In this document: positions 1 to 24,724 of the stretch, piece after piece
Position numbering within the stretch: the first letter of the stretch is position 1
How the letters are laid out: each line of letters opens with the position of its first letter
IMG/VR virus record: IMGVR_UViG_3300018022_000004
From: a virus
DNA: 24,724 bases
Strand: one strand, 5' to 3'
The notes under the pieces: generated by a model
Told to the model about the DNA's origin: nothing
Seen by the model: the letters and a program-made list of their open reading frames with translations, nothing else
Databases searched by the model: none
Translations under genes and position numbers: made by a program

Positions 1-620
1 CACCCGCAGCCGCATGTAGCCTACGAAGTGCTCCTCGGCGCTCTCGTGCGGGGGGGGGGGGGGGGGGGCTCCGGGGGGGAGCCCGCCCCCCCGGCCCCCG
101 GCCCCCCCCCCCCAGGCCCCCCGGGGCGCCCCACCCCGCCCGCCCTCTGTCGATCTGGTGCTCTCGCCCGCCGGGCGGGGGGGGGGGGGGGGGGGGGGGG
201 GGGGTCTACGGCGGCGTACATGCCCACGCTGTCCTCCGGCCCGTCCTCCACAGGCTCCCGGAGCAGCCCTATTACCCTCCTGGTGAGCAGGCGGACATCG
301 TCTTCCGTCAGCCTGTACCCCAGGCGGGGGGCCTCGCTCCTCACGGCGGCGGATACGCCCATCGGGTAGCGGGCCAGGTACTCCCGCATGCTGCGGGGGG
401 GCACGTAGGGGGCTGTCCTTCCCGTAGCGGGGCTGGTGTCCCTGGACCATCCCTGGATGTGCATCCCCCCCAGGAGGGCGAGGTCCTTCTCGGTCAGGGG
501 TATGTCTGGGGGGCTGGGCGGGTCACGAAAGTAGGGGTCCGGGAGGTCGGGGCAGGGGGCTATCCCCATGCCCCTCAGGAACTCCGTGTCGGTCCTCTCC
601 GACGGCCACTTCCATCCCAT
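1..620 (-). CDS. Hypothetical protein, possible divergent sigma-factor region-2 paralog; interrupted by a probable artefact at 50-204 and running off the window edge
   Basis: ATG at 620 (MGWKWPSE...) lies 6 nt after GTATAGT. Coding-like sequence runs to ...MYAAVDP at ~204, and bases 48-1 read HESAEEHFVGYMRLRV. Segments align by eye with the 12070-12867 protein. Confidence 0.6.
50..204. other. Probable sequencing/assembly artefact (poly-G runs with an adapter-like remnant)
   Basis: G runs at 50-68 and 177-204 with G/C low-complexity sequence between them. TGTCGATCTGGTGCTCTCGCC at ~148-168 resembles the Illumina P5 reverse complement GTGTAGATCTCGGTGGTCGCC. Confidence 0.75.
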
Positions 621-626
621 GCCTTG

Positions 627-660
627 ACTATACATCGAGAGACCAGGGAATCCCTGGGGA
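627..660 (-). promoter_or_regulatory. Bipartite phage promoter (TCCCCAGGG-N18-GTATAGT), probably leaderless
   Basis: Same elements and spacing as the copy at 21182-21215. ATG is 6 nt downstream of the -10-like box and there is no SD. Confidence 0.65.
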
Positions 661-683
661 TTTTCTGCTTTTCGGCGTATCCT
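650..683 (+). promoter_or_regulatory. Divergent copy of the promoter motif (ATCCCTGGGG...GTATCCT)
   Basis: The upstream element overlaps the palindrome CCAGGGA-A-TCCCTGG (643-657). Spacing is 1 nt shorter than in the other copies. It precedes the ATG at 696. Confidence 0.45.
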
Positions 684-695
684 ATAGAGAGCGCT

Positions 696-1052
696 ATGCC
701 TGTACAGAAGCGTACCTGCGCCAAGTGCGAGAGCGAGTTCGTCCTGCTCCCCGGCAAGCCGGGGCTGGCGATACACTGCCCCGCCTGCTCGGTGGAGACC
801 ACGCCCAAGGTCATGGGCAAGGTGTCGTGGGACGGCAAGCACTTGCAGCTATTGGAGATTACCTCCGACAGGAGGGCCGCCATGGCCTTCAACAGGGCAC
901 AGCAGCACAGCGGGGGGCTTACAGGCCCCCTGTCCGTGTTCAGCGTGGGCAGGGACCTAGCGGACGGGGAGGCGTCTAAGGTAGGCTCGGGGGCCGAGGG
1001 CGGTGCGGTTTACCGCTCCCGCCTGGGGGAGAAGCGTACCGTCAAGAGGTAG
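696..1052 (+). CDS. Zn-ribbon hypothetical protein (118 aa)
   Basis: MPVQKRTCAKC...HCPAC (two CxxC pairs), downstream of the promoter motif. Its 3' end overlaps the convergent ORF 957-1292. Confidence 0.65.
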   Translation: MPVQKRTCAKCESEFVLLPGKPGLAIHCPACSVETTPKVMGKVSWDGKHLQLLEITSDRRAAMAFNRAQQHSGGLTGPLSVFSVGRDLADGEASKVGSGAEGGAVYRSRLGEKRTVKR

Positions 1053-1292
1053 GTCCTCCGGCTCGTCCGGGTGAAGCTCCAGCCACTCCTCCAGCTCCGG
1101 CCATGCCTCGTCCCCGTCCTCCAGCACCCCGAACGACTGCGTCTCCGGCAGGGGCACGTCGTCCATTGTCCCAAACGAGCCAAACCTGACCTCGTCCCAG
1201 GGGAGGCAGTCCTCCACCGGCAGGCCCGCCCGCTTGAGGACGGGGCGCACCGAGAGGGCTATCCCCACTGCCCTGGGGAAGGTGCTACTCAC
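957..1292 (-). CDS. Acidic hypothetical protein, last gene of the minus-strand operon
   Basis: GTG start overlaps the end of 1285-3666. Contains LKRAG (K-x-A) near the N-terminus and a WPELE motif. Confidence 0.55.
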   Translation of the reverse strand: MSSTFPRAVGIALSVRPVLKRAGLPVEDCLPWDEVRFGSFGTMDDVPLPETQSFGVLEDGDEAWPELEEWLELHPDEPEDLPLDGTLLPQAGAVNRTALGPRAYLRRLPVR

Positions 1293-3666
1293 GTGTGCCG
1301 GTGACGAACTTGTACTTCAGGATGAGGGTATCGCTGTCCAGCGTCTCCGCCCGTGCGAAAGCCTCGTAAACGAAGCCCCCGTCCGGCGTGCTGCACCAGA
1401 CCGCTGCCTGCGCCCAGGCATCGTTGATGCACTCCTGTATCTCCGAGTCCGTCAGCCTCTCTACCAGCCTCTTCACTCGGCTGCCCGTGATGCTGAGGGA
1501 CAGCCCCCCGCCGAGTCCCTGGATGACCTGCTGCTCCATCTGGTCTAGCTGGACCTCCCCCGTGCCCGGTATATGGTCGAGGGGCGGCCGGCTGGTCAGC
1601 CTGTAGGCGGAGATGAAGGTGGCGGCTATCTCCGCCATCACCCTCTTCAGGAAGCGGCCTAGCTGTGCCTTGTAGTCCCCCGTGGCTGCCGCCGTCTTGG
1701 GCCTGTCCTGCTCCGAGGCTAGCTGGGAGAGGGCGTCCCCGCCCGGCTGCCCGTCGTAGTGCTGGTAGAACTCCTCCTCGAACAGCCCGCCCCTGTCCTG
1801 GTCCTCCTTGCGGAACGCCCCGCCTGGGGGTGCGTCCTGGCGGTAGCGGTAGAAGCTGCCAGGCTCCGCCCAGTTCCTTATCTCCCCCTCCTCGTGCAGG
1901 GGCGTCCCCTCCACGACCATGGGCTTGCCGCTGTTGCCCAGCGCCCCGCCGGCCGGCGAGGTGCTGGTGTTCGGCCCGGCGTCCACGTAGCTGAGCTTGG
2001 TCAGGGTGTCGAAGGTCCTGTCCAGGGCAGCGGTCAGGCGGTTCTCCTCGTCCTCGTTCCCCGTGAGCAGGGGGCCGTTGAGCGAGTTGCCGCTGACCTC
2101 CGAGGTCATGGGGGCGTTGGTGGCGTTGGGGTAGTCCACAATCTCGTGCTGTATCTCCGGATAGAACTCCCGGAGCGCCTGGCCCGGGAAGAAGAAGTTG
2201 AACCCGGCCCTCCTGCTGCCCAGCTCCCTGGGCGGCATCTCGGGGTTCAGGTGGTCGTCCCCGGCATGCTTCGAGAACATGGCCAGGTCGCTGGTGCCGA
2301 ACCTGCACAGCGGGCAGTGGAACGGCCCGGCATGCCTGCCTGCCGCCCCTGCCTTGACCTGCTCCGGCCTGGGCCCCGGCCCTGCCTGGCTGATGCCCGA
2401 GGTGACAGGCTCGGGGCTGTAGTCCTTCTTCCTGAAGTACCTCATCCAGGAAGGCTCCTCCCTGGGCTTCTCCACGGGGGCCTGCTTGGGCATGCTGGCG
2501 GACAGTATCTCCTCTGCCGTGCCCTCCTCGCCCCCCGGCACCACCAGCTCCACCCCCCCGCCGTGGAAGTGCAGCCTTGCCATGATGCCGTGGCCCCTCA
2601 GGGCCTCCACGGCGCTGGAGGCCTTCTCGTACTCCCCTGCATCCCAGTCCCTTACCGCCCCCCCGCTCTTGCCTATGGGGGTGGCCAGGGAGAACTCCCG
2701 TCCCCACTTGCCGGTGGCGGCCTCCACGAACCTGCCGACGTTCTCCGGCGAAGAGAAGGACGACACCTTCGCCTTTCCCTTGATGGTGTAGCCTACCGTG
2801 CTGCTGCCTGACATGCTTGCCTCCTTGGCCCTCTTGTATCCCGTGCAGTCGCACAGGTTGCAGGAATCGTCCTCGTTGTCGTGGTCGTCCGGGCCGTGGC
2901 TGCACATGCAGGCCCCGCCCTGGCCCAGCACCTTCATGTCCATGCCGGCCGTCTGCCTCCACCTCTCTATGCACTGCCCGCACAGCCTCGCCCTCATGCC
3001 GAAGGCCCTGACACGGCTCTGGGGCGGGCGGGGGCACCTGCCTGCCCTGTGGTCCCCTGCCTCCTCGCAGAAGATGCTCTCGCAGTCGCACTGCCCTTCC
3101 AGCGCCGCCTCTATGCCCATGGCCCTCAGCCCCTCTTTCATGTCCTCGGGAAGCTCGACGTCCTCTCCGGGCTTCTGCCTCATCCTCGCTGCCGCCTCTG
3201 CCGACCTCCTCTGGGTCTTCTCCTCTTCCACTTCCCACTCGGCCATCTCCAGCCAGTTCGGCTCCTGCCACTCCGGCAGCGGCCCGCTCCCCATGTCCGA
3301 CCGGATGAGGTCCATGGCTTCGTTCATGATATCCCCGGCCCTGCCATACTCGCTGGGAGGAGGACTCTTTCCCTCAATCTGCCGGGCCTCGAACTCCCCC
3401 CTCTCGGCTACCGTGTCCTGGAGGCCCTCGTCGAACTCGGCCTTCGCCATGTCCCGGATGTAGCGGAAGTGCTTGGCGAAGAGCTTGGCTACCGCCTTAT
3501 AGATAGCTTCATCCGAGTAGTCCCCAACCGCCCCTGGTGTTTTGTAGAGCGTCCTGTCCAAAGCCCCCCTGACGATCCTGTGCATCAGGTCGTTGGGCCT
3601 GCGCTCGTTGCCTATCATGACGTGGACGTACCACGTCTGCCAGTCTGTCCAGCCCTCGTAGCTCAA
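1285..3666 (-). CDS. Modular putative virion/head protein (793 aa) with Zn-binding mini-domains and K/R-x-A boundaries
   Basis: Long ORF with phage-like codon use whose start overlaps the upstream stop. Modules CDC..C..H..C, CMCSH..H..C..CDC and CPLC..H...H. Boundary motifs KEAS, KQA, RHAG, RRAG, KTAA. Confidence 0.85.
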   Translation of the reverse strand: MSYEGWTDWQTWYVHVMIGNERRPNDLMHRIVRGALDRTLYKTPGAVGDYSDEAIYKAVAKLFAKHFRYIRDMAKAEFDEGLQDTVAERGEFEARQIEGKSPPPSEYGRAGDIMNEAMDLIRSDMGSGPLPEWQEPNWLEMAEWEVEEEKTQRRSAEAAARMRQKPGEDVELPEDMKEGLRAMGIEAALEGQCDCESIFCEEAGDHRAGRCPRPPQSRVRAFGMRARLCGQCIERWRQTAGMDMKVLGQGGACMCSHGPDDHDNEDDSCNLCDCTGYKRAKEASMSGSSTVGYTIKGKAKVSSFSSPENVGRFVEAATGKWGREFSLATPIGKSGGAVRDWDAGEYEKASSAVEALRGHGIMARLHFHGGGVELVVPGGEEGTAEEILSASMPKQAPVEKPREEPSWMRYFRKKDYSPEPVTSGISQAGPGPRPEQVKAGAAGRHAGPFHCPLCRFGTSDLAMFSKHAGDDHLNPEMPPRELGSRRAGFNFFFPGQALREFYPEIQHEIVDYPNATNAPMTSEVSGNSLNGPLLTGNEDEENRLTAALDRTFDTLTKLSYVDAGPNTSTSPAGGALGNSGKPMVVEGTPLHEEGEIRNWAEPGSFYRYRQDAPPGGAFRKEDQDRGGLFEEEFYQHYDGQPGGDALSQLASEQDRPKTAAATGDYKAQLGRFLKRVMAEIAATFISAYRLTSRPPLDHIPGTGEVQLDQMEQQVIQGLGGGLSLSITGSRVKRLVERLTDSEIQECINDAWAQAAVWCSTPDGGFVYEAFARAETLDSDTLILKYKFVTGTRE

Positions 3667-6600
3667 CGCCTGTCGCCTCCTGGGTCTAGCCCTAGCAGGC
3701 CTTCAGCGGCGTCCCCGGCTGCCCTAATAAGGGAGGCAGCCTTCTTCTCCTTCGGCTCGCTGTTGAGGCCGCCTTCCCCTACCTGCGGCGTCTCCTTCTC
3801 GCCCCATGCTACGGGAGGGAGGTTGGCACCCAGGTCCGCCAGGTCGCCCAGCCCTATCTCCATGTCCACGGCCTCGTCCAGGTCGTCCCCCACCGGGGCG
3901 CATGCCTGCTTTCCCTCTACGAACTTCTTGCAGGGGCACGGTCCTGGCAGTGCTGCGCACCATCCGATGGCATGCTCGTCCCTGTGATGGCCGCACTGGG
4001 CACAGAGGTCGTCTCCAGGAGAGTGCTCGGTCCTGGGGGATACGCCCATGCCTGCGGCCTGCTTCCCGAGGTCCAGCGGGTCGGTCGTCTGGGTTGCCTC
4101 TGGGCTTCCTGCCAGCTCCGCCTTGGACTTGCCCCCTACCCCCTTCTTGGCCTCCTCTATGTCCGGCGACACGGACTGGTCGGCCTGCTTCGCCAGCTCG
4201 ATGGGGTCCCTGGTCTGGACGGACTCGGGGCTGTTAGAGAGGCACTCCTTAGCACCGTGCTCCAGCCTCTCCCCTGCGCCGGAGAGGTCCTTCTGGATGC
4301 CCTCCGCCTTCTTCGGGGCAGGCTGGGCCCGTACCTTCTCGCAGTTGCACGGCCCTGCCTCGTGCCTGTAGCCCGTGCAGGCAGGGTGGGCGGTCTTGCA
4401 GAGGGAGCACCCGCACCCCACCCTGCGGTCGTCCGCCTTCTTGTCCTTCTTGTCGTCCTTCTTCTCCTTCGGCCCGTCGCCGGGCGGGAGCTTCGACTTC
4501 ACCTTGGAGGTGCCGCCGTCCAGGGAGATGGAGATGTTGATGTCCCCGTGCTCCGTGGCCAGCCTGGGCACCCCGCCTGCGTCCTCGCCCTTCTTCTGGT
4601 CCGCCACGGCGCAGGGGTTGGTGGTCTCCGGCACCTTGGCGGGGGGTGCCTCCGTCTCCGCCTTCGCCTGGGCCACCTCGGGCTGTACCGGGGCCGCTGT
4701 CTTGAAGCGGGCCATGGCCTCGGCGAAGATGTCGCCGAACTCCTGCACGCTGGACTGGCGGTTCCTGCGCAGCCATGCCTCCTTCCTCCTTGTCTCCTGC
4801 CTGCTCCTTTCGGAGGCCGCTACGCCCATGCTGCCCGGCAGCGGGGCGGCTATCTCCTCCGCCACCTCCTCCTGGGGCAGGTTGCCGTGCCCCCCTGTCT
4901 CGACGAAGGTCTCAAGCTCAAGCTGTATCCTGTCCACTGCGTCTGCGGCCTCGGAGAAGTCGTCCATGTTGTAGGCACGCTCCAGCTCGGTCCTTATGTC
5001 CTCAAGCGCCGGGCTTTCGCTCCCCTCCAGGGCGTCGAAGGCATGCTTGATGTCGTCCTTCGGGTCCGTCTCGGAGTAGCTGCTGAAGAACCCCTCCAGC
5101 GCCCTCAGGGAGTCCTCGGCCTTCGTGACGTCGTGGTAGCCCGCCACCTTAGCGCTGGCCTGCTTCGATGCAAAGGATAGCGACAACACTTCTGACCTGG
5201 AGGGAACTTCCCTCTTCTCTAGCTTCCTGCTCTCTTCTGTGGACATGGACCTCCAGCCGCACGGGCAGGCGAACTGCTCATCCTCCGGGCGGGACTTATG
5301 GGCGGTGCCCCCGCACTGGGGGCAGCGCATCATACAGTCGGAGGTCTTCCTGAGCGCTACCCTCCTGCCTAGCCCGAGCCATTCGCCCACCACCTCACGC
5401 ACGTCGGGGGCATAGAACTCCCTGTGTGACAGGCCAGCGGTCTTGGGCTTCTCGGCGTCGGTCTTGGGGTGTATGGTGCCCTCCCCGCCCTCCTCGCTTG
5501 CCGGGTTGTCCGCCGTGTCGGCCCGCTTCGCCGCAGCCTCCTTCTTCTCCTCCTTCTTCTCGTCCTTGGCGATGTCCCCCTTGTGCTCGCACCACCCGCA
5601 GGTGCAGTCCGCAGGGTGGACCCCGTAGCCCTTCTTCAGGGCAGCGGTCACGAACTGCCGGTTGTACGCCTGGCAGCGGGGGCAGCCGTCGATGTGCTGG
5701 TTGTAGACGGAGGCCATGCTGAGCCTCCTGGCCCCTGGACACTCCGGGTCGATGACCATCCATGCCCCTGCGACCTTGTACGCCGCCCGCCTCGGGGCCT
5801 CTCCCATCTCGTCTATGCTGTACTGCTCCGAGGAGTTCTCGAAGTAGTAGTTTACCAGCCCCTCCCAGTCCTCGTCGGCGGCGAGGGCCCTGGCCTGCTC
5901 GTCCTCCTCCCAGTCGATGTCCCCCGCCATCTTGTCCTTGACGTAGCCGAGGACGAACTGGAATGCCTCCTCGTAGGTGGGGAACTCCTGCACGATGGCA
6001 CCTCTGTTGCTCCAGGAGTACCTGGTCTCGTTAATCCAGGCCACCCAGGACCCCTGCTTCCTCGACGAGCCGGAGTGGGCGTGCATGTCCTGGAGGTGCT
6101 TCTTGGCCGCCCCCTCGGACGTGTGGCTGGACAGAATCTTGCCCGTCCTGTGCGACTTGACGCACCACTCCGCCAGCTCCCCCTTGGAGTTCCTGTGCCC
6201 CTTGCAGAAGGACACGTAGGCCACCTTGGACAGAGAGGCGTTCTTGTCGGGGGCCAGCTCCGGCTCCTCGCCCCTGGTGTTCCTCTTCTCCTGGTCGGTC
6301 TTGGGGTCCATCGCCCCCTCCCCGCCCCTCTCGTTGGCAGGGTTGTCGGCGGTGTCCGCCGTCTTCGGGTACTCGGCCTCCACCCGCTTCTTCTCGCTGC
6401 TGCCGCATGCGGGGCACTTCACCGGGCTGCCATGCTCCTTCAGGCAGTTCAGGCACTTGTACTTGGCCGCAGCCCCGGCCTGCTTCCCGGCAGGCTCTAC
6501 CTCCCATCCCCCACGGCTGAGGCCTATGCCCTCGCCCTGCTTCTCCATGATGTGGCCCAGGCACTCCTCCATGGTGCAGGGGCCGTGGACTATCTGGTTG

Positions 6601-7964
6601 TCCTGCTTGACCACGTAGGACTCCCCCTTCGGGGCATGCACGAGCGCCTGGTGCTCCGGGCTGGACTCGGGCGACGCCGGGTCGGGGTAGTTGGCATGCT
6701 CGTCCAGGGCCTCCATGCCCTCGGACATGCCGCTGACGTACTCCTGCTGCCTCCCCATCTCCTCCTCGGTCATGGGGGTGGAGGGCATGGCGTGCGGCCT
6801 GAGGTCCGCCGCCTCCTTGCAGGCGGTGTAGCACTTCTCGCACTGCGCCCTGCGGCACTTGAGGCAGAGCCTCGCCCCGCCGCAGCCGCAGTCGGCGCAC
6901 CTGCCGGCCGCCTTCTTCTCCGCCTTCTCCTGCCGCTTGGTCTCCTTCTTGTGCTCCTTCTCCCTCTGCTTGGTCTCCTTCTTGCTGAGGGCCTGCCCGC
7001 AGGAGGGGCAGCTCCCGTCCCCCCTGGCCGCCCTGTACTCGCCGCAGGTGTTGCAGTAGAGGGGCTTGTCCCCTGCCGTCTTGGGCCCGGTGCCGTCGTC
7101 GGCCCTGGGGACCTCTGCGCTGGCGTCGGGCTTCTTGTACTCCTTCTCGGCCGCCTCGGCCGGGGACTTGGTGTCGTGCTTCAGCGCCTTCCCCAGCGCC
7201 TCGCCCAGGGACTCGAACACGTTCATCTCGGACGGCTCAAGCTGCTCCTTGGCGATGGCGTCCGCTGTCTTGGCGGTCAGGAACACCCTGTCCCTATTGG
7301 CGGCCGCCTTCATCAGCTCGGGGTAGGCCCGGAAGGGGCTTTCCGTGGCCGCCGGGTAGGTCAGCTTGGGCGTGATGTCCGTCACGTCGAACTTCCAGGT
7401 GTCCACGGTGGTCATCAGGGAGTCGAAGCCGCTGCTGACCGCAGGGTTGAAGTAGCATGCGAACACCAGGTGCCGCAGGAGGTCCGTGAGCTTGGCGTCG
7501 TCGTCCGTGTACTGGAAGCACACGTACTCCCTTATGCCCCCCCATGCCGGGGCGAACACCACCAGGCTGGCCAGCTTGCCGTCCACGGTGAAGGCCTGCT
7601 CCTTGAGGGCCTTGAGGTGCCCCTCCACGTCCGTGGTCTCGTCGAACTCGCTGCCCGTCCTCAGGCTGACGAGGTCCGCCATCTCCTCGCCGAGGTTCAG
7701 GAGCCTGACCGCCGTGCCGTAGAGGAGGGCGACCGGGAAGTCCTCGGGGCTGTCGCACACAGAGGCCGGCACGACGTAGAGGCACCCGATGCGGATGTTC
7801 TGGCGGAAGCCGTGGTAGAAGACCTCCAGGCTGCGCACCTCGCCGGAGGAGCTGGCCTGCTTCTCGCCCTCCTTCACCGCCTCCACGACCTTCTGGAGCA
7901 GCCCCTCGTTCACCTGGAACGACTGGAAGCTCTTGATTGCTATGCTGTTTCCGCTGACGGCCAT
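3663..7964 (-). CDS. Giant modular putative virion polyprotein (1433 aa)
   Basis: SD GAGGAGG upstream. N-terminal globular region (~230 aa), then about 9 Cys/His clusters and charged segments separated by about 23 K-[TQVKRE]-A motifs (manual count). Internal duplicated modules. Confidence 0.9.
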   Translation of the reverse strand: MAVSGNSIAIKSFQSFQVNEGLLQKVVEAVKEGEKQASSSGEVRSLEVFYHGFRQNIRIGCLYVVPASVCDSPEDFPVALLYGTAVRLLNLGEEMADLVSLRTGSEFDETTDVEGHLKALKEQAFTVDGKLASLVVFAPAWGGIREYVCFQYTDDDAKLTDLLRHLVFACYFNPAVSSGFDSLMTTVDTWKFDVTDITPKLTYPAATESPFRAYPELMKAAANRDRVFLTAKTADAIAKEQLEPSEMNVFESLGEALGKALKHDTKSPAEAAEKEYKKPDASAEVPRADDGTGPKTAGDKPLYCNTCGEYRAARGDGSCPSCGQALSKKETKQREKEHKKETKRQEKAEKKAAGRCADCGCGGARLCLKCRRAQCEKCYTACKEAADLRPHAMPSTPMTEEEMGRQQEYVSGMSEGMEALDEHANYPDPASPESSPEHQALVHAPKGESYVVKQDNQIVHGPCTMEECLGHIMEKQGEGIGLSRGGWEVEPAGKQAGAAAKYKCLNCLKEHGSPVKCPACGSSEKKRVEAEYPKTADTADNPANERGGEGAMDPKTDQEKRNTRGEEPELAPDKNASLSKVAYVSFCKGHRNSKGELAEWCVKSHRTGKILSSHTSEGAAKKHLQDMHAHSGSSRKQGSWVAWINETRYSWSNRGAIVQEFPTYEEAFQFVLGYVKDKMAGDIDWEEDEQARALAADEDWEGLVNYYFENSSEQYSIDEMGEAPRRAAYKVAGAWMVIDPECPGARRLSMASVYNQHIDGCPRCQAYNRQFVTAALKKGYGVHPADCTCGWCEHKGDIAKDEKKEEKKEAAAKRADTADNPASEEGGEGTIHPKTDAEKPKTAGLSHREFYAPDVREVVGEWLGLGRRVALRKTSDCMMRCPQCGGTAHKSRPEDEQFACPCGWRSMSTEESRKLEKREVPSRSEVLSLSFASKQASAKVAGYHDVTKAEDSLRALEGFFSSYSETDPKDDIKHAFDALEGSESPALEDIRTELERAYNMDDFSEAADAVDRIQLELETFVETGGHGNLPQEEVAEEIAAPLPGSMGVAASERSRQETRRKEAWLRRNRQSSVQEFGDIFAEAMARFKTAAPVQPEVAQAKAETEAPPAKVPETTNPCAVADQKKGEDAGGVPRLATEHGDINISISLDGGTSKVKSKLPPGDGPKEKKDDKKDKKADDRRVGCGCSLCKTAHPACTGYRHEAGPCNCEKVRAQPAPKKAEGIQKDLSGAGERLEHGAKECLSNSPESVQTRDPIELAKQADQSVSPDIEEAKKGVGGKSKAELAGSPEATQTTDPLDLGKQAAGMGVSPRTEHSPGDDLCAQCGHHRDEHAIGWCAALPGPCPCKKFVEGKQACAPVGDDLDEAVDMEIGLGDLADLGANLPPVAWGEKETPQVGEGGLNSEPKEKKAASLIRAAGDAAEGLLGLDPGGDRR
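4056..4232 (-). repeat. Duplicated module end SPExxQTxDPxxLxKQA (copies 4056-4106 and 4182-4232)
   Basis: SPESVQTRDPIELAKQA vs SPEATQTTDPLDLGKQA; both end in KQA. Confidence 0.8.
5448..6359 (-). repeat. Duplicated 25-aa module ADTADNPAxExGGEGxxxPKTDxEK (copies 5448-5522 and 6285-6359)
   Basis: Direct comparison of the translations. Each copy begins at the Ala of a K-x-A motif (KRA, KTA). Confidence 0.85.
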
Positions 7965-7965
7965 T

Positions 7966-8544
7966 TTACTTCCTCCTCAAGCCCGTGTCTACCTGCTGAA
8001 TCTCCCTGCGGAGGGCCTGCTCCCCCGCCTTGCAGATGTCCCTGTACTGCTGCATGATGTTGTTCTTGTGGTCCTCCAGGACCCCGCCCTCCCGTAGCGC
8101 CTGGCAGAACCAGTCCACCATGCGCCCCGTGAGCAGCTTGACCTTTGCCCCGTCCAGGTTGAGCACGTCCCGCTTGCTGAGCATCTCCGTGTCCAGGAGG
8201 GAGGTGCGAAGCTCCTTCAGGTACTTTATAAGCTCGGAGTTCGCCTTGAAGGTGTTGCTGTTGCACTGCGAGGTGTCCACCCTCACCACCCACTGCGCCT
8301 TGACTATCCGGGAGAGCTGGACGGTTATCTTCCGGCTTATCTCTGCCGGGTCGCTGTCCGGGTCCTCGATGAGGGCGGTTATCTCGTCGATGCCCGAGGT
8401 GTCGGCCTCGGGGAGGGCACCCTTGTGCAGCTCCCCGTCCTTGACCTCCAGCTTGGAGGGGGCGGCGGCCTTGAACCCCGCTACCCCGTCCCCCACGTCG
8501 AAGCCGGTCTCCGTCGCCGTCGCTGTCACGCCGTCCCCTGCCAT
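7966..8544 (-). CDS. Hypothetical alpha-helical protein (192 aa)
   Basis: ATG overlaps the HNH stop (TAATG) and its stop abuts the next start. Amphipathic-helix pattern; no recognised family. Confidence 0.85.
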   Translation of the reverse strand: MAGDGVTATATETGFDVGDGVAGFKAAAPSKLEVKDGELHKGALPEADTSGIDEITALIEDPDSDPAEISRKITVQLSRIVKAQWVVRVDTSQCNSNTFKANSELIKYLKELRTSLLDTEMLSKRDVLNLDGAKVKLLTGRMVDWFCQALREGGVLEDHKNNIMQQYRDICKAGEQALRREIQQVDTGLRRK

Positions 8545-9101
8545 TAGATTTCACCCACGGTGGGCACGCTGCCCACATGGCTTGCCTGTATGAGGAGAAT
8601 ATGCTCCAGGAACTTATCCATGGGCATATCTCCTTTCATACGATTGCAGACTGAACAGCAAGGAGTTACATTCCCCACTTCGTATCCTCGGCTGCTATCA
8701 AGCCTGTCTATACCGTTAAGACCGTTCATGGGGAGGCTGCCACAGTAATGACATTTCCTCGTAATAAGGTCTTCAAAAGCCTCCTTGGATAGACCCCATA
8801 CCCTCTTTTTCTTCTGACAGCGGTATAGGTAGTCATTCCAGGCCGCATTCTTAGCCGCTCGCCCGTCTGGGAGCAGGTTATTTTTCCCATATTCGGAGGC
8901 TACCTCCCTTTGCAGGCAACCGCAACTCCTGGTATTATGTGTGACAAGCGCCACTCCAGGCACTACCGTCTTTTCTCCACAGACACACAGGCAGCCCCAA
9001 AGTGGCTGACCGTGCCTGTTCTTGCCAGCATACCCCTTGACGGTCAAACGCTCAAAAACTCGTGTCGTCAAGTCTCGGATTCTTCCATTCGGTAACTGCA
9101 T
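8544..9101 (-). CDS. Free-standing HNH (homing) endonuclease
   Basis: N-terminal DL...F.RLTV...W.C.C.CG...SCGC Zn/DNA-binding segment. C-terminal CHYCG...GIDRLDSSRGY..GNV.PCC..CN.MK HNH core. Visibly lower GC than the flanks. Confidence 0.9.
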   Translation of the reverse strand: MQLPNGRIRDLTTRVFERLTVKGYAGKNRHGQPLWGCLCVCGEKTVVPGVALVTHNTRSCGCLQREVASEYGKNNLLPDGRAAKNAAWNDYLYRCQKKKRVWGLSKEAFEDLITRKCHYCGSLPMNGLNGIDRLDSSRGYEVGNVTPCCSVCNRMKGDMPMDKFLEHILLIQASHVGSVPTVGEI

Positions 9102-10842
9102 CTTCCTTGTCCTTGTTCAGCTCTATGTCCTCCGCCCTGGGCTTGTTCACCAGGTCGTACTCCCTCATCAGGGCCGCTGCGTCGGTGGGCGGGGCAGAGG
9201 CGGTCTTCCTGCCCGTCTGCTCCATGCCCGGGAAGCTCAGCAGGGTGCCGCCCGTCAGCCCGCAGTGCATGTCCTGGCGGTACACGCAGTCGGCGCACTT
9301 TATGGCCCCGACGATGGCGTTGCTGACGCCTAGCTTCTGCTTCAGCAGGCGGCAGTCGATCTGGGACAGGCGTACCTTGGTGCCCTTGTCCCTCAGGGAG
9401 GCCACGAACTGCTTGACGGCGCTGCCTGCCTGGACCGAGCCTACCTTCAGGCTTCCCCTCCGGTATATCTCCTCCAGGGCCACCCCCCTCTTGTGCATCG
9501 CCTCGACCGTGTCGGCGCTGAACCCGGAGGACGCCTCGTGGTGCTCCTCCCTCGCCTGCTCCACGGTCTTAGCGGACACCTTCTGCACCGTCCTGCCGAC
9601 CATCCTTACCTGCTCTACCCTCTGCGGCTCACGGTTGGCCAGGGCGACGAGCGCTGCCCGCTTGCTGGCGGCCGGCACGCCTGCCGTCAGCCTGTTGACG
9701 ACCGCCCGCAGCTCCTCGGCGTTGGCCACCACCGGCAGGTGGTAGAGGTTGCAGGCCTTGTTCCTGAAGAAGGCGCAGCCCTCGCAGGCCGGCACCTTCT
9801 TGACGCTGGCGGCACGGGGGGCTATCCCCGCAGCCTTCCAGGCATTGTGCTGCCTCACGCAGTCGGCGCTGGTCTTCGGCTCGCCGGGGCTAACCCCACG
9901 GCGCTTCGCCATGCATTCGTCGCAGAGATAGGCCTTGAACGCCTCCCCCTCCAGGTTGGCCCAGCCGCCGCCTTGCTCCCCGAAAATCTTCTTCCTCCGG
10001 CATCCCGTGCATTCGGCATAGAACGGATGGCCCGTGACCGGCTGCCAGTTGTCTGCTACCTTCCTCCCCCCGCTCTTGGGCATCTGCCCTAGGTTGCGGC
10101 TGCACTGGGGACAGTAGTCGATGCTGTGCCGCCTCTCCGGCTTGACATCCTTGTTACACTTCGGGCAGAACGCCTTCTCTTCGGCCCCGACCTTCTCCCT
10201 CTCGTACGTGGGGCTGTGCTCGTCCATGTAGGCGTTGGGCTCAAGGTACGCCATGCCCAGGAGGCCCTGGTTCTGGTTGAGGTAGTTCATGCCCATGTTG
10301 TCCTTCTTGTTGAGCAGCTCTATCTCGGCCAGCTTCTCAAGCTGGGCGGCTACCCTGGCCGGGGGCGTGCCCTGGTTGAGGAGCCTCTTGACATAGGCCA
10401 CCGCCTCCTCGTCGGAGCGGTTGCGGTTGGCGACCCCCTCCCTCCCGTGCTCGTCCTTGGACGTGGCCTCGGACCTTGCCCGGTCCAGGCTCATGGTTAC
10501 TTCCTCGAACAGGGACTCGTCGTCCCCACGGCTGTTGCGGTAGTCGTCCGAGCGGACGCCGGAGGTCGTCCTGCGGGGGGACATGCCAATCCTCGGCAGG
10601 GCGTTCTCCTTCTCGTCCAGGCGGTTGAGCAGCGTGGCGGACCTGCTGGTCGGGGGCACCGGGGTGTGGTGGGAGTCCCCTGCCTCGTCGTCCAGGAAGC
10701 CGCTGTCCACGTACTCGTGCGCCCATCCTGCGACCTCGTCCCCGGACTTCTGGGCGTCCTTCAGGCCCGTGTCCTCCCAGTCCGGCTCCCTGTCGTCCAG
10801 GAAGCTGTCGATTATCGACGAGTATGTCTTTTCGTTAGCCAT
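9052..10842 (-). CDS. Cys-rich modular putative virion protein (596 aa)
   Basis: SD GGAAGG upstream. CxxC modules bracketed by KVG, KVA and KTS. Two similar Cys clusters (CEGC.F....C.LY.L and CADC.Y....C.LTG). KTAS near the C-terminus. Confidence 0.85.
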   Translation of the reverse strand: MANEKTYSSIIDSFLDDREPDWEDTGLKDAQKSGDEVAGWAHEYVDSGFLDDEAGDSHHTPVPPTSRSATLLNRLDEKENALPRIGMSPRRTTSGVRSDDYRNSRGDDESLFEEVTMSLDRARSEATSKDEHGREGVANRNRSDEEAVAYVKRLLNQGTPPARVAAQLEKLAEIELLNKKDNMGMNYLNQNQGLLGMAYLEPNAYMDEHSPTYEREKVGAEEKAFCPKCNKDVKPERRHSIDYCPQCSRNLGQMPKSGGRKVADNWQPVTGHPFYAECTGCRRKKIFGEQGGGWANLEGEAFKAYLCDECMAKRRGVSPGEPKTSADCVRQHNAWKAAGIAPRAASVKKVPACEGCAFFRNKACNLYHLPVVANAEELRAVVNRLTAGVPAASKRAALVALANREPQRVEQVRMVGRTVQKVSAKTVEQAREEHHEASSGFSADTVEAMHKRGVALEEIYRRGSLKVGSVQAGSAVKQFVASLRDKGTKVRLSQIDCRLLKQKLGVSNAIVGAIKCADCVYRQDMHCGLTGGTLLSFPGMEQTGRKTASAPPTDAAALMREYDLVNKPRAEDIELNKDKEDAVTEWKNPRLDDTSF

Positions 10843-10866
10843 TTTCCAGCCCCTTCCTTGCGTCTA

Positions 10867-11157
10867 CTAGAACGTGAGGTCCCCCAGGATGTCCTCAAGG
10901 AACCCTGCCGGGTTGTCCTGGGGCGCTGCCGCCAGACTCTCCCCGTTGTCGATCTCGTTCCCCACCAGCCTGACTATCTTGTTGCCCCTCACCTGCCAGA
11001 AGTCCCTGGTGGACTCGCATATGAAGGTGTTGCCTGCGCACCTCTGGAGGCCCATGGAGGCGGCCTTGCGCAGCACCCCCGTGCTCCCCCTGGGGAGGTG
11101 GTTGGACAGCCCTGCTGCCCCCACCCCGAACGGCACCTGTACCCAAAGCCTGCCCAT
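10867..11157 (-). CDS. Small hypothetical protein (96 aa), first gene of the minus-strand operon
   Basis: TAGGAGAAGGAT SD before ATG; contains RKAAS. Confidence 0.8.
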   Translation of the reverse strand: MGRLWVQVPFGVGAAGLSNHLPRGSTGVLRKAASMGLQRCAGNTFICESTRDFWQVRGNKIVRLVGNEIDNGESLAAAPQDNPAGFLEDILGDLTF

Positions 11158-11163
11158 ATCCTT

Positions 11164-11187
11164 CTCCTAAGGATGGTTCCGGTAGTC
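11164..11187 (-). promoter_or_regulatory. Candidate late promoter GACTACC-N11-TAGGAG
   Basis: Same layout as AATTATC-N11-TAGGAG at 16308-16331. Both head putative virion gene blocks. TAGGAG also serves as the SD. Confidence 0.3.
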
Positions 11188-11192
11188 GCTGA

Positions 11193-11226
11193 TTTCCGTT
11201 TTTTTACCCCGTTTCGGGTGTATAGT
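11193..11226 (+). promoter_or_regulatory. Promoter motif copy (TTTCCG...GTATAGT)
   Basis: GTATAGT-ACAGGC-ATG closely matches GTATAGT-CAAGGC-ATG at 633-618. A weaker upstream element sits at the same 27-nt offset. Confidence 0.55.
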
Positions 11227-11232
11227 ACAGGC

Positions 11233-11313
11233 ATGCGGGAGGACTCAGGCCCCCCGTGCATCCTAGCTTACTGTGGGGAGGACAGAAACCCTATGCTCTG
11301 CCTCGGCGTCTAA
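11233..11313 (+). CDS. Possible leaderless 26-aa peptide (MREDSGPPCILAYCGEDRNPMLCLGV)
   Basis: ATG lies exactly 6 nt after GTATAGT, as for the genes starting at 620 and 23200. Confidence 0.3.
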   Translation: MREDSGPPCILAYCGEDRNPMLCLGV

Positions 11314-11406
11314 GAAGATGCCGGTATTCCCGTAGAATCCGGTATTAGGCTTGGACGGGCGCAGCTCTGCCCGTAACCGTCACAATATATGTCAGGAGGC
11401 CAGAGA

Positions 11407-11970
11407 ATGGAGACTGCTCGTCCCAAGACCCCGCCGTCCCCTGCCCAGGGGAGGTCGGAGACCAACTCCAGCATATACCGCAGGATAGCGCCGGAGGACG
11501 ACGTGCCGGACATGCCGGTAGGAGACCTCGTCGCCAGGGCCATAGCCAGGGCCCTGGCCGAGGAGCTTGCCAGCGACGGCAGGTTCATCGGCAGGCTGGC
11601 CGAGGCCATCGTGGACAGGATGTCGAGGCACGAGGGGGCGGAGTTCACCGAGGCGGACCTCAAGGACGCCACGGACGACACTCCCCCCCGGCCCCTCGTC
11701 CTGCCGGGCGTCGTCCCGATAGACGTTGTCCCCGAACCCGCTCCGGTGGTGGAGGCGGGCACGGGGACTGCCGTCTCCGAGGCCCCCAGGGGGAGGCCCG
11801 ACAGGAAGGCCCTCAGGGGGTCGGCAGCCTACCGGGCACGCAAGGCATGGACCCAGAAGAACTACTACCGCAGGCTGAAGGGCCTGCCCCTCCTTCCCAG
11901 GCCGGACTCGTGGGACGCCCCGAAGAAGAAGGACGAGGCCGAGACGCCCCCCAAGCCGGAGGACGGCTGA
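11407..11970 (+). CDS. Hypothetical protein with a basic C-terminal helix (possible DNA-binding)
   Basis: AGGAGG SD 7 nt before ATG 11407; AYRARKAWTQKNYYRRLKG basic segment. Confidence 0.75.
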   Translation: METARPKTPPSPAQGRSETNSSIYRRIAPEDDVPDMPVGDLVARAIARALAEELASDGRFIGRLAEAIVDRMSRHEGAEFTEADLKDATDDTPPRPLVLPGVVPIDVVPEPAPVVEAGTGTAVSEAPRGRPDRKALRGSAAYRARKAWTQKNYYRRLKGLPLLPRPDSWDAPKKKDEAETPPKPEDG

Positions 11971-12069
11971 GCCGCCTAGGGTAATAAGAGCAGGCAGCGA
12001 AAAGGGGCCGCAGCAGGCCCGCCCAAGGTAGTCTTCGCCCCGACCGTCCCCCCTCCCGAGGGGGCAGTA

Positions 12070-12867
12070 GTGGCCGCCAGGGAGGGGTATACGGGGGACA
12101 GGTTCTACGTGTCCCCGGACGGGCACTTCGTCGGCGACGACGGGTTCGTGGTCCCCAGGGACTTCCAGGAGTTCTACGGGCGCTGGCCCAGCTACATCCG
12201 CAACTGGGTCAAGAAGCGCCTCTACAGCCATGCCCCCGAGGAGGACGTGGAGGACTGGGCGCAGGACCTCCTCATGCACCTGCAATTCCTGCCTGCGGAG
12301 TCCAAGCACCGTGATGCCGGGAAGAGCGACGTCATCCAGACCTTCAACCCCTTCCAGCAGTACGGGGCCTCGGAGCGCAGGTTCAGGAACTACATCAACT
12401 TCTGCCTCAACAACAAGTTCAGGACCATGGGGGGCAAGCTGTCCCGTAACCCCCTGAGCCACCCGGCCAACGTGTCCATCATCCCCGACCACGAGGGGCA
12501 CAGCCATAGCCCCTCGTGCTCGGAGGGCACGGACGAGTACATCTACCAGCACTCCAAGCGCCTGTCCAGGGCCAGCCAGAGGGAGTTCCAGACGCAGGAG
12601 GACCGCCTGTTCACCAGCCAGTTCCTCAGCTTCGTGGCCCTGGCCGACCCGGAGGTGGCCCCCATCCTCGGCGCAGTATGGCAGGCAGGGGGGAGCTTCA
12701 CCGACGCCAGGCGCTTCTGGTGCTCCACGTGCGGGGCGCTGGCCAGCGTCCCCGAGGTGGACTCCGGCAAGCACCTGGGCCATGGCCTGGGCATAGAGCA
12801 GAGGCAGTTCAACCGCTTCCGCAGCAGGCTCAAGGAGCTTGCGGTAAAGTTCGTGGACGAGGACTGA
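12070..12867 (+). CDS. Phage sigma70/ECF-like sigma factor
   Basis: Region-2-like pattern YIRNWVKKRL...EDVEDWAQDLLMHL...FNP...FRNYINFCLNNKFR. Region-4-like end LGIEQRQFNRFRSRLKEL. GTG start with GAGGGGG SD. Confidence 0.65.
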   Translation: MAAREGYTGDRFYVSPDGHFVGDDGFVVPRDFQEFYGRWPSYIRNWVKKRLYSHAPEEDVEDWAQDLLMHLQFLPAESKHRDAGKSDVIQTFNPFQQYGASERRFRNYINFCLNNKFRTMGGKLSRNPLSHPANVSIIPDHEGHSHSPSCSEGTDEYIYQHSKRLSRASQREFQTQEDRLFTSQFLSFVALADPEVAPILGAVWQAGGSFTDARRFWCSTCGALASVPEVDSGKHLGHGLGIEQRQFNRFRSRLKELAVKFVDED

Positions 12868-12889
12868 GATCAAAGGAGGATATACTGAC

Positions 12890-13222
12890 ATGCCGTACAT
12901 AGCCGATAAGGACAGGAAAGCCCTGGACCCGACCATAGAGCTGCTGGCCCGCCAGATAGCCGCCATATCCAGGGGATATGGGTACGACGGGGCGTTCGCC
13001 GGGATACTCAACTACGCCTGCACCACGCTCGCCATGAGGGTGGCCAGGGAGCTGTTCGGCAAGATGCGCTACTGGATAATCGCCATCGTGACGGGGACGT
13101 TCAAGAACATCGCCGACGAGTTCTACCGCAGGGTGGCGTCCCCCTACGAGGACAAGCAGATAGCCAAGTCCGGGGACATCAGGGAATACCAGGAACTCAG
13201 CGAGGAGATAGGGCTGCTATGA
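12890..13222 (+). CDS. DUF6899-like protein
   Basis: MPYI...R, G.LNY..T.L and EFYRR...PYED.....GD signature; AAGGAGG SD. The family name is from recall. Confidence 0.75.
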   Translation: MPYIADKDRKALDPTIELLARQIAAISRGYGYDGAFAGILNYACTTLAMRVARELFGKMRYWIIAIVTGTFKNIADEFYRRVASPYEDKQIAKSGDIREYQELSEEIGLL

Positions 13223-13653
13223 GGGTATACCTGGCAGGGCCGCTGTTCACGGCAGCGGAGAGGGGGTTCAACGAAGAGCTGGCAAGGCACCTGAAGCATG
13301 CCGGGCACGAGGTATGGCTCCCGCAGGACAGGGAGAAGGCACTCATGGACCGGAGTGCCTCCGGGCTGTTCCTCGACGACGTGCTGGGCCTGGACTGGGC
13401 AGAGGCCGTGGTCGCCAACCTGGACGGTGCCGACCCGGACAGCGGGACCTCCTGGGAGTGCGGCTATGCCTATAGGAAGAAGCCCATCGTGGCGTTCAGG
13501 ACGGACATACGGTCAGCAGGCGAGAACAGGGATGCGCCGTGCAACATCATGCCCTGGCAGAGCGCCGGGTACAAGGTCCTGATGCCGCTGGACGGCGTGG
13601 GGGAGATTGCAGGCCGTATCATCGGCTGGCTGCAAGTCCTGGAGAGGAAGTAG
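13219..13653 (+). CDS. Nucleoside 2-deoxyribosyltransferase / nucleotide N-glycosidase family protein
   Basis: VYLAGPLF, LPQ, D...LD.AEAVVA.LDG...DSGT.WECGYA and KPIVAFRTD.R motifs; ATGA overlap with the upstream gene. Confidence 0.9.
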   Translation: MRVYLAGPLFTAAERGFNEELARHLKHAGHEVWLPQDREKALMDRSASGLFLDDVLGLDWAEAVVANLDGADPDSGTSWECGYAYRKKPIVAFRTDIRSAGENRDAPCNIMPWQSAGYKVLMPLDGVGEIAGRIIGWLQVLERK

Positions 13654-13654
13654 C

Positions 13655-14263
13655 ATGCAGCTCTGCACGTACAAGTACGAGGGGATAGCCAAGAGGCAGG
13701 GCTATGCCGTCGTGGCAGGCGTGGACGAGGTAGGGAGGGGGAGCCTGTTCGGCCCGGTGGTGGCGGCTGCGGTGTACTACCCCCACGGGCGCAGGTTCCG
13801 CATCAGGGGGATGAGGGACTCCAAGCAGCTCACCCCCATGCAGAGGGGGATGCTGGACAGCCTGATACGCATCCACGGGCGGTACGGTGTAGGGGCGGCG
13901 GACTCCAGGTATATCGACGAGCACGGCATCCGGGCGGCCACCCAGCTCGCCATGGCAAGGGCCGTCGCCGCCCTGCCGGAGGAGGCGGAGTACGTGCTGG
14001 TGGACGGGGACATGAGGATAGGGGGCCTCCCCCTCCCGCAGAGGACGATAGTCCACGGCGACTCCCTGTCGGTGAGCATCGCCTCCGCCAGCATAGTGGC
14101 GAAGGTCTTCAGGGACGAACTGGTCGTGTCCCTTGCCGTCAACTGGCCAGGGTATGGGCTGGAGCGCCACAAGGGGTACCCGACGCCGGAGCACCTCAGG
14201 GCGCTGCGGGAGCACGGGCCGACGCCCATGCACAGGATGACGTTCACGGGGGTGGCAGGATGA
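13655..14263 (+). CDS. rnhB: Ribonuclease HII
   Basis: GVDEVGRG.LFGPVVAAAV, DSKQLT, LVDG, GDS.S.SIA.ASIVAKV.RD, HKGYPT.EH and HRMTF motifs. Confidence 0.95.
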   Translation: MQLCTYKYEGIAKRQGYAVVAGVDEVGRGSLFGPVVAAAVYYPHGRRFRIRGMRDSKQLTPMQRGMLDSLIRIHGRYGVGAADSRYIDEHGIRAATQLAMARAVAALPEEAEYVLVDGDMRIGGLPLPQRTIVHGDSLSVSIASASIVAKVFRDELVVSLAVNWPGYGLERHKGYPTPEHLRALREHGPTPMHRMTFTGVAG

Positions 14264-14433
14264 TGACAAGGGAGGACAAGCGCCTGGCCACGGAGACCAG
14301 GATAACCCACTATGCAGACCGCATCAGGTTCCTGCATGACCATATCGTATGCCTGAGGGCATGCCTCGGCAACCCGGACATGGTGAGGCTATACCTGAAG
14401 GGGGCGGAGGAGGAGCTGGCGATGCCAGCCTGA
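14260..14433 (+). CDS. Small hypothetical protein (57 aa, MMTREDKRLATETRITHYADRIRFLH...)
   Basis: ATGA overlap with the rnhB stop; fills the gap before the next promoter. Below the ORF-track cutoff. Confidence 0.5.
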   Translation: MMTREDKRLATETRITHYADRIRFLHDHIVCLRACLGNPDMVRLYLKGAEEELAMPA

Positions 14434-14465
14434 GGCTGAAGCCCAAGAGGAGAGCGTAGGCCTTA

Positions 14466-14499
14466 TCCCCGGCACCCGCCCCGTGCCTGGATGTATTAT
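14466..14499 (+). promoter_or_regulatory. Promoter motif copy (TCCCCGGCA-N18-GTATTAT)
   Basis: Same 27-nt offset between TCCCC and GTAT; followed by AGGAGGAGG SD and ATG 14516. Confidence 0.6.
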
Positions 14500-14515
14500 A
14501 GGCAGGAGGAGGCAT

Positions 14516-15553
14516 ATGCCGAAGATATGCTACCAGCACCGCTCCTTCCAGCCTGACAGCCTGGCCGTGGTAGGCCAGTGCGACACCATCATCAAGGAGT
14601 ATGTTGCCCAGGGGTACAAGCTGACCCTCCGGCAGCTCTACTACGTCCTCGTAGCCAGGGACCTGTTCCCGGACGAGCGCAAGTGGAGGCGTGTCCCCGG
14701 CACTGCCGACAAGTGGGCCCGGGACCCGGCAGGCACGAAGAACGCCACGCCCAACTACAAGTGGCTCGGCGGGCTGGTGAACGACGGCCGCCTGGCTGGC
14801 CTGCTTGACTGGGACGCCATCGAGGACCGCACCCGCAACCTCAAGGCCATTAGCCACTGGGACAGCCCGAGCGATATCATGGACTCGGCCGCCAGCGGCT
14901 TCCGTGTGGACAAGTGGGGCGACCAGGAGTGCCGGGTGGAGGTCTGGATAGAGAAGGAGGCCCTGGAGGGCGTCTTCGACCGCATCTGCAAGAGCCTTGA
15001 CGTGCCCCTGTTCGCCTGCCGTGGCTATACCTCCCAGTCGGAGATGTGGGGGGCAGCCATGCGGTTCCTGAAGTACATCTCAGACGACGACAAGGATGTC
15101 CATGTGTTCCACTTCGGGGACCACGACCCCTCGGGCATCGACATGACCCGTGACATCCAGGAGCGGCTGCGGATGTTCATTGCCTACCACCTCGGGGGCG
15201 AGGAGGCGGAGCGCCTGACAATCACCCGTGTCGCCCTGAACATAGACCAGGTCAGGAAGTACAACCCTCCCGAGAACCCCGCCAAGGCCACCGACAGCCG
15301 GTTCGAGGACTATGTGTCCAAGTTCGGCGACTCGTCATGGGAGCTTGACGCCCTTACCCCCCCGGTCCTTGCCGGGCTGGTAAGGAAGAACGTGCGGTCC
15401 GTGCGGGACGAGGCCCTGTGGGAAGCGCAGGTGGAGAGGGAGAGCCGGGACCGGGCCACCCTGTCCGTCATATCCGGCCACTGGGCAGAGGTCGAGAGCC
15501 ATTCCAGCAAGAAGTGGGGAAGGGAAATCAGCAAGAGGACCAAGGAGGGATAG
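14516..15553 (+). CDS. Topoisomerase VI-A/Spo11-like winged-helix + TOPRIM protein (stand-alone, Mini-A-like)
   Basis: TLRQLYY (candidate catalytic Tyr), VEVWIEK.AL, RGY.S, GDHDPSG (DxD), RVAL..DQV and WELDAL motifs. Confidence 0.85.
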   Translation: MPKICYQHRSFQPDSLAVVGQCDTIIKEYVAQGYKLTLRQLYYVLVARDLFPDERKWRRVPGTADKWARDPAGTKNATPNYKWLGGLVNDGRLAGLLDWDAIEDRTRNLKAISHWDSPSDIMDSAASGFRVDKWGDQECRVEVWIEKEALEGVFDRICKSLDVPLFACRGYTSQSEMWGAAMRFLKYISDDDKDVHVFHFGDHDPSGIDMTRDIQERLRMFIAYHLGGEEAERLTITRVALNIDQVRKYNPPENPAKATDSRFEDYVSKFGDSSWELDALTPPVLAGLVRKNVRSVRDEALWEAQVERESRDRATLSVISGHWAEVESHSSKKWGREISKRTKEG

Positions 15554-15560
15554 GCCCCCC

Positions 15561-16301
15561 ATGAGGTGGAAGGTAGTACCCATCTGCAAGTACCAGGCGC
15601 TCGACGTGCGCCCCGAGGACCTGCTGAACGGCGGGGACTTCAGGAGGTGCGAGACCTACCGGGGCGGCGGAGGGTACGACCAGTTCCCCGCCATCTGCGA
15701 GAGGCGGCTCGGGCGCAGGCTGCACTCCCAGTTCGTGGCGCAGGTGTTCGGGTGCTCCCTGGACTGCCCCTACTGCTACGTCACCAGGACGGGCGTGTGG
15801 GGGAAGTGGAGGGAGTACACCTCCGAGAGGCTGGTTAAGGCCTTCGAGCACAGCGGCCAGGAGGTGTTCCACCTTATGGGCGGTGCCCCCGCCCTCTACC
15901 TCGATAGCTGGCACGAGATTGTCTCCCGCCTGCCCAGGCGGGCGGTGTTCCACTCCGACTTCCTGCTGGTGGAGAGGCCGTACCGCATGCACACCCTGTC
16001 CTACCTTGCCGACCACAGGGACTCCTGCCTGTTCGCCGTGGGCATCAAGGGCACCAGCAGGGAGGACTTCGAGAGGAACACCCGCAAGCCCTACCAGGAG
16101 GAGCTGCTCTGGGCCAACCTGGACCGCATGGTAACGGCGGAAGTCCCGTTCTACCTTACCTTTACGAACCCCGACATGTCCCGCTACGGCGAGTTCTGCG
16201 GCAGGCTGAGGGAGAGGTTCGGGGAGGGCATCCTCGCCGACAGCTTCATAATCCCCCTCATCGAGTACAGGGCGGTGCCGTTCGTGGACCTTGTCCCCTA
16301 G
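15561..16301 (+). CDS. Radical SAM family protein
   Basis: GCSLDCPYCYV (CxxxCxxC) and HLMGGAP (GGE/xP-like) motifs; GGAGG SD. Confidence 0.8.
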   Translation: MRWKVVPICKYQALDVRPEDLLNGGDFRRCETYRGGGGYDQFPAICERRLGRRLHSQFVAQVFGCSLDCPYCYVTRTGVWGKWREYTSERLVKAFEHSGQEVFHLMGGAPALYLDSWHEIVSRLPRRAVFHSDFLLVERPYRMHTLSYLADHRDSCLFAVGIKGTSREDFERNTRKPYQEELLWANLDRMVTAEVPFYLTFTNPDMSRYGEFCGRLRERFGEGILADSFIIPLIEYRAVPFVDLVP

Positions 16302-16307
16302 AAAACC

Positions 16308-16331
16308 AATTATCCAGCCCCAAAGTAGGAG
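16308..16331 (+). promoter_or_regulatory. Candidate late promoter AATTATC-N11-TAGGAG
   Basis: Matches the layout at 11164-11187 (minus strand). Confidence 0.3.
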
Positions 16332-16339
16332 GCTTAGAG

Positions 16340-16471
16340 ATGATTACACTGTTCAAGATGGGGCTGGAGCTTGCCCTCGCCCTGGCGCTCTTCGTCGGCG
16401 GCATCGAGTTCACCCTCAGGTTCCCCAGTGCGGCTGCCAAGGTACACAAGGTCATAGCCGCCATCATATAG
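16340..16471 (+). CDS. Small membrane protein (43 aa, MITLFKMGLELALALALFVGGIEFTLRFPSAAAKVHKVIAAII)
   Basis: AGGAGG SD; one hydrophobic segment; absent from the ORF track (<60 aa). Confidence 0.7.
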   Translation: MITLFKMGLELALALALFVGGIEFTLRFPSAAAKVHKVIAAII

Positions 16472-16487
16472 GCACGGAAGGCCTTGC

Positions 16488-18752
16488 ATGCTGCTGAGGC
16501 TAGTAGCGGAGTTCCTTGTCACTGCCCGGCCCACGGAGCAGAAGATTGACTTCCTGGTGAGGCAGATGCAGCTCACCAGGGAGCAGGTGGAGCTGTGCAT
16601 CGACGCAGACCCCTCCCCCAACCAGACGGACTACGTCACCTGGCTCGCCAGGTGGCTCAGGAAGGGGCGCATACGCCTCCCCGAGGACTCCCCCCGCCTC
16701 AAGGAGATGCTGTCCACCTTCACCGTCCAGAAGCGGCAGCCCACCTTCCAGGGGAACAAGGACATCAACGCCTACGACCCCGCCCAGCTATCCGAGGCGC
16801 TGGAGCAGAACGCCATGACGGTGGTGCGGGGCAGGGACCTCGACAAGCTCAGGGCGATGCCCGGCGTGGAGCTGGTGGGGCAGAAGGGCTACCTCACCGT
16901 CTTCAGGACGACCGACCCCAAGGCGCTGGCCACGCTCTCCGACTCGACTAGCTGGTGTACCAGGCACGAGGCCACCGCCGCCCACTACCTGAAGTCGGGC
17001 CCCAGCTATGTCGCCTTCTGGAGGGGGCAGCCCTACGCCCAGCTACACTCCTCCTCCAACCAGTTCATGGACAAGCACGACCGCCCCCTCTACGAGGAGT
17101 TCAGGCAGAAGAGCAGCAGGGGGTGGGGGAGGGCGTCCTACCGGGTGCTGGGGAGGGGCATATGGGACCCGGTGGCCGTGGAGATGCTGGACCTCATCGG
17201 TAGCAAGGACCCCCAGGTGGAGAAGTGGAAGGCCACGCATGCCTCCACGCTCAGCACCCCGGAGGGGGTAGAGAAGCTCAAGAGGGACATCGGGGCGGGC
17301 TGGTGGATTAGCCCGGAGAACGAGATGAAGCTGGCCCTGGTGACCGGCACCCCCGTCCCCGTGGACAGGGAGGACAGCAGGCTGTGGGAGGTCGAGCCTT
17401 GGGCGCTGGGGAGGTACATGGACAAGTTCCACCCCCAGGGCAGGTGGAAGCCCATGGAGGAGTCCATCCTGCACAGCAGGTACGGGGTATCGCAGGGCAT
17501 CGACTACGCCAAGGAGAGGGTGCAGGGCAGGTGGCCCGAGCTGGAGAAGAAGCTGCTGCGGCGGACCCTCCTGTCCGAGTACGGGGCGGAGCTGGCGGTG
17601 AAGTATGCCGAGGAGGTGGTCAAGGGCAGGTGGCCGGAGCTGGAGAAGAAGCTCGACACGGGGAAGGGGGAGCATGCCGGGCATGCGGCGTACAACTATG
17701 CCGTGGTCGTCCTGAAGGCCCCCTGGTCGTCAGTGGAGGGCGTGTCGAGGGCCAACTGGGCGGGCATGCCCATGCCCGAGTACAACATGTGCAGCACCGA
17801 CCCGGAGCATGCCATAGACTACGCCGAGAAGTGGGGCTGGACAGAGTGGTCGTTCCTGCGTGACCGCCTGAAGGGGCAGGACAAGCACCGCTGGTACATC
17901 CACTACCTCAGTAAGGTGGAGAAGAGGCGGGACCCGGAGCTGGAAGCCAGGCTGCTGTCCCCGGAGGAGGAGGTGCAGACCGTCCGCACCCGCTACGGGA
18001 TTAACAGGCGCTCCGTGGACAAGGACGACCTGGCGGCGATATACGCCACCGAGGTCATCCACGGGCGCTGGCCGGAGCTGGAGGCAAAGCTGCTGAAGCA
18101 GGCGGAGGAGGAGGACGCCCCCCTCCTCTCCGAGTACCACGGCGGGAGGGAGCCCCAGTTCTACAACCGGGACAACTTCTACTATACCCGGATGGAGGAG
18201 GCCCCCCACCACTACATCGTCAGGGTTCTCAAGGGCAGGTGGCCGGAGCTGGAGCAGGCCATCCTGAGGAGGTACGATGCCTTCCCCATGCAGTGGGAGA
18301 AGAACCAGGAGCTGCTCCTGAGCTACCTCAAGGTCCTGGAGGAGGTCAGCAGGATTACCGGTGGCATAGACCGACCGCAGGTCCTTGGCGACGAGGAGGT
18401 ACCTTCCGTAAAGGTCACCTGGCCCGAGGGGGAGGAGAGGTTCGGGCAGCGTGCCCCGGCCTGGGAGGACTACCTCTTCCGGCACGGGCGTGAGATGACG
18501 CTCGGTGCCGCAGCCGAGCGCATGTACAACCCCTGGGAGGGGGTATATGCATTCGCAGAGAAGATTCACGACTACATCGCCTTCATACGCAGCCACGGGG
18601 GGGACTGGAAGGAAGGGGTCAAGCTCCTGAACTGGATAGAGAAGAAGCGGAAGGGGGAGCCTTACGGGGAGGGGCTGTCCTGGAGGATGGAGGAGAAGAA
18701 GGCCGCCCTCCTGAGGCGGAGGCGGCTGCTGCCCCTGAGGGAAGGACAATAG
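16488..18752 (+). CDS. Large repeat protein, paralog 1 (ADPS..Y..W domain, WCT domain, GRWPELE repeats)
   Basis: 754 aa. N-terminal ~200 aa highly similar to the next gene. About 10 Y(A)..V..GRWPELE-type units. Confidence 0.9.
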   Translation: MLLRLVAEFLVTARPTEQKIDFLVRQMQLTREQVELCIDADPSPNQTDYVTWLARWLRKGRIRLPEDSPRLKEMLSTFTVQKRQPTFQGNKDINAYDPAQLSEALEQNAMTVVRGRDLDKLRAMPGVELVGQKGYLTVFRTTDPKALATLSDSTSWCTRHEATAAHYLKSGPSYVAFWRGQPYAQLHSSSNQFMDKHDRPLYEEFRQKSSRGWGRASYRVLGRGIWDPVAVEMLDLIGSKDPQVEKWKATHASTLSTPEGVEKLKRDIGAGWWISPENEMKLALVTGTPVPVDREDSRLWEVEPWALGRYMDKFHPQGRWKPMEESILHSRYGVSQGIDYAKERVQGRWPELEKKLLRRTLLSEYGAELAVKYAEEVVKGRWPELEKKLDTGKGEHAGHAAYNYAVVVLKAPWSSVEGVSRANWAGMPMPEYNMCSTDPEHAIDYAEKWGWTEWSFLRDRLKGQDKHRWYIHYLSKVEKRRDPELEARLLSPEEEVQTVRTRYGINRRSVDKDDLAAIYATEVIHGRWPELEAKLLKQAEEEDAPLLSEYHGGREPQFYNRDNFYYTRMEEAPHHYIVRVLKGRWPELEQAILRRYDAFPMQWEKNQELLLSYLKVLEEVSRITGGIDRPQVLGDEEVPSVKVTWPEGEERFGQRAPAWEDYLFRHGREMTLGAAAERMYNPWEGVYAFAEKIHDYIAFIRSHGGDWKEGVKLLNWIEKKRKGEPYGEGLSWRMEEKKAALLRRRRLLPLREGQ

Positions 18753-18753
18753 G

Positions 18754-21180
18754 ATGGCTATACGGTTCACGGCGGAGTTCCTGGTCACGGCAAGGCCCAC
18801 GCAGGCCAAGATAGACCTGCTGGTCAAGCAGATGAGGCTCACCCCGGAGCAGGTCGAGATGTGCATTCAGGCCGACCCGTCCCCCAACCAGACGGACTAC
18901 ATCACCTGGCTTGCCAGATGGCTCTCCAAGGGGCTGATAAGGCTACCCGAGGACGCCGAGGGCATCAGGAACAACCTGGCCACCTTCACCACCCAGAAGC
19001 GCCAGCCGGGGTTCCAGGGCAACAAGGACGTGAACGCCTACAACCCTGCCCAGCTCGCCGAGGTCATCCAGCAGAACGCCCTCACGGTCGTAAGGCCCAA
19101 GGACCTGGACAAGATACGGGGGCTGAAGGGCGTCTCGGTGCTGGCCCAGAAGGGCGACCTGACCGTCTTCAAGGTGGACGGGGGGGTACACGAGCCTGCC
19201 CCGGACGACCCAGGCTACGAGGCAGGGGCAGTCCCGGACAACGTCCGTGCCCTCCAGGTGCTATCCGACTCCACGGAGTGGTGTACGAGGCACGAGTACG
19301 CCAGGACCTACCTCAAGCAGGGGCCGAGCTTCGTGGTCTTCTACAGGGGGCAGCCATATGCCCAGCTCCACCCCAAGAGCAACCAGTTCATGGACCGCAG
19401 CGACTCCACCCTGGTGAAGAGCTACCATGCCGAGGGGGAGCTGAAGTGGGAGTACAGGGGATGGGGGCACTACCGCACCACCCGGAGCGAGGGGGAGTTC
19501 CTGGGCACCGCCATAGCCGACCCGGTGGCGAACGAGGCCCTGGCCCTGATGCGGGCCAAGGCACCCGAGGTGGAGGAGTGGGCAAGGGCACAGAACGTCG
19601 TCGCCGACCCCTCCGTGCTGGCCAAGCGCCTCAAGGGCACCAAGCACTGGCTGGACGCCGCAGTGATGGAGGGCGTGCCGCTCACCCCGCAGGAGGAGGA
19701 GACCCTCGGCAACATGCTGCCGAGCCAGATAGAGGCCTATGCCAACAAGTTCCACTCCCAGGGCAGGTGGGCACCCATGGAGAAGGCGCTCCTCGCCCAC
19801 CTCAAGGACACCTACGACGGGACGAGGAAGGCGATAACCTATGCCGCCACGAGGATAGGGGGGAGATGGCCGGAGCTGGAGCCTTACCTCCTCAGGTTTG
19901 CGATGACCAACGACTCGCACGCCAGCGACGCCCTCCAGTACGCCACCCAGGCGGTGAAGGGCAGGTGGCCGGAGCTGGAGGCCAAGTTCTGGAAGACCAA
20001 GAGCAAGCAGGTGGCCCCCTCCCTGGCGGCGAGCTATGCCATCGACGTCCTGAAGCAGCCGTGGCGTGACGTCCTCCCCCAGACCTCCTTCCAGTGGGGT
20101 ATGGCAAGGCCCGAGGCACTGATGTGCCTGAACTCTCCGGACGTGGCCATAAGGTACGCCCAGCACTTCAAGTTCGGGAGCTGGCCGGAGTTCGCCCAGG
20201 TGCTCATGGCCAACAACGACCTGGACTCCTATATCGACTACCTGGACAAGGTAGAGGACAAGAGGAGGGACCCACGGCTGGAGGCAAGGCTCCTAGCCCC
20301 CGACGAGGAGCATTACCGGACGCAGGCCCCGCTGGACAAGTGGGAAAGGCGGAACTGGCGCTGGAACCATCCCAACGAGGAGATACCGGAAACCCGGTGG
20401 GTCAATGCCAGGGTACCCAAGGACGAGCTGGCGAACAAGTACGCCTTGCAGGTCCTCGGGCAGAGGTGGCCAGAGTTCGAGGAGAAGATGCTCCATGAGG
20501 CGATGGACAAGGAGAGCAGCATCCTCCCCAAGGAGTTCAAGGGGCTGGACGAGGACAGCTACGGGGGCAACAAGGACCTCCCTAACCCCTTCCACCACTA
20601 CATAGAGAACATGATAAAGGGAAGGTGGCCGGAGTTCGAGCAGGCCCTCCTCCAGAGGTACCAGGACTACCCCGATACCTGGAAGACCAACCAGGCCCTC
20701 GTCACCTCCTACATAAGCCTGGTGGCCGAGGTGACGAAGCAGACCGAGCAGGAGCCGGGGCAGCCCTCCTACTACCACAGAACCAGGCCCAGGAAGGGCA
20801 TATGGCCGGAGGGGGAGGCCATCCTGAGTCAACGCAGCCCCTCCCACGAGGAGTACCTCCGAGGGGACGTTAAGGACGGCTATGAGAAGTATGCCCAGAA
20901 CAAGGCCGAGAAGGAGAGGAGGGAAAGCCTGCCGGACAAGGGGAAGGGCCTCCCCTACATAGGCGACGGGGACACGGACCTATGGCATGCCGGGCACCAG
21001 ATAAGGGAGTACATCCTGTTCCTGCGCAAGCACGGCAACGACTGGCCGGACGGGGTCACCCTCCTCAACGAGGTAGAGGACTTCCGGGAGAAGCTCCACC
21101 CTGAGGAGAGGTACTACCAGCGCAACCGCTTGTCCTCCCACAGGCTCCTCAGGCCACAGAGGCTCCCACACTGGCGGTAA
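18754..21180 (+). CDS. Large repeat protein, paralog 2
   Basis: 808 aa, collinear with 16488-18752 (ADPSPNQTDY.TWLARWL, LSDST.WCTRHE, GQPYAQLH..SNQFMD, GRWPE[LF]E units). Confidence 0.9.
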   Translation: MAIRFTAEFLVTARPTQAKIDLLVKQMRLTPEQVEMCIQADPSPNQTDYITWLARWLSKGLIRLPEDAEGIRNNLATFTTQKRQPGFQGNKDVNAYNPAQLAEVIQQNALTVVRPKDLDKIRGLKGVSVLAQKGDLTVFKVDGGVHEPAPDDPGYEAGAVPDNVRALQVLSDSTEWCTRHEYARTYLKQGPSFVVFYRGQPYAQLHPKSNQFMDRSDSTLVKSYHAEGELKWEYRGWGHYRTTRSEGEFLGTAIADPVANEALALMRAKAPEVEEWARAQNVVADPSVLAKRLKGTKHWLDAAVMEGVPLTPQEEETLGNMLPSQIEAYANKFHSQGRWAPMEKALLAHLKDTYDGTRKAITYAATRIGGRWPELEPYLLRFAMTNDSHASDALQYATQAVKGRWPELEAKFWKTKSKQVAPSLAASYAIDVLKQPWRDVLPQTSFQWGMARPEALMCLNSPDVAIRYAQHFKFGSWPEFAQVLMANNDLDSYIDYLDKVEDKRRDPRLEARLLAPDEEHYRTQAPLDKWERRNWRWNHPNEEIPETRWVNARVPKDELANKYALQVLGQRWPEFEEKMLHEAMDKESSILPKEFKGLDEDSYGGNKDLPNPFHHYIENMIKGRWPEFEQALLQRYQDYPDTWKTNQALVTSYISLVAEVTKQTEQEPGQPSYYHRTRPRKGIWPEGEAILSQRSPSHEEYLRGDVKDGYEKYAQNKAEKERRESLPDKGKGLPYIGDGDTDLWHAGHQIREYILFLRKHGNDWPDGVTLLNEVEDFREKLHPEERYYQRNRLSSHRLLRPQRLPHWR

Positions 21181-21181
21181 A

Positions 21182-21215
21182 TCCCCAGGGCATGCCCTCC
21201 CTCCTGAGGTATAGT
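21182..21215 (+). promoter_or_regulatory. Promoter motif copy (TCCCCAGGG-N18-GTATAGT)
   Basis: Both elements are identical to the copy at 660-627 with the same spacing; both copies are preceded by AAA. Confidence 0.7.
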
Positions 21216-21232
21216 ATCCTTGAGGAGGAGCG

Positions 21233-21574
21233 ATGGGCACAAGGCTATACGTCGGCAAGAGGTCAGACGCCGAGGACGGCTCCAACGTGATGGTGCATGA
21301 CGGTGCCGAAGCGCCCCGCCCCCTGCACCTCTACCTAGAAGAGGTCAACCATTCCCCCACGGGCTTCGAGTGGGGCTACGGCGGCAGCGGCCCTGCCCAG
21401 CTAGCGTTCGCCATCCTTGCGGACTGCACGGGCAGCACCGAGACCGCCCGCCAGCACTACCAGGGCTTCAAGCAGAGGCATATCGCCACCATCCATACCG
21501 ACGAGTGGTGCATCACCTCCGACCTCGTCAGGCAGTTCCTCGACTCCCAGCCCAAAGGAGGCCTCCTTGCCTGA
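21233..21574 (+). CDS. DUF6166-like protein
   Basis: NHSPTGFEWGYGGSGPAQLA.AIL signature; GAGGAGG SD. Confidence 0.85.
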   Translation: MGTRLYVGKRSDAEDGSNVMVHDGAEAPRPLHLYLEEVNHSPTGFEWGYGGSGPAQLAFAILADCTGSTETARQHYQGFKQRHIATIHTDEWCITSDLVRQFLDSQPKGGLLA

Positions 21575-22097
21575 AAAGCTCGATATCGTCCTATGGGACG
21601 ACCCTATACTCTCCAAAGAGAGCCTTCCCATCCCCCCCGAAAAGTTCGGCAACGGCCTGTTTGACCTTGGCAGGAGGATGCTCGCCAGCGTCGGCAGCGA
21701 CGGCATAGGGCTTGCCGCCCCGCAGGTCGGCCTGTCCATGCGCCTCTTCGTCATGGCGATACGGGACAAGAAGGACAAGGTCACGGAGGAGATTGTAGTC
21801 GCCAACCCCGTGGCGACCGTATGCAGCGGCAGGACGGCCACGGCGGACGAGGGGTGCCTGTCCTTCCGGGCGGAGGGCCGGCTGCTCTACGGGCCAGTGA
21901 CCCGGTACGAGGCGGTGGACCTGCTCTGGCAGGACCCCCTGACCGGGGAGGAGAGGGAGCGCCACTTCGACGGGCTGGACGCCGCCTGCGTGCAGCACGA
22001 GATTGACCACCTGGACGGCATCATGTTCTTTGACAGGCGGCGTATGAAGAACGGGTGGCGCAAGAAGCTGCTCAAGCAGTGGGAGAAGCGCAGGTAG
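21567..22097 (+). CDS. def: Peptide deformylase
   Basis: Three PDF motifs: GIGLAAPQVG, EGCLS and QHEIDHLDG. TTG start after AAAGGAGG. Confidence 0.95.
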   Translation: MPEKLDIVLWDDPILSKESLPIPPEKFGNGLFDLGRRMLASVGSDGIGLAAPQVGLSMRLFVMAIRDKKDKVTEEIVVANPVATVCSGRTATADEGCLSFRAEGRLLYGPVTRYEAVDLLWQDPLTGEERERHFDGLDAACVQHEIDHLDGIMFFDRRRMKNGWRKKLLKQWEKRR

Positions 22098-22108
22098 ACA
22101 AGTTGCCC

Positions 22109-22171
22109 GGCACCCCGCCGCTTTATAGGGTCCCGTTCCAAGCCCGGGGCCCGACTTTACGGCGGGATGCC
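22109..22171 (+). ncRNA. Nested hairpin / candidate structured RNA
   Basis: Outer stem GGCACCCCGCCG/CGGCGGGATGCC, 7x7-nt internal loop (CTTTATA/GACTTTA), inner stem GGGTCCCG/CGGGGCCC, loop TTCCAAGCC. No U-tract follows. Confidence 0.45.
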
Positions 22172-22173
22172 AA

Positions 22174-22247
22174 GAGGCGGCCTTTCCAGGGGAGCCGGAG
22201 GGTCTCATAAGCCCTTGGCGTCCGTTCGACTCGGACGGGGCCGCCTC
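22174..22247 (+). tRNA. Atypical tRNA-like element, anticodon CAU (Met/Ile2-type), truncated D-arm
   Basis: Anticodon arm AGGGT-CTCATAA-GCCCT; T-arm GTCCG-TTCGACT-CGGAC; acceptor CGGCCTT/GGGGCCG extended by GAGG/CCTC. Only 14 nt between acceptor and anticodon arms; no encoded CCA. Confidence 0.7.
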
Positions 22248-22269
22248 CGAGGGCAGCCAGGAGTATCAT

Positions 22270-22425
22270 ATGATGATAACCATCGGGCAGGTCGAGGAGG
22301 CGTGGAAGGGCCTCCCCAAGGACACCAGGGTGACGGTCCCGGACTACGACTTCGGGCACAACGACCCTGTCGCCAGGGTCGAGTACAATGCTGAGGCAGA
22401 GGAGGTCGAGCTGCATACGATATGA
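22270..22425 (+). CDS. Small hypothetical protein (51 aa, MMITIGQVEEAWKGLPKDTRVTVPDYDFG...)
   Basis: AGGAG SD; stop overlaps the next ATG (ATGA); typical small phage-protein pattern (L..LP.D..V). Confidence 0.7.
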   Translation: MMITIGQVEEAWKGLPKDTRVTVPDYDFGHNDPVARVEYNAEAEEVELHTI

Positions 22426-22757
22426 TAACAGAGAAGGACGTCGAGGTACTGTCCAGCATGCTCGTCCCGGTGGTATGCCGCCACTGCGGGGCCATATACG
22501 ACCTGTGCGCAGGAGAGCCTACGGCCAGGTACGCCGACTGCACGTGCTACATCACGCCGTGCTGCGGAAAGCATGCCGACGACCGGAAGTGGAAGAGCAT
22601 GCCGGACTTCACGGAGCTTAGGGACCTCAAGGACTTCTTCGGCCTGGGCATGGACGGCTCCTACCGGGTGCCAAGGATTGTAGGGAGGAGGAAGAAGAGT
22701 GACGAGCATAAGCAAGAAGCTGAGCCAGACCACGGTAACAGTGAACAGGCGGGATAA
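22422..22757 (+). CDS. Cys-rich hypothetical phage protein
   Basis: VCRHCGAIYDL...ARYADC....PCCG...DDR; translationally coupled start. Confidence 0.75.
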   Translation: MITEKDVEVLSSMLVPVVCRHCGAIYDLCAGEPTARYADCTCYITPCCGKHADDRKWKSMPDFTELRDLKDFFGLGMDGSYRVPRIVGRRKKSDEHKQEAEPDHGNSEQAG

Positions 22758-22893
22758 CCCGGAAACAGGCCCCAACGACAACAGCATCTATATCGTCTTC
22801 TCGTCCGAGGGCAGCCACGGCGGCGGAAACTTCATCGAAGAGAGCGACCTAGGCGTTATCCTGGCCATGGTGGCCAAAATCAAGGAACTATAG
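22699..22893 (+). CDS. Hypothetical protein (64 aa)
   Basis: GGAGGAGG SD before GTG; overlaps the tail of the upstream ORF. Confidence 0.65.
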   Translation: MTSISKKLSQTTVTVNRRDNPETGPNDNSIYIVFSSEGSHGGGNFIEESDLGVILAMVAKIKEL

Positions 22894-22929
22894 CTCGGCT
22901 CTATCCAGGATACCAGCAGGAGGAAGGCC

Positions 22930-23166
22930 GTGGACTATGCAAGGACCGGGGTCGTGCATAACACAAGGAGGCTTTACTGGCTGAACGTCTCAAGCCCCTC
23001 CGGCCCCCCGACCTACGGGTTCCCGATGACCCGCAGGGGGCTGAGGGAGCTTAGGTCGCAGATTGACAGGGTACTGGCGGGGTATGTCGGCGGGGGATGG
23101 GCCTTCTCCGTCTACAGGGGGAGGGCCGTCCTGAGGCGGGTGCGTTCCAGGAGGATTAAACCGTAG
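22930..23166 (+). CDS. Basic hypothetical protein (78 aa)
   Basis: AGGAGG SD before GTG; fills the gap on the coding strand. Confidence 0.6.
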   Translation: MDYARTGVVHNTRRLYWLNVSSPSGPPTYGFPMTRRGLRELRSQIDRVLAGYVGGGWAFSVYRGRAVLRRVRSRRIKP

Positions 23167-23186
23167 GACAGCCAAGCGACCTGGGG

Positions 23187-23193
23187 GTATACT
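23187..23193 (+). promoter_or_regulatory. -10-like box GTATACT, 6 nt before the Pnkp ATG
   Basis: GTATACT-AGAGGC-ATG has the same geometry as at 620 and 11233. The upstream element is only weakly similar (AAACCGTAGG). Confidence 0.5.
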
Positions 23194-23199
23194 AGAGGC

Positions 23200-24318
23200 A
23201 TGGCGGAAGAGAAGCAGTCCATGACGAACCTGTACTTCGACTACTCGGGGGGGAGGGAGAACGCCCCCACCCTTACCGCCATGGTCGGGGCGGCAGGCTC
23301 GGGGAAGTCCACCGTCGCCCGGAGCGTGGTGAACTGGCATGCGGGGAGGACCGTCCGTGTGAACCGGGACACCCTCCGTGCCATGCTGTACTGCGACTCC
23401 CCCTGGAACAACTCCAAGGAGCAGGTGATACGGCGTCTGGAGGAGGAGACCGTCCGCCTGCTGCTCAGCATGGGCGTGGACGTCATCGTGGACGACACCA
23501 ACTGCTCCGCCCGCACACGGCACAAGCTGGAGCAGATAGCCAGGGCCTCCAGAGCAAGGTTCCACCTGGAGATAATGAACACGGACAAGGCGGAGTGCCT
23601 GAGGCGCAACGCCCTGCGTGAGGGCAGGGAGCGGGTGCCCGACGAGGCCGTGGAGCAGCACTTCAAGAGGCTGGCGGCAGGAGCGCCCGTGGTCCCGGCA
23701 GGGTACGCCCTGGGGGGCGAGAACCGGGCGGTGGACGACTGGGAGGACCTCCTGGAGGGTACCCTGGTACTGCGCCTCCCGGACGCCGCTATCGTCATCT
23801 GCGACATCGACGGGACGGCTGCGGACCACGAGGGCGTCAGGGACCCTTTCGACGAGACGAGGGTGCTGCTGGACAGGCCCCGTGAGGGCGTGGCAAGGTG
23901 GCTGAGGGGGCTGTACCCATCCTACAATATATTCCTGTTCAGCGGCCGGCACAGCTCGGTCTACGTGAAGGCCGGCGGGCAGGAGCAGGAGGTCAACGTC
24001 TGCAAGGACACCTGCGACTGGTTCGAGGCCTACGGGATACCCTTCGACCATATACTCATGCGCCCCGAGGGGTCGTCCGCCAGCGACCATATCGTGAAGC
24101 AGCGGATGCTGGACGCCCTGCTCAAGGCGTTCCCGAAGGAGCGCATCGCCTTCGCCATCGACGACCGCTGGAAGATAGTGGAGCAGGTATGGAGGGCGAA
24201 CGGCATCAAGGTGTACCCTGTGGGGGGCATCCCCGTCCATGGGGACAACTGCACGTTCAGCCCTGAGAAGAGGGGCTGGAGGCACTGCCCGCAGTGCGGT
24301 GCCCTGGAGGACTTCTGA
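23200..24318 (+). CDS. pseT: Polynucleotide 5'-kinase / 3'-phosphatase (T4 Pnkp-like) with C-terminal Zn ribbon
   Basis: P-loop GAAGSGKST, NRD.LR, VIVDDTN and RN..R; HAD motifs DIDGT, SGR, K and IDDR; tail H..C...CPQC. Confidence 0.9.
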   Translation: MAEEKQSMTNLYFDYSGGRENAPTLTAMVGAAGSGKSTVARSVVNWHAGRTVRVNRDTLRAMLYCDSPWNNSKEQVIRRLEEETVRLLLSMGVDVIVDDTNCSARTRHKLEQIARASRARFHLEIMNTDKAECLRRNALREGRERVPDEAVEQHFKRLAAGAPVVPAGYALGGENRAVDDWEDLLEGTLVLRLPDAAIVICDIDGTAADHEGVRDPFDETRVLLDRPREGVARWLRGLYPSYNIFLFSGRHSSVYVKAGGQEQEVNVCKDTCDWFEAYGIPFDHILMRPEGSSASDHIVKQRMLDALLKAFPKERIAFAIDDRWKIVEQVWRANGIKVYPVGGIPVHGDNCTFSPEKRGWRHCPQCGALEDF

Positions 24319-24584
24319 TGGATATAGGCAGTAGGACGCTGGTCCTGGTAGCGGCCCTCGTGGCCGGTCTGCCCAACATCAGGACACTGGGCAACCTCCA
24401 GGCGGGGGACAGGGGGCACCCCGAGGCCCTCAGGTTCGACTGGCAGGGCAGGAGGTACAGGACAAGGCTTATCAGGGGCAAGGCATACGCCGAGACTGTC
24501 GTCGGGCGTATCCTGGAGTCCGGCCCTGACTCCAGGACGATGGAGAAGTACCTGGACAATGGCCTCAGGAAGGTGCTGGCATGA
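24318..24584 (+). CDS. Hypothetical protein (88 aa)
   Basis: TGATG overlap with the pseT stop; its stop overlaps the next start. Confidence 0.65.
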   Translation: MDIGSRTLVLVAALVAGLPNIRTLGNLQAGDRGHPEALRFDWQGRRYRTRLIRGKAYAETVVGRILESGPDSRTMEKYLDNGLRKVLA

Positions 24585-24724
24585 AGCGGGTATACAGTAT
24601 AAGGCAGGGCACCAACGTCCTGGAGCTGACAGACACGGTCAACCAGGACATGATGAGGGGCTGGAAGCCACAGGGCGGGGTATGCGTGGCCGTCCTGCCT
24701 CCCGATTATAGCCCTATGTTCCTC
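24581..24724 (+). CDS. DUF1737-like small protein, partial
   Basis: MKRVYSIRQGTNVLELTDTVNQDMMRGWKPQGGV (Y...L...VN.....GW.PQGG pattern); runs off the window. Confidence 0.6.
   Translation, partial: MKRVYSIRQGTNVLELTDTVNQDMMRGWKPQGGVCVAVLPPDYSPMFL

Follow-up and report, generated by a model that had tools for sequence, protein, structure and literature searches.

In a giant phage, one 1433-aa protein carries the three-residue motif K-x-A more than twice as often as its composition predicts. The question raised by the locus is whether this motif marks the places at which a prohead maturation protease would cut the protein into small modules, as a preliminary description had proposed. We examined the question in 24,724 nt of IMG/VR record IMGVR_UViG_3300018022_000004 (the whole stretch, hereafter the window) and in related genomes. 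The window derives from a giant soil phage; Tunturiibacter phage Tunturi_5 is a relative of it, and Bacillus phage G is a more distant one.

Gene layout of the locus

The three open reading frames (ORFs) on which the preliminary description was built were borne out, all on the minus strand: a 596-aa protein (P0003, positions 9052 to 10842), a 1433-aa protein (P0001, 3663 to 7964), and a 793-aa protein (P0002, 1285 to 3666). P0003 is a homolog of Tunturi_5 gp348; its N-terminal half is variable and has Zn-ribbon motifs, whereas its C-terminal domain is Cys-rich and conserved. The P0003 gene is followed on the same strand by a gene for an HNH/endonuclease VII-type homing endonuclease (8544 to 9101; phrog_374 at 5.9e−20) and by the gene of a conserved 192-aa companion protein (7966 to 8544), which is a homolog of Tunturi_5 gp349. 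The homing endonuclease gene is missing from the same position in the relative G002, where genes of 583 aa and 206 aa abut; it is an insertion between the 596-aa and 192-aa genes and lies outside the K-x-A system. A shuffle test of the 192-aa companion protein showed no K-x-A excess.

P0001 begins with a conserved, family-defining domain (residues 1 to 280; 7125 to 7964, minus strand), for which we found 63 homologs with 41 to 98% identity. Behind the domain comes a hypervariable array in which mini-domains, about 9 of them Cys/His-rich, are set apart by K-x-A. Within this array, a conserved peptide of the form DTADNP.NE.GGEG...PKTD.EK starts directly after K-T-A (6279 to 6365, minus strand), and a second DTADNP-type copy follows K-R-A and ends in P-K-T-A-G (5436 to 5528, minus strand).

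At the junction of the 1433-aa and 793-aa ORFs (3663 to 3680, minus strand), the reading frames overlap in the sequence TTGA, which combines the TTG start of the 793-aa ORF with the TGA stop of its neighbor; a GGAGG ribosome-binding site is placed 9 nt ahead of the start. P0002 contains Cys-rich modules, a C2H2-like finger, and a conserved C-terminal domain (residues 484 to 793; 1288 to 2217, minus strand) that is 34% identical to Tunturi_5 gp350 (E = 4e−41). The counterparts of the two ORFs form one polypeptide in gp350 and in P0033, P0060, and P0064 to P0066 of the relatives, and the P0002 domain is 33 to 45% identical to the C termini of the fused P0033, P0065, P0066, and P0060. P0002 is the split-off C-terminal part of an ancestral protein.

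Searches of P0001, P0002, and P0003 against Pfam and PHROGs returned no structural family, the sole hit being a sub-threshold DUF7249. A look-alike search of the ESM Atlas with the P0001 N-terminal and P0002 C-terminal domains gave no usable match. The AlphaFold model of the P0001 N-terminal domain is poor (pLDDT of 55), and Foldseek found no match for it at an E value of 0.001 or better, a result that carries no information on the novelty of the fold.

K-x-A is in excess in P0001 and in both protein families

P0001 contains 30 K-x-A motifs versus 13.5 expected (global shuffle, z = 5.0; expectation of 13.5 to 15.4 across tests), and K.A is the top-ranked excess among all 400 gapped X.Y residue pairs in this protein. 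The excess persists under local shuffles in windows of 60, 30, and 15 residues (z of 4.4 to 4.8). An earlier manual count of about 23 K-[TQVKRE]-A motifs turned out to be exact (23, versus 5.0 expected), and the observation that the motif often precedes A, G, D, or S applies to 24 of the 30 sites. At the nucleotide level, the excess is confined to the coding frame (30 versus 13.2 in a codon shuffle, compared with 3 and 0 for the two alternative frames), and the sites use each of the four Ala codons, roughly in gene-wide proportions. Because the excess is in-frame only and the Ala codons are mixed, we regard it as a protein-level signal. A DNA-level motif as the origin of K-x-A is ruled out by this frame specificity and codon neutrality.

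The neighboring proteins had been described as sharing the punctuation. This is true of the 596-aa family as a whole, whereas the window's own copies are not individually significant (P0002, 5 versus 3.2 expected; P0003, 7 versus 4.5). The plus-strand enzyme genes, said to be without the motif, indeed show no K-x-A excess in the shuffle test.

Among the relatives, K-x-A is enriched in all 63 members of the 1433-aa family (1395 versus 756 expected, about 1.9-fold) and in all 81 members of the 596-aa family (1107 versus 520, about 2.1-fold). Since orthologous K-x-A sites are shared by descent and are not independent, family-wide z-scores overstate the evidence. Control spacings and the reverse order stay near expectation in the 1433-aa family (KA, 1.02×; K..A, 1.07×; A.K, 1.17×), as do those in the 596-aa family (KA, 0.85×; K..A, 1.25×). 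Compositional, helical-periodicity, and repeat explanations of the excess were rejected on these spacing and orientation controls together with the local shuffles. If the residues of the motif are numbered as a cleavage site with Ala at P1, the sites of the 1433-aa family favor T (3.5-fold) and Q (2.6-fold) at P2 and D (2.4-fold), S (1.8-fold), and A (1.6-fold) at P1′. DTADNP is the commonest sequence to follow K-x-A in this family; together with DTADNE it occurs after 55 of 1161 sites, and every other context occurs at most 7 times.

Elsewhere, the excess is mainly limited to head-associated proteins

We extended the shuffle test to the window, G001, G002, and parts of G003, G005, and Tunturi_5, which together gave 461 ORFs of 120 aa or longer. 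Beyond the two families, the K-x-A excess is mainly a feature of the protease, the scaffold-like protein, the portal, and a protein annotated as an ejection protein. It is found in Tunturi_5 gp332, a scaffold-like protein whose gene lies between those of the protease and the capsid protein (16 versus 5.6 expected), in another scaffold-like protein among the relatives (16 versus 9.2), in the annotated ejection protein gp328 of Tunturi_5 (19 versus 8.7), in the proteases of G001, G003, and G005 (6 versus 1.3 to 1.8), in the G002 portal (12 versus 5.8), and in Tunturi_5 gp348 (18 versus 7.5) and gp350 (16 versus 9.0). Two exceptions among the 15 strongest excesses are the Tunturi_5 tail protein gp254 and tRNA ligase gp296. 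Below these 15 but within the top 32 rank a few ORFs that are annotated otherwise or not at all (P of 0.01 to 0.07). The remaining 429 ORFs match expectation (586 versus 578.6). The enrichment holds in composition-matched shuffles, global and local, and the rest of the proteome is without excess.

Genes gp348 to gp350 of Tunturi_5 adjoin tail-fibre, virion, and terminase genes, and there is a module in common with the annotated ejection protein gp328; together with the shared motif, these features hint indirectly at a place in the prohead or virion. The capsid protein of the lineage has K-x-A in its N-terminal arm; because the whole arm is conserved in the 120 closest homologs, conservation of the motif there is uninformative either way.

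The maturation protease of the relatives

The protease and capsid genes are absent from the 24,724-nt window. We located the protease near scaffold-like and capsid genes in G001 (with about 90 to 95% protein identity to the window), G003, G005, and Tunturi_5, where it is recognized by phrog_18299 (2e−17). Pfam models of S77, S78, and the HK97 capsid had no match in the relatives, PHROG families did match, and S77 was silent in control genomes too. In G002, which is rated 99% complete, the protease and capsid region is missing, and tblastn from Tunturi_5 gave only a weak, spurious match in a tRNA-rich stretch.

The AlphaFold model of the protease has a core with pLDDT of about 86 to 98, and its best structural matches are the proteases of VZV (Z = 10.3), HCMV (7.8), and KSHV (6.5) as well as T4 gp21 (9.2). 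The enzyme has the herpesvirus assemblin/T4 gp21 fold and is predicted to be a serine protease. His110 and Ser168 are invariant in the family and His194 is nearly so, with a spacing that we take to resemble that of the catalytic His in HCMV. Cys178, Cys181, and Cys192 are also invariant, a trio that to our knowledge is not known from assemblins. These cysteines possibly form a metal site, and His194 could be a zinc ligand together with them instead of the second His of a Ser-His-His triad.

We examined the position of the motif in 150 representatives of the protease family that are at most 50% identical to one another. K-x-A lies within the first 12 residues in 54 of 93 representatives (5.5 expected), and K-x-A-S lies at most 60 residues behind the catalytic domain in 40 of 111, for which the expectation of about 3.5 is our own estimate from residue frequencies. 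In the C-terminal extension, K-x-A is enriched 1.82-fold and Ser occupies P1′ in 25% of the sites (3.3-fold). The K-x-A behind the catalytic domain sits in a low-confidence segment with pLDDT under 50. Some K-x-A sites fall within Cys-rich modules or conserved domains, as does the one in FKGAV, a probably structural element with which the protease domain ends.

The preliminary description had expected a prohead protease, and the nearest relatives do encode an enzyme of the assemblin/T4 gp21 fold, with the motif shared by the scaffold-like protein and the portal. Its suggestion to look for the motif at propeptide ends is answered in part: the motif is present at the N terminus of the protease and behind its domain, whereas the capsid N terminus does not discriminate.

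Module boundaries and indels

Members of the 1433-aa family range from 820 to 2249 aa in length, and the middle region varies greatly in length and turns over fast. Among clean indels that span 15 aa or more in this family, 10 of 32 independent events end exactly after K-x-A, versus 1.95 expected, when equivalent gap placements are allowed and related events are merged; none of 20,000 simulation runs reached 10. Under a strict count, in which sliding of the alignment is disallowed, 6 of 43 events end exactly after the motif. Indel ends in homologs thus coincide with K-x-A at five times the chance rate, in agreement with the earlier suggestion that modules are gained or lost at the motif.

Two of the 10 events separate the window from its 95%-identical relative G001. 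One of the differences is a 51-aa Zn-binding module (residues 1304 to 1354; 3903 to 4055, minus strand), delimited by protein alignment with G001, that is present in P0001 of the window, is missing from G001, and has G-K-Q-A at both edges. The DNA around this indel carries the direct repeat GG(G/A)AAGCAGGC on both flanks. Recognizable folded modules include Zn ribbons, DnaJ-type Cys repeats, and an Xre/MbcA/ParS antitoxin C-terminal domain, and a Cys/His module that follows K-V-A-Y is kept across orthologs of about 50% identity.

Proposed reading and its alternatives

Because the phage's own protease, scaffold, and portal carry K-x-A, the motif is most likely the cutting site of that protease. 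We consider it probable that K-x-A, with D, A, S, or G as the next residue, is a prohead protease site and that the proteins of the locus are multi-site, head-internal substrates with cassette-like modules. At the proposed site, x would usually be T, Q, V, or K, and the assemblin-fold serine protease would cut after the Ala. P0001, the split-off P0002, and the 596-aa family would be head-internal and co-assembled into the prohead, where cutting at many linker sites would free the conserved domains at either end and, from between them, a series of mini-domains of 10 to 150 residues, many of them zinc-binding and some antitoxin-like in relatives. Short repeats that encode the motif may provide microhomology for module gain and loss, and with such microhomology at the motif codons the middle of the protein would act like an expandable cassette array. 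All the computational checks suggested in the preliminary description turned out in its favor. Its polyprotein interpretation is upheld in part, by the motif statistics, the restriction to head proteins, the fold of the protease, the conserved motif at both ends of that enzyme, and the indel borders, whereas cleavage, packaging into the head, and the delivery, fate, and function of the fragments are what we infer.

A bolder version of this reading, which we regard as rather unlikely as a whole, is that in the phage-G/Tunturi lineage the head would serve as the loader of a programmable array: inside the capsid, an assemblin-type protease specific for Ala would release dozens of Zn-ribbon, antitoxin-like, and other mini-domains from between K-x-A sites, and these would enter the host along with the DNA and act early against its defences or in its takeover, with cassettes swapped by microhomology at the motif codons.

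The same confinement to head proteins, strict i/i+2 spacing, and position at module borders would be seen if K-x-A were bound rather than cut, either as a docking strand that targets proteins to the capsid through a partner protease, scaffold, or shell, or as a linker cap between mini-domains, and the sites in conserved folded regions, such as FKGAV of the protease, fit binding as well. We nevertheless find binding without cutting doubtful. We know of no capsid-targeting signal that recurs 20 to 40 times in one protein, as K-x-A does here. The small residues favored at P1′ resemble a protease subsite. Moreover, the motif occurs at the extreme N terminus of the protease and, with Ser at P1′, in the segment with pLDDT under 50 behind its domain, and assemblin-type and T4-type proteases self-process at such terminal and post-domain places (PMC4498786). 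An origin of the excess as a historical by-product, in which a few K-x-A-bearing modules and K/A/E-rich linkers were duplicated and shuffled in the absence of selection, would account for the P0001 repeats that begin after K-x-A (the DTADNP peptide, found twice, and a DQSV-type unit), for the short DNA repeat that flanks one indel, and for the sites that orthologs share by descent. We judge it very improbable: recognizable repeats cover less than 10% of the sites, z stays at 4.4 to 4.8 in local-composition shuffles, other K/A spacings and the reverse order reach only about 1.0- to 1.3-fold, and the motif is also enriched in the unrelated protease, scaffold-like protein, and portal and in phage G. 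Most of the case for this origin falls with the spacing and orientation controls and with the enrichment in non-homologous head proteins.

It is also conceivable, but in our view unlikely, that the proteins are cut at K-x-A and are not cargo, their middle being disposable scaffold or filler, degraded and expelled ahead of DNA packaging, so that the mini-domains would do nothing once assembly is over, or the proteins being cytoplasmic and never packaged. The length range of 820 to 2249 aa and the quick turnover are as expected of weakly constrained filler, and the neighboring scaffold-like proteins are punctuated alike. In T4, scaffold fragments exit the capsid. Those of herpesviruses do so too (PMC4498786). 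Against filler stand the modules themselves, which include recognizable folded units (the Zn ribbons, DnaJ-type Cys repeats, and antitoxin domain) and are in some cases kept across orthologs of about 50% identity, as is the one after K-V-A-Y. Folded and conserved modules argue for a function, though not for the place in which it is exerted.

If K-x-A is a cleavage site, it would define the specificity of a very large uncharacterized branch of the capsid-maturation proteases, with 1229 sequence clusters, to which phage G (the largest phage in culture) and relatives from large mycobacteriophages belong. Between these phage enzymes and the herpesvirus assemblins, which are Ala-specific, there would be a link in specificity in addition to the shared fold. 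A simple sequence rule would then be at hand to predict which proteins of uncultured giant phages, mostly without annotation, are head-internal or ejected, and the polyprotein-like packing of many small domains in a capsid would come with a built-in route for cassette turnover.

Comparison with known systems

The closest counterparts of the window proteins are gp348, gp349, and gp350 of Tunturi_5, which are true homologs in the same gene order; elsewhere in the phage collection, searches with the 1433-, 793-, and 596-aa proteins gave no homologs. While gp348 corresponds to the 596-aa and gp349 to the 192-aa protein, gp350 joins the P0001 N-terminal domain (42% identity) and the P0002 C-terminal domain (34%) in a fused protein of 1080 aa, whose middle region is much shorter than and different from that of the window proteins. 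The label of gp350, "DarB-like antirestriction protein," is an automatic structure-based annotation by Phold. The DNA methyltransferase and helicase domains of P1 DarB were not found: searches of P0001, P0002, and gp350 against Pfam and PHROGs matched no family.

In Bacillus phage G, the capsid protein (gp27) is 33% identical to that of this lineage and contains no K-x-A, and the homologous protease gp19 has 8 motifs versus 2.4 expected; some of them are N-terminal, and K-[VI]-A-S occurs twice beyond the domain. The motif is also more frequent than expected in phage G gp21 (7 versus 2.8) and in the portal gp14 (5 versus 2.3). The literature that we searched holds no description of a K-x-A prohead-protease motif, and virion proteomics of phage G may already document the specificity.

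In giant phages, a three-residue motif, for instance A-x-E, marks the places at which the prohead protease cleaves many head proteins (PMC10052503). In phiKZ (gp175), SPN3US (gp245), and T4 (gp21, with the internal proteins and peptides as substrates), as here, there is one protease of the assemblin/gp21 fold, and a motif of three residues is found again and again in the protease, scaffold, portal, and internal or ejection proteins. The motifs of those phages end in Glu (A-x-E, S/A/G-x-E, and L/I-x-E), whereas the motif described here has Ala at P1 and Lys at P3. Their substrates have no sequence similarity to the K-x-A proteins, for which cleavage is predicted, and mostly lose an N-terminal propeptide, while 20 to 40 candidate sites span the whole protein here; the propeptide of SPN3US gp53 provides a precedent for multiple cleavage sites within one substrate (PMC10052503). 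We infer that the system works like the prohead proteolysis of T4, phiKZ, and SPN3US with a different specificity.

The best structural match of the phage protease is the herpesvirus assemblin (UL26/UL80a). Unlike the assemblins that we are aware of, the phage enzyme has the invariant Cys178, Cys181, and Cys192. Herpesvirus substrates have two or a few sites and the phage proteins dozens, and assemblin sites are hydrophobic at P3/P4, where the phage motif has Lys at P3. Assemblin cuts after Ala and before Ser or Thr, as at the R and M sites of pseudorabies assemblin (YLQA-T and VQA-S; PMC4498786). Its layout of protease, linker site, and scaffold extension recurs in many relatives of the phage enzyme of about 500 aa, in which K-x-A-S lies behind the domain.

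The window is part of a giant phage

The nearest relatives of the window (65% G+C) that we compared are the uncultured viral contigs G001, G002, G003, G004, and G005, of which G001 (52 kb) has ~90-95% protein identity to the window, and G002 (317 kb; 316,945 bp) is rated 99% complete. The sole cultured relative is Tunturi_5, a 309-kb myovirus of Tunturiibacter (Acidobacteriota). Because the 317-kb G002 and the 309-kb Tunturi_5 are among these relatives, the window is a piece of a giant phage. Past 11 kb, its plus strand carries genes of nucleotide and DNA metabolism (nucleoside 2-deoxyribosyltransferase, RNase HII, a topoisomerase-like protein, a radical-SAM enzyme, and a polynucleotide kinase-phosphatase). 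A gene for a DUF6899 protein directly precedes those for nucleoside 2-deoxyribosyltransferase and then RNase HII (12890-13653, plus strand), and this run may be a cluster for nucleotide salvage or DNA modification.

K-x-A is over-represented in two protein families

A block of minus-strand genes encodes proteins of 596 aa (9052-10842), 192 aa (7966-8544), 1433 aa (3663-7964), and 793 aa (1285-3666). Between the 596-aa and 192-aa genes lies an HNH/endonuclease VII-type gene (8544-9101, minus strand) that overlaps the end of the 596-aa gene by ~50 nt. It looks like a homing-endonuclease insertion, because there is no gene at this position in G002.

The 1433-aa protein has 30 Lys-any-Ala (K-x-A) motifs versus 13.5 expected, confirming the original observation. 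The preliminary description had counted about 23 instances of K-[TQVKRE]-A, and the number is exactly 23 (5.0 expected); since this narrower class was chosen after looking at the sequence, plain K-x-A is the measure on which we rely. Among 400 gapped residue pairs, K-x-A ranks first in over-representation in this protein. The excess holds against composition-matched shuffles and also survives shuffles confined to 60-, 30-, or 15-residue windows (z = 4.4 to 4.8), which rules out Lys/Ala-rich linkers as its cause. Measured against a codon shuffle of the gene, the excess is limited to the reading frame (30 versus 13.2; the two remaining frames have 3 and 0), and the Ala codons at K-x-A sites (GCC, GCG, GCA, and GCT) occur in roughly gene-wide proportions. 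Therefore, selection acts on the protein.

The same punctuation had been proposed for the 793-aa and 596-aa proteins. Individually, neither has a significant excess (5 versus 3.2 and 7 versus 4.5, respectively), but the 596-aa family does: all 81 members are enriched (1107 versus 520 expected), with spacing specificity like that of the 1433-aa family. The latter, defined by the N-terminal 280 residues, comprises 63 proteins of 820-2249 aa from contigs mostly up to several hundred kb. All 63 are enriched (ratios 1.29-2.58; 1395 sites versus 756 expected), while spacing controls stay near expectation (K-A, 1.02×; K-xx-A, 1.07×; A-x-K, 1.17×). The family z-scores are inflated because orthologous sites are non-independent, although the direction is unanimous. 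At the 1161 sites beyond residue 290 in the 1433-aa family, Thr or Gln is favored in the middle position and Asp, Ala, or Ser after the Ala, a context that appears short and subsite-like.

K-x-A immediately precedes every copy of a conserved ~30-residue peptide (DTADNP.NE.GGEG...PKTD.EK), which follows 55 of these 1161 sites. Each ortholog examined has two copies, located in the window at 5436-5528 and 6279-6365 (minus strand). Cleavage could expose the peptide as an element for binding or targeting.

Outside the two families, the excess is found mainly in head proteins

ORFs were called in the window, G001, G002, 158 kb of Tunturi_5, and parts of G003 and G005, and the 461 that were 120 aa or longer were ranked by Poisson probability of K-x-A excess. 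The 1433-aa family heads the ranking. Near the top are Tunturi_5 gp332 (16 versus 5.6), an acidic scaffold-like gene flanked by the genes for the protease and the capsid protein; members of the 596-aa family (18 versus 7.5 and 14 versus 6.0); the annotated ejection protein gp328 of Tunturi_5 (19 versus 8.7); the head-maturation proteases of G001, G005, and G003 (6 versus 1.3-1.8); the G002 portal (12 versus 5.8); and the scaffold-like proteins of G005 and G001. A handful of ORFs that are annotated otherwise or not at all also rank in the top 32 (P of 0.01 to 0.07), e.g., a tail protein, tRNA ligase, and ribonucleotide reductase of Tunturi_5. The 429 lower-ranked ORFs have 586 sites versus 578.6 expected, and the plus-strand enzymes of the window show no excess, as the preliminary description had it. 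When the long ORFs of G002 are ranked by themselves, the two families and the portal come first. The trend is repeated in Bacillus phage G (protease gp19, 8 versus 2.4; gp21, 7 versus 2.8; portal, 5 versus 2.3). N-terminal K-x-A sites of the capsid protein are uninformative either way.

Just upstream of the protease gene is a gene for a large TPR-containing protein with Zn-ribbon motifs (79-2109 in G001, sequence L037; 9078-12185 in G005; 1147-4263 in G003). Because its K-x-A excess is moderate (11 versus 5.4 and 11 versus 6.4 in the longer orthologs), it may be a further substrate of this kind. In gp328 (23847-26330 of the Tunturi_5 stretch L029), ~60 residues are 60-68% identical to a segment of the G002 ortholog of the 1433-aa protein (42977-43153), and single modules thus appear common to different K-x-A-rich proteins.

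The prohead protease carries the motif at its N-terminus and behind its domain

The window holds neither a protease nor a capsid gene, and neither the protease nor the major capsid gene is detectable in the 316,945 bp of G002. G003 matches G002 over the compared locus (identical tblastn statistics) and has both head genes near its start, so it seems that the G002 completeness estimate is too high or that the contig ends inside the head module.

For the G001 enzyme, phrog_18299 ("head maturation protease") gave a match and no Pfam family did. From 30 diverse homologs, AlphaFold produced a model whose core is confident. In a Foldseek-independent search of ~48,000 representative solved chains, its top matches were VZV protease (Z = 10.3) and T4 gp21 (Z = 9.2), followed by the HCMV and KSHV proteases; the top Foldseek matches, which are weak, are herpesvirus proteases as well. 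His110 and Ser168 are invariant. The family forms 1229 clusters at 50% identity, phage G gp19 among them, and tblastn with the protease also matches ~209 Mycobacterium and 48 Erwinia phage records.

In 150 representatives, K-x-A shows a spacing-specific enrichment of 1.73-fold. In a check that the preliminary description had proposed, the protease bears the motif itself: there is a conserved start, M-A-F-x-K-x-A, with K-x-A in the first twelve residues of 54 of 93 proteins (5.5 expected), and K-x-A-S lies at most 60 residues behind the catalytic domain in 40 of 111 (~3.5 expected by our own residue-frequency estimate). In the C-terminal extensions the enrichment is 1.82-fold, and one site in four has Ser following the Ala. 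Both the N-terminal and the post-domain sites sit in low-confidence segments of the model, which are presumably flexible.

Cys178, Cys181, and Cys192 are also invariant, and His194 and Cys217 nearly so (G001, L037 2151-3050; family alignment A2). The three invariant Cys residues probably bind metal, and together the five residues point to an inserted metal site that would lie between the catalytic Ser and the domain end. We know of no such site in T4 gp21 or herpesvirus proteases.

Modules are gained and lost at K-x-A

A single ancestral protein is split into the 1433-aa and 793-aa ORFs, one half each. Tunturi_5 gp350 (1080 aa) combines the N-domain of the former (42% identity) with the C-domain of the latter (34%), and this C-domain is C-terminal in five metagenomic members of the 1433-aa family. 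Because the TTG start of the 793-aa ORF overlaps the TGA stop of the 1433-aa ORF, with GGAGG 9 nt upstream, the arrangement is a genuine split with translational coupling. The conserved terminal domains (1433-aa N and 793-aa C) have no recognizable fold or family; the "DarB-like" label on gp350 is an automatic annotation, and the matching domains are absent. Between the conserved ends lies a hypervariable array, with approximately nine Cys/His-rich mini-domains in the window and, in relatives, Pfam matches to Zn ribbons, a DnaJ-type Cys repeat, Anti-TRAP, an Xre/MbcA/ParS antitoxin C-domain, and a late-transcription coactivator. Among the Cys-rich modules, residues ~450-475 of the 793-aa protein show a C2H2-like zinc-finger pattern, C-x2-C ... 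H-x5-H (FHCPLC...FSKHAGDDH). A classical C2H2-like finger is unusual in a phage protein.

The 1433-aa proteins of the window and G001 are ~95% identical and differ by two clean indels. A Zn-ribbon module of G001 is inserted straight after L-A-K-Q-A, and a window-specific 51-residue Cys/His module has G-K-Q-A on both sides, its DNA being flanked by the direct repeat GG(G/A)AAGCAGGC. For the whole family, we collected clean indels that distinguish related members and span 15 or more residues, merging related events and allowing equivalent gap placements. Ten of 32 independent indels end exactly after K-x-A (1.95 expected; 0 of 20,000 simulations reached 10), and several more begin with the motif. 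The preliminary description had proposed this comparison of homologs, and its result supports the interpretation given there.

K-x-A as a candidate prohead protease site

Taken together, the enrichment, family-wide, head-protein, protease, and indel results are most simply explained if K-x-A is a prohead protease site, and we consider it fairly probable that it is and that the two families are multi-site substrates. They would be assembled into the prohead, where the protease would cut at K-x-A and dissect the protein into many mini-domains. The core of the preliminary interpretation, an Ala-specific maturation protease site between mini-domains, is well supported by the sequence evidence. In the further, hypothetical part of that interpretation, the fragments would be head cargo, possibly delivered with the DNA.

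It is very improbable that the excess is a historical by-product of repeats, an explanation largely excluded by the spacing controls; identifiable repeats cover less than one-tenth of the sites in the 1433-aa family. We regard as unlikely that K-x-A is a docking or linker motif that stays uncut, and we see a small chance that cleavage occurs but acts on disposable filler or on unpackaged protein. The prohead protease reading is directly testable on Tunturi_5 and phage G. Our literature search found no account of a K-x-A prohead-protease specificity, which virion proteomics of phage G may already document.

The phage protease has the layout of herpesvirus UL26 (protease, release site, and scaffold), and the herpesvirus enzymes cut after Ala (in pseudorabies virus, at YLQA-T and VQA-S; PMC4498786). 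In T4, phiKZ, and SPN3US, a three-residue motif marks where a single protease cuts itself, the scaffold, the portal, and proteins that are internal or ejected (PMC10052503). The K-x-A scheme would resemble these in mechanism and differ in having Ala at P1 and Lys at P3, whereas theirs have Glu at P1. It would also differ in that sites span the whole protein and delimit mini-domains, whereas in those phages one propeptide is removed.
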